Assembly: GCA_016717305.1 (NCBI GenBank)
Contig: JADKFY010000010.1
Coordinates: forward strand, 28,279 to 92,278
DNA length: 64,000 nucleotides
Reading direction: 5' to 3'
Origin: Flavobacteriales bacterium
GTDB taxonomy: Bacteria > Bacteroidota > Bacteroidia > Flavobacteriales_F > PHOS-HE28
Part shown: piece after piece, positions 1 to 64,000 of the stretch
Layout of the letters: every line of letters begins with the position of its first letter
Numbering within the stretch: position 1 is the first letter of the stretch
The notes under the pieces: generated by a model
Told to the model about the DNA's origin: nothing
The model's database searches: none
What the model saw: only the letters and a program-made list of their open reading frames with translations
Made by a program: the position numbers and the translations under genes

Positions 1-331
1 ACGGAAAGGCAGTAAGTCCGGAGCAACTCAATTTCAATGCTCCGCGCATGTTCACAGGTACCACGAACCGGAGGAGCATACCATTCTCGTAGTTCGTCAT
101 GCTGGGTGTCGCAACGAGCTTGATGGTGTCAACCACGAGCGTGGCGGTTGCCCAATGAGCGGTATTCAGCAACGATCCTTCCACCGTTATTGCAGCGTTC
201 TCGGATAGCGGTTCTCCCATTCCCGTAACTGTTCGGTCACCATCCGGCCCCATGAACGCAAAAGCGTGGATGTTCCACTTGGCCCATGGAAGTATGGGCC
301 ACGCAGAACAAAAGGATCAGACAAAAGCGCA

Positions 332-1120
332 TCATCGGGTCATGCAACAACGGAACCGGAAAAGAGCTGTGGGAATGTTGGTGAAGCCATAGTTGCAAGC
401 CACACCGGGTAATGGTTCATCCGTGGCCCAACCAGCGCCAATGGTCTTGGCATCGTTCGAGTTGTTCGCCGCGCTGTCCACCCATTCAGCGGAAATGACC
501 GTACCTATGAAGGTAGGTTTGGTGCGACAGGCATTCGCCCATTCACCCATGGAACACAACCTTGCACCAGTGTTGTGGCAATACGTAATTGCGTTGAAGA
601 AGGTGATCGCTGCCAAGGAGGAGTCTTGAATGCAGTACGTGCTGGTAGCTGCATAGAAACCTGTTGGGCAAGGGCGTGAAGCATTGCTCAAGAGCATGAA
701 TCGTGAGCCATCGTAGATCAGGCGTGCAGGAATACCTGCGGGCAGGTCAGCACTGTCCAACGGTAACTCACCGAATTTCACCACGGTTTGGGCACCGAGC
801 CCGTTCAACTCAAGAGTGGCCCCGGCTGCGTTCGCAGCATTTGGCACCAAGGTGATCATCATTCCAGGAGTGTATGCGAGTATCGCTGGCTCCAGATCTG
901 CGACGAGTTGGAGCGTACCTGATGCCGTGGCATAGGACATGGTGGTTGCCCGAGCGGCCGCGACACTAACAGCGGCATCCGGTACCAATGGTGAAGCCAA
1001 TCCGTCCACTTGGCGATCGGCATCCGTGGAGCCGGTCAACTCAATAGCGACAGGGACGTCCAACTGGGCGTGAACGAAAGGAGCACAAAGAGCCAAGAAA
1101 ACGGCCAAAGCGATCCTCAT
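332..1120 (-). CDS. secreted C-type-lectin-like domain protein (hypothetical)
   Basis: ATG at 1120-1118. N-terminal signal peptide MRIALAVFLALCAPFVHAQ. C-terminal half has the CTLD-like pattern CPTGF...YC...TF..A...C...GARLCSMGEW.NAC...W. Start overlaps the stop of the upstream gene (ATGA on the minus strand). Confidence 0.55.
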   Translation of the reverse strand: MRIALAVFLALCAPFVHAQLDVPVAIELTGSTDADRQVDGLASPLVPDAAVSVAAARATTMSYATASGTLQLVADLEPAILAYTPGMMITLVPNAANAAGATLELNGLGAQTVVKFGELPLDSADLPAGIPARLIYDGSRFMLLSNASRPCPTGFYAATSTYCIQDSSLAAITFFNAITYCHNTGARLCSMGEWANACRTKPTFIGTVISAEWVDSAANNSNDAKTIGAGWATDEPLPGVACNYGFTNIPTALFRFRCCMTR

Positions 1121-2007
1121 AACACCCTCAATTTGAAAACATGTTGGTTGTTCAGCCGCAAGAAATAGGCTCCGGTTCCTAACCCGGGAAGTACTACTTG
1201 CACATGGTCCACACCAGATCGGATCGGATCAACAGGAACGGTACGTCCAATTCCGTCGAACAACTCCAGGCTCTCGATCGGTTGATGGTCCAAGGCTACA
1301 ACATGGACCACGTCGTTGACCACGGTCGGGAATACATTGAATCCATTTTGGACCACCAAGGTCGGCACTGGAGTTGGTGCGTCCATATCGAACGCAGTAA
1401 TGTATCCACCGGGTTGGAACCAACTGCCGGATACTGAATTGCTCCCAACGTCCGGTGCACTTGCCATCAAGCTCCATGGCCCGGTCATGTCACCAGAACT
1501 GAACAACGATAGGTTCCCTGGTGGCAGACCATAGAGTTCGCTTGGGTCGTACGTGAGCACCACATCGATGGACCCATTTACCATAGGGCCTGATCGCAGT
1601 TCGAACCAACGCCCTATGCTCGAGTCTCCCTCAGGGAATTCGCGCGGTATATGCCCACGCACCACGGTGATGGGGGAAGGGCCACTACTCGAGGAAAGGT
1701 CCAACCCGAGGTTGCCGGGTTCTTCGTTCGAATAGGGCACGATTGCAGTGAGAACTGCAGTTTCGGTACCAGCACCGGTAATGGGTCCACCCACCGGTTC
1801 GAAGATCCTAGCGGTCTCTCCCAACGAAATAAGGCCGTTGTTCACCACGGTCGCTCCCGGGTCTATGGTCCATTCCAACGGACCTTCCAGTGTAACGGTG
1901 GTGCCTTCAGCAACAGTGACCGAACCGGAGATCAACCGCATTTGTTGACCACTGACCACTGCTTGATCAAGCAGTAGGATAGGACATAGGATAAACCATT
2001 TGTGCAT
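1117..2007 (-). CDS. T9SS C-terminal-domain secreted protein (hypothetical)
   Basis: The six-frame ORF is 1117..2307, but the likely start is the ATG at 2007-2005, which gives the signal peptide MHKWFILCPILLL. The C-terminus (...VDPIRSGVDHVQVVLPGLGTGAYFLRLNNQHVFKLRVL) has the Por/T9SS type A sorting-domain pattern. Confidence 0.6.
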   Translation of the reverse strand: MHKWFILCPILLLDQAVVSGQQMRLISGSVTVAEGTTVTLEGPLEWTIDPGATVVNNGLISLGETARIFEPVGGPITGAGTETAVLTAIVPYSNEEPGNLGLDLSSSSGPSPITVVRGHIPREFPEGDSSIGRWFELRSGPMVNGSIDVVLTYDPSELYGLPPGNLSLFSSGDMTGPWSLMASAPDVGSNSVSGSWFQPGGYITAFDMDAPTPVPTLVVQNGFNVFPTVVNDVVHVVALDHQPIESLELFDGIGRTVPVDPIRSGVDHVQVVLPGLGTGAYFLRLNNQHVFKLRVL

Positions 2008-2103
2008 GGGTTGCGAAGTTAGGAAGTTCAGTTGGATCGGGCACATGTGCCTAAGAGATCTTCTTGAGCGTCCCCCATTAGCTTTGCGCCAAATGCTAGC
2101 GAC

Positions 2104-2508
2104 ATGGATGTGAAGGGATTCGTTGTTGACCAACTTGGTCATTTTTCGGTATACGACCTGCCTGAAGTCCTTTTCGTTATTGTGGTTGCGGCCTTGCTGG
2201 GATATACGTTGGCAAGGTTCGGGGCAAGACAAACAGGGACTGTCCTGAAGCAAATGGCCTTTTGGGCCGCTGCAGCTGCATTGGCAGCTGTTTTTGTTCG
2301 ATCCCAATTGCCCATGGCTGCTCTTATGCTCGCGGCGGCAGTTTTGGCTGGGAAGCGTAGCTACGAAATGGGGAATGATGCCTTGTTCTTCTCCGTATTG
2401 GTGGTTGGCATCGGTTGCGGAAGCGGAGCCACGGTGGTTGTTGTTCTGGCGATGATCCCATATTTGTTCTTGATGCGTTGGGCCTTTGGGCCTGCTTCAC
2501 GTTCTTGA
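2104..2508 (+). CDS. small polytopic membrane protein (possibly DUF4956-like)
   Basis: ATG at 2104. The 134-aa product is very hydrophobic, with roughly 4 predicted TM segments. Its stop TGA (2506-2508) overlaps the ATG (2508-2510) of the downstream CotH gene, suggesting translational coupling. Confidence 0.45.
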   Translation: MDVKGFVVDQLGHFSVYDLPEVLFVIVVAALLGYTLARFGARQTGTVLKQMAFWAAAAALAAVFVRSQLPMAALMLAAAVLAGKRSYEMGNDALFFSVLVVGIGCGSGATVVVVLAMIPYLFLMRWAFGPASRS

Positions 2509-4169
2509 TGCTGGAAACCCAGGCACCTTGGAGCGACTTCATCGGTTTAGTGACAAGCAGCTTGCTTTGCTTGGCATTGGCGGCTTTTGTGGGAAGTCCA
2601 CCACCCGGTCCAGTTCCATTCAAGGGCGGTGCAGTTCCCTTGGTCCATCCATCGGTCGCAAGCGTTGGACAGAGCGGAAACGTTACTATCCGCTCTGTGC
2701 GAGGTGGCTATATTCATGTGGCTGAACAAGCCAATGGCCCAATGCTGGAAAGAGGCACCGTGTTCCGCTTTGTGCCTACCCCGGACCAAGTTGATGCGGA
2801 TCGTACGCTAAGTATCCCACTCTCGATCAACTGGCATCATCCCTTGTTGGGGTTACCCGCAGCTCAGGTAGTGCGTTTTGCGGAAAGTGATGGTCCGGAA
2901 AGGATCGGTCCGGAACGCATGCATACGATACTCTTTCAGGACCATGGAACATTGCCCGTATTGTCTTTGCTTGTACCTCACGGAGCTTTGTTCGATCCAG
3001 ACACAGGGATCATGGTCGTGGGGAACGGAATTTTCCATGCACCTGAGAAAGTGCTGGTGGCCGAGGCCAGGGACCCTAGATCGTGGAAGTATCCCGGCAA
3101 TTTCCACATGCGCGGTAAGGCATGGCAGCGAAGCGGCCGCATGCAATTCATCGGGGCCGATGGGCTTGAGATCTTCCAGACAGAAGTGAACGTTCGGATC
3201 AATGGACAGATGACACGTTCCTTTCCACAACATGCCCTTCGCTTCGGTTTTGAAAAGCCTTTGCGCGTGGATGTGTTCAACGAGAATGTCGGTTCAGGCT
3301 ACGAAGGATTGGTGCTGCGAACAGCAGGAAATGATCAGATCAAAGCCATGCTTCGGGATCCCTTCCAACACGGGCTATGTGCGGGTCTACCCTTCGAGGT
3401 ATCGGGATCACGCACATGCGTGGTTTATGTGAACGGTGCCTATTGGGGTGTCCATCATTTGCGGCACCGAATGGACGAGGAAGAATTGGCAAGGCGCTAC
3501 GGGGTTTCCAAGAAACGCATCACCATCCTGGAAGATGAAGCACGTCTTTACCGGGGTGATACCATGGAAGTGGTGCGGTTCGAACAACTTGCGGACCGTA
3601 CGTACCATTGGGACGGCAAGGACCCGGCCGAACGAAAGGCTCTTGAGGAGAACCTGGATATCGATGGTTTCTTCGCTTACATGGCCAGTCAAATGATCCT
3701 TGGTAACGTGGATTGGCCTTCGCAGAACGTGAAATTCTGGAAGTTCGGGGGCAAGGAGAAGGGCGATGCACCGTTGGATGGCAAATGGCGCTTCATCATG
3801 GGTGATTGTGATCTGGCCTATGGGGTATATGCGTCAGCGACCAGCGATATGTTCATGCGGGTAAAGGCGTTGGACGTGCCTTTGACTCGTTTGTTCAACG
3901 GAATGATGAAGGCTCCGGACCTTAAATTGCGCTTCGTACAGATAGCCCGTGATCTGGCCCAAGGGGCGTTCTCCGCAAAGCGATCCACGGCACGGCTGGA
4001 GGCCCTTGTAATGCTCATGGCACCAGAAATGGACAGACACACGGCCCGCTGGCGACGTCCGGGTTCAGTAGAGGTTTGGCAGAAGGAAGTGGATGTTTTG
4101 CGCACCTTCGCCGCCCAGCGCGAGGGCAACATCCTCCAGCAATTGGATGCGTTTGAACAAGTTCGCTAG
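2508..4169 (+). CDS. CotH-family atypical protein kinase, membrane-anchored
   Basis: Internal ATG at 2508 gives the hydrophobic N-terminus MLETQAPWSDFIGLVTSSLLCLALAAFVG. CotH signature blocks present: RINGQMTRSFPQHALRFGF (the RGNSSR..KKSF-type block), LRTAGNDQ...VYVNGAYWGVHHLRHRMDEEELARRYG, and GDCDLAYG (the W/HxDxD..G block). Confidence 0.75.
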   Translation: MLETQAPWSDFIGLVTSSLLCLALAAFVGSPPPGPVPFKGGAVPLVHPSVASVGQSGNVTIRSVRGGYIHVAEQANGPMLERGTVFRFVPTPDQVDADRTLSIPLSINWHHPLLGLPAAQVVRFAESDGPERIGPERMHTILFQDHGTLPVLSLLVPHGALFDPDTGIMVVGNGIFHAPEKVLVAEARDPRSWKYPGNFHMRGKAWQRSGRMQFIGADGLEIFQTEVNVRINGQMTRSFPQHALRFGFEKPLRVDVFNENVGSGYEGLVLRTAGNDQIKAMLRDPFQHGLCAGLPFEVSGSRTCVVYVNGAYWGVHHLRHRMDEEELARRYGVSKKRITILEDEARLYRGDTMEVVRFEQLADRTYHWDGKDPAERKALEENLDIDGFFAYMASQMILGNVDWPSQNVKFWKFGGKEKGDAPLDGKWRFIMGDCDLAYGVYASATSDMFMRVKALDVPLTRLFNGMMKAPDLKLRFVQIARDLAQGAFSAKRSTARLEALVMLMAPEMDRHTARWRRPGSVEVWQKEVDVLRTFAAQREGNILQQLDAFEQVR

Positions 4170-4175
4170 GTCGAT

Positions 4176-5540
4176 ATGCTGAATTACATACGGGACCATC
4201 TGCAGTTGTTCATCCTTGTGATCATTTTCGTGGTCGTTGGGATCTATGCCAAGTTGCTTCTATTCGCGCTCATGCCACTTTCCGTGTTCTTCCTAAAATC
4301 GAGGAACCTGTGGGCGGACATGGTCTTTGGTCTGCTCATCACCTTGGTACTGTCCGACATGACCCCGTGGTTCTTCTCCATGCAGGTGTTCAAGGCTGCC
4401 AAGAACACGTACATCATTGCCTTGGCCATCATCTTCCTATTGGAGAGGCATCGTTTCGTTCCATTATCCCGGGTGTTCAACATCTTTCTTCCCTTCTTTG
4501 TATACAGCTTCTTTCCCCTGATCTTCTCAGGCAGTATTGTGGTCGGTGTGCAGAAGACCATTTCCTATGCCTTGCTCTATTTGATCATTCCCAATTACGT
4601 GTTGTACAACTACCGGCTCTGGGGTTGGGAGTTCTTCCGCAATCTGGTCTTCTTTATGACCACGATCCTCTTGGCCGGCTTATTGATCAATTACTGGGGC
4701 GAGTTCTATGCTTACATGATCGGTCGTTTCCGAGGGCTCTTCGGCAATCCGAACGGCATGGCGATCTTCTGCTTCCTGTTGATCATGCTCATAACGATCC
4801 TGACGGCCGTGAAGAAGGACTTGTTCAATTGGAAAGAAAAGCTTGTGGTGTATGGCGTTGCAGGTTATTTCTTGATCGTCTCCGGATCCAGGTCCTCACT
4901 TATCGCCGTGTTCATCTTCTTGGTCTTCGGTCGTTTCTTCGCAGCATCTCCGTTCCTCGGTTTCATAAGCTTGCTGGGGGTGTTTGGGGTCATGGAGATA
5001 GTGCTGAGCAACTTGGAACCCATCGTTCAATTCTTGGGCATCGAATCTTACGTGCGACTGAACACCTTGGAGACCGGAAGTGGTCGCTATTTCGCTTGGG
5101 AATTCGCTTGGACCCACATCCAAGAATACTTGGTGTTCGGAGGGGGCTTCGGGAATGATGAACGCATCATGCGTAAAAATTACCATTATCTGGAAAGAAT
5201 GGGACACCAAGGTGGGGTCCACAATACCTACTTGTCGTTCTGGTTCGATGTGGGCATTGTAGGGTTGGTGATCTTCTTCAGGAGCTTTATCCTCATGTTC
5301 ATCAAAGCGAGCAAACTAGTGCCGATGAGCATTGGGGTCATGTTCGCGCTCATGTTCTCCATCACCTACGAATCGTGGTTGGTGAGTTCGCTGAACCCGT
5401 ATACCATCATCGTATTGATCATCATCACCATCGTGTCCGAAGCGGAGATTGTGGAATGGGAGGTTTTTGGGTCCGATGCAACCGAAGTGATCGATCAGGA
5501 ACCAGAGGTCGAACCAACCCTCCGGCTGGGTCCAGTTTGA
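4176..5540 (+). CDS. O-antigen ligase/polymerase-like (Wzy_C family) integral membrane protein
   Basis: ATG at 4176, 6 nt after the CotH stop. About 10-12 TM helices. Wzy_C-like segment ...VAGYFLIVSGSRSSLIAVFIFLVFGRFF... followed by a periplasmic-loop region. Confidence 0.6.
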   Translation: MLNYIRDHLQLFILVIIFVVVGIYAKLLLFALMPLSVFFLKSRNLWADMVFGLLITLVLSDMTPWFFSMQVFKAAKNTYIIALAIIFLLERHRFVPLSRVFNIFLPFFVYSFFPLIFSGSIVVGVQKTISYALLYLIIPNYVLYNYRLWGWEFFRNLVFFMTTILLAGLLINYWGEFYAYMIGRFRGLFGNPNGMAIFCFLLIMLITILTAVKKDLFNWKEKLVVYGVAGYFLIVSGSRSSLIAVFIFLVFGRFFAASPFLGFISLLGVFGVMEIVLSNLEPIVQFLGIESYVRLNTLETGSGRYFAWEFAWTHIQEYLVFGGGFGNDERIMRKNYHYLERMGHQGGVHNTYLSFWFDVGIVGLVIFFRSFILMFIKASKLVPMSIGVMFALMFSITYESWLVSSLNPYTIIVLIIITIVSEAEIVEWEVFGSDATEVIDQEPEVEPTLRLGPV

Positions 5541-5665
5541 TCCAGCTCTTGTGCGTTCGAAGGAATCCGTTGGCGCGAACAAGCAGGATCGGGGCAACCG
5601 AGTTTTTGACAAGGATCGTCAACTTCCGAAGCGGTACGGATCGCGGCTTTACATTGCGGCCCCGA

Positions 5666-8170
5666 ATGCAACGCAAGCTCTACGTCCTACTCTTCCTTGT
5701 GCTATTGCTCATAGCAGGTATTTGGTTCGCTGATCGTAAACTTAAGGGCCACGGACACCCCGGTCTTCCTACCTTTTTGCAGCAATGGTGGGTGAACTAC
5801 CCCGCATCTTTTGCCGTGGAACCAATGGTCGTTTCCATAACCGTTGAACAGGCCGATATCGACGCCCTTGAGGCCGTGGTACAGGCGGCACGTGAGCGCG
5901 GCGTGATCATGCCCGAGGGCAACGAATATGTACCGGCGATCTTGGAGTTCAATGGACAAAAGATCAAGACCAAGGTCCGGATCAAAGGCAAGATGAGCGA
6001 CCATGTCCAAGGAAGCAAATGGTCCTTCCGCGTCCTGACTAAGAAGGATGATGGCTTTCTGGGCATGCAGCGGTTCTCCTTGCAGCATCCCGGAACACGG
6101 AACTACTTGTGCGATTGGTTCTATCATCAACTGTCCCAAGGTGAAGGCATTATTGCGCTGCGGTATGGCTTTCTCCATGTCAATTTCAATGGCGAGGACT
6201 TGGGGGTTTATGCCTACGAGGAACACTTCGGCCCGGAGCTGTTGGTGAACAACGGTCGGCTGAACGGGCCTTTGTTCCGTTTCGACCCATCGTTATTCTG
6301 GGAACACCGGTTGAACATGATGAACAAGGTGCGGTACCACGAAGCATTCGGAGCCTACGAAGCTGCTGCGGTGGATGGGTTCGGCACAGGGAGTCTCGCA
6401 AAGGACTCGGTACAACGTAGGTATTTCGAGGAGGCCGTTGGGTTGATGGATTCGTTCAGACGCGGCGAACGCAAGGCTTCGGAGGTATTCGACGCGGACC
6501 TCATCGCGCGTCGGCATGCGCTCTTGGACCTGGTGGGCGGCCACCACAGCATGGATTGGAGCGATGTCAAATTCTACTTCGACCCGGTGCTCAAGCGCGT
6601 TGAACCGATCTCGTATGAGAGTTTCAGTGCATACCCCATTAAGGAATTGGCTGGCACCGGCAAGTATTCGGGTAAGCGATCTTCTTGGATGGACCTGCAC
6701 ACCGCATACTTCAATGATCCTGAAATTTTCCGCGCCTACGTCCACCATTTGGAACGCATGTCATCACCCACCTACCTGGACAGTGCTTTCACCAAACTCG
6801 CCCCGGCCTTGGACAGTGCTTCCGCATTGATCTACCGCGAATTCCCGTACAAGGAGCTGGATCGTTCAATTTACTACAAGAACGGCGCCTTGATCCGGCG
6901 GATGCTTGATGTGCCCAAAGGCTTTCACGCTTACTACGATGGAGGCGTGGACACTGTGAACATGACCGTGATCCCGATCGAGAGCCTCCCGATCGAAATA
7001 CATGGGTTGATCGACAAGGACGGCACGATACTCCCGCCGATCAGCGATCAGAACAGAGACTTACAAGCAACCATCGTTCCGAGCAGGATCGGCGGGGAAG
7101 TAGGAAAACCCATGACCGTCCGCGTGCCGATCAATGGGAAATTGGATCTGACCGCGGGCGTTCCATTGCGTATTTCATACAGCGTTCTGGGCGCATCCAT
7201 CCGCAAGGAGTTGGAGGTGTTCCCGTATGCCTATCTCGACAAGATCCAATTGCCATTGGTAACAGGAACGAACACGACCGACTTGCGGAACATCAGCTAC
7301 CTGCAAGTGGACGATCAAGAGAAGACGATCACGATCCTTCCAGGCAACTGGACCTTGGGTTCGGATCTGTACTTGCCCAACGGATATACCATAATGGCGA
7401 CCGCTCCATTACGGTTGGACTTCGTGAATGGTGCTCGATTGATCTCCAGGTCCCCCATGCTATGGAGCGGTGTGGAGGACCTGCCGATCGTACTGCATTC
7501 CTCCGATCAAAGCGGTGGTGGGCTCATAGTGCTTAGCAGCAGGGGGAGCAGTTCGTTCTACCGGGTGCGGTTCGAAGGCTTTGGAAGCAGTAGGATCGGG
7601 ACTCCATCCATCGTTCTACAAGATGCGGATGTCCACCTGAAGGAGTGTGACCTGGGCGAGGCTCGTGGACGGGACCTGCTGTTGGCCGTTCGGAGCAAGA
7701 TCGGAATGGAGGATGTTTCCTTCACCGGGGGAATGGACCAATTGACATTGGCCTATTGCACCACCACCATGGAAAAAGTAGGTGGCTTGGGCGCTGGAGA
7801 TGATGCCCTTTCCGTGAAAGGTGGATCAGCGGTGATCTCAGCGCTTCGTGTTGAAGGAGCCATGGGCACAGGGATCAAATTGGACGAATACGCCATTGTT
7901 GAATTGGTTGATCCAATGATCACATCCAAAGCCGATGCCGCCAGAGTGTCAGAAGGAGCAACACTGAAGGCAAAGGGAGGCTCCTTCACCAGTGAAAAGG
8001 AACAAGCATTGGATGTGGAACCGGAGCACGATCGCCACGGACCATCACAGGTTGAGTTGGATAGCGTGAAGACGAATGCTCCAACGCAGCCTTATCAGAT
8101 CGGTAAAGGGAATACGGTGTTGATCAATGGGATGGAAATGGAGCCGACCCTTTCCACGAAGGCACCATGA
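5666..8170 (+). CDS. CotH-family kinase domain protein with long C-terminal extension
   Basis: ATG at 5666 gives the TM anchor MQRKLYVLLFLVLLLIAGIWF. CotH blocks: KVRIKGKMSDHVQGSKWSFRVL, RYGFLHVNFNGEDLGVYAYEEHFGPELL, and HHSMDWSDVKFYFDP. The C-terminal ~300 aa is Gly/Ser-rich and looks like beta-helix repeats. The six-frame ORF begins at 5375, but the upstream part is His/Arg-rich junk. Confidence 0.7.
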   Translation: MQRKLYVLLFLVLLLIAGIWFADRKLKGHGHPGLPTFLQQWWVNYPASFAVEPMVVSITVEQADIDALEAVVQAARERGVIMPEGNEYVPAILEFNGQKIKTKVRIKGKMSDHVQGSKWSFRVLTKKDDGFLGMQRFSLQHPGTRNYLCDWFYHQLSQGEGIIALRYGFLHVNFNGEDLGVYAYEEHFGPELLVNNGRLNGPLFRFDPSLFWEHRLNMMNKVRYHEAFGAYEAAAVDGFGTGSLAKDSVQRRYFEEAVGLMDSFRRGERKASEVFDADLIARRHALLDLVGGHHSMDWSDVKFYFDPVLKRVEPISYESFSAYPIKELAGTGKYSGKRSSWMDLHTAYFNDPEIFRAYVHHLERMSSPTYLDSAFTKLAPALDSASALIYREFPYKELDRSIYYKNGALIRRMLDVPKGFHAYYDGGVDTVNMTVIPIESLPIEIHGLIDKDGTILPPISDQNRDLQATIVPSRIGGEVGKPMTVRVPINGKLDLTAGVPLRISYSVLGASIRKELEVFPYAYLDKIQLPLVTGTNTTDLRNISYLQVDDQEKTITILPGNWTLGSDLYLPNGYTIMATAPLRLDFVNGARLISRSPMLWSGVEDLPIVLHSSDQSGGGLIVLSSRGSSSFYRVRFEGFGSSRIGTPSIVLQDADVHLKECDLGEARGRDLLLAVRSKIGMEDVSFTGGMDQLTLAYCTTTMEKVGGLGAGDDALSVKGGSAVISALRVEGAMGTGIKLDEYAIVELVDPMITSKADAARVSEGATLKAKGGSFTSEKEQALDVEPEHDRHGPSQVELDSVKTNAPTQPYQIGKGNTVLINGMEMEPTLSTKAP

Positions 8171-9225
8171 GGAGGGTGTTTCCATTCGTGGTCCTCTTGC
8201 ACTTAGGGAACATCACGATCGCCCAAGTTTCGCCCTACACGGGGTTGGCGGTGGTGCCACCTGATAGCACAGGCAGTTACCGACTGTTGATCGGTGGACA
8301 CTTCCACGGGGCCAGCAGCAACACCAGTGGGTTTCCCGCGGCCACCTTGCTTGCCAATATCGGAACGCTCAATGCCACGAACGCCAACGTATTCTTGAGC
8401 ACCGGTGATCTTTTCCTGCGTCCGGATCGTGACAGCGTCCGCTATACTACCGCTCTCTTCGAAGAGTTGAAGTTGCCTCTTTTCAACGCACCGGGTAACC
8501 ACGATCTGGAAGGTAGCGCATACCATTCCGCAACCCGTATGCCAGTGATGATCCCAATGGGTGGGGATCGCATCATCCTATTGGACACCGAGCGGGACAA
8601 CAGTGATGTAAGCGGTGATCAGCTGCAACAGATCATAGATGCCGAACAAGCCGCAACTGAAGGTCACTTGCGACACCTGTTCATCATAAGCCACAGACCG
8701 GTCTGGTCAGAGGGCGAACCGAAGTACGGAGACCTCTTCAGAGGCAATACGCGATCGCTCACCGGGAGCAATTTCAAAAAGGACGTGCTCCCTGTATTGC
8801 AACGGATTGCCCAGCATGCAAACGTGTATTGGATCAGTGGTAGCATGGCGGGCAGGGCGCCGGCCAGTATTTTCTTTCAGGAGCACGAGCAGGGCATCAC
8901 GTTCATCCAAAGTGCAATTCGCGACGAATTGCGCGATGCCGTACTGATCGCGGATGTTTCGAAGCTTCCATCCTCCTCCGGAGAGGGCGAAGGGGTGAGG
9001 CCCCCCAGTGTTAAATGGACGGGCCTATCGCTTACGGGCCAACCCCTGGAACCTGTTCAGAGCTACGATGCAGCATGGTGGAAAGCACATCAAGGCACAG
9101 CCGAACCGTTCGCTTGGAGACGCATCCCCTATTTGATCAAAAAGACGGTAACCAACCTGAACTACTGGTATGGGTTCGGCACCGCAGTGTTGCTGCTACT
9201 ATTGGGTTGGCGCATCCGGAGATAG
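8167..9225 (+). CDS. calcineurin-like metallophosphoesterase, membrane-anchored
   Basis: ATG at 8167 overlaps the TGA of the upstream gene (ATGA). Signal peptide present. Motifs GDLFLRPD and GNHDLEG (GDxx / GNH[DE]) and a C-terminal TM segment (WYGFGTAVLLLLLGW). Confidence 0.7.
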   Translation: MRRVFPFVVLLHLGNITIAQVSPYTGLAVVPPDSTGSYRLLIGGHFHGASSNTSGFPAATLLANIGTLNATNANVFLSTGDLFLRPDRDSVRYTTALFEELKLPLFNAPGNHDLEGSAYHSATRMPVMIPMGGDRIILLDTERDNSDVSGDQLQQIIDAEQAATEGHLRHLFIISHRPVWSEGEPKYGDLFRGNTRSLTGSNFKKDVLPVLQRIAQHANVYWISGSMAGRAPASIFFQEHEQGITFIQSAIRDELRDAVLIADVSKLPSSSGEGEGVRPPSVKWTGLSLTGQPLEPVQSYDAAWWKAHQGTAEPFAWRRIPYLIKKTVTNLNYWYGFGTAVLLLLLGWRIRR

Positions 9226-9335
9226 GAGAATAAGTTCCACAAAAAGCAACCTCCATGCACCGGACTTTATAGCAACCCGGTCGTGCATCCAACGTCATTG
9301 GTTTAGATTTACCCGCTCCAGCGAACCAAAGAAGA

Positions 9336-10271
9336 ATGTCACGTATCCTAGTTACCGGAGGTGCCGGATTTATTGCAAGCGACCTCGCTCTACGGCTTGC
9401 CGAAGATCCCAAGAACGAGGTGGTGGTCGTGGACAATCTGCTCACTGGTGAGATCGGGCACATCCATTCACCGGGCCACAAGAACCTCCACTTCATCAAG
9501 TGTGACGTGAACCGCTTCGAGGACATCAGTGGGGTGTTCTACGCCTACCGTTTCGACCACGTTTTCCACTATGCCGCTATGGTGGGTGTAAAGCGGACCA
9601 CGGACAATCCGGTGCAAGTCCTCAGGGATACGGACGGGATCCGGAACATTCTGGACCTCTCGAAGAACACGGGGGTCAAACGCGTCATCTTCAGCAGCAG
9701 CAGCGAGGTGTATGGGGAACCGGTGGAGATCCCTCAGAACGAGAAGACCACACCGCTCAATTCCAAGCTCCCTTACGCGATCGTGAAGAACATCGGAGAA
9801 GCTTTCCTTCGGTCCTACCACAAGGAATACGGGTTGGATTACACCATCTTCCGCTTCTTCAACACCTACGGACCCAAGCAGAGCAAGGATTTTGTGGTGG
9901 CCAAGTTCCTTCGGGCTGCGGTCAACAACGAGGACATTACCCTGTATGGCGATGGAATGCAGACGCGAACGTTCTGCTACATCGATGACAACCTGGATGC
10001 CTGCCTTAACGCCTACCACAAGGGTGAAGTGATGAACGATGTCGTGAACATCGGATCCGACAAGGAATTCACCATCAAGGAACTCGCCCAGCTCATCATC
10101 GAGGTTGTGGGCAGCAAGTCCAAGATCGTTCATCTGCCGGCCTTGGAAGAAGGGGATATGACCCGTCGCATGCCTGATGTGACCCGCATGCGCAAGTTGT
10201 TGGGTCGCGAACTGCTGCCTTTGCGCACGGGCTTGGAGCGGATCCTGGCCAGTGGCATTGCACAGGGGTAA
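9336..10271 (+). CDS. NAD-dependent epimerase/dehydratase (UDP-sugar 4-epimerase / UDP-glucuronate decarboxylase-like)
   Basis: N-terminal Rossmann motif ILVTGGAGFIASDL. SSSSEVYG and the YxxxK catalytic pair (YAIVKNIGE). GDGMQTRTFCYIDD is typical of UXS/Gal-epimerase-type short-chain dehydrogenases (SDRs). Confidence 0.85.
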   Translation: MSRILVTGGAGFIASDLALRLAEDPKNEVVVVDNLLTGEIGHIHSPGHKNLHFIKCDVNRFEDISGVFYAYRFDHVFHYAAMVGVKRTTDNPVQVLRDTDGIRNILDLSKNTGVKRVIFSSSSEVYGEPVEIPQNEKTTPLNSKLPYAIVKNIGEAFLRSYHKEYGLDYTIFRFFNTYGPKQSKDFVVAKFLRAAVNNEDITLYGDGMQTRTFCYIDDNLDACLNAYHKGEVMNDVVNIGSDKEFTIKELAQLIIEVVGSKSKIVHLPALEEGDMTRRMPDVTRMRKLLGRELLPLRTGLERILASGIAQG

Positions 10272-12160
10272 TGTGCGGGATCACCGGTATTTTCGGGCTC
10301 GAAGGGTTTGACAAGGCGGAGGGCTCCGTGGGCCGCATGAATGATGCCTTGGCCCACCGCGGTCCAAATGCATCCGGACTGTGGCGTGGATCGAATGTGG
10401 TACTTGGACATCGTCGGCTCAGCATCATCGACCTATCGTCGGCATCAGACCAACCCTTCCATTCCTCCGATGGCCGGTTCGTTATCGCATTCAACGGCGA
10501 GATCTACAACTACCGCTCTTTGCGAGCCGAACTTGTCGGGCTTTTGGGTGAAGAAGCTTTCCGAACGAACAGCGATACGGAGGTGCTCTTGAATGCCTAT
10601 GTCCAATGGGGTTCCGGTTGTTTGCCTCGGCTGGAAGGCATGTTCGCCTTTGCCGTTTGGGATGTGAAGAATGAAGAGCTCTTCTTGGCTCGCGATCGCA
10701 TGGGGATCAAGCCACTGTATGTGTATCGGAATGATCAACACCTGGTGTTCGCAAGCGAGATCAGGGCCCTGCTCGCTTCGGAACTGGTTCCTCGAGAATT
10801 GGATCCTGACGGCTTGGTGGACTACCTACGCTACCAGACCGTGCATGCGCCACGCACCATGGTAAAGAATGTTTCCATGTTGCGTGCTGGTCATTTCCTG
10901 CGCATCACCGACCAAGAGGTCACAGAGGAACGTTGGTATGATCCAATTGAGGCATCCCGGAAATACCCGGGGGAAGCGCCCTTGGAAGTGGTTCACAAAG
11001 AAGTGAAGGAACGGTTGACCAAAGCGGTGGAAAAACGACTCGTGGCCGATGTGCCCTTCGGTGCATTCCTCAGTGGCGGGATCGATTCCAGTGCGGTCGT
11101 CGGGCTCATGGCAATGTGCTCCATGGAACCGGTCCATACCTTTTCTGTGGTCTTCGAAGAGGAAGAATTCAGTGAAGAACGTTATGCGCGGATCATCGCC
11201 AAGAAATTCAATACAGAGCATACCGTGATCCGCTTGCAACCAGCGGACATGCTTCGCGAATTGCCCGCAGCCTTGGCCGCCATGGATCACCCGAGCGGTG
11301 ATGGCCCCAACACCTACGTCGTTAGCAAGGTCACCAAGGCAGCGGGGGTCAGCATGGCATTGAGCGGTTTGGGTGGCGATGAACTGTTCGCAGGCTACCC
11401 GGTTTTCAAGCGCACGTTGGCATTATGGAACAAGCGCTGGGTCACCCAGTTCCCGTTGGGCTTGCGCAAACTGATCGGACAAGCGGCGATCACCGCGAGG
11501 CCCTCCGTGGCCACGCGTAAATTGGCCGAGCTCCTCAAGCTCGACACTTTCTCCGTGGATGATACATATCCCGTTTCCCGCTTGGTACGCACCGATCGTG
11601 AACTGGTTGAAATGGTGCAGCGGCAAACCTTTCCAGTTAATGCCGTGGCTGTGGAAATGGAGTGCCAGATCCGCACACTGAAAGGCTATTCACTTCCATT
11701 CCTTAGCCAAGTGGCAGTGGGTGAACTAAGCACCTACCTGCAAGATGTCCTATTGCGAGACACCGACCAGATGAGCATGGCGCATGCACTGGAAGTACGC
11801 GTCCCTTTTCTGGATCATGATCTGGTGGAATACGTGCTGGCTGTTGGCGACGATCTGAAATACCCACATCAACCCAAAAAGCTCTTGGTCGATTCCTTGG
11901 GCGATCTTCTTCCGCGCGAGATCATCGACCGTCCTAAAATGGGCTTCACACTGCCGTGGGAGCTCTGGATGCGCGTGGAACTACGATCATTCTGCGCAGA
12001 GCGTTTGCAAGCATTGGGCAAGCGCAAGGAATTCCGCCTCGGGGTTATGGACCGGCTGTGGTCACGTTTCCTCGCCAAGGACCCTGGTGTCAATTGGGCA
12101 CGGCTTTGGTCATTGGTGGTCTTGGAGGATTGGCTTCAGAGGAATGGGATGGAGAAGTGA
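10271..12160 (+). CDS. asnB: asparagine synthase (glutamine-hydrolysing)-type amidotransferase
   Basis: ATG overlaps the upstream TAA (TAATG). N-terminal MCGITGIFG class-II glutamine amidotransferase nucleophile. PP-loop SGGIDSS. Length 629 aa. Confidence 0.85.
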   Translation: MCGITGIFGLEGFDKAEGSVGRMNDALAHRGPNASGLWRGSNVVLGHRRLSIIDLSSASDQPFHSSDGRFVIAFNGEIYNYRSLRAELVGLLGEEAFRTNSDTEVLLNAYVQWGSGCLPRLEGMFAFAVWDVKNEELFLARDRMGIKPLYVYRNDQHLVFASEIRALLASELVPRELDPDGLVDYLRYQTVHAPRTMVKNVSMLRAGHFLRITDQEVTEERWYDPIEASRKYPGEAPLEVVHKEVKERLTKAVEKRLVADVPFGAFLSGGIDSSAVVGLMAMCSMEPVHTFSVVFEEEEFSEERYARIIAKKFNTEHTVIRLQPADMLRELPAALAAMDHPSGDGPNTYVVSKVTKAAGVSMALSGLGGDELFAGYPVFKRTLALWNKRWVTQFPLGLRKLIGQAAITARPSVATRKLAELLKLDTFSVDDTYPVSRLVRTDRELVEMVQRQTFPVNAVAVEMECQIRTLKGYSLPFLSQVAVGELSTYLQDVLLRDTDQMSMAHALEVRVPFLDHDLVEYVLAVGDDLKYPHQPKKLLVDSLGDLLPREIIDRPKMGFTLPWELWMRVELRSFCAERLQALGKRKEFRLGVMDRLWSRFLAKDPGVNWARLWSLVVLEDWLQRNGMEK

Positions 12161-12237
12161 GGGCTGACAGTTCTTTATCAGCCTAACCCGCCCAGCACTG
12201 TACTACGAGATAATGCTCCGCACTCGTCGGATTATAC

Positions 12238-12424
12238 CATTTCGCAGTAAGGAGTAGGCCAGAGATGCGCCGTGATCTTTTCGCATGGCGATACGGCAGG
12301 GTCGTTGCAACGCCGAAGGCGTGGACCGCAGGGTGCGAAGCAACCGAGGGCCGGAGCTACGGAACGATCCTGTCGGAGAAGCCAGGTGGAAAGATCACAA
12401 GTAGATCGGCCTAAGCCTTACTGC
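12238..12424. ncRNA. candidate structured RNA or MITE-like element closed by an 18-bp inverted repeat
   Basis: cgcagtaaggagtaggcc (12238-12255) is the near-perfect reverse complement of ggcctaagccttactgcg (12407-12424). An inner helix gtgatcttt/aaagatcac follows. The element sits in the convergent gap between asnB and the downstream minus-strand gene. No credible ORF. Confidence 0.3.
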
Positions 12425-12558
12425 GAGATGGTATTAGCCCCCTTCTCCTTGGGAGATGGACCTAAGGTGGGTTTGCATTCCACCCCTCTTCTTGGGTGAG
12501 GAGAAAAGAAAAGGGCCACCTCTTTCAAGGCAGCCCTTTCTGAATTCAGATCTCGTTC

Positions 12559-13527
12559 TTAGAACTTGGCGCGGCTCTTACGGCCAACACGCTTGTTCCC
12601 GCGCATCCAGTTGTACCGTTGGCGATAGAAGTTAGATTGGCCGCGCAGCACGTAGCTGTAGGTAAAGGTCAGTGTCAAATAGCTATCGTTATGGGTGGGG
12701 TCCCCTCGAACGTTCTCCTTCTTAGGGGAAGGACCGCCCGAATCGTAATAACCATAGTTGTCGGGATGGGGCAGCGTGTTGTCCAGTGCGTAAGCGAAAT
12801 TGCTCTGGTCGGCCATCTGATCGGAAAGACCATTAACTCCTTCGGGCAAGCTAGCCGGGTCCTTGTAGGTGGTGCTCACATCATCCAGATAATCAGAGAA
12901 GGTGGTACGCCAGCCCATGTCCATCCCGAACCTGTGGCGGCGTGCTTTGGTAATATGGAATCCAAGGCCCACCGGGATGGCAAGTCCGAAACGAGAGTAA
13001 TTGGCCAACTCGGTGTTCAAGGGTTGCAGTGTGTAGAATTCGCCTTGGCGGTTCAACTGGCCTTTAGGGTTGCTGTAATAGGCGGCAATACCGACATAGC
13101 CGAAGAGGCGGAAGTCCATCCGGTAGCGGCCTTGTCCACCCAGGTCATTATCTTGATAGATCGTGAACTCGGGTCTGACGTACAACTCGAACATATCGTT
13201 CCGGAAGTTCAGGTTCCGTCCAACCCGAGGGCGGTAGGTCGAAAGCGCATCTGCACCTTGGATCCTTAAATACATCAGCCCGGCATTCAATGAGAACATG
13301 CGGTTCAGCTTTCTCCGCGCGAAACCACCAATGGCCCAGCGAGTTTGGCTCAACTTCATGTCCCACACGAAATCGCGGCGGGGCTGGTCGGTACCACCCA
13401 TTTCCCCCAAGTAGTTCGCAGCTCCAACGTGAACACCGAAGTCCCAAGCGTATTGGGCAGAAGTGTCCTTACCGAACAAGGTTACTACACCGAGTAGAAA
13501 TGCAATGCGTAATGTTTTCAAGCTCAT
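12559..13527 (-). CDS. hypothetical outer-membrane/secreted protein (beta-barrel-like, C-terminal Phe)
   Basis: Internal ATG at 13527 gives the signal peptide MSLKTLRIAFLLGVVTLFG. Aromatic/Gly-rich alternating pattern. Ends ...SRAKF with a terminal F, as in OMPs. The six-frame ORF start at 13638 is probably upstream read-through. Confidence 0.5.
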   Translation of the reverse strand: MSLKTLRIAFLLGVVTLFGKDTSAQYAWDFGVHVGAANYLGEMGGTDQPRRDFVWDMKLSQTRWAIGGFARRKLNRMFSLNAGLMYLRIQGADALSTYRPRVGRNLNFRNDMFELYVRPEFTIYQDNDLGGQGRYRMDFRLFGYVGIAAYYSNPKGQLNRQGEFYTLQPLNTELANYSRFGLAIPVGLGFHITKARRHRFGMDMGWRTTFSDYLDDVSTTYKDPASLPEGVNGLSDQMADQSNFAYALDNTLPHPDNYGYYDSGGPSPKKENVRGDPTHNDSYLTLTFTYSYVLRGQSNFYRQRYNWMRGNKRVGRKSRAKF

Positions 13528-13910
13528 GTCAATAGGGTGGCACGCCGTGTACCATCGGGCAAACATAATAAAGATCCCGCTGGCATCGCCAGAAAGGGCC
13601 AGATAGAATATCAACAACCTTCTACGGTAGGACATCAATTGGGGTTGTGCCCAAGGTCTTTAACCACCTTTTACTGACACCGCGGACCTCCGTGCCGAAA
13701 TTTCGAGATGGTTGGATATGAACATCCTTTATTTGGGATTTCCACGGTGCGCGGGTCGACCCTTGATCCACCATGGTTTTGTGAATTATGACTTGGGTCT
13801 TAGGTATTGCCTTTGGCTTTGCCACCTATCACCTGCACTTGCCCTTGTATTTTCCATTACGGGTTGCCTTTCTTCATTCGTCCCCAATTTCCCTCCTTTA
13901 CTTTTGGCCC

Positions 13911-14870
13911 ATGCCCGGTCCATCCCGTATTCCCGAATTGTTCGGCACTCGATACCCTCTGGTACAAGCGGGAATGATCTGGTGTTCCGGTTGGGAATTG
14001 GCCTCCGCAGTAAGCAATGCCGGAGGACTTGGGATCATCGGTTCCGGGTCCATGTATCCGGATGTATTGCGAGAGCATATCCGCAAATGCCAGGCGGCAA
14101 CCAGCAAGCCTTTCGGTGTGAACGTGCCCATGCTTTACCCCGATGTGGAAAAGCACATCCGAACGATCATTGAAGAGAACGTACCGATCGTTTTCACCTC
14201 CGCTGGTAACCCAAGTACATTCACTTCGATGCTGAAAAAGCAAGGAAGGACCGTGGTGCACGTGGTCAGTAGCGTGAAATTCGCGTTACGTGCACAAGCT
14301 GCCGGGGTGGATGCCGTTGTGGCCGAAGGTTTCGAAGCCGGCGGGCACAACGGGAGGGAGGAGACGACCACGTTGGTCTTGGTTCCCATGGTGAGTGATG
14401 CGCTCGACATCCCGGTTATCGCCGCAGGAGGTATTTCCGATGGAAGGTCCATGTTGGCCGCCATGAGCCTCGGTGCTGAAGGGGTGCAGGTGGGAAGCCG
14501 TTTCGTCTGTTCGCACGAATCTTCCGCCCATCCGGCCTTCAAACAGTGCGTAGTGGAATCCGGTGAAGGAAATACTACCCTGACACTGAAGGAGTTGGCG
14601 CCGGTTCGGTTGATCCACAACAAATTCTTCAAGGAGATCCAGGAAGCCTATGCACGATGTGCCGGTCCGGAAGAATTAAAAGCCCTTTTGGGCAGGGCAA
14701 GAGCAAAGCGCGGAATGTTTGAAGGGGATCTGGAAGAAGGGGAGTTGGAGATCGGTCAAGTGAGTGGTCGGATCAATGGCATTTTACCTGCTGCCGCGAT
14801 CGTGCAAGAGATCATGGAAGAATATCAGACGGCCATCCATAGGATCACATCGAGCAAACAATTTGTATGA
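13911..14870 (+). CDS. nitronate monooxygenase / FabK-like NAD(P)H-dependent flavin oxidoreductase
   Basis: ATG at 13911. Motif PLVQAGMIWCSGWELASAVSNAGGLGIIGSG, a TIM-barrel FMN oxidoreductase (NMO/2-nitropropane dioxygenase family). Confidence 0.8.
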   Translation: MPGPSRIPELFGTRYPLVQAGMIWCSGWELASAVSNAGGLGIIGSGSMYPDVLREHIRKCQAATSKPFGVNVPMLYPDVEKHIRTIIEENVPIVFTSAGNPSTFTSMLKKQGRTVVHVVSSVKFALRAQAAGVDAVVAEGFEAGGHNGREETTTLVLVPMVSDALDIPVIAAGGISDGRSMLAAMSLGAEGVQVGSRFVCSHESSAHPAFKQCVVESGEGNTTLTLKELAPVRLIHNKFFKEIQEAYARCAGPEELKALLGRARAKRGMFEGDLEEGELEIGQVSGRINGILPAAAIVQEIMEEYQTAIHRITSSKQFV

Positions 14871-14928
14871 AAGCAGCATGTGGCGGCAACATCCAATGGG
14901 CATTGTACGTCTTTATCATGTGGATAGG

Positions 14929-17013
14929 ATGAAGGTGATCAGGTGCTATGCAACGCAGTTCGTTATGGGGCTGGCGGCTGGGACCGTTCTTCTCATTTCG
15001 TCGTTTTCGGCATCTGCCGCTGTTGGCCCGCCAGCGTTGCAATGCGCCTCGGTATCGTCCAATGGAGATGTGACTCTTTCATGGGACATTCCGCCTGATC
15101 CGTTGACTGAGTTTGCTTCATACCAGATATGGACGTCCGCCGCGGCTGCGGGTCCGTATGTTCTGTTGATGAATGTGCCCGTCTATGCACAGACCACTCA
15201 GCTCCATCTTGGGGCGAATGCGGACACCGGACCGCGTTTCTACTATATGACAACGACCACTGGCGGTCCATCCCCTGAGGTCTCCGCTTCTAGCGATACG
15301 GTAGCCACGCTATTCCTCCAAGTATTCCAAAGCGCGCCGTTGGGAAGCGCCGATCTCAGTTGGAACAGTTTGTCCCCCGCACCATCTGCCAACGATTCGT
15401 TCATCGTTTGGCTGGAATATCCACAAGGGATATGGACCGAATTGGATACTGTTTCCAACACCACATTCTCTTATCAACATGTGGTTTCGGTCTGCGAGGA
15501 TTCCCTGCACTTCCGGATCGAATTGGACGATGCCACCGGTTGTAGTTCCTTCAGCAACCGCAATGGTGATCTGTTCACGGATGTAACGCCGCCAAGTTCA
15601 CCGGTGATCACGGTCGTTACCGTGGATACCATCACTGGACTCGCTTCCATCCAGTGGGACCCAAGTCCAGAAGGCGATACCGACGGTTATATCATTGTAT
15701 TTCAAGCTCCAGGAGGGGCGGTGGTCATCGACACGGTTTACGGACAGGGTACCACGACCTACGAATGGCCCGATAGTGATGCGGATACAAGGATCGAAGG
15801 GTTCACGGTGGCGGCTTTCGATACCTGTTTGACCGGTACGCCTCCCAGTCCGAACACCAGTGCAACACGGCCGATCCACAGTTCCATCCTGCTCAACAAC
15901 AGTTATGACGCTTGTGCCCTACGGGTCTCATTGGGTTGGAACCGTTACATAGGCTGGCCTGCCGTAGGCTATCGCATTTTCGTTCAATTGGATCAAGGTC
16001 CATGGCAATTGCTCGCTACGGTGGACAGTAGCACATTCACGTACGACCACACTGTAACCCCGTTCCATACGTACTGTTATAGCATTGAAGCCATTCGCGG
16101 AGCAAGCGCGGTTGTTTCATCATCGAACCGGACCTGCGTCATCACGGATTATCCTGGTTTGCCGGCCTTCAATTACATCCGTTCCGTGTCGGTCACAGGG
16201 AGCACGGAGATCACCATCATTGACAGCGTAGATGCGTTCGCTTCCGTCCAAGGCTATCGATTGGAAAGATCAGCGAACGGGGCCCCATTTGAGGCCGTCC
16301 AGACCGTTGGAGTACCCTTTGGGTCATTGGTGCAATTCGTGGACACTGACGTGGAACCTTCTACCACCGGATACCAATACAGGGTTGCAGTGATCGATGC
16401 GTGTGGGAATGGATCGGTCGTCAGCAACATCGGGGCTAGCATTCTTCTTCAAGCTGTGGCGGACCTTTCCGGGTTCAACAACCTGCGATGGAACGGGTAT
16501 GTGCAATGGGCAGGAAATGTTCAGGCCTACGGTATTTTCAGACAAATGGACGGATCCGATCTGGAGCTCGTACACATCTCACCACCGGATCCGTGGGCGT
16601 ATGCCGACAACGTGAACCTGTTCACCGCGGGCACGGGCCGTTTCTGCTATCAGGTCAGGGCCTTGGAGATCGGTAATCCTTCTGGGATCAACGCCAGTTC
16701 CGAAAGCAACATTGCATGTGCTGTTCAGGAGGATCTGGTATACATCCCCAGTGCCATAGTAAGGGGTGGTGCGAACCCGATATTCAAGCCGGTGATCTCC
16801 TATGCCGACGTCGCCGATTATGAATTGAGCATCATCAACCGTTGGGGCCAGGTCTTTTGGACCAGCACGGAACCAACCGTTGGCTGGGATGGTACGTACG
16901 GTGGAAGTCCGGTCCCAATGGGCATTTACGCGTACTACTGCCGGTACGAGAATGGTGCTGGCCGACTCTTCGAAAAGCGTGGCACGGTCACCGTGCTATC
17001 CGCTACGGATTGA
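14929..17013 (+). CDS. fibronectin-III-like repeat surface protein with T9SS type B (gliding-motility-associated) C-terminal domain
   Basis: ATG at 14929 (or 14896), followed by a signal-like segment. Several ~90-aa W/Y-containing beta-sandwich repeats. C-terminus ...VYIPSAIVRGGANPIFKPVISYADVADYELSIINRWGQVFWTSTEPTVGWDGTYGGSPVPMGIYAYYCRY... matches the CHU_C/T9SS type B domain pattern. Confidence 0.65.
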   Translation: MKVIRCYATQFVMGLAAGTVLLISSFSASAAVGPPALQCASVSSNGDVTLSWDIPPDPLTEFASYQIWTSAAAAGPYVLLMNVPVYAQTTQLHLGANADTGPRFYYMTTTTGGPSPEVSASSDTVATLFLQVFQSAPLGSADLSWNSLSPAPSANDSFIVWLEYPQGIWTELDTVSNTTFSYQHVVSVCEDSLHFRIELDDATGCSSFSNRNGDLFTDVTPPSSPVITVVTVDTITGLASIQWDPSPEGDTDGYIIVFQAPGGAVVIDTVYGQGTTTYEWPDSDADTRIEGFTVAAFDTCLTGTPPSPNTSATRPIHSSILLNNSYDACALRVSLGWNRYIGWPAVGYRIFVQLDQGPWQLLATVDSSTFTYDHTVTPFHTYCYSIEAIRGASAVVSSSNRTCVITDYPGLPAFNYIRSVSVTGSTEITIIDSVDAFASVQGYRLERSANGAPFEAVQTVGVPFGSLVQFVDTDVEPSTTGYQYRVAVIDACGNGSVVSNIGASILLQAVADLSGFNNLRWNGYVQWAGNVQAYGIFRQMDGSDLELVHISPPDPWAYADNVNLFTAGTGRFCYQVRALEIGNPSGINASSESNIACAVQEDLVYIPSAIVRGGANPIFKPVISYADVADYELSIINRWGQVFWTSTEPTVGWDGTYGGSPVPMGIYAYYCRYENGAGRLFEKRGTVTVLSATD

Positions 17014-17107
17014 TCAACCGTAGTTTGATCCATTTCAGTCCTTCTTGCCCATTACTGTGGGTGTCGGGTCAAAGTTTTGCTCTCCATTTACATCGAGGAA
17101 GCCTTAG

Positions 17108-18715
<1,608 letters not shown>

Positions 18716-18847
18716 GCGGTTTGTTGGTTCGATCTTATTAACGACAAGGTCCCTTCGACCGTAATGGTCGAAGGGTTACATTTGCGACCCTTGTTCCCGG
18801 TACCACCAGAGGTTTGGGACCAATTTGACCACCCGATGCAACGATCC

Positions 18848-20992
18848 ATGAAAATTTATGGCCTGCTCTGTGCAGCTGTGTTGATCTATACCTCAAGCCG
18901 AGTGAATGCACAGGCGGACCCCACGATCATGACGGTTGATGGCCAAGTCGTCCCACGCAGTGAATTCGAGGCGATCTACAAGAAGAACAACAAGGAAGCG
19001 TCCGTGACCAAAGAAGCGTTGGATGAATACCTCGATCTGTTCATCAACTACAAACTGAAAGTGCGGGAGGCGGAGACCTTGGGAATGGACACCATCGGCA
19101 AGTTCAAGACCGAACTTGCTGGATACCGCACCCAGCTTGCCCGTCCTTACTTGATCGATCGCGAGCTCAATGAGGCACTTATGCAAGAGGCTTTCGATCG
19201 CATGGGTACCGAAGTTCGAGCCAGCCACATACTTCTCCAGGTAGCCCCGGATGCATCATCGGAAGACACGCTTGTCGTCTACAAGCGCATCATGGCGTTG
19301 CGTGATCGGATCTTGAAAGGCGAGGATTTTGCCACCTTGGCGAAGGAGAAGGGCGGTTCAGAGGATCCGAGTGCGGCCAACAACGGCGGCGATCTCGGCT
19401 GGTTCAGTGCCCTGCAAATGGTGTATCCGTTCGAAACAGCTGCGTACAGCACCAAGGTGGGTGAAGTAAGCATGCCGGTACGGACCCGGTTCGGGTACCA
19501 CATCATCAAGGTCGTTGATCGCAGACCCGCTCGTGGGCAGGTCAAGGTCGCGCACATCATGTTGCGCAGCACACCAGAGGATCCCGCCGAGAAACAGGCA
19601 AGCGCCGAGAACAGGGCCAAGGAGATCCATGAACAGGTCACCACCGGAAAGATGACCTTCTCGGAGGCCGCCCTGAAGTACAGTGAGGATGAAAGTTCCA
19701 ATACAAAGGGGGGTGAATTGCCCATGTTCGGCACGGGCAAAATGATCGAGGAGTTCGAAGATGCCGCCTTCGCATTGAAGAAAATGGATGATATCAGCGC
19801 ACCGATCAAGTCACGCTATGGGTGGCACATCATCAAGCTGCTGGAGAAACAGGAACCTGCAACCTTCGAAGCCAGCAGATCCGAATTGAAGAACAAGATC
19901 TCCCGCGATAGTCGCGCCGAGATCACGCGCAAGGTGTTCATGGAGAAGTTGAAGAAAGATTACAGCTTCATGGAGTATCCGAACAACCTGAAGAAAGTGG
20001 TCGCTATGGTGGACACCAACATCTTCAAGAAAGGGACTTCTGTGAGTGACACGTTGATCCGACGCAATGTTGCCGAAGGGTCGTTCATCAAGGACGGTGC
20101 GACCTACAGGCGCGAACTATTGGGCGCCATGAGCGGTGGCCGATTGTTGAATGTGAAGAGCCGTCAATACGAGGAAATGACCCAGACTTTGGACGACACG
20201 GTCGTGGTACGGACCATCATGGAAGGGTGGAAGTATGATCGTAAGAAGGCGGAGAAACTGACCAAGCCTGTGTTCAGCTTCAAGGGGAAGACCTACACCC
20301 AAAAGGACCTGTTGGATTTTATGGAAACCGGCCAGAAGCGAGAGAAGGTGACTTCATTGCAGGACTATGTGAAAGGTCAAGCACACGAGTTTGGCGATGA
20401 GCGTGTCATGGCCTACGAGGACGAGAACTTGGAGGAGAAGTACGCCGATTTCAGGTTGCTGATGAAGGAATACCGCGATGGCATCCTCCTCTTCGAACTT
20501 ACCGACCAGAAAGTTTGGGGAAAGGCAGTTCGGGATACCACCGGCCTAGAGGCGTACTACACGGCCCACAAGGATGATTTCATGTGGGATACACGGTTCG
20601 AGGCGACCGTTTACACCTGTACGGATGCGTCAGTCGCCAAGCAAGTTCGTGGGTTGATCGCCAAAAAGAAGAAGGCACAGGAGATACTTGATGTGGTGAA
20701 CAAGGACAATGCATTGGCCCTTACAATAGAAAGTGGGCTGTTCACGGTGGAACAGAAGCCTTTCTTGAGCGGGCTTACAAAACCAGGGCTCAGTGCGGAT
20801 ATGAAGGTGGACGATCGCGTTGTCTTTGTGGATGTGAAAGGAGTAAGGTCTCCGGAACCCAAGACCATGGAGGAAGCCCGTGGGCTCATCACCGCAGCTT
20901 ATCAGGATAGCCTCGAGAAGGCGTGGATCGAAGAACTGCGCGCCAAGTATCCCGTTTCCGTTGTTCAAGAGGTCCTCTATTCCATCAAGTGA
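18848..20992 (+). CDS. peptidyl-prolyl cis-trans isomerase, SurA/PpiD-like with two parvulin domains
   Basis: ATG at 18848 with signal peptide MKIYGLLCAAVLIYTSSRVNAQ. Two PpiC-type blocks: ASHILLQV...GGDLGWF...FGYHIIKV and AHIMLRS...GGELPMFG...YGWHIIKL. Confidence 0.75.
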   Translation: MKIYGLLCAAVLIYTSSRVNAQADPTIMTVDGQVVPRSEFEAIYKKNNKEASVTKEALDEYLDLFINYKLKVREAETLGMDTIGKFKTELAGYRTQLARPYLIDRELNEALMQEAFDRMGTEVRASHILLQVAPDASSEDTLVVYKRIMALRDRILKGEDFATLAKEKGGSEDPSAANNGGDLGWFSALQMVYPFETAAYSTKVGEVSMPVRTRFGYHIIKVVDRRPARGQVKVAHIMLRSTPEDPAEKQASAENRAKEIHEQVTTGKMTFSEAALKYSEDESSNTKGGELPMFGTGKMIEEFEDAAFALKKMDDISAPIKSRYGWHIIKLLEKQEPATFEASRSELKNKISRDSRAEITRKVFMEKLKKDYSFMEYPNNLKKVVAMVDTNIFKKGTSVSDTLIRRNVAEGSFIKDGATYRRELLGAMSGGRLLNVKSRQYEEMTQTLDDTVVVRTIMEGWKYDRKKAEKLTKPVFSFKGKTYTQKDLLDFMETGQKREKVTSLQDYVKGQAHEFGDERVMAYEDENLEEKYADFRLLMKEYRDGILLFELTDQKVWGKAVRDTTGLEAYYTAHKDDFMWDTRFEATVYTCTDASVAKQVRGLIAKKKKAQEILDVVNKDNALALTIESGLFTVEQKPFLSGLTKPGLSADMKVDDRVVFVDVKGVRSPEPKTMEEARGLITAAYQDSLEKAWIEELRAKYPVSVVQEVLYSIK

Positions 20993-21864
20993 CAAAAGGG
21001 CGATGTACCGAGCGGACAGCGTCCATCGGCTTGTTCGGTGTGGTGCTCGTGTGTTTGGGAGCTTGTGCAGCACCGGAAGACGCTGCGGATCGTCTTCTGG
21101 CCCGGGCCTATGAAGATGAGTTGCGCTGGAGCGACTTGAGGCAAGTGATACCTTTGGACGCAACCGCAGAGGATAGCACTGCACTTGCGCAACGTTACAT
21201 CAACAACTGGGTCCAACAACATGTGGTGCTTCACATGGCCGAGAGCAATCTTCTGGATGAACGTCTGGACCTGGAGGAACAAATGGAGGACTACAGGAGG
21301 TCCTTGTTGATATTCAACTACGAGCAGGCTTTGGTGGAGCAAAAGCTGGATACCTCATTTTCGGATGCGGAAATTCAAGGATATTACGATCAGCACAAGG
21401 CGAACTTCGAGTTGAAGGACAATATTGTAAAGGCGAGATGGTTCAAGGTGAACGAAGCGGATGATCGGGTCGTGCGCAAAATGAGTGAGCGGTTCTTGGA
21501 CGGTAGTTCCGATAAAATGAGAGAGGTGGAACTATGGCTAGCAGGACTCGGTGTAACAATAATGGATCGTAGTTCGGGCTGGGCCCCATGGACTGGATTC
21601 GAGGCTGAAATTCCCTTGGGGGAACGTGAGAGTGCTGCTGTTATGGCCAGCAATGGCAAACGTGTGATCAGGGAAGGTGGAGCGGCATGGTTCGTGGAAG
21701 TATTGGACCATCGGGATAAGAATACCATTTCGCCGCTCGAATTGGTGCATCAGGACATACGGTCGATATTGTTGAACCAACGAAAGCTCAAATTGATCGA
21801 GACCATGCGAGCGAACTTGTATAAGCAAGCCCAAGAGAACAATGATGTGGAGATCTTTCAGTAG
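20989..21864 (+). CDS. SurA N-terminal-domain-like chaperone lipoprotein (no PPIase domain)
   Basis: No in-frame ATG exists. GTG at 20989 (overlapping the upstream TGA as GTGA) gives MTKGRCTERTASIGLFGVVLVCLGAC, a lipoprotein signal with lipobox LGAC. The rest is helical and SurA_N-like. Start is uncertain (TTG at 21031 is an alternative). Confidence 0.5.
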   Translation: MTKGRCTERTASIGLFGVVLVCLGACAAPEDAADRLLARAYEDELRWSDLRQVIPLDATAEDSTALAQRYINNWVQQHVVLHMAESNLLDERLDLEEQMEDYRRSLLIFNYEQALVEQKLDTSFSDAEIQGYYDQHKANFELKDNIVKARWFKVNEADDRVVRKMSERFLDGSSDKMREVELWLAGLGVTIMDRSSGWAPWTGFEAEIPLGERESAAVMASNGKRVIREGGAAWFVEVLDHRDKNTISPLELVHQDIRSILLNQRKLKLIETMRANLYKQAQENNDVEIFQ

Positions 21865-23224
21865 CGTCGGGGCGGTGCTTTTTGCGGTGTCCGTCAGCAT
21901 GGCCCAGCCAGCCGGTGTTGTTATCGATCGCATCATTGCGGTAGTTGGCAGGCAAGCCATTCTTCATTCCGATCTCATTGCTCGCGTTGATCAAGACCGC
22001 CAGAACGGGGCTATTATCAACCCGGTAGTCGAGTGCGGGGCGTTCGAGGACCTGCTCTATGAGAAACTGTTGGTGGAACAAGGAAGGATCGACAGTGTTG
22101 AGGTGGATGAAGCACAGATAAAGGCTGAACTTGATCGCCGGATTCGATACTTCTCGGCCCAGTTGGGAGGGGATGTTGAACTGGAGAAATTCTATGGCAA
22201 ATCGGTCACCGAGATCAAATCGGATTTTAGGGACCAGGTCCGTGATCAACTGATGGTGCAGAATATGCAACAGACGATCACCTCAGACATACGTATCACA
22301 CCAAGGGAGGTGCAGCGGTTCTACCAGCGAATACCTGAAGACAGTGTGCCGTTGATCAATGCCGAAGTGGAATATGCCCAGATCTTGCGTATCCCTAAAC
22401 CAAGCATTGATGAAGAGCGAAGGGTTCGTAGGAGAATAGAAGAGTTCCGGGAGAGTGTGCTCGGCGGGGAAAAGGACATGTGTACGGTGGCGACCCTGTA
22501 CTCCGAGGATCCTGGATCGGCCAAGGATTGTGGGGAACTGGGACTGGTTCCCTTGGGCACAATGGTCCCCGAATTCGATGCAGTGGCGATGAGCTTGAAG
22601 GAAGGGGAAGTGAGCCAAGTGTTCAAGACGCAATTCGGTTACCACTTCATGCAGATGGTGGAAAGACGCGGAGAATATTACAATGCGCGCCACGTGCTAA
22701 TGAGACCGCAAGTAGGTTCAGCTGAATTGCAGGAGGCGCGTCTTTTGTTGGATAGTCTTGCGGGACTTGTTCGGGACGGTATGGCAACTTTCGCCGACCT
22801 TGCCACCAAGTATTCCGATGATGAGGATAGTAAGGGCGCGAACGGACTGATGATCGAGCCCAACAGCAATTCGCCGCGGTGGGATATGGGTGATCTGGAA
22901 CAGCAGACATTCTTCGTATTGGACAAGTTGAAAGAACAAGAGATGAGCGATCCGCAGCTGATCGTAATGCCGGATGCGACCAAGGCGTACCGTATCGTCC
23001 AACTCATTCTGCGTTCCCCTCCGCACCGTGCCAACCTGAAGGACGATTATCGGATGATACAGCAAGCCGCTGAAGGTAAAATGCGTGCAGAGGTTGTGGA
23101 CAAATGGGTGAGGGATCGGCTTGCCAATACGAATGTCCGGATCGTGGACAAATACACCACTTGTACATTCGGCCATGATTGGTTGAAGACCACAGCCGAC
23201 CAAGGTGGAAAGATCGACCCTTGA
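21842..23224 (+). CDS. surA: SurA-like periplasmic chaperone / parvulin PPIase
   Basis: Signal peptide MMWRSFSSVGAVLFAVSVSMAQ, SurA_N region, one parvulin block (...GELGLVPLGTMVPEFDAVAMSLKEGEVSQVFKTQFGYHFMQMV). Overlaps the upstream gene by 23 nt. Confidence 0.7.
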   Translation: MMWRSFSSVGAVLFAVSVSMAQPAGVVIDRIIAVVGRQAILHSDLIARVDQDRQNGAIINPVVECGAFEDLLYEKLLVEQGRIDSVEVDEAQIKAELDRRIRYFSAQLGGDVELEKFYGKSVTEIKSDFRDQVRDQLMVQNMQQTITSDIRITPREVQRFYQRIPEDSVPLINAEVEYAQILRIPKPSIDEERRVRRRIEEFRESVLGGEKDMCTVATLYSEDPGSAKDCGELGLVPLGTMVPEFDAVAMSLKEGEVSQVFKTQFGYHFMQMVERRGEYYNARHVLMRPQVGSAELQEARLLLDSLAGLVRDGMATFADLATKYSDDEDSKGANGLMIEPNSNSPRWDMGDLEQQTFFVLDKLKEQEMSDPQLIVMPDATKAYRIVQLILRSPPHRANLKDDYRMIQQAAEGKMRAEVVDKWVRDRLANTNVRIVDKYTTCTFGHDWLKTTADQGGKIDP

Positions 23225-23239
23225 CAACGACAACGAGAT

Positions 23240-24193
23240 ATGAGCGATACACAGGCAGTAGAACAATTCGGTGAGCATTACCGCAAGCTCAAGGCAGAGA
23301 TCGGTAAAGTGATCATTGGTCAGGAAAAAGTGGTGGATCTGGTATTGCTGGGCATCTTCAGTAGGGGGCATTGCCTGCTGGTAGGCGTTCCGGGTTTGGC
23401 CAAAACACTCTTGGTCAACACCGTTGCTCAAGGACTTGGTCTCAGTTTCAACAGGATCCAGTTCACCCCGGACCTGATGCCCAGCGACATCATCGGCTCG
23501 GAGATCTTGGACCAGGACCGTCGGTTCCGGTTCGTTCGTGGCCCCATCTTCGCGAACATCATATTGGCGGATGAGATCAACCGCACCCCGCCCAAAACAC
23601 AAGCGGCACTTTTGGAAGCGATGCAAGAGAAGGCCGTTACGGCGGCTGGTTCCACCCACCTCTTGCCAGAGCCCTTCTTCGTGCTTGCCACCCAGAACCC
23701 GATCGAGCAAGAAGGCACTTATCCATTGCCCGAAGCACAGTTGGACCGCTTCATGTTCAACATCTGGGTGGATTACCCCACGTACGAAGAAGAGCTGTCC
23801 GTCGTAAAAGCAACCACCGGCGATTCCAAACCAGTGGTACAACCTGTGCTTTCAGCGGAAGACATAATGCGCTACCAGGGCTTGGTCCGGCGGATACCGG
23901 TCGCTGACAATGTACTGGAGTACGCCGTGAAACTCGCAACACGTACACGTCCAGGTTTACCAACTGCCCCGGCCATTATCAACGAACACGTCAGTTGGGG
24001 TGCAGGTCCAAGGGCCTCGCAATTCCTTGTGGTGGGAGCGAAGGCACACGCTTTGGCGCACGGGCGGTTCTCTCCGGATATCGCCGATGTCCAGGCCGTT
24101 GCAACCCCTATTCTTCGGCATCGGTTGGTCCGGAACTACAAGGCAGAGGCGGAAGGGGTTACGGTGGATAAGATCGTGCAAGGGATCTTGTAG
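23240..24193 (+). CDS. MoxR-family AAA+ ATPase
   Basis: Walker A LLVGVPGLAKT, Walker B ILADEINR, the sensor region, and the ~317-aa length typical of MoxR. Confidence 0.85.
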   Translation: MSDTQAVEQFGEHYRKLKAEIGKVIIGQEKVVDLVLLGIFSRGHCLLVGVPGLAKTLLVNTVAQGLGLSFNRIQFTPDLMPSDIIGSEILDQDRRFRFVRGPIFANIILADEINRTPPKTQAALLEAMQEKAVTAAGSTHLLPEPFFVLATQNPIEQEGTYPLPEAQLDRFMFNIWVDYPTYEEELSVVKATTGDSKPVVQPVLSAEDIMRYQGLVRRIPVADNVLEYAVKLATRTRPGLPTAPAIINEHVSWGAGPRASQFLVVGAKAHALAHGRFSPDIADVQAVATPILRHRLVRNYKAEAEGVTVDKIVQGIL

Positions 24194-24283
24194 ACGGGAT
24201 TCGGGGGTCTCCGTCGGTGCGAAGATCTTCGGATCCGAACCATGTGAAGAACGCGAACACAACGTGTCGCACACGCTTCCATT

Positions 24284-24308
24284 TTGAGATCTGTTCGTGC
24301 TATCTTTG
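24284..24308 (+). promoter_or_regulatory. putative Bacteroidota sigma-A promoter (-33 TTG ... -7 TAtcTTTG)
   Basis: TATCTTTG (24301-24308) matches the TAnnTTTG -7 consensus about 20 nt upstream of the ATG at 24328. A TTG lies ~17 nt further upstream. Confidence 0.3.
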
Positions 24309-24327
24309 ACAAATACGTTACTGAGAT

Positions 24328-25116
24328 ATGCAGACCGAAAAAATTCTAAAGTACCTATTCGCAGTGGTCTTCACTTTCGCAATGTTCGAAGGTGCTGTAA
24401 TGGCCCAAGGAATTCATGTCGACATTGGTGTTCAACATCTTGAAACCGACCAGATCCAGATTTGGCTGATCTCAGATTCGACGTGGACGGGTTACTTGTC
24501 TTCTATTCAATGGACCCTTAGGTGGGATGAGGTCTCAACCGCAACACTAAGTGATCTTGTAGCTTCTTCATCCGTGGCTTTCCTTGATGGCCTTCCACAG
24601 TCCGGACCAACCGGTGATGCCAATGGTTACCACCATGCCTTGTTCTCCGCTGTTCCTGGCCAGAACGCCACATCCTTTATTGCAGATGTACCGTTGCTAC
24701 TGGGCACCTTCAATGTGACTAACGGTCCTGGCAATTTTGAGATCGCCGATGATGCGTGGACCCTTGCCAACAATGGCGATTACTATATTTCCTTGAATGG
24801 CCAGCCAAGTACCGGCGAAATCGTGGACCTCACCACGGCTGTTCAGACCACCGTGTCCTATTCTTCAAGTGCAACGCTATTCCCAAATCCTACGAATGGC
24901 AACTCGGTACTGACCGTGGAATTGGAACAAGCTGGCTCCTTGGATATTCTGGTGTTCGATCCAGCAGGTCGTTTGGTCGAGCAACGAAAAGTTACCGCCA
25001 ATGCAGGGGAGTTCCGCTACACCATGGCCAGCCAAGCATTGGCCGAAGGGCTTTACTCCATTCAGGTGGATGGTCCTGGAGTGTTCGCCACGGTCTCCTG
25101 GTTGGTAGTTCGTTGA
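24328..25116 (+). CDS. T9SS type A C-terminal-domain secreted protein (hypothetical)
   Basis: Signal peptide. C-terminus ...ATLFPNPTNGNSVLTVELEQAGSLDILVFDPAGRLVEQRKVTANAGEFRYTMASQALAEGLYSIQVDG matches the Por_Secre_tail pattern (NPT.., D..GR.V, L..G.Y). Confidence 0.6.
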   Translation: MQTEKILKYLFAVVFTFAMFEGAVMAQGIHVDIGVQHLETDQIQIWLISDSTWTGYLSSIQWTLRWDEVSTATLSDLVASSSVAFLDGLPQSGPTGDANGYHHALFSAVPGQNATSFIADVPLLLGTFNVTNGPGNFEIADDAWTLANNGDYYISLNGQPSTGEIVDLTTAVQTTVSYSSSATLFPNPTNGNSVLTVELEQAGSLDILVFDPAGRLVEQRKVTANAGEFRYTMASQALAEGLYSIQVDGPGVFATVSWLVVR

Positions 25117-25129
25117 AGTATCCTTTGGA

Positions 25130-26389
25130 ATGTTCAATTGCCACGTTCCCTTGCTTTCATTGCTGGCTTTACTTAGCCCTTTTGGTGCCGTACTTGGCCA
25201 GAACTGGGAAGTGTTCGACATGGGCAACAGTCCTATTCCGAGCACAACGGTGAATGCTATTTCCGAAGATGGGTCGGGAGGGATCTGGGCAGGTACGGAT
25301 TGGGGGCTTGCACATCGCGACGCTGTCGGCACGTGGGAAGTTTTCCAAACGGCGAACTCGGAGATCCCCAGCAACTTCATTACGTGCTTGGCCTCGGACA
25401 GCACGGTGCTCTGGGTCGGAACGCAGGTCAATGGCTTGGCGAAATGGGATGGAACTGAATGGACGAATTACACCACAGCGAATTCGCCACTCCCGGAGGA
25501 TGTGGTGCGTGATCTATTCGTTGACCACCGCCATTGGTTATGGGTAAGTACTGCAAGTGGCTTGGCGGCATACACCGGGAGTGAGTGGTTCGTGTACGAC
25601 GGTACCGATGAAAGTCAGAATGACTTGATCCTGAACACGAGCAGTACAAGTTGTGTGGCGGTGCGTGAAGATGGGACCATTTGTTTGGGTACGATCAATG
25701 GAGGGCTTCATTTTCTGACCGATACGAGTGTCTTTTTCCTTACTATTTCGCAAGATGGTTTCTTCGACAACACGGCCACCGATGTCCTCTTCGATCCCGT
25801 GAATGGTGAACGTTGGGTGAGCACGCCATCGGCTGGGCTGCTAAGGCAACAAGGGCCTGTATTCGGCGGGGTGTGGTACAGATGGAGTACCGCTATTGGA
25901 TTCCCTAGCAATAGCATTGGCGCTATTGACATGGACCAGCAAGGTCGTGTCTGGTGCGCCACACAAGCGGCAGGGGTGATCAGGGTCGAAAGTGATGGTT
26001 CCCATGTTCAATTGGACCAGGTCACATCCGGACTGCCGGACAACGAGCTAAGATCGATATTGACTACTTCCTCGGACGATGTTTGGGTGGGAATGATTTA
26101 TGGAGGTCTGGCTCGCTACATTGTAAACGTGGGAGTCGAAGAGTTCGGAAATGAACTATCCCTGAAGATCTTTCCGAACCCGACATCAGATCGTTGTACT
26201 GTTCAGTTCACCAGTTGTGCTGCTGATCTCAATTGGAACTTGGCCAGCGGCGACGGTAAGGTTGTACAACAAGGCAGGAGTATGGGTTCAATTTTGGAAC
26301 TGGACTTGTCGGGAACCGATCCCGGAACCTATATTCTTGAGTTAGTTCAAGATGAACTTGTTCGGCATGGGAGAATTGTAATACAATAG
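25130..26389 (+). CDS. beta-propeller (two-component-regulator-propeller-like repeats) T9SS-secreted protein
   Basis: Signal peptide. Repeated ...W.GT..GL..WDG..W..YT..NS.LP... blades. C-terminal T9SS domain (LSLKIFPNPTSDRCTVQF...GTYILELVQDELVRHGRIVIQ). Confidence 0.6.
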   Translation: MFNCHVPLLSLLALLSPFGAVLGQNWEVFDMGNSPIPSTTVNAISEDGSGGIWAGTDWGLAHRDAVGTWEVFQTANSEIPSNFITCLASDSTVLWVGTQVNGLAKWDGTEWTNYTTANSPLPEDVVRDLFVDHRHWLWVSTASGLAAYTGSEWFVYDGTDESQNDLILNTSSTSCVAVREDGTICLGTINGGLHFLTDTSVFFLTISQDGFFDNTATDVLFDPVNGERWVSTPSAGLLRQQGPVFGGVWYRWSTAIGFPSNSIGAIDMDQQGRVWCATQAAGVIRVESDGSHVQLDQVTSGLPDNELRSILTTSSDDVWVGMIYGGLARYIVNVGVEEFGNELSLKIFPNPTSDRCTVQFTSCAADLNWNLASGDGKVVQQGRSMGSILELDLSGTDPGTYILELVQDELVRHGRIVIQ

Positions 26390-26453
26390 GACCTTCCTTG
26401 ACTTGGACGGTCCTGCATGTTACTTTAGCGGACCCCAAAACAACATTCAGCTG

Positions 26454-28172
26454 ATGATGAAACAACTACGTGCGCTGGCTCTCGTCTTGTTACTTATGTT
26501 GGGCCTTCCGGAATATACCAGTGCGCAATGCACACTGACGAATGCAACGAGCTGTGTTTGCGCCACTGCAGGCCAGACGAATTGTGATCTGCTCCCGGAC
26601 ATCACCATCTCATGGAAAGGACTGGAGAGTTATGGTTCATATGGTGGACCCAGTGAATATCCCCAGAACCACGCGACCAATCCGGGAAGATTACGTGTTA
26701 CGGGTTCCACTCCTAATATTGGTAATGGTCCGTTGAATGTGCGTGGCGTGAACAGGAACGGATATCGCTTTTTCCTTTGTGGCAACGAGCTTGATTCGAT
26801 CTATGACGTGAATGCAACGAACGATTATGTGCCATGCCCGGATGCAAAACAACTCATCCTGCAGCGTGTCTATCATAAGAATGGAAATGCGATGAGCTTT
26901 ACGGAGCGCTTTGCTGGAACTATGACCTATCACCCTACGCACGGCCACAATCACGTGGATGACTGGGTCACCTTCTCGCTACGTTCCGAAATACCAGGAG
27001 AAACAAATGCATTGAACTGGCCAATTGTGGGGACGGGGGCGAAGGTGGGATTTTGCTTGATGGATTACCATAGCTGCACTGCGAGTATTGCTAATGGTCA
27101 TTGTCGAACATCGCAAGAATACCAAGGTGGAACGGCCTTGAATTCAACAACTAACTATCCGAATTACGGCTTGGGAGGTGGGAGCTACAATTGCAGCCAA
27201 GTTTCACAGGGCATCACAGTGGGCTATACGGATGTTTACTGGGAGGAGTTGGATGGAATGTGGATCAATATTCCACCTGGCACCTGCAATGGGAACTACT
27301 GGGTGGTAATGGAAGTGGATCCTCGCAACAACTTCATAGAAGAGAACGAGAATAACAACTGGACCGCGGTTCCTTTTACCCTTACCCAACAAGTGCCGGG
27401 GGGCGGCCCATTTGCCAGCATCACGGCGTCCGGTGCTACCACCACATGCGCTGGTACACCCCTTACACTTACCGCAGCTTTCGGTACGTCCTATGCATGG
27501 AGTAATGGTGCTACAACACGGACGATCACACCGACCACATCAGGTTCATATACCTGCACGATATCAGGAAATTGCGGTACGGATGCGGCAACCACTTCCG
27601 TTACCTTCTTGAACGCTGCCACTCCGGTTGGGACCGGTGCACAGATCCCAGGTCCAGGGCAGGCCACCTTGCAAGCAACGGGGGGCAATGTACATTGGTA
27701 CGATGCCGCATCAGGCGGTGGCGAAGTAGGTACTGGAAATCAATTCACTACACCATTGATCAGTGGAACAACGACCTATTGGGCGGAGAACCAGGTGGTG
27801 CAACCCGGCCTGTCCGGAAATGTGGGAAAGACAAATAATAGCGGTGGCGGTGGATATGGCACGTTCGACCAACATTTGGTCTTCGATAGCTTTCGACCAT
27901 GCAAGTTGCGCAGCGTGAAGGTATATGCGCAAAGCGCCGGGAATAGGACGTTTCAAGTGCTCACTTCGGCCGGTGATCTGGTCGCCCAAGCCACTGTGAA
28001 TGTGCCTAATGGCGAGTCGCGAGTAACCTTTGAACCTGGATCTGCCACAGGCGACCGATTGCGCTTGAAAGTGACGACGACCAGTATCAACATGTACCGT
28101 AACAACCAGTGGAACCGCATTTCCTTACACCATCAACAACTTGGTCAGTGTAAGGACCTCCAGCGCGGGTGA
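26454..28172 (+). CDS. lysyl-oxidase-like (copper amine oxidase LOX-fold) secreted protein with Ig-like modules; 3' end possibly degraded
   Basis: ATG at 26454 gives MMKQLRALALVLLLMLGLPEYTSAQ. LOX-catalytic-domain blocks: HPTHGHNHVDDW (Cu-His cluster), KVGFCLMDYHSC....GHCR (compare KASFCLEDTSCDYG), and DGMWINIPPGTCNGNYWVVMEVDPRNNFIEENENNN (compare DCQWIDITDV.PGNY.L.V.VNP...ES.Y.NN). C-terminal Ig-like and beta-sandwich modules follow, but no T9SS tail. The ORF stops, and its continuation appears in other frames. Confidence 0.6.
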   Translation: MMKQLRALALVLLLMLGLPEYTSAQCTLTNATSCVCATAGQTNCDLLPDITISWKGLESYGSYGGPSEYPQNHATNPGRLRVTGSTPNIGNGPLNVRGVNRNGYRFFLCGNELDSIYDVNATNDYVPCPDAKQLILQRVYHKNGNAMSFTERFAGTMTYHPTHGHNHVDDWVTFSLRSEIPGETNALNWPIVGTGAKVGFCLMDYHSCTASIANGHCRTSQEYQGGTALNSTTNYPNYGLGGGSYNCSQVSQGITVGYTDVYWEELDGMWINIPPGTCNGNYWVVMEVDPRNNFIEENENNNWTAVPFTLTQQVPGGGPFASITASGATTTCAGTPLTLTAAFGTSYAWSNGATTRTITPTTSGSYTCTISGNCGTDAATTSVTFLNAATPVGTGAQIPGPGQATLQATGGNVHWYDAASGGGEVGTGNQFTTPLISGTTTYWAENQVVQPGLSGNVGKTNNSGGGGYGTFDQHLVFDSFRPCKLRSVKVYAQSAGNRTFQVLTSAGDLVAQATVNVPNGESRVTFEPGSATGDRLRLKVTTTSINMYRNNQWNRISLHHQQLGQCKDLQRG

Positions 28173-28240
28173 CCAGTATTACTATTACTGCTACGACTGG
28201 GACGTAGCAGAACCTGATCCTGACCTGTGCCAGTGCTCGG

Positions 28241-29005
28241 GTGCCGGTTGTAGCCGAAGTCTCCAATGGTGTAGTCGTGAATGTGAAAGCATTCCTGGAA
28301 GGGCCATTTGACACCGCCAACGGGTTGATGGCGGATTCGCTCCGTGTGAATGGACTTATTCCTTTGTCGGAGCCCTTCAGCGCAATGGGTTTCACACAAG
28401 CTGGTGGAGGAGGCGGTGAGGTTATGCCTGCAAGTATGCTAACAACCACAGGCAACAATGCAATAGTGGATTGGGTGTTGGTTGAACTACGTAATGCTTC
28501 AGTCCCGGCGACTATCGTTGCCACACAAAGCGCATTGATCACGCGGTCGGGGAATGTCATTTCCGCCAACGGGAGTCCTGTGCGATTGAGCGTGCAGAAT
28601 GGAAATTACTACATCGCCCTTCGGCATAGGAACCATTTCGGTGTCATGTCCGCAGTACCACTTTCCCTATCAGCTTCGGCCACAAGCTTTGATCTTTCCT
28701 TGCTCAGTACGGCCACGTGGGGCACGGAGGCCCGTAAGACGAAGGGTGCCGTGCAGACACTGTGGTCAGGAGAAGTGGTGCGCGATGGAAAGATCATGTA
28801 TACCGGTTCGGGTAATGATCGTGATGTAATGCTTGTCACCATTGGTGGTGCTGTAGCTACCAATGTTGCAAATGGCTACTTGCGCGATGACCTTAATCTG
28901 GATGGTCGGGTCAAGTATACCGGTGCGGCCAATGATCGCGACCTGATCCTTGTCAACATCGGCGGAATGGTCGCTACCAACATTCGCCATCAACAGTTAC
29001 CTTGA
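28241..29005 (+). CDS. dockerin-like EF-hand repeat domain ORF lacking signal peptide (possible orphaned C-terminal fragment)
   Basis: GTG start only; no ATG until codon 29. The frame is open from 28208. Two DxNxDGxVxYTG..NDRD..LV.IGG repeats (DGKIMYTGSGNDRDVMLVTIGG / DLNLDGRVKYTGAANDRDLILVNIGG). Different frame from the upstream LOX-like gene. Confidence 0.35.
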   Translation: MPVVAEVSNGVVVNVKAFLEGPFDTANGLMADSLRVNGLIPLSEPFSAMGFTQAGGGGGEVMPASMLTTTGNNAIVDWVLVELRNASVPATIVATQSALITRSGNVISANGSPVRLSVQNGNYYIALRHRNHFGVMSAVPLSLSASATSFDLSLLSTATWGTEARKTKGAVQTLWSGEVVRDGKIMYTGSGNDRDVMLVTIGGAVATNVANGYLRDDLNLDGRVKYTGAANDRDLILVNIGGMVATNIRHQQLP

Positions 29006-29061
29006 CCCCCTTGAACGTTTCCCTGCCGTCCCTCTATTCCAAACACCCTGATACTAGAACC

Positions 29062-31749
29062 ATGACCAAAACGACTCTACGGTCCATGCGTGCATTCTGT
29101 ACGATCGCACTAATGACCTTGGGATATTCCCACAGCAGTGCCCAACTGAATGTTTCACTATTGGCTACGGCCGATCCGGAAATATTCCAGTTCCAATGGA
29201 CCAATACCAGCGCAACCGAGACTTACGATGCAGTTTGGAGCGCGACATGGGCAGTTCGGTGGGATGTTTCGGCTGGCGGGGATATTTTGTCAGAGAACGA
29301 CCTTGTTGCGTTATGCAGTTCTTCAAGGGCTCCGATCTCGCCTAATGACATCGATAATCTGACCACTACGCAAGGTCCATACCGATATGCAGCGTTCACG
29401 ACAGTTGCGATCCCAGCGTTGGGTGCTCCTTGTGGACTTGCACCCGGGCAATCCCGGATCTGGCACCAGATCAAGATCACCGGGATATCCGGATGCCCGA
29501 ATATCCAATTGTCCCCGGATAATATCGTAAACGGTCAGAACATATCGTACTACGCAGCGATAGGTGGCATCCTTAAAACCGGGGTATATGCTTCCGGGGT
29601 TATCGGCGCACCTTTTACGGTTACACCAGGCACCTATGGGCCAACCTGCACGACAGGTAGCCCGATCGCATTGGGTGGAACACCTGCAGGAGGAACATGG
29701 AGCGGGCCAGGGGTATCTGGTAGCACGTTCACGCCATCTGCGGCTGGAAATCAAATCCTCACATATACGGTTACACAAGGTGGTTGCACAGTGGCTGCGA
29801 ACACCACGATCAATGTTACGGCAGCACCAACTGCCACGATCAGCTACAGCGGTTCGCCGTTTTGTAGCACCGGTGGTACCGCTAGCGTATCGCGCACTGG
29901 TAATGCAGGCGGGACGTACACGGCTCCTGCAGGTCTGACGATAAACGCCAGCACGGGCGCCGTGACCTTGGCAACCAGCACGGCAGGTACGTACACGGTG
30001 ACCTACACGATCGCAGCAGCCGGTGGCTGCGCACAGTTCCAAACCACTGCCTCTATCACGGTAACGGCCGCACCTACAGCGACGATCAGCTACAGCGGTT
30101 CGCCGTTTTGTAGCACCGGAGGTACCGCTAGCGTTTCGCTTACTGGTACTGCAGGCGGGACGTACACGGCTCCTGCAGGTTTGACGATCAACCCTGGTAC
30201 GGGTGCCGTGACCTTGGCAACCAGCACGGCAGGTACGTACACGGTGACCTACACGATCGCAGCAGCCGGTGGCTGCGCACAGTTCCAAACCACGGCCTCT
30301 ATCACGGTAACGGCCGCACCTGCTGCCACGATCAGCTACAGCGGTTCGCCGTTTTGTAGCACCGGTGGTACCGCTAGCGTATCGCGCACTGGTACTGCAG
30401 GCGGGACTTACACGGCTCCTGCAGGTTTGACGATCAACGCTGGCACGGGTGCCGTGACCTTGGGAACCAGCACGGCAGGTACATACACGGTCACGTATAC
30501 TATCGCAGCAGCCGGTGGTTGCGCACAATTCCAAACCACGGCTTCGATCACGGTTACGGCCGCGCCTGCAGCGACGATCAGCTACAGCGGTTCGCCGTTT
30601 TGCAGCACTGGAGGCACTGCGAACGTGACTCAAACAGGAACGGTAGGCGGCACCTACACCGCTCCTGCAGGTTTGACGATCAACGCTGGCACGGGTGCCG
30701 TTACCTTGGGATCCAGCACGGCAGGTACATACACGGTCACGTATACTATCGCAGCAGCCGGTGGGTGCACACAATTCCAAACCACGGCCTCGATCACGGT
30801 AACGGCCGCGCCTGCAGCGACGATCAGCTACAGCGGTTCGCCGTTTTGCAGCACTGGAGGTACTGCGAACGTGACTCAAACAGGAACGGTAGGCGGCACC
30901 TACACCGCCCCTGCAGGTTTGACGATCAACGCAGGCACGGGTGCCGTGAACTTGGCCACTAGCACAGCAGGTGCTTACACCGTGACTTACACAATAGCGG
31001 CTGCTGGCGGATGTGCACAATTCCAGACCACAGCCTCCATCACAATTACTACTGCGTCCGGTGCCACGATCAGCTACAATGGTTCGCCATATTGCAGCAA
31101 CGCCGGCACGGCGAGTGTGAACTTGACGGGTACGAGCGGCGGTACGTATAGCGCACCAGCAGGCCTAAGCATCAACTCAAGCACCGGTGCTGTCAACTTA
31201 GCGTTGAGCACAGCCGGAACGTATACAGTTACTTACACTATGGCTGCCACCGGTGGTTGCCCACAGGCGACGGCCACCACATCCGTTTCTATCACAGCGG
31301 CATCACTTTGGTACCAGGACCTGGACCAGGACGGATTCGGTGATCCAGGCGTAAGTTTGCTTGAGTGCAACCAACCCGTAGGCTATGTTTCGAATAACAC
31401 GGACAATTGTCCAGCAATACTTGGTGTGATCGGCTCGATTTGCAACGATGGAAACCCGAACACCGAGAACGACCAGATCAATGCTTCCTGTCAGTGTGTT
31501 GGGAGCGCATTACCCACGGATTGTGCTGGTGTAGTTAATGGTACTGCCTCGGTCGATCAGTGCGGAGTGTGCAGTGGTGGAACGACGGGCCAGATCCCGA
31601 ACGCCAGTTGCACGGATTGTGCAGGTGTGATCAACGGAACTGCAACTCGCGGCGGACACCTTATAGACAACTGCGCAACGTGCGTAGGTGGCAACACGTC
31701 TTACCGGTTGTACGCTTGTGACCCGACAACTGGCAACATGCTGTGGTAA
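29062..31749 (+). CDS. giant T9SS adhesin-like protein, N-terminal segment (signal peptide + ~7 Ig-like 80-aa repeats + start of Cys-rich repeats); interrupted by frameshift
   Basis: ATG at 29062 gives MTKTTLRSMRAFCTIALMTLGYSHSSAQ. Repeats APTATISYSGSPFCSTGG...GTYTVTYTIAAAGGCAQFQTTASITVT x6-7. The frame ends at the TAA at 31747, while the same repeat family continues in the +1 frame (see next feature). Confidence 0.6.
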   Translation: MTKTTLRSMRAFCTIALMTLGYSHSSAQLNVSLLATADPEIFQFQWTNTSATETYDAVWSATWAVRWDVSAGGDILSENDLVALCSSSRAPISPNDIDNLTTTQGPYRYAAFTTVAIPALGAPCGLAPGQSRIWHQIKITGISGCPNIQLSPDNIVNGQNISYYAAIGGILKTGVYASGVIGAPFTVTPGTYGPTCTTGSPIALGGTPAGGTWSGPGVSGSTFTPSAAGNQILTYTVTQGGCTVAANTTINVTAAPTATISYSGSPFCSTGGTASVSRTGNAGGTYTAPAGLTINASTGAVTLATSTAGTYTVTYTIAAAGGCAQFQTTASITVTAAPTATISYSGSPFCSTGGTASVSLTGTAGGTYTAPAGLTINPGTGAVTLATSTAGTYTVTYTIAAAGGCAQFQTTASITVTAAPAATISYSGSPFCSTGGTASVSRTGTAGGTYTAPAGLTINAGTGAVTLGTSTAGTYTVTYTIAAAGGCAQFQTTASITVTAAPAATISYSGSPFCSTGGTANVTQTGTVGGTYTAPAGLTINAGTGAVTLGSSTAGTYTVTYTIAAAGGCTQFQTTASITVTAAPAATISYSGSPFCSTGGTANVTQTGTVGGTYTAPAGLTINAGTGAVNLATSTAGAYTVTYTIAAAGGCAQFQTTASITITTASGATISYNGSPYCSNAGTASVNLTGTSGGTYSAPAGLSINSSTGAVNLALSTAGTYTVTYTMAATGGCPQATATTSVSITAASLWYQDLDQDGFGDPGVSLLECNQPVGYVSNNTDNCPAILGVIGSICNDGNPNTENDQINASCQCVGSALPTDCAGVVNGTASVDQCGVCSGGTTGQIPNASCTDCAGVINGTATRGGHLIDNCATCVGGNTSYRLYACDPTTGNMLW
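29815..31290 (+). repeat. tandem ~240-bp coding repeats (Ig-like domain units, ~85-95% identical)
   Basis: The block ...acgatcagctacagcggttcgccgttttg... recurs about every 240 bp (29838, 30078, 30318, 30558, ~30820, ~31065). Confidence 0.7.
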
Positions 31750-34666
31750 CGGTGCTTATGGAGACTTTGGCGGAACAGCTGTAATTGACAATTGCGCAAC
31801 GTGCGTAGGCGGCAACACCGGCTTGACCGCATGTGTCCAGGATTGTAACGGTGTCTTCGGCGGAACAGCCTTTATAGACAACTGTGCAACGTGCGTAGGT
31901 GGTAACACCGGTCTTACTGCATGTGCCGTTGACTGTAACGGCGTCTTCGGTGGAACAGCCTTCCTCGACAACTGTGCAACATGCGTAGGTGGTAACACTG
32001 GCCTCACCGCTTGTGTCGCTGACTGTAATGGAGACTTCGGCGGAACCGCTGTGATCGATAACTGCGCAACGTGCGTAGGCGGCAACACCGGCTTGACCGC
32101 ATGTGTCCAGGATTGTAACGGTGTCTTCGGCGGAACAGCCTTTATAGACAACTGTGCAACGTGCGTAGGTGGTAACACCGGTCTTACTGCATGTGCCGTT
32201 GACTGTAACGGCGTCTTCGGTGGAACAGCCTTCCTCGACAACTGTGCAACATGCGTAGGTGGTAACACTGGCCTCACCGCTTGTGTCGCTGACTGTAATG
32301 GAGACTTCGGCGGAACCGCTGTGATCGATAACTGCGCAACGTGCGTAGGCGGCAACACCGGCTTGACCGCATGTGTCCAGGATTGTAACGGTGTCTTCGG
32401 CGGAACAGCCTTTATAGACAACTGTGCAACGTGCGTAGGTGGTAACACCGGTCTTACTGCATGTGCCGTTGACTGTAACGGCGTCTTCGGTGGAACAGCC
32501 TTCCTCGACAACTGTGCAACATGCGTAGGTGGTAACACTGGCCTCACCGCTTGTGTCGCTGACTGTAATGGAGACTTCGGCGGAACCGCTGTGATCGATA
32601 ACTGCGCAACGTGCGTAGGCGGCAACACCGGCTTGACCGCATGTGTCCAGGATTGTAACGGTGTCTTCGGCGGAACAGCCTTTATAGACAACTGTGCAAC
32701 GTGCGTAGGTGGTAACACCGGTCTTACTGCATGTGCCGTTGACTGTAACGGCGTCTTCGGTGGAACAGCCTTCCTCGACAACTGTGCAACATGCGTAGGT
32801 GGTAACACTGGCCTCACCGCTTGTGTCGCTGACTGTAATGGAGACTTCGGCGGAACCGCTGTGATCGATAACTGCGCAACGTGCGTAGGCGGCAACACCG
32901 GCTTGACCGCATGTGTCCAGGATTGTAACGGCGTCTTCGGCGGAACAGCCTTTATAGACAACTGTGCAACGTGCGTAGGTGGTAACACCGGTCTTACTGC
33001 ATGTGCCGTTGACTGTAACGGCGTCTTCGGTGGAACAGCCTTCCTCGACAACTGTGCAACATGCGTAGGTGGTAACACTGGCCTCACCGCTTGTGTCGCT
33101 GACTGTAATGGAGACTTCGGCGGAACGGCCTTGATCGATAACTGCGCAACGTGCGTAGGCGGCAACACCGGCTTGACCGCATGTGTCCAGGATTGTAACG
33201 GTGTCTTCGGCGGCTCTGCATTGTCAGGAACGCCTTGTGATGATGGTGACCAATTGACCTTGAATGACACTTGGACGCCAAATTGCAGTTGTGTTGGTGT
33301 ACCTGTTGGTTGCCCGCAATCGGTCATCTTGGTGTTGAGCACGGATGACGCTCCAGAGGAGACTACATGGGAGATCATCCCTCAAGGAGGAGGAACACCA
33401 CTATGTTCAGGTGGCCCTTTCAATGGCGTCCCAAATGCAGCGATCGGACAACAGTGCTGCTTGAACGACGGATGCTATGAATTGCGCGTGATGGACAGTG
33501 CCGGCGACGGTATGACCACGGGCGGCTATGTCCTCAAGACGGGCGGTGCTGAACAGGAGCGCATCATCGACAATACCAATGATGGGGTCTTCGGTTCTGT
33601 GAGCCAGGTTTCCGGTGGACAAGGCTTCTGTCTACCGATCGGAACCGACAGATTGATCTTCGCTCATTGTGACCGTTTGTTCTGGGAGAATTACAAGTAT
33701 GTTGTAGCAACCGCAAACGCGGCTGTTAGTGCGACATGGGTACCGAATGGTGCCAACAACGTGCAACCGGCCAACAGCGGTTATGAGTTCTGGTTCTTCG
33801 ATCCTGATGGAACCTACTCCTATCGTGTATTCCGGAGCCACAACGTGAGCAATGGATTTTCACCTGCGAATGCTACTCGTGCGTGCCACTTGAAGATCAA
33901 TGCATGGTTTAACTCCGCATTGACACCGTTGATCCCCACGAACAAGACACTGAACGTTCGGGTCCGTGGTCGAGTGAGCGGGTTGAATGCTGAATTCGGC
34001 CCCGCATGTCGCTTCCGGATCGATCCCGTCCTTGCGGCATGTCAGCCGACAGCATTGGTAAATCAACCGAATCTGCCGGAATACTCTTGTGGAGTGGTCA
34101 AGCAATTCGGCGGAACGGATAAGGTCTGGGCATGGGCACGTCCTGGGGCTACGCGCTACCAGTTTGAGTTCACCTTGCCAGCGGAAGGGAATTTCTTGAA
34201 AGTGGTAACGAATACATCCTACTTCGCTACCTTGAATTGGACCGTGGATCCCCTGATGCCCGGAGTTACATACTCAGTTCGGACGCGTATAAGCAAGGAC
34301 CAAGGGAACACTTGGTGCGCTTGGGGTGACGAATGCCTCGTAACGATCAGTTCAAACGTAGCCGGACCGCAAGGCGGTTCCAGTATGATCGCTGGTTCAC
34401 CCGCCCTAACGGCTTATCCGAATCCGAACCGTGGGGACCTCATCATGATCAACATCACGAATGTGGGCAACATGGTGGATCGTGTAGGTGTGGAGTTCTT
34501 CGACCTGTATGGCAAGAAGGTGATCTCCAGCACTATTCCAGCACAAGAAGGCGCCTTTACCACTGGTCTGGACCTTTCCAGCGGAAGCCTTAGCAGCGGT
34601 GTGTACTTGATGCGCGTAACGGCCGGGGACTATGTTACCACGGAGAGGATCGTGATCCAACGTTGA
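31688..34666 (+). CDS. giant T9SS adhesin-like protein, C-terminal segment (Cys-rich 30-aa repeats x~17, beta-sandwich domains, T9SS type A tail)
   Basis: The frame is open from 31688 (GTG) and overlaps the upstream segment by 62 nt. Repeats FGGTAxIDNCATCVGGNTGLTACVxDCNGx. C-terminus ...AYPNPNRGDLIMINITNVGNMVDRVGVEFFDLYGKKVISSTIPAQEGAFTTGLDLSSGSLSSGVYLMRV is a Por_Secre_tail. Confidence 0.6.
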   Translation: MATRLTGCTLVTRQLATCCGNGAYGDFGGTAVIDNCATCVGGNTGLTACVQDCNGVFGGTAFIDNCATCVGGNTGLTACAVDCNGVFGGTAFLDNCATCVGGNTGLTACVADCNGDFGGTAVIDNCATCVGGNTGLTACVQDCNGVFGGTAFIDNCATCVGGNTGLTACAVDCNGVFGGTAFLDNCATCVGGNTGLTACVADCNGDFGGTAVIDNCATCVGGNTGLTACVQDCNGVFGGTAFIDNCATCVGGNTGLTACAVDCNGVFGGTAFLDNCATCVGGNTGLTACVADCNGDFGGTAVIDNCATCVGGNTGLTACVQDCNGVFGGTAFIDNCATCVGGNTGLTACAVDCNGVFGGTAFLDNCATCVGGNTGLTACVADCNGDFGGTAVIDNCATCVGGNTGLTACVQDCNGVFGGTAFIDNCATCVGGNTGLTACAVDCNGVFGGTAFLDNCATCVGGNTGLTACVADCNGDFGGTALIDNCATCVGGNTGLTACVQDCNGVFGGSALSGTPCDDGDQLTLNDTWTPNCSCVGVPVGCPQSVILVLSTDDAPEETTWEIIPQGGGTPLCSGGPFNGVPNAAIGQQCCLNDGCYELRVMDSAGDGMTTGGYVLKTGGAEQERIIDNTNDGVFGSVSQVSGGQGFCLPIGTDRLIFAHCDRLFWENYKYVVATANAAVSATWVPNGANNVQPANSGYEFWFFDPDGTYSYRVFRSHNVSNGFSPANATRACHLKINAWFNSALTPLIPTNKTLNVRVRGRVSGLNAEFGPACRFRIDPVLAACQPTALVNQPNLPEYSCGVVKQFGGTDKVWAWARPGATRYQFEFTLPAEGNFLKVVTNTSYFATLNWTVDPLMPGVTYSVRTRISKDQGNTWCAWGDECLVTISSNVAGPQGGSSMIAGSPALTAYPNPNRGDLIMINITNVGNMVDRVGVEFFDLYGKKVISSTIPAQEGAFTTGLDLSSGSLSSGVYLMRVTAGDYVTTERIVIQR
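31763..33215 (+). repeat. near-perfect 270-bp higher-order tandem repeat (3 x 90-bp Cys-rich units), ~5.4 copies
   Basis: gtgcgtaggcggcaacaccggcttgaccgc recurs at 31801, 32071, 32341, 32611, 32881 and 33151 (exact 270-bp period). Only 2-3 nucleotide differences are visible across copies. Confidence 0.85.
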
Positions 34667-34687
34667 GCTAAGTGCAATTGAACTTGG

Positions 34688-34716
34688 AAAGGCCGCCCAG
34701 AATTGGGCGGCCTTTC
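34688..34716 (+). terminator. rho-independent terminator of the adhesin gene
   Basis: Hairpin aaaggccgccc-agaatt-gggcggccttt followed by a T-rich tract. Confidence 0.6.
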
Positions 34717-35553
34717 TCTTATTTGGTCGCAGTATAAGCAAATTTGAACCATGAAAAATACCCATTTATAGGTATTGCGGCCATGGAAGCTTGAACAGAC
34801 CTTTGGACTGTTATCAAGTTATCCAACAAATGCGGTCCCTCTACTCGATCCCTAGCTCCGAAATGGTATTACGCGCTGCGATCGTGATGGCCATCTCGAC
34901 CTTGGTCATATTAGTGTTGAGTTCATATGAGTTGATCTAGCAGCTTTTTATTTGGTGGGTATTCGTTCGGAGCAAACGAGGCGCGGCCCGCCATTCCTCG
35001 GAACCCTGACCTCGGTCGGGGTTTCGACATTTTAGGACCATGTGACTATAATGATCCGCTGGCCTTTTTGCATTAAGGCATACTCGATCCTGCCTATCCG
35101 AAGCCGGGCCCAGATATCAAGGTGCTCAGGTTCCGTAATTAAATGGAACTCAATAGTAGAGTGAAACAGCAGCTCTTGGCTGTTGTGTAAAAGCTGAAAA
35201 TTACGGGCCCGGACGCTCCGTAAGTACCGATCAAGGAAAGCAACAAGACCAAAGGCCTTCAATTGTGCTCGTGCTAGACCTTATGGCTGGTTTTCCTTAC
35301 ACCACGGTTCAATATCTACACATACCACACCGCAGGTTGTATTTGACCATATCCAATGGCGGTTTCCGATTTCCAACGTGGAAATGCGTCCCACCTTCTT
35401 TTTGAACCAGGGCCTCCGGCTGTTCCTGTCTTCTTGCCCCGATAACGAACATGTGTATCTCTCACTTGAAAGGCAACGTCATGAAATGGACCCCGAAAAA
35501 TGGAAAGGGCCGCCTCAAATGAGACAGCCCCTCTTATCCAATGGCGGCACGGT

Positions 35554-37011
35554 TCAGTAATAGACCAACCTGCGCACTTTGGTGACGTGCTTGGCCAATC
35601 GTATTACTTGTTTCGTGTAGCCGAATTCGTTGTCGTACCATGCATAGAGCACCACGCTCTTGCCATCCGCACTTACAATGGTGGCGTTGCTGTCAAATAC
35701 GCTGCAACACGTATCTCCGATGATGTCACTGCTCACGAGTTCTGGATCAACTTGGTAGTGGATCTGGTTCACGAGTTCACCTATCAGGGCTGCATCTCGG
35801 ATCATATCATTCATGGCGGCGAGGTCCTTGATCGGCTTTTTCAAGGTTAGGCTCATGATCGCCAGTGAACCGTTCGGAGTAGGCACCCGGACAGCATTGG
35901 CTGTCAGTTTGTCCTTCAGGCTGGGGATCGCTTTGCTCACTGCCGTTCCAGCGCCGGTGCTAGTGATTACCATATTGATGGCTGCACTGCGACCACGCCG
36001 AGGTCCTTTGTGATAATTGTCCAAAAGGTTCTGGTCGTTCGTGTACGCGTGAACGGTTTCAATATGGCCCTTTTCCACTCCCAGATTATCCTCAACTACC
36101 TTCAGGATCGGGCAAATGGCATTGGTTGTACAACTCGCTGCACTGAACACTTTTTCATTCTCGATGTCAACATCCTTGTGGTTGATCCCATAGACGATGT
36201 TGGGAACTTCTTTGCCCGGTGCGGTTAGAAGTACCTTGGAAACGCCTTTGGACTTCAGGTGACGTTCGAGGTCTGCACGCTTCGTGAACGCGCCTGTATT
36301 ATCGATCACCAAGGCATTGTGTATTCCATATATGGTGTAGTCGATATCTTCTGGATTGCTCGCTGCAATCAATTGCACTTGTTGGCCGTTGATGCTGATG
36401 ATCTTGTTGGGGACATCTTCGATCACCGTTCCCTTGAAGGCACCATGTACGCTGTCATTCCTAAGCAAAGCCGCACGTTTAACGATCTCTTCATCGGTGA
36501 GGGTGCGGGTAACGATGGCGCGCAACCGGAGCTGCTGGCCTTTGCCCGCTTGTTTCACCAGTTCCCGTGCAGCAATGCGACCAATACGCCCAAATCCATA
36601 CAACACCACATCCTGTGGCTTGAACGTGTGCTTGTCTTGACCGATGAACGCGCTCAAATGGGTCGTAAGGAACTCGGATACCGAAGTGCTTTTCGATGCC
36701 TTGAACTCATGTGTCAAACGACCGATATCGATCTTGCTCGGAGCGAGGTCCAAGTCAAGAAGTCCACGGGCAACATCGGCCGTTGAGTAGACATCGATAG
36801 GTTTCTTGACCACTTGTTTGGCGTAGTCGAAATGTTTGATCATCTCGGATATGCTGATATCCAAAAGATGATTGCGGAAGAAAACGAGTTCCACACCGCG
36901 GTCATACATCAATCGCCCGACGGAATTCATCAGGTCCACCGCAGCTTTCTCGCGGTCAACATAATCCTGCAGGCCAGCCTCATAGCCAACTTTCGTCTCC
37001 AAGGTCTCCAT
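35554..37011 (-). CDS. gap: glyceraldehyde-3-phosphate dehydrogenase, long form (Gap2/GapB-like with ~150-aa N-terminal extension)
   Basis: Rossmann LYGFGRIGR, active-site ASCTTNAICP, C-terminal WYDNEFGY. First ATG at 37011-37009 (the ORF track starts at a TTG 9 nt upstream). 485 aa, versus ~335 aa for canonical GapA. Confidence 0.85.
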   Translation of the reverse strand: METLETKVGYEAGLQDYVDREKAAVDLMNSVGRLMYDRGVELVFFRNHLLDISISEMIKHFDYAKQVVKKPIDVYSTADVARGLLDLDLAPSKIDIGRLTHEFKASKSTSVSEFLTTHLSAFIGQDKHTFKPQDVVLYGFGRIGRIAARELVKQAGKGQQLRLRAIVTRTLTDEEIVKRAALLRNDSVHGAFKGTVIEDVPNKIISINGQQVQLIAASNPEDIDYTIYGIHNALVIDNTGAFTKRADLERHLKSKGVSKVLLTAPGKEVPNIVYGINHKDVDIENEKVFSAASCTTNAICPILKVVEDNLGVEKGHIETVHAYTNDQNLLDNYHKGPRRGRSAAINMVITSTGAGTAVSKAIPSLKDKLTANAVRVPTPNGSLAIMSLTLKKPIKDLAAMNDMIRDAALIGELVNQIHYQVDPELVSSDIIGDTCCSVFDSNATIVSADGKSVVLYAWYDNEFGYTKQVIRLAKHVTKVRRLVYY

Positions 37012-37053
37012 CGAGTTCAATAAAGGGTTAGGAACGTTCGTACGTTGAAATGC

Positions 37054-37929
37054 TTAGCCGAGGTACGCTTTGAGCAATTTGCTTCGGCTGGTATGGCGCA
37101 GTCGGCGTATGGCCTTCTCCTTGATCTGGCGCACGCGCTCGCGGGTCAGGTCGAACTTGGCTCCGATCTCTTCCAGGGTGAGGCCGTGGTTGATGGCGAT
37201 CCCGAAGAACAGCTTTACCACATCCCGCTCACGTTCCGTAAGTGTGCTAAGCGCACGGTCGATCTCCTTGCTCAATGATTCATTCAGCAGCAATCGATCT
37301 GCTGGGGCACTGTCATTGTTCGGAAGTACATCCAACAAGCTGTTGCTTTCACCTTCCACGAACGGTGCGTCCATACTGATGTGCCGCCCGCTCACCTTCA
37401 TGGTATCCGCTACCTTCTCCGCTGGCAAGTCCAGAAAAACAGCTAGTTCGTCAGCGCTGGGTGGACGTTCGTACTCCTGTTCAAGCCTTGCGAAAGCCTT
37501 GTTGATCTTGTTCAATGAACCCACTTGGTTCAATGGAAGACGAACAATTCGGCTTTGCTCTGCCAATGCCTGCAAAATGCTTTGGCGGATCCACCAAACC
37601 GCATAAGAGATGAATTTGAATCCCCGGGTCTCATCAAACCGCTGGGCGGCTTTGATCAACCCCAAGTTGCCCTCATTGATCAGATCAGGAAGACTAAGTC
37701 CTTGGTTCTGATATTGCTTGGCAACAGAAACCACGAATCGCAAGTTGGCCTTGACCAATTTCTCCAGAGCCAAATTGTCACCCTGTTTGATCTTTCGTGC
37801 CAACTCAACCTCGATATCGGCGGTGATAAGGCCTTCCTTGCCGATCTCCTGGAGGTACTTGTCCAGTGACTGGCTTTCCCTATTGGTGATCGACTTGGTG
37901 ATCTTGAGCTGACGCATCCTTGATGCCAT
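37054..37929 (-). CDS. rpoD: RNA polymerase primary sigma factor (sigma-70 family, Bacteroidota short SigA)
   Basis: Region 2 ([37 protein letters not shown]), region 3, region 4.2 HTH ([29 protein letters not shown]). 291 aa, typical of Bacteroidota sigma-A. Confidence 0.9.
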
Positions 37930-38090
37930 GCGGAGGGGTGGTTTAAAAGTGGTTCCAAGTGAAAATAGAGCAGGTTGAACTGATCCATGGGATCGCGTTC
38001 AGGCTGCAAAGGTACGACCCCTACCCGGTACGGGACAAGGGCCCATCCCAACCGCATTTCCAAAACGGTCAGGATGGGGTCCAAATTGGA

Positions 38091-39542
38091 TCAAAGCCCT
38101 AAACCATAGTAGGCGCGTTTGCCATTCGCGTATACGCCCTCGACCAGCACTCCGCCTCGTTTCTTGGCCAACATCTGTTCCAATTGCGCAGGGTCCTTAA
38201 CCGGCACTTGATCAATGCTAATGATGATGAAGCCTTCACGGATACCGGTGCTGCGGAATTTACCGCCGTTCACTGAGGTCACCTTCACCCCGTTGGTCAG
38301 GTTTAGCGCTTTCAACTCTTGGGCGGAGGGGAGTTCGAATTCGGCCCCAAGCATGCCGGATGTTGAGATGCGGGGCTCAACTCTTGCCACGGTCGTCCCT
38401 TCCTTCCCCCGTAATGTCATGTTGAAAACCTGTTCAATTCCTTTGCGCACAGCAGTTATGGGCACTTTGTTCCCAGGTCGGAATTTGCCTACTTGTTCCT
38501 GCAACTGAGTTACGTTGTTCACTTCAATATTGCCCACCTTCACGATCACATCACCGGCCATCATTCCTGCATTTTGCGCTGATCCTCCATCCGTTATCCC
38601 GTTCACGTAAACCCCCCGGATCCGGCCGACCTTGGTCTCTTCGGCCAATTTCTGGTCCATGTCCCGAATACTGACCCCAATGTAGGCCCGTTGTACACTG
38701 CCGAATTCCAGCAGGTCCGCTGCAACCTTTTGGACGATGTTCACGGGCACGGCGAATGAATATCCGGCATACTGCCCGTTATTACTGGCTATCGCGGTGT
38801 TTATTCCTACAAGTTCACCTTGTGCATTCACAAGCGCTCCTCCGCTATTCCCCGGGTTAACAGCTGCATCGGTCTGGATGAACGATTCTATGGGGAAGAC
38901 ATCCCGAGATGCATCGTATTGCAACAGATTTATGTTGCGGGCCTTGGCACTTACGATCCCTGCGGTAACGGTGCTGGTAAGGTTCATCGGGTTGCCTACG
39001 GCAAGTACCCATTCGCCCACGCGCACTGCATCACTGTTTCCGTATGGAACTATTGCAAGGTCCTCGGCATCGATCTTCAGGAGAGCGAGGTCCGTGCTGG
39101 GGTCGCGACCGATCACCTTTCCCTCGTACGCGCGGTTGTCGTTCAGGTGGACCATGATCTTGTCCGCACCTTCCACCACGTGGTTGTTGGTCATGATGTA
39201 TCCATCTCCGCTAACGATCACGCCGCTGCCACCACCTTGGCGCAATTGCTGCTGTTGCCGTGCACGGTAGCCCCAGAAGAACTGGGCAAAGGGGTCTTGA
39301 ATATTCACGGCCGTCTCTGTGGTAACGTGGACCACAGCATTCACCGTGTGTTCTGCGGCGTAGGTAAAGTCCAGCGTTGACGTGGTCCCTCCGGATCCGT
39401 TCGGCAGGTTGACGAATTGGACGGGTGTTGCCACTTTACTGTTGGCCGTAGCCAGCTCTCCTTTGGAAAGCAATTGGTGCCCTCCAAGTGCGATCAGCGC
39501 ACCTGCGAGACCCATAGCGAAGTATCCGAATGCTTGTTTCAT
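38091..39542 (-). CDS. htrA: Do-family serine endoprotease HtrA/DegP/DegQ with PDZ domains
   Basis: Signal peptide. Catalytic His block (IMTNNHVV), Asp block, and NPGNSGGALVN serine block. Two PDZ-like segments. Confidence 0.85.
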   Translation of the reverse strand: MKQAFGYFAMGLAGALIALGGHQLLSKGELATANSKVATPVQFVNLPNGSGGTTSTLDFTYAAEHTVNAVVHVTTETAVNIQDPFAQFFWGYRARQQQQLRQGGGSGVIVSGDGYIMTNNHVVEGADKIMVHLNDNRAYEGKVIGRDPSTDLALLKIDAEDLAIVPYGNSDAVRVGEWVLAVGNPMNLTSTVTAGIVSAKARNINLLQYDASRDVFPIESFIQTDAAVNPGNSGGALVNAQGELVGINTAIASNNGQYAGYSFAVPVNIVQKVAADLLEFGSVQRAYIGVSIRDMDQKLAEETKVGRIRGVYVNGITDGGSAQNAGMMAGDVIVKVGNIEVNNVTQLQEQVGKFRPGNKVPITAVRKGIEQVFNMTLRGKEGTTVARVEPRISTSGMLGAEFELPSAQELKALNLTNGVKVTSVNGGKFRSTGIREGFIIISIDQVPVKDPAQLEQMLAKKRGGVLVEGVYANGKRAYYGLGL

Positions 39543-39740
39543 GGTTATCGATTTTGTGCTGTTCCAGATCTCAAAGTTCGTGCCCGTTGCATGGTGTTAA
39601 CGAGCTTTCAGCCCTGAATTGCCTAGATGTCATGTTAAGATCTGTTGATCGTGATCGGTACTGTCATGACCCCAAGGAATTCAAGTCCCGTTCATCCTTG
39701 GAGAGCGATATTTGCACGCAGGATCCAACGCTTGCAACGC

Positions 39741-40529
39741 ATGGAAATTCAATTCGCCAAATGGCACGGTACGGGCAACGATTTCATCATGATCGACGAC
39801 CGCGACGGGACATTCCCTGTCGATGACCGTGCATTTGTGCAGCATTTGTGCGATCGTCATAGAGGCATCGGTAGCGATGGTATCGTGCTGATCCAACCAC
39901 CAAAGAGTCCCGACACGGAGTTCCACATGGAGTTCTTCAATCCTGATGGGAGTCAGAGCTTCTGCGGCAATGGTAGTCGCTGTGCCTATGCGTATTGGTG
40001 CGAGCTTTTTGGTAGCCGTTCAGAAGCGCGCTTTACGGCGATCGACGGGGAGCACTCCGGCATTTGGAAAGACGGAATGGTGTCGATCACATTGTCATTC
40101 CAAGGTGGTATACAACGTGGGACGGATGGGGCTTCGGTCGATTTCATAAACACGGGTTCACCGCACGAGCTGGTTTGGGTCGATGATCCAGATAGCGTTT
40201 CGATCATGGAGGAAGGCCCGCGAAGAAGGAACGCGGAACGGCATGGCCCGGGCGGAACGAATGTCAACTTCGTGCGTGTGGAAGGTGCGGTATTGCACAT
40301 GCGCACCTATGAGCGGGGTGTTGAGGCGGAAACGCTTAGCTGTGGCACCGGTGTGGTGGCAGCGGCAATTAGCGCATTGGATAGAAAGGTCCTAAGCACC
40401 CCGGTCCACGTGCGAACGCGAGGTGGGTCACTGCAGGTGGAAGCTGTACGGAGTGGGGTAGGGGAGTTCGGAGAAGTGCGGTTAACAGGACCCGTGAAAG
40501 CGGTGTTCACGGGTCGGATCAACGGTTGA
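39741..40529 (+). CDS. dapF: diaminopimelate epimerase
   Basis: MEIQFAKWHGTGNDFIMID N-terminus. Two catalytic Cys contexts (FNPDGSQSFCGNGSRC and SCGTGVVAA). ATG at 39741. Confidence 0.85.
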   Translation: MEIQFAKWHGTGNDFIMIDDRDGTFPVDDRAFVQHLCDRHRGIGSDGIVLIQPPKSPDTEFHMEFFNPDGSQSFCGNGSRCAYAYWCELFGSRSEARFTAIDGEHSGIWKDGMVSITLSFQGGIQRGTDGASVDFINTGSPHELVWVDDPDSVSIMEEGPRRRNAERHGPGGTNVNFVRVEGAVLHMRTYERGVEAETLSCGTGVVAAAISALDRKVLSTPVHVRTRGGSLQVEAVRSGVGEFGEVRLTGPVKAVFTGRING

Positions 40530-40677
40530 AGATCAACGATCAAGATTCAATTGATCAAAGCAAGTTGGAATTGATGGACCGGATCAGTACCCAGATGTGT
40601 GGCTCGACGAGCGTTATGCGCCTGGATAATTGTCGGATCGTATTCCCGGTTGTTGCTGTTGTTCCTAATTGAATTCC

Positions 40678-41712
40678 ATGAAAACTTGGAAGGTCGTTGT
40701 TTTGATCCTGGCCTTGCTGGGTATAGCAGCTGGTGGAGTTGGTTGGCGCACTTGGCGTGAAGTGTTCGGAGCAGGGCCCAGCTTTCCGGAAGGTGATCGG
40801 TTCATACTGATCCCTACGGGATCTACCTTTGATCAGGTGGTCGATAGCTTGAAGACCGGTGGAATACTTGAAGACGATCATGCCTTCCGATTGCTGGCTG
40901 AACGCAAGAATTATGTGGAAAGGATCAAGCCTGGCCGTTATCGGGTTCCAAGCAGAAGCAGCTTGAATGTGCTGGTGAATACTTTACGCAGCGGTGAACA
41001 AGAACCCCTGGATCTTACTTTCACCAATGTGGATGATCTGCCTGAGTTGGCGGGTCGTGTATCGCGTTACTTGGAAGCGGATTCAGTGGCATTCCTGCGC
41101 GCTTTCATGGATCGGGGCCTTCAGCAGGAAGCGGGGTTGAACGAACGGAATTTCATCAGCTTGTTCATACCGAACACCTACGAAATGTGGTGGACCACCA
41201 CACCGCAGCAGTTCATCGCTCGCATGGTGAAGGAGCATTCCGCTTTTTGGACTGATGAACGAAAGGCGAAGGCGATCCACTATGGTTTGGAGCCTTGGGA
41301 AGTGTCCACGTTGGCCTCCATCGTTCAAGCCGAAACCATGCGAACCAGTGATGCACCCCGAATAGCAGGTGTCTATTTGAACCGGCTGCGGATAGGGATG
41401 CCTTTGCAGGCCGACCCCACATTGAAATTCGCTCTAGGTCTGGACAGCATAAATCGTGTTTTGGATCGTGACAAGTTGGTGAATTCGCCGTACAATACAT
41501 ACGTGAACCTGGGGTTGCCGCCCGGGCCGATCAACATGGCCGAACCACGGAACCTGGATGCCGTTTTGAATGCAGAGAAGCACGACTATATTTACTTCTG
41601 TGCGAAGGAGGACCTTTCAGGTTACAGCAATTTCAGTAGGACTTACGAGCAGCATTTGGTCAATGCACGCAGGTATCAACGTGCATTGAATGCTCGAAAG
41701 ATCTATCGATAG
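40678..41712 (+). CDS. mltG: endolytic murein transglycosylase MltG (YceG family)
   Basis: N-terminal TM helix (MKTWKVVVLILALLGIAAGG). YceG blocks near the C-terminus (YNTYVNLGLPPGPINMAEP, catalytic Glu region VQAETMRT). First ATG at 40678; the ORF track begins at a TTG at 40669. Confidence 0.85.
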   Translation: MKTWKVVVLILALLGIAAGGVGWRTWREVFGAGPSFPEGDRFILIPTGSTFDQVVDSLKTGGILEDDHAFRLLAERKNYVERIKPGRYRVPSRSSLNVLVNTLRSGEQEPLDLTFTNVDDLPELAGRVSRYLEADSVAFLRAFMDRGLQQEAGLNERNFISLFIPNTYEMWWTTTPQQFIARMVKEHSAFWTDERKAKAIHYGLEPWEVSTLASIVQAETMRTSDAPRIAGVYLNRLRIGMPLQADPTLKFALGLDSINRVLDRDKLVNSPYNTYVNLGLPPGPINMAEPRNLDAVLNAEKHDYIYFCAKEDLSGYSNFSRTYEQHLVNARRYQRALNARKIYR

Positions 41713-41776
41713 ATAACCCAAGGTTGGATCCACCGTATCAGGGTCCTATTTTCGCACCCAGAAAGACAGTTGAAAA

Positions 41777-43183
41777 ATGACCAAGATCAAGTTCGGAACG
41801 GACGGATGGCGCGCCATCATTGCGCAGGAATTCACAGTGGACAATGTGGCACGTGTAAGTGTCGCCGTGGCGCTTTGGGTAAAGAAGAATTTTCCCAAGG
41901 ACCCGAGCATTGTTTTGGGTCATGACTGCCGGTTTGCCGGCGAATTGTTCGCAGAGACGGCAGCGAAGGTCTTCATCCATCATGGCATCAAGGTGCATCT
42001 TGCCAAGGGGTTCGTGAGCACCCCCATGGTCTCACTTGGCGCTTTCAACAAGAAGAGCGGTATGGGTGTGATCCTTACAGCTAGCCACAACCCGCCAAGC
42101 TATAACGGTTACAAGTTGAAAGGGATCCACGGCGGACCACTGGTGCCAGAGGATGTGCAGACAGTCGAGGATATGATCCCTGAGCACCATGGGCTTGACC
42201 TTGCGGGGATAGACCTGAAGAAGGCAAAGGCCGATGGCATGGTCCTGGACATTGATCTGGAAACCATGTACGTGGACCATGTGGAGAAGAACTTCGACAT
42301 GAGGGCCATCCGTGAAAGTGGTTTACGATGGGGTTATGATGCCATGTACGGATCTGGTCAGAACGTGATCAAGCGGATCCTTCCGCAGGCCACCATGCTG
42401 CACTGCGATTACAATCCATCCTTCATGGGGCAGGCACCGGAACCCATCCACAAGAACCTGATCGAATTCAGTGAGCTGATCAAGAAAGGCGGTATCGATT
42501 GCGGACTGGCCACCGATGGTGATGCGGACCGGATCGGTCTTTACAACAGCACTGGTGATTTTATCGATAGTCATCGCATCATCCTTCTACTGATCCATTA
42601 TCTCGTGAAGTACAAGCAGTTCACAGGGAAGGTGGTTGTTGCCGTGAGCACCACGCCCAAAGTGAAGAAGCTCTGTGATCATTATGGTTTGGAATATCAG
42701 GTCACCAAGATCGGATTCAAGTGGATCTGCGGGATCATGATCAACGAGGACGTGCTATTGGGTGGTGAGGAGAGCGGTGGCATTGCTATCAAGGGGCACA
42801 TTCCGGAGCGCGATGGTATTTGGATGGGCTTGACGATCTGGGAGTTCATGGCCAAGAGCGGAAAGAGCTTGGATGATCTGATCGCAGAGGTCTACGAGAT
42901 CGTTGGGCCGTTCAAGTATGAGCGGAACGACCTGCACATCAGTGAAGATCTGAAGCAGGAAGTACTAAAGGCATGCGAAGGTGGTAGGTACAAGGCTTTC
43001 GGCGACTATGTGGTGAACAGCGTGGAAACCATTGATGGGTACAAATTCCACATGGACAAGGACCAGTGGATGATGATCCGTGCCAGTGGAACCGAGCCCG
43101 TACTGCGTTGCTATGCAGAAAGCGATACCTTGGAAAACGCAAGGAAGATCCTGGAAGTAACCCAACGGACGATCGGAGCTTGA
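41777..43183 (+). CDS. phosphoglucomutase/phosphomannomutase family protein
   Basis: MTKIKFGTDGWRA N-terminus. Active-site Ser loop TASHNPPSYNGYK. Metal-binding GLATDGDADR. Sugar-binding GGEESGG. Confidence 0.8.
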   Translation: MTKIKFGTDGWRAIIAQEFTVDNVARVSVAVALWVKKNFPKDPSIVLGHDCRFAGELFAETAAKVFIHHGIKVHLAKGFVSTPMVSLGAFNKKSGMGVILTASHNPPSYNGYKLKGIHGGPLVPEDVQTVEDMIPEHHGLDLAGIDLKKAKADGMVLDIDLETMYVDHVEKNFDMRAIRESGLRWGYDAMYGSGQNVIKRILPQATMLHCDYNPSFMGQAPEPIHKNLIEFSELIKKGGIDCGLATDGDADRIGLYNSTGDFIDSHRIILLLIHYLVKYKQFTGKVVVAVSTTPKVKKLCDHYGLEYQVTKIGFKWICGIMINEDVLLGGEESGGIAIKGHIPERDGIWMGLTIWEFMAKSGKSLDDLIAEVYEIVGPFKYERNDLHISEDLKQEVLKACEGGRYKAFGDYVVNSVETIDGYKFHMDKDQWMMIRASGTEPVLRCYAESDTLENARKILEVTQRTIGA

Positions 43184-43278
43184 ACCATCAGACCTTCAAT
43201 TCCCTCCGAGGTATTCGAGAGACCTGAACGGGAGGATTTGTCCTGTGGTAACAGAACCAGCCATGATCCGGACCGTAC

Positions 43279-46200
43279 TTATCGTTTCAGGAACTGTGCC
43301 CTATTCAAAACCCTTCCGTTCTGGTCCAAGAGAAGCAGCGTATAGCTACCTGAGGAGAGAGACGTCAAGGCTCCAGGTTGGATGGAGTTTCCTAAGGCCC
43401 GTTGAGCCAAGACCATCCTTCCACTCGCATCCAATACACGTATGGATGAGGGTGCTTGGCCTGCGTAGCTCCAATTCAGGACGTTGTCTACGGGCATTGG
43501 GTAGATCACCAATTGATCACTTTTTCGGAGGATCGCGATCACCTCTGATAACATGATGGTCCCATCTTCATCAACTGTACTAAGTCGGTAGTAGGAAAGT
43601 CCGTCCGGAGCGCCCTCATCCAAGAATTCGTAGGCCAAAGACCGGCTGCTATATCCGGCTGCGGCAATTGAGCCAACGACATTGAATAGGTCATTGTCCG
43701 AACTGCGTTCAACATTAAAGTAACTACTGTTCGTTTCGGAGGCTGTATTCCAGTTGAGGAGATTTCCATTGCTTTCGGCGACACCTGCGAATGACGTGAG
43801 TTCGATAGGGAGAATGCCAATATCACCGACGGCTGAAGCATAACCGTAGAACCAACGGCTGAACCGCTGCCCGTCGATCATTTTATGCATGGGGTATTCC
43901 ACTCGGCAGCGCCATTTGTGCCTGCGGAAGTTTGGTGCCTTGAACACCTGTTCCCTGATCTGCAACCCTGCTGTGCCCAGGTCGGACCATGCGGCACTGC
44001 TATTTGGCATAGCGACACTATTGGTTATGGGAACCCCGGAATACGGCTGTCCTTCGTGTACCACCTCCCAGATCAGCCGCCCAGTTGTTCGTTGGATGGG
44101 ACTGCGGGACCTATGCCCGATCCCGAAGAAAATGGTGTTGACCGGATCGGTGCTGTTCGTGGAGATCGGGTTGATCAGGTCCGCCAGATACTGACGGGAC
44201 AATCTGTTCAGGCTTTCGGCATTGTTGCCGCGAAATAGCGCAACTACTCCTTGTCCGGAAGTGCGCTGTGGACCACCTCCCATAATGTCTGAATAGCCAT
44301 CGCCATCTGTATCACCGCCTCCGGCCACTGAGAAGCCGAAATTGTCGCCAGCGGTGTTCAATTCCACACCTACAGGTGAAGCGAAAAGGATGCCTGTGGG
44401 TCCTCCAAGATAGACCCACAGGGTTCCTTCGTTTAGTTCGTCATTGTCAAAATTCGGGGCACCTATTACCACATCTGCGTAACCATCACCGTTGACATCA
44501 CCGGCTTCTGCTACACTTGTTCCCAAGTTTGCTCCTACTTGATTGCGCTGCAGCGCAGTGATTCCGAGAATGGTGATCCCGCTCGGAGACCCATACAATA
44601 CCCTAGCAAGACCTTCATTCGCTTCAGGTGCAGTCGCATCACTTTCTCCGATTATCACATCGAAATATCCATCACCGTTCACATCACCCGCACCTGCCAC
44701 TGACGAACCGGCGCGAAAGCCGACAATATTGGGTTGGTAAAGAAAGCTGTACGCTGCGGATAGGCCGGTCGCGCTGCCATGAAAGATGAAGAAAGCCCCT
44801 TCATTCGATTGACCAGCTGAAAAGGAGGGGGCTCCAACGATCACATCGGAGAATCCATCTCCGTTCACATCACCTGCAGTACATACGGCATGACCGAATT
44901 CGCTAGCCGGAAAGGAGGGCGCTAGTGTTACGGCGGGTATGGGATCCAAGCCAGTGCTGGAACCCATATAGATGTATGCCTCTTCACTACCAGGTGCACC
45001 GATCACTACGTCAGAGAACCCATCGCCGTTCACATCACCCGCTTTGAACACAGACGTAGCAAAGCCGGATCCAGGACTCCCGTTCAACTGAAGAGCTACT
45101 GATGGGATCAGTCCAAACGGGGAACCGTGGAAGATGAATGCGGCACCACCTCCAGTTGCTCCCGGTGCCCCAACCACGACATCAGCGTATCCGTCCCCAT
45201 TTACGTCACCGGCACTAGCCACGCTTTTTCCGAATGCGGCATTGTTCAGGTTTGCTTGTAAGATCAAATTTGGACCAGCGGAAAGCCCGGTAATGCTTCC
45301 ATAATGCACGTATGCGAGTCCTTCGCCGGGTTGGCCAAGTGCACCATCCGGGGCACCAAAGATCGCGTCGGAATATCCATCGCCATTCACATCCCCGGCG
45401 TTGGCGACCGACCAGCCCAAGTGCGCTCCGGCCGATCCGGTGATGCTGGTAAAGCTGGGCAGAGCACTGACATTGGATGTGCCGCCCAAAAAGACCTTGG
45501 CCCGACCACCGGTTTGAAAAGGCACGCCAACGATCATATCACTATATCCATCTCCGTTCACATCGCCTGCCGTATTTACGCTTTCCCCCATCCCAACGTT
45601 GATCCCATTGCCCTCATACCGCAGGAAGGCTGAAGAAGACACACCACTCGCCGATCCCAGATGCAGGAATGCAGCACCTTCATTGGCCTGACCATTGGTA
45701 TACCCTTGGGCACCGATGATCACATCCGCGTATCCATCCCCGTTCACATCTCCAGCGGTGGATACACTTCGACCCAATTTTGCTCCAGCCTGGTTCCCTT
45801 GGATGATCGTAGCGGGAACGATGTTCACCCCGGCAGGTGAACCATGGAAGATGAATGCCGAGCCTTCCGATATTTCAGGACCCATCTCGTCACGCCAGTC
45901 ACCGACGATCACATCGCTATACCCATCTCCGTTCACGTCGCCGGCTGTGGATACGGCCCAGCCCGTATGGATGCTATAGCCCGCTGTATTGAAGATCCTT
46001 GCAGGTGCTGGATTGGCACCGGCTCCGAGCGCATTCGCACTGCCGTGGTAGATGAAGATGCCCCCGTCATCACAGGTATTTATGGTAGGACAGCCGGGTG
46101 TCAATTCGAATTTGTGCGCACCGATGATCAAGTCACTGAAACCATCACCATTCACATCACCAGCGGCCGATATGCTTCCACCGAATTGTGCTGCTGCTTG

Positions 46201-47472
46201 ATCACGTTCCAACCGATGCCTGAAAACCGGATTCACCCCTACTGCCGAACCCAGATATATCCAAGCGACTCCTTCGTTGAAGGAAGGATATGCAGCCAAA
46301 TAGCCCCCTACTCCAACATCACTGTACCCATCGCCATTAATGTCCCCGAGACAGGACACACTATAGCCCATGTAATTGTTTGTTGCATTCGGTTGCAGGA
46401 TAACTGCAGGCAATGTGGCAACACCTGCAGCTGAACCGTGGAAAACGAACATTGCGCCTTCCTTGTCCGTAGCTGCGTTATCCTCCCACGTGGGAGCCCC
46501 AACAAGTAGGTCACTGTATCCATCATTGTTCACGTCACCAGCTCCGTCGACCGAGAATCCAAATTGGGCACCTGCCTGATCAACTTGCAACGTCACCGAA
46601 GGTGCCGCTGGAATACCGGTGACACTACCATAGTAGACGTAGACCAATCCTTCTCCAGCTTGTCCTGAAGTGGCTTGGGGCGCACCTACGACAACATCGC
46701 TATAGCCATCGCCATTGAGGTCGCCTGCTGTGGATACGCTATACCCGAAATCACCACCGATCGGAGGGTTAAGTAAACGATCTTCGGTTGTTGAGACGGG
46801 ATCGACAACTATGGGATATGTTGCGCTCTGATCATCCACTGTTATCGTTAACCTGCTATTCCCGTGGTTCAAGGAAATGGAGGCTTCAAGTACTTCGCCA
46901 CAGGCATCCCAAACCCGGAGGTCCCGGTAGGCATGTCCCAGATGTCCGTCCGCAGTCCTGAACGCAATGCCATTCGTGCCCTCCGCTTCTGGACAAAGTC
47001 CGGAATTGATATCCAAGATGATCTCCAAATTCCCAGTGCCGATCGGCCTGTCGTTCACCAGAAAGTTCTGCCGAATCCCTTCCGTTCCAACCAAGAATTC
47101 CACGTCCATCACTGCACCATTCCATAAAACGCGATGATCCCCGGACTCCGTGCTTATTGACTTCCATTGATGATGGTCGTTACCACTGCGCCCATAACTT
47201 CGCACGCCTATGCGTGTTTCCCAATCAGGCTTGGCAATAGGTCCACGCACTATAAGTTCGTTGTTCCCAAGTTGCGCAGTCATGTTCAGACCCGGGAAGG
47301 TCGCACTGGACCCATTACACGCACGGTCACTCACGAACGTCGGATCATCGCCCAAGGCTGCCCGAACAGGACCTGAACCGAGGACCCCGCAAGTAAGAAC
47401 CAACGCAAAAAGCACGTGTTTGATCAAAATAGGAATACGTTTTGCCTTGGTACTGTGCACATTATCTTGCAA
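43279..47472 (-). CDS. FG-GAP (integrin-alpha-like beta-propeller) repeat giant T9SS-secreted protein
   Basis: More than 17 repeats of ...AGDVNGDGYSDVVVGAP... (FG-GAP/VCBS Ca-binding loops). C-terminal T9SS tail (...LVIYPMPVDNVLNW...IRVLDASGRMVL...GSYTLLLLDQNGRVLNRAQFLKR). No in-frame ATG near the N-terminus, so the start is TTG at 47472 or GTG at 47460, ahead of the signal-like KAKRIPILIKHVLFALVLTCGVLG. Confidence 0.7.
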   Translation of the reverse strand: MQDNVHSTKAKRIPILIKHVLFALVLTCGVLGSGPVRAALGDDPTFVSDRACNGSSATFPGLNMTAQLGNNELIVRGPIAKPDWETRIGVRSYGRSGNDHHQWKSISTESGDHRVLWNGAVMDVEFLVGTEGIRQNFLVNDRPIGTGNLEIILDINSGLCPEAEGTNGIAFRTADGHLGHAYRDLRVWDACGEVLEASISLNHGNSRLTITVDDQSATYPIVVDPVSTTEDRLLNPPIGGDFGYSVSTAGDLNGDGYSDVVVGAPQATSGQAGEGLVYVYYGSVTGIPAAPSVTLQVDQAGAQFGFSVDGAGDVNNDGYSDLLVGAPTWEDNAATDKEGAMFVFHGSAAGVATLPAVILQPNATNNYMGYSVSCLGDINGDGYSDVGVGGYLAAYPSFNEGVAWIYLGSAVGVNPVFRHRLERDQAAAQFGGSISAAGDVNGDGFSDLIIGAHKFELTPGCPTINTCDDGGIFIYHGSANALGAGANPAPARIFNTAGYSIHTGWAVSTAGDVNGDGYSDVIVGDWRDEMGPEISEGSAFIFHGSPAGVNIVPATIIQGNQAGAKLGRSVSTAGDVNGDGYADVIIGAQGYTNGQANEGAAFLHLGSASGVSSSAFLRYEGNGINVGMGESVNTAGDVNGDGYSDMIVGVPFQTGGRAKVFLGGTSNVSALPSFTSITGSAGAHLGWSVANAGDVNGDGYSDAIFGAPDGALGQPGEGLAYVHYGSITGLSAGPNLILQANLNNAAFGKSVASAGDVNGDGYADVVVGAPGATGGGAAFIFHGSPFGLIPSVALQLNGSPGSGFATSVFKAGDVNGDGFSDVVIGAPGSEEAYIYMGSSTGLDPIPAVTLAPSFPASEFGHAVCTAGDVNGDGFSDVIVGAPSFSAGQSNEGAFFIFHGSATGLSAAYSFLYQPNIVGFRAGSSVAGAGDVNGDGYFDVIIGESDATAPEANEGLARVLYGSPSGITILGITALQRNQVGANLGTSVAEAGDVNGDGYADVVIGAPNFDNDELNEGTLWVYLGGPTGILFASPVGVELNTAGDNFGFSVAGGGDTDGDGYSDIMGGGPQRTSGQGVVALFRGNNAESLNRLSRQYLADLINPISTNSTDPVNTIFFGIGHRSRSPIQRTTGRLIWEVVHEGQPYSGVPITNSVAMPNSSAAWSDLGTAGLQIREQVFKAPNFRRHKWRCRVEYPMHKMIDGQRFSRWFYGYASAVGDIGILPIELTSFAGVAESNGNLLNWNTASETNSSYFNVERSSDNDLFNVVGSIAAAGYSSRSLAYEFLDEGAPDGLSYYRLSTVDEDGTIMLSEVIAILRKSDQLVIYPMPVDNVLNWSYAGQAPSSIRVLDASGRMVLAQRALGNSIQPGALTSLSSGSYTLLLLDQNGRVLNRAQFLKR

Positions 47473-47542
47473 AGGTAGACCATTTCAATTGCCGTGGTCA
47501 AGATGTTCGAAACTGAATGTCCAGCGTTGGACAAAGAAGACG

Positions 47543-48478
47543 TTGAATTTTGGAAAGGGTTGCATCTTGTTGTGGTTCTTTTGTTCGCTGACGCCTAAAG
47601 TTATACAAGGTCAAGCCGGTGAGCCGGTGTTGGGACATGATTCTACTTCCTTGACCCTAAAAGGTTCTATTCCGGGCTGTCGGGTAGCTGTCGCTGCTGC
47701 ATCCGGGGGGATCATGTTGGGGACATACCTCGCTTTGGACAAGGTTTGGTACGCACAGTACGACAGAGAAGCATTACATGTTTTCGATGATGCAGGCGAA
47801 TGGGAGCAGATGGATAAGGCCGGACATCTATTCAGTGCTTATTCACTTGGCAGGTGGGGCCATGCTGGTTGGCGGATGTGCGGGAGTAGAGCGAAGGAAT
47901 CAATATTTATCGGGGGCAGCTTCGGATTCCTTTTTTTGACCGGGGTTGAACTTTTGGACGGAACATCCTCTGGGTGGGGTTTCTCGTGGAGCGACATGGC
48001 CGCCAATGCGCTAGGTACCGGACTCTTCATGGGGCAGGAGCTGGGCTGGAATGAACAACGGTTCCAAGTGAAACTGTCGGTACATCTTTCGGATTACGCA
48101 GCTCGGCGACCCGACCTGCTTGGCGAAGGGTTGGGAGAACGGGTGCTGAAGGACTACAATGGCCAAACGATCTGGCTCAGCGCCAACCCTTGGAGCTTTG
48201 GGAAACAGGGAGCATTTCCGAAATGGTTGAACATCGCCTTCGGTTACGGAGCTGAAGGCATGGTTTCAGCATTTCGTTACGAACAGGACCCGATCCCAGA
48301 TGCCGATCCCCGTTACCGTCAATTCTACCTCTCACCCGATATCGACCTCACCAAGATCAGAACACGGTCCAAACTGCTGCGTTCTGTCCTGTTCGTGTTG
48401 AACGGGATCAAGATCCCCATGCCTGCGTTGGAGGTCCGTTCCACCGGGAAGGTGGTAGGCCATTGGCTTTATTTCTAA
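47543..48478 (+). CDS. hypothetical lipoprotein (DUF2279-like)
   Basis: The ORF is open from 47210, but its 5' part lies inside the opposite-strand FG-GAP gene. A TTG at 47543 gives MNFGKGCILLWFFCSLTPKV. Conserved-looking core ...WYAQYDREALHVFDDAGEWEQMDKAGHLFSAY... Start is uncertain. Confidence 0.4.
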   Translation: MNFGKGCILLWFFCSLTPKVIQGQAGEPVLGHDSTSLTLKGSIPGCRVAVAAASGGIMLGTYLALDKVWYAQYDREALHVFDDAGEWEQMDKAGHLFSAYSLGRWGHAGWRMCGSRAKESIFIGGSFGFLFLTGVELLDGTSSGWGFSWSDMAANALGTGLFMGQELGWNEQRFQVKLSVHLSDYAARRPDLLGEGLGERVLKDYNGQTIWLSANPWSFGKQGAFPKWLNIAFGYGAEGMVSAFRYEQDPIPDADPRYRQFYLSPDIDLTKIRTRSKLLRSVLFVLNGIKIPMPALEVRSTGKVVGHWLYF

Positions 48479-48482
48479 CCTC

Positions 48483-49043
48483 CTATGGGACCAAAGTTCC
48501 GTTCAACAGCATTAGTTTCACCTTGAGCACGGCAGCCACGGTCAGACTATCGGTCAATTCTTGCCTCATGACCATTTGGTAGAGTTCCTCGAAAGGCAAT
48601 TTTCTCGACACCAACTCTTCATTGTGGTCGGGCTCCGGCTCGAAGAAGGTAAGTCCTTGTGCCACATAGAGAAAAGCCTCTTCGTCGCTGGCGGAATTGC
48701 TCAGGTGCATATGAAGAATGGGGGTCCATTTGGTGGCCACAATGCCCGCTTCCTCGCGCAATTCCCTTTCCGCACTTTCTTGCGGTGGTTTGGACCGATC
48801 CGCCCCGCCTTCAGGGATCTCCCAACTGTAACTTTTAATTGGATATCTGTACTGTCCCACGATCCAAGTATTCAGCTCATCATCCAACGGAACGATGCCC
48901 ACGGCCATGTTCTTGAAGTGGACCACACCATAGATCCCTTCTGTACCACTTGGGTCGATCACTTCATGGTGGCTCACAGAGATCCATGGGGTGTTGTATT
49001 TCTCCTCCTCGCTAATGGTCTTCCACGGGCCTCGTTCGTTCAT
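48483..49043 (-). CDS. NUDIX hydrolase (ADP-ribose pyrophosphatase-like)
   Basis: Nudix box GGADRSKPPQESAERELREEAGI. ATG at 49043-49041 (MNERGPWKTI...); the upstream part of the six-frame ORF is probably untranslated. Confidence 0.75.
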   Translation of the reverse strand: MNERGPWKTISEEEKYNTPWISVSHHEVIDPSGTEGIYGVVHFKNMAVGIVPLDDELNTWIVGQYRYPIKSYSWEIPEGGADRSKPPQESAERELREEAGIVATKWTPILHMHLSNSASDEEAFLYVAQGLTFFEPEPDHNEELVSRKLPFEELYQMVMRQELTDSLTVAAVLKVKLMLLNGTLVP

Positions 49044-49138
49044 TTTTCCTCGGTTGTTGGCCGAAGGTACTGGTGTTGGGCAAGTTGAAATGCTTATCCG
49101 GCATTGGTCCATTGAACGGACGGGCGTAATTTTACCGC

Positions 49139-49717
49139 ATGGCCGCGATCACGTTGAAGGTAGGGGACCGTGTCGCCTTTGTTAACGAGGTGGGTGGTGG
49201 TAGCGTTATCGAGGTGCGACTCCGCGGCCGGGTAGTCGTGCGTGGCGACGATGGATTTGAGTTAGAGCGAGGGCTGAAGGAATTGGTGCGTTATGACCCT
49301 GTCGCGATCAAGAAGGCCTATTCAGTAACTGACCACCAAGCCGGGATGGTCGCTGCCAATGATGTGTTGGAGGAGAAGCGGAAGAAGCGATCGAATTCAA
49401 GGCCCGGTAAAACACCAAAACGGCCGGAGGACGCAAGCGTTGCCGAAGTGGACCTGCACTTGCATGAGTTGGTCCCGGACGAGACCCGGTTGGACAAGGC
49501 GGAGAAATTGAGCTACCAATTGGCCTATTTCGAGCGAAGCTTGGAGGCGGCGATCCGCGATGGCAAGAAGAAATTGATCGTGATCCACGGTGTGGGTGAA
49601 GGTGTATTGCGCGAGGAAGTGCGGAAAATGTTGCAGTTCTATGAGAACGTGCGTTTCCACGATGCTGATATGCGCAAGTATGGTGTGGGGGCCACGGAAG
49701 TTCAGATCCTGCGATAG
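49139..49717 (+). CDS. Smr-domain protein
   Basis: C-terminal Smr block KKLIVIHGVGEGVLREEVRKMLQFYENVRFHDAD. Confidence 0.7.
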   Translation: MAAITLKVGDRVAFVNEVGGGSVIEVRLRGRVVVRGDDGFELERGLKELVRYDPVAIKKAYSVTDHQAGMVAANDVLEEKRKKRSNSRPGKTPKRPEDASVAEVDLHLHELVPDETRLDKAEKLSYQLAYFERSLEAAIRDGKKKLIVIHGVGEGVLREEVRKMLQFYENVRFHDADMRKYGVGATEVQILR

Positions 49718-49751
49718 GAAGGACCCGGTCTGGCAAGTTTAGTTCTTTGAT

Positions 49752-50160
49752 ATCCTGTGCATCGCTTCGCCGTCCCGTGTCTTTGGCGCGGGGAGGAAAG
49801 TCCGGGCAGCGTAGGGCAGCGTGCTTCCTAACAGGAAGGGGCGTATTCGGGAACGGATGCGCTACGGAAAGTGCCGCAGAAAGGAAAACCGCCGACCCGC
49901 CGCAAGGTGGAGGTAAGGATGAAAAGGTGGGGTAAGAGCCCACCAGTGCTTCTGGCGACAGGGCAGCTAGGTAAACCCCACGCGCTGAAAGACCATGTAT
50001 ACTGGAAGTTCCGTAATGTCGGAACGTGGAAAGCCCGTCCTTCAAGGGCAACCTTGGGTCTGGAGGGTAGGTCGATGGATCCCGTTGGCAACAGCGGGAC
50101 TAGATAGATGGCGAAGGCCCAAGTAATTGGGAACAGGACCCGGCTTATAGGTGCACAGGC
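49752..50160 (+). ncRNA. rnpB: RNase P RNA, bacterial type A
   Basis: Conserved P4 strands GGGAGGAAAGTCCGGGC (about 49790) and ACAGGACCCGGCTTA (about 50130). P1 helix cctgtgcatc (49754) pairs with ggtgcacagg (50151-50160). GNRA/tetraloop-rich interior. All ORFs called across it are spurious. Confidence 0.8.
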
Positions 50161-50268
50161 TTTTATTGATGGGCCCTTCTTCCGTCCAACTGGATGTGGA
50201 GAAGGGCCTTTCCGTTGGAATGGACTTTGGAGGACAACGTCCACGGTTACCTTCGGCGCAGCAATGGA

Positions 50269-51210
50269 ATGCCATTCTTCATGCATCGCGGTCTAAGGAT
50301 ATTGGTAGCTTTTCTTGGGGTCTTGGTAGTGACCGAAGTCGTCTTGCGAACCGTCTTCGGCTTCTGCGACACGGTGCTATTGCGAGCGGATCCCAACTAC
50401 GAGTACATCGCACAACCCGATCAGGATCGCATGCGATTCCGGCATCACATCGTGTACAACAGCCTTTCCATGCGTTCACCGGAGCCGGACAGCAAAGCGG
50501 TGGTCATCCTTGGTTGTGGTGATTCGGTGATCAACGGTGGCGTGCTTACTGGTCAGGATTCCTTGGCCACCACGATCCTTTCAACAGAACTTGGCCAACT
50601 GCTTGGGCGCGAAGTGCAGTTCCTGAACATTTCAGCTGGAAGTTGGGGACCCGACAACTGCGCGGCTTATCTGAACAATACGAAGTTGCCCCAAGCGAAA
50701 ACCTTGGTGCTTTTCGCTAGTAGCCATGATGCGCATGACAATATGAGCTTCAAGAAAGTGGTGGGTGTGCGGAAGAGCTTTCCAGATGAACAGTACCCCA
50801 CCGCAATACAAGAATTGGTGGACCGCTACATTCTTCCAAGGATCATTGAACAAACCACGAGCACGGACAGTGAGTTGGGAATAGACAAAGGCGAGAGAGC
50901 CTTCAACAAGGGGTTCGCACAATTGAAAGAATATGCCGGGTCGCAGGGTATACCGATGGTGATCGTGTTGCACGCCGAGCGGTCGGAAATAGTTGCTGGG
51001 GATTACAATTCGCAAGGCCAGGAGATCATCGCCTTTGCCGAAGAGAATGGGATACATCTGTTGCGCGATCTGGACCATGGCGTTATCGTGGATCAGCTAC
51101 GCGATAAGATCCACCCCAATGATAGCGGGCAGCGTAAACTGGCGGAGATCGTAATGGACGATATGGCCACGAACAAGGGTGCGTATGGCTTGGAAACCTT
51201 GGATCGATGA
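50269..51210 (+). CDS. SGNH/GDSL-family hydrolase with N-terminal TM anchor
   Basis: ATG at 50269 or 50281 (MHRGLRILVAFLGVLVVTEVVL). Block I GCGDSV, block III region, block V IHPNDSGQ (DxxH-like). Confidence 0.6.
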   Translation: MPFFMHRGLRILVAFLGVLVVTEVVLRTVFGFCDTVLLRADPNYEYIAQPDQDRMRFRHHIVYNSLSMRSPEPDSKAVVILGCGDSVINGGVLTGQDSLATTILSTELGQLLGREVQFLNISAGSWGPDNCAAYLNNTKLPQAKTLVLFASSHDAHDNMSFKKVVGVRKSFPDEQYPTAIQELVDRYILPRIIEQTTSTDSELGIDKGERAFNKGFAQLKEYAGSQGIPMVIVLHAERSEIVAGDYNSQGQEIIAFAEENGIHLLRDLDHGVIVDQLRDKIHPNDSGQRKLAEIVMDDMATNKGAYGLETLDR

Positions 51211-51974
51211 AGGAAGGCACGCGGTTTGCCGAGCGGTGCGAATACCTTTGCGCCGTGCTTAGATCCTTCCTAACCCTATTTTTCCTTTGCTCCCTTTTGA
51301 CCACCGGTCTTGCACAGGAAATGGTCACCATCCACGGAAAAGTGATCACCTCCACCGACCAAAGGACGTACTACGATCTGATGATCGTGAACAAGCGCAC
51401 GCGGTCCGGGAGCTTCGGGAATTCCGATGGCACCTTCACGGTCCGCGCATTACAAACAGACACCTTGCTGGTGGGTTCCATTGGGCACCAGACCAAGATG
51501 TTCACCTTGACCGATAGCATCCCGAAAGGCACCTACAACATTACGCTTCGGTTGACACCCCTCCGCATAGATCTTGCTGAGGTCGAGATCCTTCCGGAGC
51601 GAACCTTGAAGCAGATCCAAAAGGACATTGACGCGCTGGGGTACAAAGAATCGGACTACAAGTTGAGCACCGTGAATGCGCTCCAAAGCCCGATCACGTT
51701 CCTCTACCAGGAATTCAGCAGGCGGGAGAGGAGCAAGCGGAAAGTCGCGGAGTTGGAAAATGAAGACCGCAAACGGGCCTTGCTCCAGGAACTGCTGCAG
51801 AAGTATGTTCAATACGACATCATCAACCTGAGCCCTGAAGCCTTCGATGACTTCATCGATTTCTGTGACGTTCCCGATCTCGTGATCCAAGGGCTTTCGC
51901 AGTACGACTTCCTGGTCTACGTGCAGCGCAAGTACGAACTGTACTCCAGCTTAGGTCCTACCCGGCGGCACTGA
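51207..51974 (+). CDS. hypothetical secreted protein (carboxypeptidase-regulatory-like beta-sandwich N-terminal domain)
   Basis: ATG overlaps the upstream TGA (ATGA). Signal-like FLTLFFLCSLLTTGLAQ, then IHGKVITSTDQRTYYDLMIVNKRTRSGSFGNSDGTFTV. C-terminal half is charged and helical. Confidence 0.5.
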   Translation: MKEGTRFAERCEYLCAVLRSFLTLFFLCSLLTTGLAQEMVTIHGKVITSTDQRTYYDLMIVNKRTRSGSFGNSDGTFTVRALQTDTLLVGSIGHQTKMFTLTDSIPKGTYNITLRLTPLRIDLAEVEILPERTLKQIQKDIDALGYKESDYKLSTVNALQSPITFLYQEFSRRERSKRKVAELENEDRKRALLQELLQKYVQYDIINLSPEAFDDFIDFCDVPDLVIQGLSQYDFLVYVQRKYELYSSLGPTRRH

Positions 51975-51977
51975 TCC

Positions 51978-52958
51978 ATGCAACCGACAAGGCGTCTCTG
52001 CGTACTCGCTTTGGTCATGTTCCCTGAACAACGGTGTTCCCACTTTGTGCTTTCAGCGTTCCTGTTGATCAGCAGCTTTTTGGCTCAAGCCCAGCCGGAC
52101 ACGCTGTTGAAGCACATAACGTTAAGTGAGTTCGTCGTCTCCGCCCAAGCCTCCGGTTTCAGTGTTGAGCGTTTCGTAGAGCAGGTGATGACGGACACTA
52201 CCTTCTACCAGAGCTTCCTCAATACCAAATACTATCCGCACAACTTGCGCAGTGATCTGGTGGTACAGAACAAACATGAAAAGGAGGTGGCCACTATGCA
52301 CCGGGGAGGTAAGTTCATTCGGGATGGTGCCATGGGGGAGCTACGGATCGATAGTGTCCGGGAACAAGGGAAACTGCGCAAGCGGAATGGTGAATTCCGC
52401 TTCCTCACGGTGGAGATGTACGACGATGTGTTCTTTCCGAAAGGACGTTTCGTAGCGAACAATACCATCCGTTCAAGGGAGCAGGAGATCGATCGCAGCT
52501 CGCGATTCGACAAGTACAAAAGCGAACTCAAGAAGTTCATGTTCAACCCCGGACAGGAGATCGCGAGCGTTCCTTTGATCGGCGACAAGCTGGCGCTCTT
52601 CGAGCCCGACATGGCCGAGTTCTATGACCATCGCATCTGGAGCGACCAACGCAACGGCCATGATTGCTGGGTCTTCAGCTCCGACGTGCGGCCCGGAACC
52701 GATGAGGACGACACCGTGATCAAGCGCATGGAAACCTGGTTCGACAAGGACAGCCGCCAAGTGATCGCCCGCGAATACCGGATCGCCTACGCCTCGCTCT
52801 TCCTCGATTTCGATATCCGCATGCGCGTGGACAATGCCGTGGTGGCCGGTGCCTTGGTGCCCACTTTCGTGGATTACGATGGCGATTGGGACATCCCGTT
52901 CAGCAAGCGCGAAGTGATCCGCTTTCAGTTGCGGATGGGGGAGTGGTTGGTGGAATGA
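51978..52958 (+). CDS. hypothetical secreted protein
   Basis: ATG 4 nt after the upstream stop. Signal-like VLSAFLLISSFLAQAQ. No recognisable catalytic motifs. Confidence 0.45.
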   Translation: MQPTRRLCVLALVMFPEQRCSHFVLSAFLLISSFLAQAQPDTLLKHITLSEFVVSAQASGFSVERFVEQVMTDTTFYQSFLNTKYYPHNLRSDLVVQNKHEKEVATMHRGGKFIRDGAMGELRIDSVREQGKLRKRNGEFRFLTVEMYDDVFFPKGRFVANNTIRSREQEIDRSSRFDKYKSELKKFMFNPGQEIASVPLIGDKLALFEPDMAEFYDHRIWSDQRNGHDCWVFSSDVRPGTDEDDTVIKRMETWFDKDSRQVIAREYRIAYASLFLDFDIRMRVDNAVVAGALVPTFVDYDGDWDIPFSKREVIRFQLRMGEWLVE

Positions 52959-52980
52959 GCGAGTGGGTAAACCCAGCTAC

Positions 52981-53568
52981 TCAAGGGTTCTCCGCCAGCC
53001 AAGCCTTTACCTTCAACAAGTGCACCTGTTTCACAGGCTCGCGTTCGGCACGACTGATCGGTGTGTAATAGACCTGCGACTCCATGAAGCGCACTTGTAG
53101 CTCGTTCCAATCCCGCTCATCCTTCACGATGCCGTAATGCTTGAACTCGTGGTACAATGTGGACCCTATCCGGAAGAAATCCGAGCGCCCGAGGTAGTCC
53201 AGGTCCGCGTCACATAGGATCATGCCCAAGGTGTCCTTCGGGTCCGTGGGCAGTTTCGTAGCCATCACGAGATCACAGACCCGTTGGATCTGCGTCTCCG
53301 AATACCCGAATTGTGGCAACGCCTCTCGCGCAATGATGCAGCCCGCCATTTCATGTTCGTGGTCCTGGATCAAGAAGCCGGAATCGTGGTACAACGCGGC
53401 GGTGCGCAATAGGTCCATCTCCTCTTCGTCCAAGTCATACTGCATGGCCAAAGCAATTGCCGATCGGTACACATCCAACGTATGGCTGAAGTTGTGGTAG
53501 GTACGCGTTCGCGGAAGTCCATGTCGGAGCTTCCCGAGGATGTGCATTTCGGCGGCTGGCTGGTGCAT
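52981..53568 (-). CDS. HD-domain phosphohydrolase
   Basis: HNFSHTLDV (H...HD motif), LYHDSGF, CDADLDYLGR. Confidence 0.75.
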   Translation of the reverse strand: MHQPAAEMHILGKLRHGLPRTRTYHNFSHTLDVYRSAIALAMQYDLDEEEMDLLRTAALYHDSGFLIQDHEHEMAGCIIAREALPQFGYSETQIQRVCDLVMATKLPTDPKDTLGMILCDADLDYLGRSDFFRIGSTLYHEFKHYGIVKDERDWNELQVRFMESQVYYTPISRAEREPVKQVHLLKVKAWLAENP

Positions 53569-53739
53569 GTCTGACGAAAGTATGCAAGGCCGTTGGATCG
53601 GTCAATTTGGAGTTGGAGCCGATCTATGATCCACAAGAGAGGCCTCCCCGATGTTGGGCCGATCGGCACTGGAGTCGTAGCTGAAGCGGTACCTTCCTTT
53701 GGGCAGCTACATGAACATTGGACTTATTCCTGTGTTCGT

Positions 53740-54690
53740 CTAATGCTTCCCCTCCAGCGCTAACCACCTCTCCGCATCCAATGCCGCCATGCAACCGGAA
53801 CCCGCGGAGGTAACCGCCTGGCGGTACACATGATCAGCGCAATCGCCAGCCACGAACACACCGGGCACTTTGGTAACGGTGCGGTCCGGGGTGTGCTTCA
53901 GGTAGCCTTGGGCATCCATGTCCAACCAATCCTTGAAAACGGCGGTGGCAGGCGTGTGGCCAATTGCCAGAAAGAGGCCGGTCACATCCAACTTACTGGC
54001 GGTCTTGGTCTTGTTGTTCACAATGGCGATGCCTTCAACAATGTCCTTGCCGAGCACATCGGTAACCTCGGTATTGAAGAGCACTTCAATGTTCGGGGTG
54101 TTCTCCACGCGGTGCACCATGGCCTTGCTGGCGCGGAACTCGTCTTTACGAACTAGCATGTAGACCTTGGGGCAAAGCTTGGCGAGGTAGGTTGCCTCTT
54201 CGCAGGCGCTATCTCCGGCACCCACCAAAGCCACGGTTTGGCCTTTGTAAAAGAAGCCATCGCAGACCGCGCATGCTGTAACTCCACCACCAATATCGCG
54301 CAAGCGTGTTTCGTTCGGCAGGCCCAGCCATTTTGCATTGGCCCCGGTGCAGATCAGCACGGTGTCGGCATGGATCTCGGTCTTTTCATCCACCCACACT
54401 TTATGCACGGGTCCGGAAAAGTCCACTTTCGTAACCCAGCCGTTGCGCACATCAGTGCCGAAGCGCATGGCTTGTGCCATCAGGTCTTCCATCATGTCCG
54501 GTCCTGTGCGCCCGTTGGGGTAACCGGGATAGTTGTCCACTTCGGTGGTCTGCGTCAACTGGCCACCAGGCAACGGGCCGGTGATCATCACGGGTTTCAA
54601 GTCGGCGCGTGCTGCGTAGATGGCAGCAGAGTAACCGGCAGGTCCCGATCCGATGATCAGGCATTTGAGACGTTCTGGACTGGTGGACAT
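53740..54690 (-). CDS. trxB: thioredoxin-disulfide reductase
   Basis: FAD motif LIIGSGPAGYSAAIYAAR, redox-active CAVCDG, NADPH motif GAGDSACEEA, GDCAD near the C-terminus. Confidence 0.9.
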   Translation of the reverse strand: MSTSPERLKCLIIGSGPAGYSAAIYAARADLKPVMITGPLPGGQLTQTTEVDNYPGYPNGRTGPDMMEDLMAQAMRFGTDVRNGWVTKVDFSGPVHKVWVDEKTEIHADTVLICTGANAKWLGLPNETRLRDIGGGVTACAVCDGFFYKGQTVALVGAGDSACEEATYLAKLCPKVYMLVRKDEFRASKAMVHRVENTPNIEVLFNTEVTDVLGKDIVEGIAIVNNKTKTASKLDVTGLFLAIGHTPATAVFKDWLDMDAQGYLKHTPDRTVTKVPGVFVAGDCADHVYRQAVTSAGSGCMAALDAERWLALEGKH

Positions 54691-54760
54691 GTTTTCTTAT
54701 TTCGGGGTGCAAAATTAACCGGTGGTAGCGAAGTGGACTTCCGCCTGACATAAGTGGAAC

Positions 54761-54814
54761 CGTGTCCCGCATGGGACTGCGGGAGGACGTGTCCCGCATG
54801 AGTCTGCGGGAGAA
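54761..54814. repeat. two tandem 27-bp palindromic units (GTCCCGCA-N6-TGCGGGA) in the trxB upstream region
   Basis: cgtgtcccgcatgggactgcgggagga is immediately followed by cgtgtcccgcatgagtctgcgggagaa. The same arms recur in the tRNA-Pro-associated repeats (59105-59140 etc.). Confidence 0.6.
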
Positions 54815-55039
54815 CGGCAATTTGATCCTCGCTGTTCATAGAAATACACGATCGAAGAAATGTGGCGAAAGCTCCATCGTACTAGTATGCCGTCATTCGG
54901 GTGATCAAGTGGCAACCGGCCCGTCCGCATTATAAATGAGAGATCGTGAACGACCGTGAATGAACGGAAACAAGCTCGATCCATTCACGCCTATTCACGT
55001 TCATTAACGGTTCAATTTCTTCGCTATCTCGAACGCCGA

Positions 55040-56008
55040 TCACGGCACGCAAACGACGGTATCCAAGCTGGTGCCGTAGCCTACCCAAACACCAAGGCCA
55101 CCCGTAATATTGCTTTCCACATTCGCTGGATTGCTGAAGAGATCGCCTTGTGAGGAGACGTTACCCGCGTACGATTCGTAGAATTTGTATTCTTTACGAC
55201 CAAGGCTCGCAAATTTCACCACCACGGTATCTCCGCGTTTGTAATAACCCGCTTCTTCGTTGTTGTCGTCAACTGCCGAACTGAATGGCATTGAGCCTCT
55301 GCTGTTGGGGAATTCGAAGGTGAGGCCACTGAAGAATCGGTCCTCGAACACGGAGAACAGGGGCGCAACGAAAGAGACATCCTTCGGCCCACCACCGATC
55401 TTTTGGTTGATCCGTTTGGTGAACCAGCGATAACCGTTGCCAAGGGTATCCGGATCGGAAAGGGAGGACCAGATGAAACCGAGGGAATCATCATTGGGAT
55501 TCTGTTGGGCGAGCCGGAACCAAAGCGAATCCAGTGGTACAATTTGTGGGATCGTGGTGACAGCGGAAGCACTCTTTCCATCGGCCTCCACGTTCAAGGT
55601 GTAGGTGCGGCCGGGTTCGCCAACAAATGGATCCATGGTGGGGTCCACGGTCCACGCACAAATGTTGATGCTGGCGAGCAGGGCGATATCCACTCCGGTA
55701 AGTTGTGCTGCGATGACGAGCAGCTCCGGCGAAAGCGAACCGCTGCACAATTTGGTAAGGGTCCGTGTGGTGTCTCCGTCGTTCACGGTAACGTTGCCTT
55801 CAGTGATGTACACGTTAGCCAGCGATGCAAGATCCGTAGGTGAGAAATAGCTCTGTGTGCGGGTAAGGAAAACGATGGGCGGTTGCCCGCTTTCGATGTT
55901 CCCTTCGATCACCAACTTCTGTTCCGTTTCCGGAAGATCTACGACGATGTCCTTGGTACAAGCCACCATGAGCAGGACCATGAGGAGGAGTGATGTGATG
56001 CGTGCCAT
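55040..56008 (-). CDS. DUF4249-like lipoprotein (TonB-receptor-associated)
   Basis: ATG at 56008-56006 gives MARITSLLLMVLLMVACTKD (lipobox). Start overlaps the stop of the upstream TonB receptor gene (TAATG). Position and architecture are typical of a DUF4249 partner. Confidence 0.55.
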   Translation of the reverse strand: MARITSLLLMVLLMVACTKDIVVDLPETEQKLVIEGNIESGQPPIVFLTRTQSYFSPTDLASLANVYITEGNVTVNDGDTTRTLTKLCSGSLSPELLVIAAQLTGVDIALLASINICAWTVDPTMDPFVGEPGRTYTLNVEADGKSASAVTTIPQIVPLDSLWFRLAQQNPNDDSLGFIWSSLSDPDTLGNGYRWFTKRINQKIGGGPKDVSFVAPLFSVFEDRFFSGLTFEFPNSRGSMPFSSAVDDNNEEAGYYKRGDTVVVKFASLGRKEYKFYESYAGNVSSQGDLFSNPANVESNITGGLGVWVGYGTSLDTVVCVP

Positions 56009-58419
56009 TAGAACTTGAAATTCCAAGTGATGGATGGGAGGATGGAGAACAGCGACACCTGCTTGGCGACGACTTGGAAATCACCGTCGGCAGGGCTTCC
56101 GTTGCTATCGAAATAGATGAAGTAGGGGTTCCTTCGATTGTAGGTGTTGTACACCCCGAAAGTCCAACTGCTGTGCCAGCGCTTGTTGATAACGGTGGTT
56201 TCGCCGGTGGCTTTGTCCCGCTTCGTTTTCGTCTTCTTGTTGCTGATCGTGGCCGAGAGGTCCAAACGATGATAAGGCACCATGCGATACCCGTTGCGAT
56301 CGGTGTATTCGCTTACAAGTCTTCCTTCGAAGAAGTACCTGTTCAACGGCACGGTAACGGCTTGTCCAGTGGCATACACGAAGGTTGCGCCGAAGGTCCA
56401 CCGCGTACCCGGTTCATAGGCTAACACTATGCTAAGGTCATGCCTTCGGTCCCAGCGGCTTGGGAACTCGCGGCCTTCATTCAGGTCGGGGAACTTGCGC
56501 ATGGTCTTGCTCCAGGTATAACCCAGCCAACCGTTCAGCTTTCCTGTTCGTTTCTTGATGAAGAGTTCTGCACCATAGCTGTACCCTGTACCGAAGACGA
56601 GTTGCGTGTCGTAATTCGCATTCGCATTGTTCTGTGGAAGTGCACCTGCGGCGTATTCGATCAGGTTCTTGAAATCCTTGTAGTAGCCTTCAACAGAAGC
56701 TTCGAACTGATGGTCCTTCAGGTCTCGGAAGTAGCCTACGGAATATTGGGTCCCGATCTGCGGCTTCACCTTGGTGCTGCTGGGTATCCAGACATCGGTA
56801 GGTAGGGCTTGGGAACTGAATGTGGCCAAGTGGACGTACTGCTGCCCTCTGGTCCAGGAGGCTTTGAAGCTGCTCTTGTTGTTCACCCTATAACGAAGAG
56901 AGAACCGCGGTTCCAATGCCGAGTAGGTGGAAATTTTCTTCCCTGGAGCGATGATATCCTGACCGGTCCGTTCTCCATTTTCGTCCAAGTTATTGTTCAC
57001 GTAAGGCCCCACGTGCGAAAAGGTGGTGAACCGGAGACCTGCATTGATCCTCAATTGATCGGTTAGATCGAAATCATCCATCACGTAGATCGCTCCTTCG
57101 TGGGCGTGCAACTTTGGCGGCGTGTCGATGTTGAAATTGGTATCGCCACTTGAAACGTCCACAGTGCTTGTAGTGTAAATGTGGTAGATGTATTGGCCGC
57201 CATACTTCAGGCTGTGGCGTGCGGTGGGGTAGTGGCTCAGGTCCACCTTCATACCATAATCCTTAATACCGCTGAACAAACGGAAGTTGAACTGTTCCTG
57301 CTCGGCCGCGAATTCGAAGGAATAATCACTGAACGTGGCCGTGGTGTTCATGAACAACTTGGGTCCGAACACATGGTTCCATCGTGCCGCCAGTGTGGCG
57401 TTGCCCCATGGTATTTTGAATGCCGGGTCTCCGGGGTCTGCACCGGCGAAAGTGAATACATCACGACCGAAATAACCGCTCAGGAAAATACGGTCCTTGT
57501 CGCTGATGGTGTAGTTCGCCTTTGCATTGAGGTCGTAGAAATAGTAACCGCTGCCGGAGAACTGCCCATCTTTTGGAACGAACGGTTTGGTAAGCACATC
57601 GATGTAGGTGCGCCTGCCACTTACGATGAAGGATGCCTTGTCCTTCAGGATCGGACCTTCGATCGTTAGGCGTGATGCGATCAGTCCGATACCGCCTTGC
57701 GCGTGGATCTTCTTTTCATTTCCCTCCTTCATGGTGATGTCCAGAACAGAGGAAATGCGACCACCATAGTTCGCAGGCATGCCGCCTTTGATCAATTCGA
57801 TGTTCTTGATCGCATCCGCATTGAACACACTGAAGAAACCGAATAGGTGGCTTGCGTTGTACACGGTTGCATTGTCCAGCAGGATCAAGTTCTGGTCGGG
57901 CCCTCCGCCGCGCACATAGAAACCGCTGTTCCCTTCGCCATTACTGGCCACACCGGGTAGGAATTGGATCGTTTTGAGAATATCCACTTCGCCAAAAAGG
58001 GCAGGCAGGGTGCTCAGCTTCTGCACATCCAGCTCGATCGTTCCCATCCGCGTGTCTTCGGTGTTGTCCGCACCTCGCTCGCCTACCACTTCAAATTCCT
58101 TAGCTTGGATCGCCTTTGGGCGAGCTTCGATATTGACTTTCTGGTCTGCGGTTAGCGTAACAGTCCGCTCATCATCTTCATACCCCACATATTGCATCAC
58201 AAGCGTGTGCGTGCCCAGTGGAAGGTTCAGTACGTAATACCCGAAATTGTTGGTAGCAGTGCCTTTCATGGTTTCGCGCACATATACGTTGGCACCGACC
58301 AAGGTCTCGCCCGTGGTGGCATCCTTCACATAGCCGCTAACCGTAAAGCCCTTCTGGGCCGCTGCGGAGGTGAATATGAAAAGCGAAGAACAATAGAAAA
58401 GGAAAAGTGCGATCCGCAT
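56008..58419 (-). CDS. TonB-dependent outer-membrane receptor (CarbopepD_reg-like N-domain + plug + beta-barrel)
   Basis: ATG at 58419 gives the signal peptide MRIALFLFYCSSLFIFTSAAAQ. N-terminal VSGYVKDATTGETLVGANVYV. Plug region. C-terminal ...TWNFKF aromatic terminus. Confidence 0.85.
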   Translation of the reverse strand: MRIALFLFYCSSLFIFTSAAAQKGFTVSGYVKDATTGETLVGANVYVRETMKGTATNNFGYYVLNLPLGTHTLVMQYVGYEDDERTVTLTADQKVNIEARPKAIQAKEFEVVGERGADNTEDTRMGTIELDVQKLSTLPALFGEVDILKTIQFLPGVASNGEGNSGFYVRGGGPDQNLILLDNATVYNASHLFGFFSVFNADAIKNIELIKGGMPANYGGRISSVLDITMKEGNEKKIHAQGGIGLIASRLTIEGPILKDKASFIVSGRRTYIDVLTKPFVPKDGQFSGSGYYFYDLNAKANYTISDKDRIFLSGYFGRDVFTFAGADPGDPAFKIPWGNATLAARWNHVFGPKLFMNTTATFSDYSFEFAAEQEQFNFRLFSGIKDYGMKVDLSHYPTARHSLKYGGQYIYHIYTTSTVDVSSGDTNFNIDTPPKLHAHEGAIYVMDDFDLTDQLRINAGLRFTTFSHVGPYVNNNLDENGERTGQDIIAPGKKISTYSALEPRFSLRYRVNNKSSFKASWTRGQQYVHLATFSSQALPTDVWIPSSTKVKPQIGTQYSVGYFRDLKDHQFEASVEGYYKDFKNLIEYAAGALPQNNANANYDTQLVFGTGYSYGAELFIKKRTGKLNGWLGYTWSKTMRKFPDLNEGREFPSRWDRRHDLSIVLAYEPGTRWTFGATFVYATGQAVTVPLNRYFFEGRLVSEYTDRNGYRMVPYHRLDLSATISNKKTKTKRDKATGETTVINKRWHSSWTFGVYNTYNRRNPYFIYFDSNGSPADGDFQVVAKQVSLFSILPSITWNFKF

Positions 58420-58869
58420 AGTTGCTTTTGGAAGGTCGGCAAAAGTAGATGGTACACCTCTGATCGATCCCAAAACCTGATGAACGGTAGAAGTAGCCCG
58501 GAGTGTGGTTTGACTTTAGGGTACCTCGAAGTACCTCACTCCGGCGGCATCGGCCCACAGGCCGACCCTTCGGGCAGGCACTTCTCGTTCGGTCATCCGG
58601 CGTTGCTTCTCAGTCAGTTACCAATAGGTAACTTCCTTTCGTCGCGCCTTGTCTGTCCAGAACGATAAGCGCTTGTGCCATCCGTTCGAGGTACTTCGAG
58701 TTACCCTTTGTAAGGAACAGTGTTGAACCGCGGATGTTCTCAGGAACAACGAACTCCATCAACATGTTCTGGGCATACTGTGTTTTCGGTCCGGGAGCCA
58801 AAGGAAGTGGGATCAGTACTTGTTTGTTGAACAAGAGGGATCAATACTTTCTTAGATTTGCGGCCCTTC

Positions 58870-58944
58870 AGGGTGTAGCGCAGCCCGGTAGCGCATCCCG
58901 CCTGCGGGCGGGATGGTCGCTGCGAAGTGCGGGACAAGGAGTTT
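58870..58944 (+). pseudogene. degenerate tRNA-like sequence (tRNA-Pro-related pseudo-tRNA)
   Basis: Shares gggtgtagcgcagcccggtagcgca (acceptor/D-arm) with the adjacent tRNA-Pro. The anticodon and T arms do not fold canonically. Confidence 0.3.
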
Positions 58945-59018
58945 CGGGGTGTAGCGCAGCCCGGTAGCGCACTTGCATGGGGTGCAAGGGGTCGCTGGTT
59001 CGAGTCCAGTCACCCCGA
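58945..59018 (+). tRNA. tRNA-Pro (anticodon GGG)
   Basis: Acceptor cggggtg/caccccg plus A73. D-arm gcgc-agcccggta-gcgc. Anticodon arm cttgc-atGGGgt-gcaag (U33, G37). T-arm gctgg-ttcgagt-ccagt. No encoded CCA. Confidence 0.8.
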
Positions 59019-59448
59019 CTGGTTTGAAAGCCGTCTCAACAGAGGCGGCTTTCTTCATTCTATTCAACTGTGCACGGTAGCGCATCCCGCCGTGGTGGCG
59101 GGAGGGTCGCTGGTTCGTCCCGCATACAATAGAGAAGGACTGCGGGACCAGTCACCCCGACTGGTTTGAAAGCCGTCTCAACAGAGGCGGCTTTCTTCAT
59201 TCTATTCAACTGTGGACGGTAGCGCATCCCGCCGTGGTGGCGGGAGTGTCGCTGGTTCGTCCCGCATACAGTAGACAAGGACTGCGGGACCAGTCACCCC
59301 GACTGGTTTGAAAGCCGTCCCAACAGAGGCGGCTTTCTTCATTCTATTCAACTGAGCACGGTAGCGCATCCCGCCGTGGTGGCGGGAGGGTCGCTGGTTC
59401 GTCCCGCATACAATAGAGAAGGACTGCGGGACCAGTCACACCGACTGG
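59011..59448 (+). repeat. three tandem 142-bp repeats derived from the tRNA-Pro 3' region, each with a terminator-like hairpin and an inserted palindrome
   Basis: caccccgactgg recurs at 59011, 59153, 59295 and (as cacaccgactgg) 59436. Each unit contains aaagccgtctcaacagaggcggcttt plus a T-tract, and a 5'-truncated tRNA-like segment whose T-loop carries tcccgcat-N16-gactgcggga. Units are ~97% identical. Confidence 0.75.
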
Positions 59449-59614
59449 AAAGAAAAGGAGGCCGTTCGGCCAAAGCTCCAAACCATGATCCAACGGATGT
59501 AATTGAACAGGTTAGAAATAGGTGCATCGGATACCAATAAGTGGGTATTGTGGTCCGTTCCCGGTCACGATAGTTTTGCCCTCAACAAGGAAGCCACTAA
59601 ACCTTGGTATTGCA

Positions 59615-60115
59615 ATGAAAACCTTCGCACGTCCTTTAGCCCCAATAGCCACTGCGATCGTCCTGGGCTTCTTGGCAACACTGCCTTTCAAAGCTTGGTC
59701 ACAAACATCCGATATGGTCCTGATAAAGGGTCAGGTCATTGTATCCGACCAAGTGACCACAGCGGTTGACCTTACTCTGGATGTAGGTGTTTACTCTTGT
59801 GATAAGGTCCTCCTCTTTGGCCGTGGTAAGTTCGAGATCCATGCAAAGGATGGCGAACGGTACGAATTGCGTTTCGAGCAAGTGGGTAGTGTTTCGAAAA
59901 CAGTAATGATCGACACCAAGGATGTGAAGAAGAAGGTAGGAGACAAGAAGCACGTGGTGGAATTCGATGTGGTCCTGGCTCCCATGGATACCGTACAGCC
60001 CTTGCACTATGCACAACCCGTTGGAAAGATCAATTTCCATAAGAGCAACGGTCGATTGTTGGTGGAGCACAACCGCCAAATGGTTGCTACCGACCCTGCA
60101 CTACAGCAGAAATGA
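59615..60115 (+). CDS. hypothetical secreted protein
   Basis: ATG at 59615 gives MKTFARPLAPIATAIVLGFLATLPFKAWSQ. Beta-rich, Lys-rich. No recognisable motif. Confidence 0.45.
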   Translation: MKTFARPLAPIATAIVLGFLATLPFKAWSQTSDMVLIKGQVIVSDQVTTAVDLTLDVGVYSCDKVLLFGRGKFEIHAKDGERYELRFEQVGSVSKTVMIDTKDVKKKVGDKKHVVEFDVVLAPMDTVQPLHYAQPVGKINFHKSNGRLLVEHNRQMVATDPALQQK

Positions 60116-60208
60116 TCACTTCGCTCCGGCCCCGCATTTTGTATCGCCGTTGAGTTCAGGCGGTAGTTCGGCAGGTGGTGTACTTTTGCCCACCTTAATC
60201 AACGCGCC

Positions 60209-62110
60209 ATGGCATTTCTCTCCCCTATGGGTCGCATAGGTGCTCTTGTACTTCTCACCGCATGCGGCACTGAAGCGACAGATCCGGACAACACGATCGA
60301 GAGCGTCCTGGATACAACCAAATACGTAATGGACACGCACAGCAATGCCCTTCCCAATGAGGCGGTGATCACGCACATGGACCTCGACATCACTGTCGAC
60401 ATGTTGGCTCAACAGATCCATGGTACCGCTGCATTCGATATTCAGGCCACGACAAAACAGATCGTTCTGGATACGGATGGATTGACCATTATTTCCGTGA
60501 CGGATAGCACTGGGAACGCTCTGGTCCATTCCCTCGGCGACAGTACGTTATTGGGTCGTGCGCTTAAAGTTGATCTCCCAATAGGCATCGAACGGATCAA
60601 GGTCGAATACAGCACGGGCAAGAATGCGAAGGCATTGCAATGGTTGGTACCCCAGCAGACCATGGATAAGGAACATCCCTTCCTATTCACCCAAGGTCAA
60701 GCGATCCTAACGCGTAGCTGGATCCCGGTCCAGGACAGTCCAGGGATCAGGTTCACGTATTCAGCTAAGGTCAAGGTGCCAACGGAGTTGATGGCGGTGA
60801 TGAGTGCTTCCAATCCTCAGAAGCGGTCGAATGATGGGGTCTATACCTTCCAAATGGAAGAGCCGATCCCAGCTTACCTGATCGCTTTGGCGGTTGGTGA
60901 TCTGGCGTTCAAGTCCATCGATGATCGTACTGGTGTATATGCCGAACGGGGTGTTGTGGACAAGGCCGCGTGGGAGTTTGCCGATACAGGAAAGATGCTT
61001 GCCGCGGCTGAAGCGCTCTATGGACCTTACCGTTGGGGACGATATGATGTCATTGTTCTGCCGCCGAGCTTTCCGTTCGGTGGTATGGAAAATCCACGGC
61101 TCACATTCGCCACGCCCACCATTCTTGCCGGCGATAGGTCGCTCACGAGCTTGGTGGCACACGAACTTGCCCACAGTTGGAGCGGCAACTTGGTGACCAA
61201 TGCCACGTGGAACGACTTCTGGCTGAACGAGGGTTTCACGGTCTACTTTGAAGGGAGGATCAGCGAAGCGTTGTATGGAAAAGAGTACGCCGGCATGTTG
61301 CAACAGTTGGGTCGTGATGACCTGAACGCCACATTGAAGCAGATCGCGGAGAGCAAACACCCTGAGGACAGCAAATTGCGATTGGACCTGGAAGGAAGGG
61401 ATCCCGATGACGGGATGACAGACATCGCCTACGAGAAAGGTGCTGCATTCCTTCGCTTACTGGAGTCGAAGGTCGGGCGCAAGAAATTCGATGCGTTCGT
61501 TCGCGATTACTTCGACCGTTTCGCATTCCAGAGCATGACCACGGACATGTTCCTGGTTTATTTGGACAAGGAACTGTTGGCTCCCAATAACGTGAAGCTG
61601 AATATCAATGCATGGGTGGATGGTGTTGGCCTTCCTCCGGATGCACCTGTTCCGGTAAGTGATCTGTTCGCGAAAGTGGACGCACAACGGACAGCATGGG
61701 TGGCGGGCAAGCCGGCGAAAGAACTGCAAACCAAGAACTGGAGCGCATTCGAATGGATGCATTTCCTTCGGCACCTTCCTAAGGAAATGAGCCCACAACA
61801 AATGAACGAGTTGGACAAGTCCTTCAGTTTCACAAGAAGCGGCAATGCAGAGATCCTAAGTGCGTGGTTGGAGCAATGCATCCGTAACAACCATAGTGAG
61901 GGCTATGTGCGATTGGATCAATTCCTCAATACTGTTGGTCGGAGAAAATTTTTGGTCCCCCTTTACACTGCTCTCAAGGGAACGGACAAAGGGAAGATCC
62001 TGGCGCAAGCGATCTATTTGGAAGCGCGCCCCAATTACCATTCAGTTTCAGTACATACGATCGATGAGCTTTTGGACTGGAAGAACGATCAACCTCCCGT
62101 GAACTTCTGA
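60209..62110 (+). CDS. M1-family zinc aminopeptidase (aminopeptidase N / LTA4-hydrolase-like) lipoprotein
   Basis: Lipoprotein signal MAFLSPMGRIGALVLLTACG. GAMEN-like GGMENP. HELAHSWSGNLVTNATWNDFWLNEGFTVY (HEXXH-X18-E). Confidence 0.85.
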   Translation: MAFLSPMGRIGALVLLTACGTEATDPDNTIESVLDTTKYVMDTHSNALPNEAVITHMDLDITVDMLAQQIHGTAAFDIQATTKQIVLDTDGLTIISVTDSTGNALVHSLGDSTLLGRALKVDLPIGIERIKVEYSTGKNAKALQWLVPQQTMDKEHPFLFTQGQAILTRSWIPVQDSPGIRFTYSAKVKVPTELMAVMSASNPQKRSNDGVYTFQMEEPIPAYLIALAVGDLAFKSIDDRTGVYAERGVVDKAAWEFADTGKMLAAAEALYGPYRWGRYDVIVLPPSFPFGGMENPRLTFATPTILAGDRSLTSLVAHELAHSWSGNLVTNATWNDFWLNEGFTVYFEGRISEALYGKEYAGMLQQLGRDDLNATLKQIAESKHPEDSKLRLDLEGRDPDDGMTDIAYEKGAAFLRLLESKVGRKKFDAFVRDYFDRFAFQSMTTDMFLVYLDKELLAPNNVKLNINAWVDGVGLPPDAPVPVSDLFAKVDAQRTAWVAGKPAKELQTKNWSAFEWMHFLRHLPKEMSPQQMNELDKSFSFTRSGNAEILSAWLEQCIRNNHSEGYVRLDQFLNTVGRRKFLVPLYTALKGTDKGKILAQAIYLEARPNYHSVSVHTIDELLDWKNDQPPVNF

Positions 62111-62130
62111 TCCGTGAACGCGTTCAATTG

Positions 62131-62159
62131 AAAAAGCCTCTTGATCAGAGGCTTTTTCA
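62131..62159. terminator. bidirectional rho-independent terminator between convergent genes
   Basis: aaaaagcctct-tgatc-agaggcttttt, a perfect 11-bp stem flanked by A/T tracts on both sides. Confidence 0.65.
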
Positions 62160-62179
62160 ATTGGGATAAGATGTGTAGA

Positions 62180-62998
62180 TCAGTGCGCGATAACGATGCG
62201 TTGCATATCCATGATGTTCGCACCTGCATTCAATTGCAAAACGTATTGACCGTCGCTCAAGGAAGTCAGGTCGAGGGGCCGAACGCTATTTCCAAAAGAT
62301 CCGCTTAGCAACTCCGTGTGCACTGTTTGGCCCAGTGTGTTAAGGACACGCACGGTCAATTTTGCATTACTGCGTGAAGCGATCTTCAAGTTGAATGTTC
62401 CGTTGCTAGGGACGGGATAGATCTCATCGAACCGGACTTGATCCTGCTCATCGATCCCAACGGCACATGACTGTACATTGATGCCACTGTTCGCGGGAAA
62501 AGCGTTCACGAAAGTGTTCATACTGCTGATCGGATAGATATCACGGTTCAACATGATCTTGGCCGGTGAAATAAGTGCGAAGGTTGGGAATGCCGAAACG
62601 CCAAATGTGTTGGTCAGCGCATCACCATCAACTTGTCCGACCACGGGTGGGTGAGCATATCCCGGTGCAAAATCTTCTGAGAAGGCTTCGGATCGGGCAT
62701 CGGTATCCGTTCCATTGTTGACCTCAATACAGATCAGGTTTCCGCCATTACAGCCATAGGTCTCATACAGTTCACTGTAGTAAGGGGCATTCGCTTGGCA
62801 AGGCGGACAATCATAGAAGAAGAAGTCGAGCAACACGTACTTGCCGGCCGCAGCATAAGCGTTCAGGTTGTGGACCTGGCCATGGGTATCGGTCACGGTG
62901 AAGTCCGCAACCGTGGATCCATTCGCGTAGTTGTCCGTTTGCGCGGTCAACATCAATGGCGCCGTAGCGATAAAAGACAGGAGTAGTGCTTTTGTCAT
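62180..62998 (-). CDS. thioredoxin-fold (TlpA/redoxin-like) protein with T9SS C-terminal sorting domain
   Basis: ATG at 62998 gives MTKALLLSFIATAPLMLTAQ. YVLLDFFFYDCPPCQ (CxxC). C-terminal Por_Secre_tail (...IYPVPSNGTFNLKIA...VRVLNTLGQTV...LSDGQYVLQLNAG...IVIAH). Confidence 0.65.
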   Translation of the reverse strand: MTKALLLSFIATAPLMLTAQTDNYANGSTVADFTVTDTHGQVHNLNAYAAAGKYVLLDFFFYDCPPCQANAPYYSELYETYGCNGGNLICIEVNNGTDTDARSEAFSEDFAPGYAHPPVVGQVDGDALTNTFGVSAFPTFALISPAKIMLNRDIYPISSMNTFVNAFPANSGINVQSCAVGIDEQDQVRFDEIYPVPSNGTFNLKIASRSNAKLTVRVLNTLGQTVHTELLSGSFGNSVRPLDLTSLSDGQYVLQLNAGANIMDMQRIVIAH

Positions 62999-63088
62999 GA
63001 TCAGTTGTTGTTTGTTGGTTCGAAAGTATGTTCCCGCTTCTGGGTTGCAGAACAGAACCATCCGTATTCCATGTATCCCACCATCCGA

Positions 63089-63727
63089 TCAGGGGTTAAG
63101 ACAGCGAGCCAGGGTCACTGGTTCCAGGTCGTGGCCACCTTCGTACTTCACCACCGTGGCTCTTACACCAGCGGCTTTCAATGTCTGTAATGAAAGGTCG
63201 GTTACTGTTGCTGGAACAAGCTTGTCGTCTGTTCCGTGAACGAGCTGGACATGCATTCCGGTGAATCGTTCCATGATCCTTGCTCGGTCCATATCCGGTG
63301 GAAGCTGTCCACCCCAAAGCACGACATTGTCCACTTTCGTATTTCCCCGCATGAGCCATCTACATGCGGTGGCGACGCCTTGTGAGAAACCAAGTACCCC
63401 CCAGGTTGCATCCGGCAACGCCTCTTTTTGGATCTCGGCGACGAGGGTGTCGAGGTACTCCACGTGGTCCACGATCTCATGGTCACGATCCTCCCGTGTC
63501 ATCCAAGTTGCGCCCACACGTTGATGGGAAACATCGGTGTAGAAACGGGAAAGACCTTCTGGGGCCACGATCAGGAGATCGGTCCCAAGCCCTTCGAATT
63601 TATTGAGGAAATACCGCGCAAGTTGGCCGTAACCATGTAAGACGATCCAGATCCGTTTCGCCTTCTGCGCATCTCCCAACACATGGTATCGAGCTGTTCG
63701 GGTTACGCGGATGAAGCGCTGTTCCAT
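63089..63727 (-). CDS. alpha/beta-hydrolase fold esterase (phospholipase/carboxylesterase family)
   Basis: ATG at 63727-63725 (MEQRFIRV...). HGYGQ oxyanion region, nucleophile elbow GFSQG, C-terminal His region (GGHD). Confidence 0.7.
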   Translation of the reverse strand: MEQRFIRVTRTARYHVLGDAQKAKRIWIVLHGYGQLARYFLNKFEGLGTDLLIVAPEGLSRFYTDVSHQRVGATWMTREDRDHEIVDHVEYLDTLVAEIQKEALPDATWGVLGFSQGVATACRWLMRGNTKVDNVVLWGGQLPPDMDRARIMERFTGMHVQLVHGTDDKLVPATVTDLSLQTLKAAGVRATVVKYEGGHDLEPVTLARCLNP

Positions 63728-63729
63728 GC

Positions 63730-64000
63730 TCAAAAAGTGAGCAATTCTTCTAGCACTGTCGCAACCTTTTCAGCGTTCGGGATCATTGCCGCCTCCAAGG
63801 TGCTGTTCAACGGGACCGCTGGCATATCAACGGAGCCATACGTGCGCACAGGCGCATCCAGTTGTTTGAAGCACACATCACTTATCCGGCCGGCCAGTGC
63901 TTGTGCGAAGGAGTTTGTCAATTGCTCTTCCGTAAGCACAAGACATCTACCGTGCTTGTTCACGGCGTTCATCACTGTTTCCTCATCCAAGGGCACCAGT
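63730..64000 (-). CDS. 2-oxoacid dehydrogenase E1 beta / transketolase C-terminal-domain protein (3' end only; gene runs off the window)
   Basis: C-terminal sequence ...GRISDVCFKQLDAPVRTYGSVDMPAVPLNSTLEAAMIPNAEKVATVLEELL is typical of PDH-E1-beta / transketolase_C termini. The reading frame stays open to the window edge. Confidence 0.55.
   Translation of the reverse strand, partial: LVPLDEETVMNAVNKHGRCLVLTEEQLTNSFAQALAGRISDVCFKQLDAPVRTYGSVDMPAVPLNSTLEAAMIPNAEKVATVLEELLTF

Follow-up and report, generated by a model that had tools for sequence, protein, structure and literature searches.

Positions 2104–12160 of the window, that is, of the whole 64,000-nt stretch of DNA analyzed, hold an operon that is real and conserved among uncultured Bacteroidia and probably serves the modification of a surface sugar polymer; the topology, the substrate, the phosphoryl donor and the enzyme roles belonging to this function are those we infer below. 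It brings together two kinase-like CotH enzymes, both predicted to face outward, with a ligase/polymerase of sugar chains and a phosphoesterase-like protein, and represents a reduced, VTC-less form of the CotH-VTC-DUF4956 module and not a separate context. We give an even chance to the more specific reading that the cluster is a periplasm-facing phosphoryl-transfer and glycan-processing module on a Wzy-type pathway, the chemistry of which we infer. The features referred to are the following:

332–1120, minus strand: u2, secreted, divergently transcribed
1117–2007, minus strand: u1, secreted, divergently transcribed
2079..2086, plus strand: Bacteroidetes-type −7 box TAGCTTTG (TAnnTTTG), first base 25 nt before the g1 ATG
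2104..2508, plus strand: g1, polytopic membrane protein, 134 aa
2508..4169, plus strand: CotH-A (CotH1), 553 aa
4176..5540, plus strand: Wzy_C-family polytopic membrane protein, 454 aa
5666..8170, plus strand: CotH-B (CotH2), 834 aa
8167..9225, plus strand: metallophosphoesterase-like protein, 352 aa
9336..10271, plus strand: extended SDR, 311 aa
10271..12160, plus strand: AsnB-type glutamine-dependent amidotransferase, 629 aa

The initial annotation had described seven tightly packed, co-directional genes with four coupled junctions, and all of these were recovered on the plus strand: a TGATG overlap at 2508 between g1 and CotH-A, a 6-nt gap (4170–4175) between CotH-A and Wzy_C, a 4-nt ATGA overlap at 8167 between CotH-B and the phosphoesterase-like gene and a 1-nt TAATG overlap at 10271 between SDR and AsnB. 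A gap of 125 nt (5541–5665) between Wzy_C and CotH-B had not been mentioned. The tight junctions are kept in 48–70 related loci, with median spacings of 3, 3, 30, −4, 41 and 0 nt, which is more than chance would produce. The 4-nt overlap recurs in nearly all of 70 loci, and the phosphoesterase-like gene is translationally coupled to CotH-B. The motif TAnnTTTG, which we take to be the promoter consensus from established knowledge of Bacteroidetes promoters, has a background frequency of 0.012 per 100 nt, and the box at 2079 is its sole exact occurrence on the plus strand between 2079 and 13899. Among related loci it lies 18–38 nt (mode 25–26) upstream of g1 in 38 of 51, and upstream of CotH-A, Wzy_C, the phosphoesterase-like gene and AsnB in 0/64, 0/69, 0/71 and 0/48, respectively. 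CotH-B is preceded by it in 3 of 78 loci and SDR has a box of its own in 12 of 66, with no exact box before SDR in the window itself. Since the overlaps and short gaps are conserved and a −7 box stands before g1 and before essentially none of the internal genes, we read the cluster as one operon.

On its own, g1 gave no match in Pfam or NCBIfam. It is 28% identical over 128 aa (blastp, E=8e-11) to the Pfam-confirmed DUF4956 protein of the distant locus L091, and a profile of 26 g1 orthologues matches, over g1 residues 2–125, the DUF4956 proteins of L090, L091 and L092 with E=2.6e-25, 2.3e-21 and 3.7e-20, all three of which match PF16316. The g1 protein thus corresponds to the N-terminal membrane half of DUF4956, with the C-terminal cytoplasmic part of ~90 aa missing. 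A truncated DUF4956 protein of 138 aa occupies the same position in L175, and in this locus as in the window VTC and the C-terminal part of DUF4956 are missing together. The lack of a VTC gene in the window had been correctly recognized beforehand, but the contrast then drawn with the usual CotH-VTC-DUF4956 context does not stand: five of eight distant loci open with DUF4956-VTC and g1 corresponds to half of DUF4956, so that the window holds a VTC-less derivative of this module. CotH proteins beyond the eight distant loci either have DUF4956-VTC as their only partner or stand alone.

CotH-A is a canonical CotH. It contains an N-terminal membrane helix (8–28), a beta-rich domain (~45–155) that has its homologue in the Fn3_assoc/CHB_HEX_C_1 region of more distant orthologues, as well as a CotH kinase-like domain (229–539), and matches PF08757 with E=2.4e-37. 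The best Foldseek match of its AlphaFold model (pLDDT 89) is B. cereus CotH (5jd9, E=4.7e-14, TM 0.71), with D402-x4-N407 and D433-x-D435 aligning to D224/N229 and D247/D249 of the latter. These four residues are invariant among 62 orthologues and are also kept in distant ones. CotH-A likewise retains the counterparts of D228 and D251 in B. subtilis CotH, residues whose mutation inactivates that kinase (PMC7821199). Its N-lobe reads QHALR in the window versus QKSLR in distant orthologues; this replacement of Lys by His is found in most in-clade CotH-A proteins and counts against phosphoryl transfer.

For CotH-B, a membrane helix (2–28), a divergent CotH-fold domain (~50–415), a beta-sandwich (~420–520) and a right-handed parallel beta-helix (~545–830) are predicted. 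It reaches 21.1 bits against Pfam CotH, below the cut-off of 23.8 and over the N-lobe only, and its identity as a CotH is based on the predicted fold and on distant orthologues that pass Pfam. Foldseek relates its model (pLDDT 86.5) to B. cereus CotH (5jda, E=4e-11, TM 0.65) and, more weakly and for the beta-helix only, to AlgG (4ozy, E=2e-3) and to tailspikes, lyases and GH28 (E 0.01–0.3); homologues carry PF13229. In place of the canonical D-x4-N and DxD motifs, CotH-B has D297-W-S-D300...E318, and it may be inactive. K118, D297, D300, K302, E313 and E318 are invariant among 63 orthologues, and the motifs KWSFR and DWSD...EP.YESF are retained in six distant ones. Distant orthologues do not retain the GAGDDA motif of in-clade CotH-B, which leaves a catalytic role of the beta-helix unsupported. 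Hence, of the CotH fold and signature blocks initially assigned to both large proteins, the fold is supported by the predicted structures, whereas the C-lobe motif is confined to CotH-A; the membrane anchoring proposed for both is predicted from hydropathy and charge bias.

The phosphoesterase-like protein scores 22.6 bits against Pfam Metallophos (cut-off 21.5) and is predicted to have a signal peptide as well as a membrane anchor at its C-terminus, with RIRR after it. It conserves GD, GNHD and SHRP; the first motif reads (S/G)GHF(H/Y)G and not DxH, and it has GS.GG in place of the GHxH metal ligands, the loss of which counts against our reading. Topology was predicted from hydropathy and charge counts only: the N-terminal tails are more positive than the segments past the membrane helix, and the phosphoesterase anchor bears an Arg cluster. 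The Fn3_assoc and CHB_HEX_C_1 domains of distant CotH-A orthologues were counted in favor of an outward orientation.

These deviations would also fit CotH-fold proteins that serve Wzy_C as scaffolds, as glycan-binding co-polymerases or as regulators of chain length, with the phosphoesterase-like protein as a non-catalytic partner. The altered CotH-B motifs, the N-lobe His of CotH-A, the incomplete metal site, the lack of both VTC and a periplasmic ATP source and the absence of a Wzz/Wzc-type regulator from the cluster speak for this possibility. We nevertheless consider it unlikely, as the invariance of D402, N407, D433 and D435 is hard to explain without catalysis and the invariant residues of CotH-B, acidic as well as basic, occupy the same positions.

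The Wzy_C protein matches PF04932 (E=1.2e-15), shows ~10 or more hydrophobic segments by hydropathy, and gave no PDB match by sequence and no NCBIfam match. RxxGxxGNPNG, GSR, GSGR and GHQGGVHN-x9-GxxG are conserved in near and distant orthologues, and we assign it as a putative O-antigen ligase/polymerase-type protein. Since Wzy_C is also a domain of the protein O-oligosaccharyltransferases PglL/PilO, as is established knowledge, it might alternatively be an enzyme of this type and the CotHs Ser/Thr kinases of secreted proteins, as in Bacillus and like Fam20C of animals, with the tandem u proteins or the proteins bearing type-IX-secretion tails becoming surface phospho- and glycoproteins. Phosphorylation of protein Ser is indeed the sole proven CotH activity (PMC7821199), and tandem secreted u proteins and Por_Secre_tail proteins adjoin the cluster in the clade, in L090 and in L175. 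Genes of the u2 type occur as three to six tandem copies in nearly all in-clade loci, and triplets of ~260-aa u2 homologues are found close to L090, L091 and L175 (35% identity, E~1e-51); u2 itself has only a weak FGE-sulfatase-like match (E=0.004). This paralogue family travels with the cluster and is a possible associated component. We regard the protein-directed alternative as quite improbable, however, as u genes are missing within 8–9 kb of L092, L173 and L174, the CotH-B beta-helix resembles polysaccharide-acting enzymes, the neighboring genes make a polymer and not a short glycan, and no CotB/CotG-like Ser-rich repeat substrate is visible.

The SDR matches Pfam Epimerase (E=1.7e-51), stays below every NCBIfam equivalog cut-off and has its best PDB matches in human UDP-glucuronate decarboxylase (E=6e-46, 160 bits); it is predicted to be a nucleotide-sugar epimerase/dehydratase/decarboxylase-type enzyme. 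AsnB matches Asn_synthase (E=2e-80) and GATase_6/7, exceeds the cut-off of TIGR01536 (453 bits) and remains below that of TIGR03108 for XrtA/PEP-CTERM amidotransferases (451 bits, cut-off 817). With these, the Pfam families foreseen for CotH-A, Wzy_C, phosphoesterase-like protein, SDR and AsnB were all matched, only CotH-B falling below its cut-off. Two points do not agree with the initial interpretation. AsnB is optional, being present in 46 and missing from 15 of 61 in-clade loci, and recurs downstream of the core in distant L090, L173 and L175. The SDR keeps pace in its evolution with the housekeeping flanks: it is 75–88% identical in the clade, where the genes for CotH, Wzy_C and phosphoesterase reach 40–65%.

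The cluster proved co-conserved in the clade (CotH-A and Wzy_C each in 62/65 loci, the phosphoesterase-like gene and SDR each in 61/61), and CotH-A, Wzy_C, CotH-B/beta-helix and the phosphoesterase-like gene are retained in 8/8 distant Bacteroidia loci, which, at 26–42% identity, have other flanks and carry the core inside long polysaccharide operons. With the flanks differing, local synteny does not account for the cluster. That the adjacency was merely inherited within a single lineage, and that CotH, Wzy_C and tailoring enzymes are functionally unrelated, would suit the in-clade synteny of the whole neighborhood (including DUF6089, nitronate monooxygenase, CHU_C and IMP dehydrogenase flanks) and the rate of the SDR, but given the distant loci, the conserved start/stop overlaps and the single conserved promoter box it is highly improbable and for the core from g1 to the phosphoesterase-like gene already largely refuted. 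The glycan setting proposed initially is borne out by co-directional GT1/GT2/GT4, DegT, PglD-like, MBOAT, Acyl_transf_3 and Epimerase_2 genes in the same operons elsewhere. Points against a phosphoryl-transfer module are that either CotH is separately dispensable (L003/L081 and L086, the latter having lost CotH-B and retained the phosphoesterase-like gene) and that no flippase, chain-length regulator or glycosyltransferase gene lies within 2104–12160.

We propose that the transcription unit would encode the late, outward-facing steps of a surface-polysaccharide pathway typical of a group of environmental Bacteroidia. The conserved core consists of CotH-A, Wzy_C, CotH-B/beta-helix, the phosphoesterase-like protein and DUF4956, the last of which is accompanied by VTC in some loci and not in others. 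In the lineage of the window (uncultured Flavobacteriales), VTC would have been lost and DUF4956 cut to its membrane half, g1. On the periplasmic side of the inner membrane, Wzy_C may polymerize or ligate a glycan linked to undecaprenyl diphosphate. CotH-A, which would be anchored beside it, still has the catalytic Asp/Asn of a CotH kinase together with the Asp pair that binds metal, and would phosphorylate this glycan or the carrier. CotH-B, with an altered but invariant acidic active site, might hold or process the polymer through its beta-helix, and the phosphoesterase-like protein coupled to it could trim or recycle phosphoesters. The SDR and the optional AsnB would supply or amidate sugar precursors in the cytoplasm. 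Since the bacterial periplasm contains no ATP, VTC and full-length DUF4956 may, in relatives that have both, produce polyphosphate and export it through the membrane to serve as phosphoryl donor; the window has no VTC, which weighs against phosphoryl transfer there. We further know of no biochemical activity of a secreted or periplasmic bacterial CotH, and to our knowledge the characterized members are only cytoplasmic (mother-cell) protein Ser kinases; both count against our reading, as does the fact that the carrier organisms are uncultured.

When compared to known systems, the Wzy_C protein shares with WaaL O-antigen ligase, Wzy polymerase and PglL/PilO the Pfam match, the polytopic topology, conserved Arg residues and an H-N-x9-G-x-x-G block in a large loop. 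It differs in having no NCBIfam or PDB sequence match, its sequence fitting any of the three activities, and no known member has its gene flanked by a pair of CotH genes. The last ~290 residues of CotH-B, a predicted right-handed parallel beta-helix, have their best structural, albeit weak, matches (E 2e-3 to 0.3) among the beta-helix proteins that modify polysaccharides in the periplasm, such as AlgG C5-epimerase, WceF and tailspike depolymerases. Both CotH proteins share the predicted fold of the Bacillus spore-coat kinase (PDB 5JD9/5JDA), but at ~13% identity, with membrane anchors, a predicted outward orientation and extra domains, with neither CotB/CotG-like Ser-rich substrates nor sporulation, and with a changed catalytic motif in CotH-B. 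A kinase-like fold acting outside the cytosol is known from the animal Fam20 family and POMK, the glycan kinases of the secretory pathway, although the Golgi imports ATP. Xylose phosphorylation by Fam20B is later removed by a phosphatase, to which the coupled CotH-B/phosphoesterase pair may be analogous. For the cluster itself, initially called undescribed, the searchable literature yielded no description; a link of CotH/VTC/DUF4956 to an exopolysaccharide is already published, as CotH/VTC (polyphosphate-polymerase-like)/DUF4956 accessory genes adjoin Pel exopolysaccharide operons of Gram-positive bacteria (PMC7112168), among them SIR_1592-1594 of Streptococcus intermedius, where deletion of the CotH-like and DUF4956-like genes reduces Pel and aggregation (PMC12345266). 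Unlike there, the partner here is of the Wzy_C type and not a PelF/PelG synthase, a second, divergent CotH is fused to a beta-helix, a phosphoesterase-like protein takes the place of DUF4832, and the window lacks VTC and the non-membrane half of DUF4956. Common to both is a predicted secreted CotH protein with a DUF4956 membrane protein and VTC beside a polysaccharide pathway, and in distant relatives of the cluster the arrangement is precisely DUF4956-VTC-CotH.

All seven co-directional genes that the initial annotation had placed at 2104–12160 were found as open reading frames on the + strand, and the four close junctions it described (TGATG at 2508, a 6-nt gap at 4169/4176, ATGA at 8167 and TAATG at 10271) proved exact on inspection of the sequence. 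Two spacers that had not been mentioned complete the layout of the cluster: CotH2 is preceded by 125 nt and the SDR gene by 110 nt. CotH1 and CotH2 are referred to as CotH-A and CotH-B in the following.

Genes of the cluster
2104–2508, + strand, g1, ORF of 134 aa
2508–4169, + strand, CotH-A, ORF of 553 aa
4176–5540, + strand, Wzy_C protein, ORF of 454 aa
5666–8170, + strand, CotH-B, ORF of 834 aa, start at the ATG at 5666
8167–9225, + strand, phosphoesterase-like protein, ORF of 352 aa
9336–10271, + strand, SDR, ORF of 311 aa
10271–12160, + strand, AsnB-type amidotransferase, ORF of 629 aa

CotH-A matches Pfam PF08757 with 129.6 bits (cut-off 23.8, E = 2.4e-37) over profile positions 1–319 of 322. 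Its AlphaFold model (pLDDT 89), which like that of CotH-B was built on 62–63 orthologues, has B. cereus CotH as its best solved structure in Foldseek (5jd9, E = 4.7e-14, TM 0.71 normalised to target). The B. cereus CotH sequence was aligned with the CotH family profiles. In this profile alignment D402/N407 and D433/D435 of CotH-A align with B. cereus D224/N229 and D247/D249, and these four residues do not vary among 62 orthologues; the distant orthologues have them as well. It has been shown for B. subtilis CotH that mutants of the catalytic D228 and of the metal-binding D251 are inactive (PMC7821199); since the 23-residue spacing is the same, we equate these positions with D224 and D247 of B. 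cereus. On the basis of sequence and model, CotH-A is assigned to the CotH kinase family, with a predicted kinase-type active site. At the N-lobe motif (residues 241–245), the window's CotH-A reads QHALR, as do most orthologues of the clade; distant orthologues have QKSLR there and B. cereus KKSYH, and one in-clade locus, L022, retains the lysine. The idea that this Lys-to-His change tracks the loss of the VTC gene was dropped because L090 and L175, two distant Bacteroidia loci lacking VTC, have the lysine.

The initial annotation had attributed the same signature blocks to both CotH proteins, which holds for the fold and the N-lobe but not for the catalytic motifs, intact in CotH-A and deviating in CotH-B. 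With PF08757, CotH-B reaches 21.1 bits in the N-lobe only, under the cut-off of 23.8; its distant orthologues (33–36% identical) have precomputed Pfam CotH matches at E<=1e-5. The CotH-B model (pLDDT 86.5) again finds B. cereus CotH as best solved structure (5jda, E = 4e-11, TM 0.65) and consists of a membrane helix, the CotH-fold domain, a beta-sandwich and a C-terminal right-handed beta-helix. For the latter, Foldseek returns AlgG, tailspikes, lyases and GH28 as weak structural neighbours, and PF13229 is present in CotH-B homologues; a GH28-like GDD active site in the beta-helix was considered and dropped, as the motif is lost in distant orthologues. The N-lobe retains KWSFR, matching KKSYHV of B. 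cereus. Neither in the profile alignment nor with MAFFT were the canonical D-x4-N and D-x-D motifs found in CotH-B, and in these alignments, both of low confidence and the profile one greedy in placing the C-lobe residues, D297-W-S-D300...E313-P-x-x-Y-E318-S-F replaces D-x4-N...DxD. At this low confidence D300 lies opposite the CotH asparagine in both alignments, E318 falls within the DxD position (opposite the first aspartate in the profile alignment and the second with MAFFT), and D297 lies opposite the catalytic aspartate in the profile alignment and in a gap with MAFFT. The C-lobe residues, including D297, D300 and E318, are invariant in 63 orthologues and kept in six distant ones. A profile-profile comparison of the two families gave a weak N-lobe match only, and CotH-B is a subfamily different from CotH-A.

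Pfam likewise recognised the Wzy_C, Epimerase and Asn_synthase domains and, marginally, Metallophos. The Wzy_C protein scores 58 bits with PF04932 (cut-off 31.7, E = 1.2e-15), is polytopic with many hydrophobic segments by hydropathy, and conserves the motifs RxxGxxGNPNG, GSR, GSGR and GHQGGVHN-x9-GxxG, with the loop arginine and histidine residues retained. By profile match and topology it belongs to the Wzy_C (O-antigen ligase/polymerase) family; NCBIfam and PDB gave no sequence match that would point to a ligase, a polymerase or a protein O-oligosaccharyltransferase. The phosphoesterase-like protein passes PF00149 by a narrow margin (22.6 bits, cut-off 21.5; residues 61–118 only), with its orthologues partly above and partly below the cut-off. 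The full calcineurin-like motif set (DxH, GD, GNH[D/E], H, GHxH) was not found in it: GD, GNHD and SHRP are retained, but (S/G)GHF(H/Y)G takes the place of DxH, and GS.GG without histidine that of GHxH, so that its predicted metal site is incomplete. For the SDR (Epimerase, E = 1.7e-51), human UXS1, a UDP-glucuronate decarboxylase, is the best PDB match at only 160 bits, and no NCBIfam equivalog cut-off is reached. AsnB (Asn_synthase, E = 2e-80) passes TIGR01536, general asparagine synthase, with 453 bits (cut-off 267), and its 451 bits with TIGR03108, the XrtA/PEP-CTERM amidotransferase, are far under the cut-off of 817. NCBIfam assigned the cluster proteins generic SDR and asparagine-synthase models only, and PDB sequence searches with both CotH proteins, their profile, the phosphoesterase-like and the Wzy_C protein returned nothing useful. 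From hydropathy and charge counts, N-in/C-out anchors are predicted for CotH-A and CotH-B, and a signal peptide plus C-terminal anchor for the phosphoesterase-like protein.

Homologues of both CotH proteins are named only from uncultured "Flavobacteriales bacterium" genomes, where NCBI calls them "CotH kinase family protein". The in-clade sample comprised the best 80 of 130 loci from species-representative genomes and L001–L005, 85 loci altogether. Among those with enough flank, CotH-A and Wzy_C were each present in 62 of 65, the phosphoesterase and SDR genes each in 61 of 61, and AsnB in 46 of 61. The spacings are conserved, with intergenic medians of 3, 3, 30, −4, 41 and 0 nt from g1 to AsnB. 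Two loci (L003, L081) are without g1, CotH-A and Wzy_C, and two others (L086, L087) are without CotH-B and retain the phosphoesterase gene. Clade-wide identity is 75–88% for the SDR, like the flanks, and 40–65% for the CotH, Wzy_C and phosphoesterase genes. However, co-conservation within the clade could by itself reflect inheritance, because unrelated flanking genes (DUF6089, nitronate monooxygenase, CHU_C, IMP dehydrogenase) are syntenic as well.

A search of 1.84 billion representatives with the CotH-A family profile matched 11,833 clusters at 50% identity clustering. After the in-clade clusters, the next group consists of "Bacteroidia" proteins of ~580 aa with Fn3_assoc, CHB_HEX_C_1 and CotH domains, whose alignment reference, P0264, is 26% identical to CotH-A. 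Six loci looked up from this group and two from metagenome contigs (L090–L094, L173–L175) all contain, in order, CotH-A, Wzy_C, CotH-B with its beta-helix and the phosphoesterase orthologue (~350 aa), with zero to two genes inserted. Identities to the window proteins are 37–42% for Wzy_C, 33–36% for CotH-B and 40–41% for the phosphoesterase. Where genes were called, which is the case for six of the loci, CotH-B has 823–864 aa and the core is followed by a GT1 gene and then, where the locus extends, by AsnB or SDR. The flanks are unlike those of the window, being co-oriented sugar-nucleotide and glycosyltransferase genes. Larger, more remote CotH proteins stand alone or have DUF4956-VTC as their only upstream partners. 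The four core genes thus form a real, subfamily-specific unit in polysaccharide operons.

The inserted genes of the distant loci lie between Wzy_C and CotH-B (L092 11176–13753, L174 12109–14695, L090 10956–11888, L175 9893–10879) or, in L173, between CotH-A and Wzy_C (10808–11884). Some encode an MBOAT acyltransferase together with a ~370-aa protein faintly similar to GDSL/DUF1574, others a methyltransferase or a ~310–330-aa protein without family, which hints that the polymer handled there is also acylated or methylated.

The initial annotation had set the cluster apart from the usual CotH-VTC-DUF4956 context, stating that no VTC gene is present. The latter is correct: tblastn with two VTC proteins (PF09359) gave no match in the window or any in-clade locus. 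The contrast itself is mistaken, because g1 is homologous to DUF4956 and occupies the equivalent position. Against Pfam, g1 and 26 orthologues gave hydrophobic noise and no PF16316 match even at E<=1. The g1-family profile finds the DUF4956 proteins of L091 (E = 2.3e-21), L092 (E = 3.7e-20) and L090 (E = 2.6e-25), of which the first two score 59.5 and 65.8 bits with PF16316, and blastp links g1 to distant-locus DUF4956 at E = 8e-11. This homology covers only the first ~134 of ~227 DUF4956 residues. Directly before CotH-A, L091–L094, L173 and L174 carry DUF4956 (226–227 aa) and VTC (226–236 aa). L175 has a reduced layout, with a 138-aa protein (6477–6893) recognised by Pfam as DUF4956, no VTC, and divergent secreted-protein (u) genes and type-IX-tail genes upstream; L090 (7302–7973) has a full-length, weakly scoring DUF4956-like protein, also without VTC. 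By homology and gene order, the window cluster is best described as a VTC-less derivative of the CotH-VTC-DUF4956 module. The window's clade and L175, two lineages with different genes around the core, both lack VTC along with the C-terminal ~90 residues of DUF4956, and this joint loss suggests that VTC interacts with that cytoplasmic portion of the protein.

A scan for sigma-70 promoters and terminators was uninformative for this Bacteroidetes genome, with fewer matches than in shuffles. The Bacteroidetes-type −7 box TAnnTTTG has 19 exact matches in the 64-kb window, a total no higher than in shuffles. Between 2079 and 13899 the + strand has a single one (2079–2086), 25 nt before the g1 ATG. 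A box 18–38 nt before g1 is present in 38 of 51 in-clade loci, against a background of 0.012 per 100 nt; none precedes CotH-A, Wzy_C, the phosphoesterase gene or AsnB, and CotH-B (3/78) and the SDR gene (12/66) have few. This distribution supports a single main promoter ahead of g1, joined in some loci by an internal one ahead of the SDR gene. In the window, TAGATTTA at 9304–9311 is one mismatch from the consensus and 32 nt before the SDR start; with the exact boxes in 12 of 66 loci, a weak internal promoter is possible there. Many other boxes also lie a few tens of nucleotides before same-strand ORF starts (13899, 24301 and 60181 on the + strand; 13560, 38007 and 54710 on the − strand), so that it is by placement, not number, that they look like real promoters.

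Divergently upstream of the cluster, nearly all in-clade loci carry tandem paralogues for secreted proteins of ~260 aa, here termed u-type, often beside a thioredoxin/AhpC-like gene and type-IX-secretion-tail genes.

Neighbouring features and u-type genes
332–1120 and 1117–2007, − strand, u genes, tandem paralogues, secreted
L090 1577–3899, L091 667–3001 and L175 1298–3629, u-type genes near distant clusters, 35% identity, E~1e-51
49754–50163, + strand, bacterial RNase P RNA class A, 251.6 bits
58945–59018, + strand, tRNA

The u-type proteins received no family assignment beyond a weak FGE-sulfatase-like match (E = 0.004); the system may use them as substrates or partners. An ORF on the − strand (49308–50051) runs across the RNase P gene and is unlikely to be genuine. 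Downstream of AsnB, the convergent spacer (12161–12558) folds into a long imperfect hairpin of ~210 nt with arms at 12229–12260/12408–12439 and 12272–12289/12381–12398 (MFE −157.8 kcal/mol, z = −7.1 vs shuffles). It matches no Rfam family, is single-copy in the window and has no counterpart in any related locus; a mobile inverted-repeat element and a structured RNA specific to the lineage are two possible explanations.

With the corrections above, the observation of the initial annotation is confirmed, and its interpretation as an envelope-glycan modification system is partly supported. The analysis itself shows gene order, folds, conserved residues and a polysaccharide setting. In a hypothetical model, to which we give an even chance, the Wzy_C enzyme would handle a glycan linked to undecaprenyl diphosphate on the outer side of the inner membrane, and CotH-A would phosphorylate this glycan or its carrier. 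CotH-B would bind or process the polymer via its beta-helix, the translationally coupled phosphoesterase-like protein would edit a phosphoester, and SDR and AsnB would act on precursors. In loci that have VTC and full DUF4956, this pair may supply polyphosphate outside the cell, by analogy with the eukaryotic VTC complex, which couples synthesis to membrane transit (PMC9911596); this would solve the absence of periplasmic ATP. One rival reading is a protein-directed kinase/O-oligosaccharyltransferase system with the neighbouring secreted proteins as substrates, another that the cluster proteins have non-catalytic scaffolding roles. The glycan model can be taken further, to a reading that we consider rather improbable: the first bacterial extracytoplasmic machinery for glycan (poly)phosphorylation, in which a VTC+DUF4956 synthase-exporter would feed outward-facing CotH enzymes that decorate a Wzy-dependent surface polymer, with editing by the coupled phosphoesterase, and in which the window's lineage would represent a natural VTC-less variant using another periplasmic donor, e.g. 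undecaprenyl diphosphate.

For many bacterial CotH proteins the predicted location is extracytoplasmic, where ATP is absent, and to our knowledge the Bacillus spore-coat kinase is the sole characterised member of this family, whose very large size is apparent from the matches to the CotH-A profile alone. In the cluster, one well-defined CotH subfamily is linked to a glycan pathway of the Wzy type and to constant partners, namely DUF4956, VTC, the phosphoesterase-like protein and a second CotH that bears a beta-helix. Together with the natural reduced variants, this offers a concrete, testable route to substrate and phosphoryl donor. If surface glycans are indeed phosphorylated, Bacteroidia that abound in activated sludge and freshwater would prove to have an envelope modification of a new type. 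The searchable literature yielded no account of a Wzy_C-linked CotH cluster and seldom mentions DUF4956 itself. The closest described system is formed by the CotH, polyphosphate-polymerase and DUF4956 genes that adjoin Gram-positive Pel operons as accessory genes (PMC7112168), and in Streptococcus intermedius deletion of the CotH-like and DUF4956-like genes results in less Pel and less aggregation (PMC12345266).

Follow-up and report, generated by a model that had tools for sequence, protein, structure and literature searches.

The window, a 64-kb stretch of Flavobacteriales DNA, contains at 26454-29005 what we read as one gene for a predicted 849-aa secreted multidomain protein. In the best overall explanation (probability about 0.88), this is a single lysyl-oxidase-like gene which would be intact in the organism, and the indels that interrupt it would be errors from the blending of two alleles. 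The assignment to the lysyl oxidase (LOX) family holds, and is based on Pfam, the fold, and the conserved catalytic residues.

Reading frames and the joined gene

The ORF list and the three-frame translation showed that the frame order across 26454-29005 is 3, then 1, then 2, in agreement with the initial annotation, which had described coding potential split over three frames. Frame 3 is open from 26403/26454 up to a TGA at 28170-28172. Frame 1 is open at about 28075-28311, and its translation includes SGTAFPYTINNLVSVRTSSAGDQYYYYCYDWDVAEP. In frame 2, the open stretch starts at 28208, and an ORF was called at 28241..29005. The joined frames give an 849-aa protein, which shares 98% identity with the intact orthologue P0001 over 100% of the length. 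More than 100 uninterrupted homologues of about 850 aa were found, with 48-98% identity and E = 0 to 1e-250 against the joined sequence. The frame pattern is far beyond chance, because the joined sequence matches P0001 and these proteins. In the assembly L001, the gene is a single 849-aa ORF, and in L006-L009 there are single ORFs of 849-860 aa.

A comparison with homologues had been proposed at the outset, and more than 100 of them encode one continuous protein. A natural stop followed by an independent downstream gene was looked for in these homologues and was not seen. The downstream ORF, called an orphan in the initial annotation, encodes the C-terminal part of this protein, a conserved module. 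A biological origin of the frame changes, by programmed ribosomal frameshifting or by natural division of the sequence into two or three genes, is extremely improbable: nothing but the changes themselves speaks in its favour, whereas every homologue, including those with 98% identity, is a single continuous ORF, and so is L071, a relative with a different C-terminus. The four shifts described below also alternate in direction. Programmed frameshifting was rejected because the homologues are all continuous.

Two alleles in the population

Two regions of the gene were defined by allele comparison:

27068..28324, + strand, allele-variable segment, in which two natural population alleles, A and B, differ
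28053..28236, + strand, mosaic patch, with about 16 alternations between alleles A and B in the window (site-by-site calls)

Allele A is carried by L001 (NCBI), L004 (ENA), and L090 (JGI); allele B is carried by L002 (JGI) and L003 (Logan). The gene is intact in all five of these independent assemblies of the same population. The two alleles have 206 nucleotide differences, all within the variable segment and zero outside, and the difference density at its maximum is 41 of 126 in each 100-base block. The dS is 0.73 and the dN is 0.07, giving a dN/dS of about 0.1. No indels between A and B were seen in the comparison of 27068..28324.

Up to 28050, the window has only allele A (more than 130 consecutive sites); it is mixed A/B through the patch, and then pure B at 16 consecutive sites. 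A further natural mosaic of this gene is P0384, and the gene commonly undergoes natural recombination. Part of the A-to-B switch in the window could be real. It is possible, but doubtful, that the window has a genuine A/B recombinant whose breakpoint is near 28050-28240, and that only the indels and some of the fine switching are due to polishing errors there. The clean A sequence upstream of the patch, the clean B sequence downstream, and the natural mosaics are consistent with it; however, a contig blending two strains would have the same appearance. The intactness of the gene in vivo is unchanged under this reading.

Four indels in 190 bp

Four single-base indels were located in the window gene:

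28027..28029, + strand, indel 1, extra base ACC[T]TTG, absent from L001, L002, L003, L004, and L090
28057..28059, + strand, indel 2, base missing, GACCGA-TTGCGC, at a switch from allele B to allele A; frame 3 is restored
28104..28106, + strand, indel 3, extra base GTAAC[A]ACC; frame 3 to frame 1
28218..28219, + strand, indel 4, extra base CCTGA[T]CCTGACC; frame 1 to frame 2

The full coding path is f3 > f1 > f3 > f1 > f2. The +1 at about 28029 and the -1 at about 28058 form a compensated pair, which leaves 10 codons out of frame within the first ORF. The shift at indel 3 creates the TGA at 28170. The initial annotation had offered two frameshifts in one protein of about 850 aa as an option; the single protein and the frameshifts stand, but the indels number four. 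A degenerate scan of JGI metagenome contigs did not find the extra base of indel 3, only the form without it.

All four indels (about 28029, 28058, 28104, and 28218) lie inside 190 bp. They are the only indels in the 15.86-kb overlap with L001, and the other ~15.5 kb are indel-free. All three inserted bases are at sites where A and B differ, and can each be interpreted as a B base set beside an A base. With only one of the four in a homopolymer context, the indels are unlike the classical homopolymer errors of Nanopore sequencing. The window-specific changes comprise four indels and one substitution in the 190-bp patch, or four indels and three substitutions in the variable segment 27068-28324. 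The 4:1 ratio of indels to substitutions is the opposite of natural change in coding sequence. Outside the patch, the gene is about 99.9% identical to the intact alleles.

Source of the sequence and the pseudogene explanation

A 242-aa product, 100% identical, is annotated as IPO87_11000, protein MBK9763867.1, in a Flavobacteriales MAG at NCBI. The source of the window is very probably a Nanopore-assembled, Racon/medaka-polished MAG, a link based on the 100% protein match and the locus-tag series. Sister MAGs with IPxxx locus tags bear the isolate names of a Danish activated-sludge long-read study, in which a pipeline of CANU, Racon, medaka, and Illumina-Racon was used (PMC8012365). Its MAGs are called 'chimeric population bins', touched by platform errors (PMC8012365). 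L006, from the same MAG series, has 7 gap openings in 22.5 kb compared with L007, and three split genes. The gene that follows in the window carries a frameshift too, which adds to the case for an artefact.

The initial annotation had considered recent pseudogenisation. A genuine, recently inactivated pseudogene in this strain, with real frameshifts and the downstream ORF as a remnant, would agree with the truly disrupted frames of the deposited sequence and with the separate NCBI annotation of the last ORF. The gene is also a recombination hot spot, and recombination junctions can be mutagenic. This explanation is nevertheless unlikely, because the gene is uninterrupted in all other assemblies from this population and the indels bear the mark of a blended two-strain consensus. 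The disruption was not reproduced in the independent sequences of the lineage (the five assemblies above). A neutral decay pattern, with substitutions and indels spread along the gene, was not seen in the window gene, and its near identity to the intact alleles outside the patch leaves no time for such decay. The restriction of all four indels to 190 bp, their excess over substitutions, and the inserted bases that duplicate the alternative allele all argue against inactivation. About 16 allele switches per 190 bp are also unlike homologous recombination.

The gene was thus in all likelihood broken by a consensus or polishing artefact rather than by pseudogenisation, as judged from sequence comparison. 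Reads of two co-existing alleles would have been blended in the assembly, leading to four 1-base consensus or polishing errors. The gene would be intact in the organism, and the interruption would be confined to the deposited record.

Domain organization and the LOX-like domain

The predicted domain order is signal peptide, LOX-like domain, two Ig-like domains, β-sandwich, and a C-terminal module consisting of a β-sandwich and a dockerin-like pair:

26454..26525, + strand, predicted Sec signal peptide, MMKQLRALALVLLLMLGLPEYTSA then QC; predicted mature N-terminus Gln25
26526..27398, + strand, lysyl-oxidase-like catalytic domain, aa 25-315 (Pfam PF01186, fold, profile alignment)
26940..26954, + strand, H163-G-H165-N-H167, putative copper triad, aligned with HRHYH of LOXL2; invariant in 60/60 homologues
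27042..27044, + strand, Lys197, putative lysine of the lysine tyrosylquinone (LTQ) cofactor, in GAKVGFCLMD, aligned with the K of LOXL2 GHKASFCLED; 59/60 homologues
27237..27239, + strand, Tyr262, putative LTQ tyrosine, in GYTDVY, aligned with the Y of LOXL2 GCWDMY; 60/60 homologues
27411..27791, + strand, two Ig-like domains, the second being Pfam Ig_7 (CHU_C-associated)
27801..28240, + strand, β-sandwich domain, aa ~450-600, the region broken by the indels
28241..29002, + strand, C-terminal module (the 'orphan ORF'), aa ~596-849, β-sandwich and dockerin-like pair
28778..29002, + strand, two tandem ~39-aa repeats (…YTGxxNDRDxxLxxIGGxVxTN), with the conserved protein end QLP

Among 60 homologues, the AQC that spans the predicted cleavage site is nearly invariant. 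Cleavage presumably occurs before Gln25, and we take the Bacteroidetes 'Q-rule' to apply to this protein.

The LOX catalytic domain proposed in the initial annotation was confirmed by several lines of evidence. PF01186 matched the window ORF with 39.1 bits at aa 244-308 and P0001 with 37.3 bits (cut-off 20.4), the match spanning only positions 128-192 of the 204 in the profile, its last third. Foldseek aligned the AF2 model with human LOXL2 (5ze3_A/B) at E values of 6e-6 and 2e-5 and a probability of 1.00, over 246-289 aligned columns with 16-19% identity. A profile alignment to 5ze3 also supports the match. A single-sequence phmmer search of P0001 against the PDB sequences did not find LOX; only the profile and fold searches did. 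The LOX motif blocks in the window include HGHNH (26940-26954), GAKVGFCLMD (about 27042), and, at about 27237-27350, GYTDVY...WINI...NGNY...VDP...EENENNN.

The window protein and human LOXL2 share PF01186, the fold, the His-x-His-x-His motif, the LTQ lysine (GxK…FCLxD) and tyrosine (…D-x-Y), and several cysteines, which are aligned and invariant. Besides the 16-19% identity, the window protein differs in that it contains no SRCR domains or propeptide, and its catalytic domain is N-terminal, followed by the Ig-like, β-sandwich, and dockerin-like modules. Unlike the animal LOX enzymes, it belongs to a bacterial host with no collagen or elastin.

The statement that LOX homologues are rare in bacteria was not upheld here. 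In a collection with one genome per species, the relative could be confirmed at 266 stretches, and a published survey had already listed Bacteroidetes with the bacterial clades that have LOX (Grau-Bové et al. 2015, PMC4448552). In the same survey, most prokaryotic LOX proteins were reported to consist of the LOX domain alone. HTU-LOX of Haloterrigena turkmenica is an active, Cu-dependent amine oxidase, which is sensitive to 3-aminopropionitrile and has relaxed specificity (PMC6452851). The window protein, like other prokaryotic homologues, has a LOX domain and a signal peptide; unlike them, it is a conserved five-module protein of 850 aa with a fixed β-propeller neighbour.

In the middle region, Ig_7 (PF19081) matched aa 394-446 with 39.9 bits. 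The Ig-like region was modelled by AF2 as β-strands (pLDDT 84-94), and its profile matches Ig domains in the PDB. The β-sandwich region has a pLDDT of 81-95 in the AF2 model of P0001.

The C-terminal dockerin-like module

The AF2 model of the C-terminal module has a pLDDT of 91 and a pTM of 0.89. The best PDB folds are the type II X-module-dockerins 2b59_B, 5g5d_B, and 4u3s_B, with a probability of 0.97-0.98, but an E value of only 0.01, a TM score by target of 0.55-0.57, and 231-236 columns. The repeat consensus in the window protein is YTGxxNDRDxxLVxIGGxVATN. The Y/G/N/D/R/D positions are invariant in both repeats, and a helix follows each repeat in the AF2 model. The second repeat is preceded by D-L-N-L-D-G. 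The first loop is degenerate here (VVRDG), whereas it is D-x-N-x-D-G in other family members. The loops are about 6 residues longer than the canonical ones. In motif and fold, the repeats have some resemblance to dockerin, in line with the first description.

Dockerin_1 (PF00404) gave no match at E<=1 for the 265-aa ORF, or at E<=10 for eight 85-aa tails of family members. No NCBIfam family was found for any window fragment, and the searched releases of Pfam and NCBIfam contain no family for the module. The HMM search of the 64-kb window found no second copy. Literature searches found no relevant dockerin-like or T9SS-related description of the module, which is no proof of absence.

The module was found in 10,052 representative proteins at E<=1e-3. 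It is C-terminal in 260/264 fetched proteins, and the ending [EQA]Q[LVI]P is present in about 250 of 260 module-bearing proteins. It ends thousands of otherwise unrelated secreted Flavobacteriales proteins, including β-propellers, metalloproteases, phosphatases, PKD and GEVED proteins, and one cohesin-domain protein. In this last protein, P0136, a Pfam Cohesin domain (59.9 bits) is upstream of the module, an arrangement that resembles the clostridial scaffoldins. The clostridial type II X-module-dockerins (C. thermocellum CipA/ScaA; 2B59, 5G5D, 4U3S) are likewise at the extreme C-terminus, with an Ig-like β-sandwich followed by two loop-helix repeats with a D-x-N-x-D-G loop. However, the module has no Dockerin_1 match, longer loops, a degenerate first loop, and a Gram-negative host. 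Tentatively, these ~245 aa may serve, throughout these Flavobacteriales, as a so far undescribed tag for docking or targeting at the cell surface, possibly one that binds cohesin.

Neighbouring genes and relation to the T9SS

Two neighbouring genes were compared across loci:

25130..26389, + strand, conserved partner gene, whose product is a secreted Reg_prop β-propeller that has a T9SS C-terminal domain (Reg_prop 62 bits, Por_Secre_tail 27.2 bits)
29062..34666, + strand, downstream giant surface-protein gene, with a frameshift at about 31700-31760 and Por_Secre_tail at its end

When flanks of up to 6 kb around the LOX-like gene were fetched, they contained a β-propeller homologue in 58/61 and 18/19 related loci, or 76/80 overall, and it is directly adjacent in 12/12 loci whose positions were read. 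The N-terminal part of the giant gene is in frame 1 of the window and the C-terminal part is in frame 2, while L007/L008 have one ORF of 1858-1959 aa. Elsewhere in the window, the overlapping ORF pairs 4176/5375 and 13712/13788 were considered as frameshifts and rejected, as they look like ordinary spurious overlaps.

No T9SS sorting domain (PF18962 type A or PF13585 type B) was detected by Pfam and NCBIfam in the window ORFs of the LOX-like gene or in P0001. Por_Secre_tail is present in the neighbours at 24328, 25130, and 31760-34663, and in the relative L071. In the sister enzymes L071-L089, it is located exactly where the window protein has its C-terminal module. Since the module replaces the T9SS sorting domain of these sister enzymes, its role is probably to anchor the enzyme at the cell surface or to direct it there. 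Like the T9SS cargo (Por_Secre_tail/CHU_C), the LOX-like protein is a secreted multidomain Bacteroidota protein with Ig_7 and with T9SS cargo genes on its flanks; unlike them, it has no detectable T9SS C-terminal domain.

Proposed function and implications

The LOX-like protein would be exported by Sec, and the LTQ cofactor would be matured from Lys197 and Tyr262 beside the copper site of His163/165/167. The enzyme may then oxidise primary amines to aldehydes, with lysine side chains of proteins at the surface or outside the cell as the probable targets. It and the β-propeller protein from the adjacent gene probably work as partners.

Frameshift "pseudogenes" in long-read MAGs should be read with caution, since they can be consensus artefacts clustered where strains differ. 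Such artefacts are exposed by side-by-side comparison with short-read assemblies. The LOX-like enzymes, with their fixed β-propeller partner, form a large, completely uncharacterised bacterial family, whose members may crosslink proteins in flocs and biofilms. The C-terminal module, a very widespread tag with no family in the searched Pfam and NCBIfam releases, merits separate study. If it is indeed a docking tag and is bound by cohesin-like receptors, there would be a Gram-negative, cellulosome-like surface network, in which a lysine-crosslinking oxidase would be one component.

A single gene read in three frames

The LOX-like gene occupies window 26454-29005 on the plus strand. The initial annotation described it as fragmented across three frames, and the ORF list and three-frame translation confirmed this. 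Frame 3 begins with ATG ATG at 26454, the TTG at 26403 being no more than the mechanical ORF start, and stays open until a TGA at 28170-28172. Frame 1, open from about 28075 to 28311, translates into plausible protein sequence (SGTAFPYTINNLVSVRTSSAGDQYYYYCYDWDVAEP), and frame 2, open from 28208, contains the ORF 28241..29005. The three frames were joined by eye into an 849-aa sequence, which has 98% identity over 100% of the length to P0001, an 849-aa protein of a Flavobacteriales MAG. Over 100 other proteins, 837-881 aa long, also match it (48-87% identity, 94-100% coverage). Nearly all of these full-length homologues contain PF01186 and PF19081, and some orthologues already carry the annotation "lysyl oxidase family protein".

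An exact-sequence look-up of the upstream neighbour yielded five contigs, L001-L005, that belong to the same population. A natural stop followed by an independent downstream gene was looked for in the homologues and not found; in L001 the LOX-like gene is one 849-aa ORF. The region 26454-29005 therefore reads as one gene, not three, and the supposed orphan ORF encodes this protein's C-terminal module.

Origin of the frame breaks

Base-by-base comparison of the window with L001 gave 45 differences in 2.9 kb, 39 of which lie within 28029-28324. Four are 1-base indels, and the identical four were seen against L002, L003, L004, and L090, another contig of this population. The indels at 28029 and 28058 compensate, so that the wrong frame is read over ten codons only (LNLDLPQASN in P0001 becomes FEPGSATGDR here). 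The true coding path is f3 > f1 > f3 > f1 > f2; the initial annotation had the downstream frame changes right and missed the compensating pair.

The middle segment of the gene exists in two natural versions, allele A (L001, L004, and L090) and allele B (L002 and L003). They differ only in window 27068-28324 (gene nt 613-1869; dS 0.73, dN 0.07, no indels), and the genomes bearing them are otherwise nearly identical (about 99.8% outside this segment). This strong divergence, with low dN relative to dS and no indel, argues that both alleles are functional and old. The dimorphism implies that recombination brought in an old divergent segment and that purifying selection acts on both versions. The homologous protein P0384, with a divergent N-terminus, is a further natural mosaic.

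Every A/B-variable site was classified in the window. The window is A at more than 130 consecutive variable sites, up to 28050, switches back and forth between the alleles about 16 times over 28053-28236, and is B at its final 16 variable sites (28243-28324). The alternating patch holds all four indels. In the five-way alignment, each inserted base is readable as a B-allele base placed beside an A-allele base:

Single-base indels of the window relative to L001, with the allele sequences
28029, +T: allele A ACC-TTG, allele B ACT-TTG, window ACCTTTG
28058, -1: deletion exactly on a B-to-A switch
28104, +A: allele A AAC-ACC, allele B AAC-AAT, window AACAACC
28218, +T: allele A TGA-CCTG, allele B TGA-TATG, window TGATCCTG

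The changes specific to the window in this patch are four indels and one substitution, the reverse of natural divergence in coding sequences. The whole overlap with L001 (15.86 kb) contains 62 mismatches and only the same four indels.

The downstream gene for a giant surface protein (window 29002-34666) is also split, into a 915-aa ORF in frame 1 and a 992-aa ORF in frame 2. Its orthologues are single ORFs of 1858 aa (related locus L007) and 1959 aa (related locus L008), with a T9SS C-terminal domain at the end. The same Cys-rich repeat appears in one frame before ~31700-31760 and in another after it; this break, located where a near-perfect array of Cys-rich repeats begins, is probably a second frameshift from assembly. 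Short-read contigs stop within this repeat (L001 ends at window 30988), which fits a long-read origin of the window. Two minus-strand ORFs, one of 540 aa in the repeat array (31756-33378) and one of 565 aa (29323-31020), look like spurious, repeat-driven antisense.

The last of the three ORFs of the LOX-like gene matches MBK9763867.1 (IPO87_11000) at 100% identity; in an NCBI Flavobacteriales MAG this is annotated as a separate "hypothetical protein" of 242 aa. Other IPxxx-tagged homologues carry isolate names (e.g. Aved_18-Q3-R54-62_MAXAC.228_sub; "tig…" contigs) of a Danish activated-sludge long-read study, and we infer that the window belongs to this MAG series. In that study Nanopore reads were assembled with CANU, and polishing used Racon, medaka, and Illumina-Racon; its authors caution that platform errors affect the MAGs, which they call "chimeric population bins (not strains)" (PMC8012365). 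The indel load of IPI00-series MAGs is exemplified by a species that was assembled twice: L006, from this series, and L007 are 99.82% identical over 22.5 kb, with 7 gap openings. Their LOX-like proteins are identical; three neighbouring genes (154+313 aa, 696+1110 aa, and 188+75 aa) are split in L006, not in L007.

The frame breaks could also mark a real pseudogene, which would require an existing haplotype with all four indels. JGI metagenome contigs were scanned with a degenerate exact match tolerant of the extra A at 28104 being present or absent; the one contig matched lacks this A. We consider a pseudogene very improbable. Because L001 adds no further indels, the A/B alternation lies exactly where the indels are, the inserted bases read as juxtaposed alleles, the indel ratio opposes natural divergence, and the giant gene is likewise split, the fragmentation, real in the record, is almost certainly not biological but an assembly artefact. 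It conceals a gene that is intact and conserved and encodes an uncharacterised bacterial LOX-family enzyme.

Lysyl oxidase domain

The Pfam Lysyl_oxidase family (PF01186) matched with 39.1 bits (threshold 20.4), covering only aa 244-308 (profile positions 128-192). P0001 was modelled with AF2 on 60 homologues (mean pLDDT 82.8), and in Foldseek the model matched human LOXL2 (5ze3) with probability 1.00 (E 6e-6 to 2e-5, 246-289 columns). When a profile of the N-terminal 325 residues was aligned to 5ze3, H163/H165/H167 coincided with the copper-binding HxHxH of LOXL2, K197 with the GHKASFCLED lysine, and Y262 with the WDMY tyrosine. K197 and Y262 are presumably the precursors of the lysine tyrosylquinone cofactor, as in established LOX biochemistry. 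Among the 60 homologues, the histidines (60/60), K197 (59/60), Y262 (60/60), and also ten cysteines are conserved. Given the Pfam match, the fold, and these residues, the LOX assignment of the initial annotation stands, and the protein is best read as a predicted catalytically competent LOX-type amine oxidase.

LOX enzymes were already known in Bacteroidetes (PMC4448552), and an archaeal LOX has been demonstrated to be active (PMC6452851). The family, initially thought rare in bacteria, is not rare here: in a collection with one genome per species, 266 stretches were confirmed to contain a relative. Published prokaryotic LOX are mostly single-domain, whereas this protein has a fixed five-module architecture.

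C-terminal module

The module (window 28241-29002), modelled alone with its family alignment (pLDDT 91, pTM 0.89), is predicted to fold into a β-sandwich with two loop-helix repeats after it. The PDB structures that match it best, 2b59_B, 5g5d_B, and 4u3s_B (probability 0.97-0.98, TM 0.55-0.57 by target, E just 0.01), are type II X-module-dockerin dyads of clostridial scaffoldins. No matching family was found in Pfam or NCBIfam, and the Dockerin_1 signal was absent in eight tails of family members, even at E<=10. The module therefore appears dockerin-like in motif, repeat period (~39 aa), and fold, yet not by sequence-profile membership.

An exhaustive phmmer search identified module homologues in 10,052 representative proteins at E<=1e-3 (1,874 at E<=1e-30). 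The module-bearing proteins range from 255 to 3,447 aa. The 245-aa module ends at most 3 residues from the C-terminus in 260 of 264 fetched proteins (P0121-P0384), about 250 of these 260 with a terminal [EQA]Q[LVI]P. The preceding domains are secreted and highly diverse, with no Pfam family common to all 67 scanned proteins. In P0136, a Pfam Cohesin domain (aa 443-553, 59.9 bits) lies directly upstream of the module (aa 604-850). A sister group of the enzyme, in Crocinitomicaceae-like MAGs (L071-L089), conserves residues 1-602 (LOX, Ig, and β-sandwich) and then has an extra Ig-like domain and a T9SS Por_Secre_tail in place of the module (e.g. L071 5944-8295). This is a clean swap of C-terminal targeting domains, from which we infer that the module probably serves as a surface-tethering or targeting device.

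Gene neighbourhood

The gene order around the LOX-like gene is kept across relatives at 51-64% protein identity:

Genes of the conserved neighbourhood, in order
CHU_C protein
IMPDH
rotamase
hypothetical protein
rotamase
MoxR ATPase
262-aa T9SS cargo
25130-26389, 419-aa Reg_prop β-propeller with T9SS C-terminal domain
LOX-like enzyme
giant T9SS surface protein
GAPDH, sigma-70, and HtrA, opposite strand

The tightest neighbour link is with the β-propeller. A homologue was found in the fetched flanks of 76 of 80 loci (L010-L089); for the full-length type the count is 58/61, for the Por_Secre_tail type 18/19. Where positions were read (12 loci), the β-propeller gene is the immediate neighbour and lies upstream of full-length-type enzyme genes but downstream of those with a Por_Secre_tail. 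This association suggests that the LOX-like enzyme and the β-propeller form a functional pair. Beside the frame breaks, the notable by-products of the analysis are the family-less C-terminal module, this putative LOX-propeller pair, and the allelic dimorphism.

Follow-up and report, generated by a model that had tools for sequence, protein, structure and literature searches.

Anatomy of the tRNA-Pro locus

The window, a 64,000-nucleotide stretch of DNA from a wastewater Flavobacteriales bacterium, contains exactly one tRNA gene according to ARAGORN, tRNA-Pro(GGG), which scores 59.8 bits (E=1.3e-11) with the Rfam tRNA model. It is preceded by one tRNA-like copy and followed by three tandem ones (Table 1), an arrangement that bears out the earlier sequence-only reading of a single functional tRNA with tRNA-derived copies on its flanks. 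Neither ARAGORN nor the Rfam tRNA model calls a tRNA in the three units or the upstream copy, even at E<=10. The flanking genes encode a TonB receptor, DUF4249, TrxB, an M1 peptidase and others, together with two ORFs without a Pfam match.

The downstream copies form a tandem array (59006-59448) with a period of 142, 3.1 copies, 96% matches and zero indels in TRF, in agreement with the three copies of about 142 bp that had been noticed by reading the letters, and any two units differ at 2-6 positions. The left end of the array lies inside the 3' end of tRNA-Pro, and each unit opens with the 3'-terminal bases of the tRNA. In the 142-bp unit, the tRNA 3' core is followed by the trailer with the terminator, then by a spacer of 16 nt and finally by a V-type pseudo-tRNA truncated at its 5' end. 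The core CCAGTCACCCCGACTGG occurs four times versus 0.25 expected, starting at 59006, 59148, 59290 and, with one mismatch, 59432; this last core (59432-59448) alone retains a private mutation. The T arm and the acceptor 3' strand of the units match those of the adjoining tRNA-Pro, and a copy of the tRNA trailer and terminator precedes each unit. The units contain no conserved ORF, and the period of 142 is not a multiple of 3. We agree with the previous judgement that this is not a CRISPR array.

The V-type units have their anticodon arm swapped for a TCCCG…CGGGA hairpin (V hairpin), and the order GGTAGnGCA, V hairpin, GGGTC is shared by the three units and the upstream copy. A second hairpin of 30 nt, with a 7-bp stem and a 16-nt loop, sits in the T loop and occurs three times versus zero expected. 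It had been described as replacing the T loop; the palindrome is indeed present in each unit, but TTCG is retained and only AGT is exchanged for it. Unit 1 runs from a short D-arm-like GTGCAC-GGTAGCGCA through the V hairpin (59085-59103) and GGGTC GCTGG TTCG to the T-loop hairpin (59118-59147), and it folds at -65.1 kcal/mol (z=-4.7 versus shuffles). Terminator-like hairpins follow the tRNA, unit 1 and unit 2 (starting at 59026, 59168 and 59310), whereas only a degenerate remnant of another terminator lies downstream of the third unit; the previous claim of a terminator for every repeat is correct for two of the three units, the tRNA's own hairpin making up the third. Since the unit of one-unit relatives stands directly before the same downstream sequence, unit 3 is probably the ancestral single copy.

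The degenerate tRNA-like copy that had been suspected ahead of tRNA-Pro is real. It comprises a 5' acceptor strand with one mismatch, a D arm and, where the anticodon arm would be, the V hairpin TCCCGCC-TGCG-GGCGGGA (58896-58913); CGAAGTGCGGGACAAGGAGTTT stands where the T arm and 3' acceptor strand would follow. The Bacteroidota-type -7 box in front of it is a predicted promoter that may drive a pseudo-tRNA leader together with tRNA-Pro. Boxes of the form TAnnTTTG number two on the plus strand in 58700-59650 and 19 on both strands of the whole window, and none lies inside the units. The box upstream of the pseudo-tRNA is conserved in L024, L017, L020 and L021 and, as TACATTTG, in L171.

Table 1. 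Coordinates of the features at the tRNA-Pro(GGG) locus, numbered from the first letter of the window.
Feature	Position	Strand	Evidence
Bacteroidota-type -7 box TAGATTTG (TAnnTTTG), predicted promoter	58853..58860	+	motif search; conservation
Upstream pseudo-tRNA (V5')	58869..58944	+	alignment; 41-nt 88% match to unit body
Functional tRNA-Pro(GGG), without encoded CCA	58945..59019	+	ARAGORN; Rfam
Core 1, CCAGTCACCCCGACTGG (T-stem 3' strand, acceptor 3' strand, discriminator, CTGG)	59006..59022	+	TRF, motif count
Terminator T1a of the tRNA, 12-bp stem GAAAGCCGTCTC/GAGGCGGCTTTC, T-rich tail	59026..59063	+	hairpin search, fold
Unit 1 V-type pseudo-tRNA (V3')	59070..59164	+	alignment, motif searches, fold
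Core 2, closing unit 1	59148-59164	+	
Terminator T1b	59168..59205	+	hairpin search
Unit 2 V-type pseudo-tRNA (V hairpin 59227-59245; T-loop hairpin 59260-59289 with 2 SNPs; core 3 59290-59306)	59212..59306	+	motif searches
Terminator T1c, one stem mismatch (GTCCC)	59310..59347	+	hairpin search
Unit 3 V-type pseudo-tRNA (V hairpin 59369-59387; T-loop hairpin 59402-59431; core 4 59432-59448, CCAGTCACACCGACTGG, one mismatch)	59354..59448	+	motif searches
Degenerate remnant of the original locus terminator (T0)	59449..59482	+	by-eye comparison; intact in L163, L164

Three JGI contigs from independent metagenome assemblies (Ga0073900_10031060, Ga0209063_1001495 and Ga0073899_10007517) give the same three units with identical unit-specific SNPs, so the array is not an assembly artefact, an objection that had been anticipated. 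Many short-read contigs end within the array. One contig (L012) shows two units, which may reflect assembly collapse or true variation, and another (L006) has an N gap; the copy-number differences of these two are inseparable from short-read collapse.

Related loci and the GIY-YIG cassette

The family-level evidence comes from about ten loci, across which copy number varies from a plain tRNA-Pro without units (L166, L167/168) through one and two units to the three of the window. The single unit of L018, L025 and L164 is without the T-loop hairpin. L163 has two units, a proximal one with an intact T arm identical to that of the tRNA and a distal one with the T-loop hairpin and a decayed core. 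In L199, an ORF-less array of 112-bp units in at least 6.3 copies is carried on the tail of tRNA-Pro. On the MAG contigs L171 and L172 (529 kb and 295 kb), units stand on both sides of the tRNA, with five of the V5' type upstream (74 bp, 98%) and 4.2 of 357 bp downstream (99%). Homologues of V5' are present in relatives and are amplified in L171 to 5.3 copies of 74 bp. The V units carry the tRNA variants of their own lineage, GGGTC…GAGTCC in the window and L163 versus TGGTC…GAATCC in L171. Copy number is lineage-specific, and the units have undergone concerted evolution. The V hairpin is 93.5% paired, with compensatory changes in 5 of 7 pairs, a result reached by 0 of 500 shuffles. A scan of genome contigs for T-loop-insertion variants (GCTGGTTCGN{20,50}CCAGTCACCCCGA) returned only five chance matches, in coding DNA of other phyla, and a scan for the long V hairpin gave mostly GC-rich chance matches.

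The V-type pseudo-tRNA is a recurrent Bacteroidota module composed of the 3' half of a D arm (GGTAGnGCA), the TCCCG…CGGGA hairpin, and a T arm and acceptor matching the neighbouring tRNA. Related genomes have the module joined to a small UPF0213-type GIY-YIG nuclease gene, at the 3' end of that gene, and in near-identical tandem arrays on both sides of the tRNA; the resulting cassette is defined here from L171, L180, L174 and L175. Each 357-bp unit of L171/L172 consists of a terminator, an 84-aa UPF0213-type GIY-YIG ORF and a V-type pseudo-tRNA, and the final codons of the ORF, GGC GCA GCC CGG TAG, are at the same time the D arm of the pseudo-tRNA. At a tRNA-Lys(TTT) gene in L180, three V5' copies, a GIY-YIG gene and a V3' with a 20-nt T-loop insertion are found, and L175 and L174 have the same design at tRNA-like 3' parts whose acceptor strands are unlike that of tRNA-Pro. 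In L171, L175 and L180, the T arm and acceptor match the neighbouring tRNA, and a copy of the tRNA trailer and terminator precedes the units. The extra V-type pseudo-tRNAs upstream of the real tRNA number 1 in the window, 5.3 in L171 and 3 in L180.

The tyrosines of the GIY and YIG motifs, the Arg and the Glu are conserved across the family alignment. The 84-aa nuclease is the bare UPF0213 catalytic domain (PDB 1ZG2, 1YWL) without a DNA-binding domain, and site-specific cleavage of tRNA genes by it is a putative activity. Its homologues mostly end in ...GAAR, AGR or SAR directly before the stop, and two of them have N-terminal read-throughs that translate the tRNA-Pro T arm or a V unit. The genes appear to stand in tandem in several MAGs, as the consecutive accessions of the homologues point to. 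In curated phages, the search for homologues gave only two weak Staphylococcus phage matches (32% identity), and in plasmids none; NCBIfam gave no match to the protein, and PHROGs and PADLOC gave weak matches only. Literature searches on GIY-YIG with tRNA, pseudo-tRNA, UPF0213/COG2827 or Bacteroidetes turned up no account of this architecture, and Pedo-repair, which was considered, is a different one.

The window itself has no match to the 84-aa protein in tblastn at E<=10, and its units have merely 16 nt between the terminator tail and the D arm; the link between the window and the cassette therefore rests on non-coding homology. The residual similarity of the 16-nt spacer to the 5' end of the ORF is not significant (p about 0.1-0.5), so the spacer does not decide between loss and gain of the ORF, and at p about 0.1 we do not claim it as a remnant of the ORF 5' end. 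The spacers of L163 and L199 match the same ORF position (p about 0.1).

Origin of the array

The array is probably a segmental tandem amplification of the tRNA-Pro(GGG) 3' flank, in which ORF-less units of the recurrent Bacteroidota module were multiplied by recombination. The anatomy of the units and their homology to the ORF-bearing modules are observed directly; we infer that recombination is the amplifying process and that the nuclease is its driver. Direct repeats common to the tRNA and the pseudo-tRNA (the core, GGGTCGCTGGTTCG and GGTAGCGCA) would permit unequal homologous recombination or slippage, which would duplicate the 142-bp interval and then expand, contract and homogenise the copies. 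In relatives that carry the ORF, the GIY-YIG nuclease probably initiates the amplification by breaking tRNA-like DNA, much as SegB does in phage T6. The window array has the look of a relic, without the nuclease, of a tRNA-linked cassette that has not been described before, and its units may now be inert DNA that is transcribed by terminator read-through only. However, the conserved, covarying V hairpin and the structured unit (z=-4.7) fit an inert relic poorly and hint at a function for the pseudo-tRNA itself.

A more novel proposal, which we consider less likely than not, is that V-type pseudo-tRNAs and the 84-aa UPF0213 GIY-YIG protein together constitute an undescribed selfish cassette at Bacteroidota tRNA genes. 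The nuclease would cut tRNA-gene (T-loop) or hairpin DNA, and repair using the D-arm and T-arm segments, which are universally conserved, would copy and tandemly amplify the cassette and also let it hop among tRNA loci. The pseudo-copies would escape cleavage through their rewritten anticodon arm and T loop. Arrays without the ORF, that of the window among them, would then be non-autonomous and kept in trans by a nuclease encoded at another place in the genome.

Serial duplication of an integrase attachment core had been offered as one origin of the array: repeated integration and imprecise loss of elements targeting tRNA-Pro would have left serial att cores, with the units as attR-type remnants. 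One part of that proposal stands: many Bacteroidota viral contigs have exactly this 17-mer as their att core, present as (g)aatCCAGTCACCCCGACTGG or as a longer tRNA-Pro 3' fragment that starts at the anticodon loop, in both cases next to phage DNA that is not tRNA. In L199, the coding DNA of a phage stops at ...caagaa, abutting GCACCACCCCGACTGG, and the homologous 112-bp array begins directly after, so that the end of an integrated prophage meets the first core; at the ends of IMG/VR contigs, moreover, GIY-YIG/V modules adjoin tail-fibre-like genes. Direct repeats of a tRNA 3' end are likewise typical of tRNA-gene att sites. What the repeats enclose is nevertheless host sequence and not element DNA: the trailer and terminator of the tRNA, copied exactly, and then a pseudo-tRNA of the conserved type. 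The hairpin of this pseudo-tRNA is conserved at loci with other tRNAs, where the module recurs coupled to the GIY-YIG gene, and the 3'-truncated upstream pseudo-tRNA is not a product of 3'-end integration. The repeats also differ from att sites in having neither an element nor an integrase between or next to them: the ORFs scanned at 50-64 kb of the window gave no integrase Pfam domain, none is annotated in about 10 kb downstream on syntenic contigs, and none was seen beside V modules in the parts of viral contigs examined. Unit-body 16-mers matched only unrelated phage coding sequences among the viral contigs. Integrase scars are thus quite improbable as the origin of the array.

It is unlikely, though somewhat better founded, that the units are functional tRNA-like small RNAs, with the units or the leader yielding a stable RNA like RttR that acts as a decoy, a sponge or a partner of the GIY-YIG protein. 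The unit folds far better than its shuffles (z=-4.68), the V hairpin shows covariation between lineages as well as between tRNA loci, every internal unit closes with a terminator, and the analogous E. coli repeats are annotated with the sRNA rttR. On the other hand, the units are without a TAnnTTTG box and each is preceded by a strong terminator, copy number and the integrity of the T arm and core vary freely in close relatives, and the elements are entirely missing from some related lineages. No Rfam family covers the units. The match to YrlA/Y RNA (RF02553) was rejected at 19.1 bits against a threshold of 69, being driven by the T arm of the real tRNA, as was a permuted or split tRNA, for which no 5' acceptor strand follows the core and a terminator intervenes. 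Neutral tandem duplication of a decayed tRNA-Pro paralogue, with the GIY-YIG link of the relatives a coincidence, is very improbable in our estimation. Unequal crossing-over between repeats of at least 17 bp would suffice in principle, and the E. coli tyrV flank has the same geometry (178 bp x 3.1, 95%) without a known nuclease, but the ORF-stop-in-D-arm junction, the V hairpin and the two-sided layout recur at different tRNAs in distant Bacteroidota, which is not expected by coincidence.

Comparison with known systems

To our knowledge, tandem repeats seeded by tRNA 3' ends have been known since E. coli tyrT, without a mechanism. The 178-bp repeats of tyrT, 3.14 copies downstream of tRNA-Tyr, were described in the literature of 1978-81, and we know of no GIY-YIG link of the tyrT-tyrV units. 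At this locus (NC_000913.3), TRF gives a period of 178, 3.1 copies and 95%. As in the window, the array starts in the 3' end of a functional tRNA, the units open with its 3'-terminal nucleotides and include a T-arm-like piece, and there are about 3.1 copies. In contrast, the E. coli units, which encode both RttR and Tpr, have neither a hairpin replacing the anticodon arm nor an upstream pseudo-tRNA, and the two arrays share no significant sequence similarity (best blastn E about 0.25). A looser analogy is offered by REP/BIME elements with RAYT, which are short, non-coding, hairpin-bearing repeats that occur in clusters with or without a nuclease gene. They differ in depending on the Y1 transposase family, in having no relationship to tRNA and in being dispersed genome-wide.

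In phage T6, the GIY-YIG nuclease SegB cuts inside tRNA genes at RAWTSGAAC (PMC13096335), a motif that in our reading is T-loop DNA in reverse complement. [quoted passage not shown] This amplification was shown in 2026 under laboratory selection, where a functional tRNA was amplified under defence pressure; the arrays collapse without selection, and SegB is treated as a free-standing homing endonuclease (PMC13096335). The relatives of the window share with T6 the tandem units of a tRNA or tRNA-like gene plus a GIY-YIG gene and the homology junction between the tRNA and the nuclease 3' end, and by this analogy SegB-type amplification seems to exist in a natural, fixed form in L171 and L180. However, SegB is longer and phage-borne, whereas here an 84-aa UPF0213 domain resides in bacterial chromosomes, amplification has multiplied pseudo-tRNAs that are non-functional and share a conserved hairpin, and the units of the window are without a nuclease gene.

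The window array, being without the nuclease, is most likely a relic and modest by itself. Together with its relatives, the locus suggests that GIY-YIG tRNA amplification occurs in a natural, fixed form in bacterial chromosomes, centred on a stereotyped pseudo-tRNA whose hairpin is conserved and covarying and on a minimal GIY-YIG nuclease. If so, it would account for one class of pseudo-tRNA clutter and of assembly breaks at the tRNA genes of Bacteroidota and give UPF0213 proteins a testable role; should the selfish-cassette proposal be true, this would be the first biological role for the widespread UPF0213 (YhbQ/YazA-like) family. Phage att sites would be multiplied as a by-product of the same process.

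The tRNA-Pro locus and its 142-bp array

The tRNA-Pro(GGG) (59.8 bits with Rfam) was the sole tRNA found by ARAGORN in the whole 64 kb, in agreement with the single functional tRNA proposed by the sequence-only reading, and Rfam yielded no other tRNA-like match in the window at E<=10. The degenerate tRNA-like copy noticed before this gene is present as an upstream pseudo-tRNA, and the 142-bp tandem repeat was recovered by Tandem Repeats Finder. The 17-mer CCAGTCACCCCGACTGG (the core), made up of the 3' strands of T stem and acceptor, the discriminator and CTGG, occurs four times (the fourth with one mismatch) against 0.25 expected, and the 30-nt hairpin three times against 0 expected; units differ at 2–6 positions. 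Each unit comprises, in order, the core; TTTGAAAGCCGTCTC-AACA-GAGGCGGCTTTC and its T-rich tail; a spacer of 16 nt; a short hairpin resembling a D arm, GTGCAC-GGTAGCGCA; the V hairpin TCCCGCC-GTGGT-GGCGGGA, replacing the anticodon arm; GGGTC GCTGG TTCG; and TCCCGCA-(16 nt)-TGCGGGA, which leads into the next core. The terminator hairpin ascribed earlier to every repeat exists at three positions, but none was found for the third unit. A single unit has a folding energy of -65.1 kcal/mol (z=-4.7 vs shuffles). Since no Bacteroidota -7 box was found inside the window units, which lie behind terminators, we take the array to be largely silent DNA.

Features of the window and of the comparison loci
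Locus	Feature	Position	Remarks
Window	74-aa ORF (- strand)	58610-58834	Gene call on a syntenic MAG contig (L006, 2020-2244); no Pfam match
Window	Palindrome tcagttaccaataggtaactt	~58612-58640
Window	Bacteroidota -7 box TAGATTTG	58853	5' of pseudo-tRNA leader
Window	Upstream pseudo-tRNA	58869-58944	5' acceptor strand, D arm, V-type hairpin; T arm and 3' acceptor strand replaced
Window	tRNA-Pro(GGG)	58945-59019
Window	Array	59006-59448	Period 142, 3.1 copies, 96% matches, zero indels
Window	Core with CTGG trailer	59006-59022	CTGG, after the discriminator, makes CCAGTC-ACCCC-GACTGG a perfect hairpin
Window	Terminator-like hairpins	59026, 59168, 59310	Stems 10-12 bp
Window	Second Bacteroidota -7 box TAGTTTTG	59571-59578	37 nt 5' of the 166-aa lipoprotein-like gene; no intact terminator between last unit and box
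Window	166-aa protein gene	59615-60115	Just 3' of array
L171	Two near-perfect tandem arrays flanking tRNA-Pro	1752-3659	GCA_016703685.1, JADJBO010000005.1; likewise L172
L168	205-bp MITE-like insertion	~3236-3440	Relative to L167; terminal inverted repeats; 3' of plain tRNA-Pro
L180	tRNA-Lys(TTT) module	1-900	IMGVR_UViG_3300048038_000024
L219	tRNA-shaped gene	~1322-1356	IMGVR_UViG_3300043174_000157

The possibility that the array is purely an assembly error is contradicted by three independent contigs from a 27-mer scan of JGI metagenomes, each with exactly three units and identical unit-specific SNPs. In public data, 14 contigs, drawn from wastewater metagenomes and Flavobacteriales MAGs, encode the 166-aa protein. 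Most short-read contigs end in the array interior; one carries two units and another an N gap, and collapse and true copy-number variation are indistinguishable there.

The upstream pseudo-tRNA is also found in L024, L017, L020, L021, and L170. The window's version, which has a TGCG loop on a perfect 7-bp stem, shows about 10 differences in 50 nt from the otherwise near-identical strains of L007, L022, and L026, which looks like a gene-conversion patch. In L017, L020, L021, L167, and L168, the entire cassette of promoter and tRNA-Pro has the opposite orientation with respect to the TonB-receptor and 166-aa genes that flank it. The CTGG trailer is kept between the GC-rich Flavobacteriales genome and AT-rich tRNA-Pro(GGG) genes of IMG/VR viral contigs (L027-L061).

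Syntenic relatives and the GIY-YIG cassette

Syntenic loci at graded distances were collected through homologues of two flanking proteins, the TonB receptor and the 166-aa protein. The tRNA-Pro is plain, without pseudo-copies, in L166 and L167/L168 (TonB receptor 75 and 78% identical). L018/L025 (166-aa protein 86%) have the tRNA, the same terminator and a single 5'-truncated pseudo-tRNA whose T loop has the usual 7 nt, a state shared by L164 (79%). Two units are present in L163 (92%), and five upstream pseudo-tRNAs plus four ORF-bearing units in L171/L172 (TonB receptor 70%). Because of these graded states, sequence comparison shows the array and its copy number to be lineage-specific. The L167 and L168 contigs encode an identical TonB-receptor protein (P0014).

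The proximal unit of L163 matches the tRNA exactly in T arm, core and terminator; the distal one has a decayed core, and in its T-loop hairpin the stem is the same but the loop differs. The last window unit is probably the old one, because it alone bears a private core mutation and adjoins the ancestral downstream sequence. At the variant positions of the T loop and variable loop, V units agree with the tRNA of the same lineage (GGGTC…GAGTCC in the window and L163, TGGTC…GAATCC in L171), and this sharing shows continuing gene conversion between V units and the functional tRNA gene.

On the MAG contigs L171 (529 kb) and L172 (295 kb), the promoter TACATTTG is followed by 5.3 tandem pseudo-tRNAs (74 bp, 98% identity), the tRNA-Pro(GGG) and 4.2 tandem units (357 bp, 99% identity). 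The 357-bp unit consists of a terminator, an 84-aa ORF and a V-type pseudo-tRNA with TCCCGCC-CTGAG-GGCGGGA, an intact T arm and the same 17-bp core. In Pfam the ORF hits GIY-YIG (E=1e-12), its nearest solved relatives are the UPF0213 proteins 1ZG2 and 1YWL, and the Bacteroidota protein is the bare catalytic domain only. The D arm of the pseudo-tRNA is formed by the ORF's last codons, GGC GCA GCC CGG TAG; the ORF of L016 (a 60% relative) ends identically, and most homologues terminate in GAAR*/AGR*/SAR*. Two homologues with mis-called N-termini begin with a translated tRNA-Pro T arm (VAGSNPVTPT) or V unit, and consecutive accessions point to tandem GIY-YIG genes in several MAGs. Two of the L171/L172 pseudo-tRNAs are called tRNA-Ser(tga) by ARAGORN.

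The GIY-YIG/V-type pseudo-tRNA design is general, as seen in IMG/VR contigs that are host flanks of prophages. In L175, the 3' part of a different tRNA is directly repeated on both sides of the ORF, the downstream copy starting TAGCA-TCCCG-TTACAA-CGGGA-GGGTC; L174 reads GCC AGA TAG AGCA-TCCCGA-TTGTAA-TCGGGA-CGGTC, then the T arm. In L180, three V-type pseudo-tRNAs lie upstream of a genuine tRNA-Lys(TTT) and a terminator; next come a GIY-YIG ORF ending GGG TAG AGCA, a V hairpin, and a T arm whose loop carries an insertion of 20 nt, before the next terminator and ORF. In L199, phage coding DNA gives way directly to a tRNA-Pro tail with an array of at least 6.3 tandem 112-bp units that lack the ORF. 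In a constructed mini-alignment of 11 distinct copies (outer 7 nt per strand, variable loop set to GAAA), the V hairpin was 93.5% paired with compensatory changes in 5/7 pairs; 0/500 shuffles matched the observed covariation and slid controls collapsed. The covarying hairpin may have an RNA-level or DNA-structure function. The window units have every non-coding feature of the module and miss the ORF alone: no GIY-YIG homologue was found within the window, and the similarity of its spacer to the ORF is not significant.

One upstream pseudo-tRNA of L180 has an extra hairpin in its D loop, and the L180 V hairpin occurs in two versions, short with a loop of 4 nt and long with an interior of about 29 nt. 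L219 has a complete tRNA-shaped gene whose acceptor, D and T arms are intact and whose anticodon arm is replaced by a 27-nt hairpin, TCCCGCCGGCGCCTTGGCGCCCCGGGA; no GIY-YIG match was found in that locus.

Amplification, known comparators, and the att-site reading

The tRNA and pseudo-tRNA have direct repeats in common, the array period equals the core-to-core distance, and the internal cores are identical to that of the tRNA, the terminal core alone being mutated; the units show concerted evolution. Unequal homologous recombination or slippage would have created and resized the array. Nuclease-driven amplification is proposed by analogy with SegB of phage T6, a GIY-YIG endonuclease that cleaves inside tRNA genes at RAWTSGAAC. 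A 718-bp unit of tRNA-Tyr + segB depends on it to amplify in tandem, and the junction of that unit uses the homology of the tRNA 5' end to the segB 3' end; genes homologous to SegB show enrichment close to tRNAs (PMC13096335). Junctions in the L171 and L180 arrays follow this logic. In our reading, RAWTSGAAC is T-loop DNA in reverse complement, and the T loop is the part inserted into or rewritten in the pseudo-copies; as speculation, altered T loops could be cleavage scars or confer immunity to cleavage.

The same geometry was checked here in the E. coli tyrT-tyrV flank (178-bp period, 3.1 copies, 95% identity; annotated rttR and tpr), where every unit opens with the tRNA-Tyr 3' end, although sequence homology to the window array is absent. 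No Rfam family matches the array, which is a variant akin to known tandem repeats of tRNA 3' ends and nuclease-linked tRNA segment amplification. The literature search found no description of GIY-YIG/pseudo-tRNA arrays in Bacteroidota; the cassette family is apparently undescribed, and the chief value of the window array is as a way into it.

The earlier proposal of a serially duplicated integrase attachment core stands in part. The 17-mer is a genuine att core: many Bacteroidota viral contigs have it, or a fragment that starts at the anticodon loop, abutting non-tRNA phage DNA. The units themselves, however, are not scars of integrated elements, because the DNA between cores is host trailer and pseudo-tRNA, the scanned ORFs (window 50-64 kb) and the annotation of about 10 kb downstream yielded no integrase Pfam domain, and the unit body was not found in viral contigs. 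In L199 a prophage ends at the first core of that locus's array, so multiplied att cores may be available to phages for landing. The motif ttgataatcaaa is common to several phage att arms.
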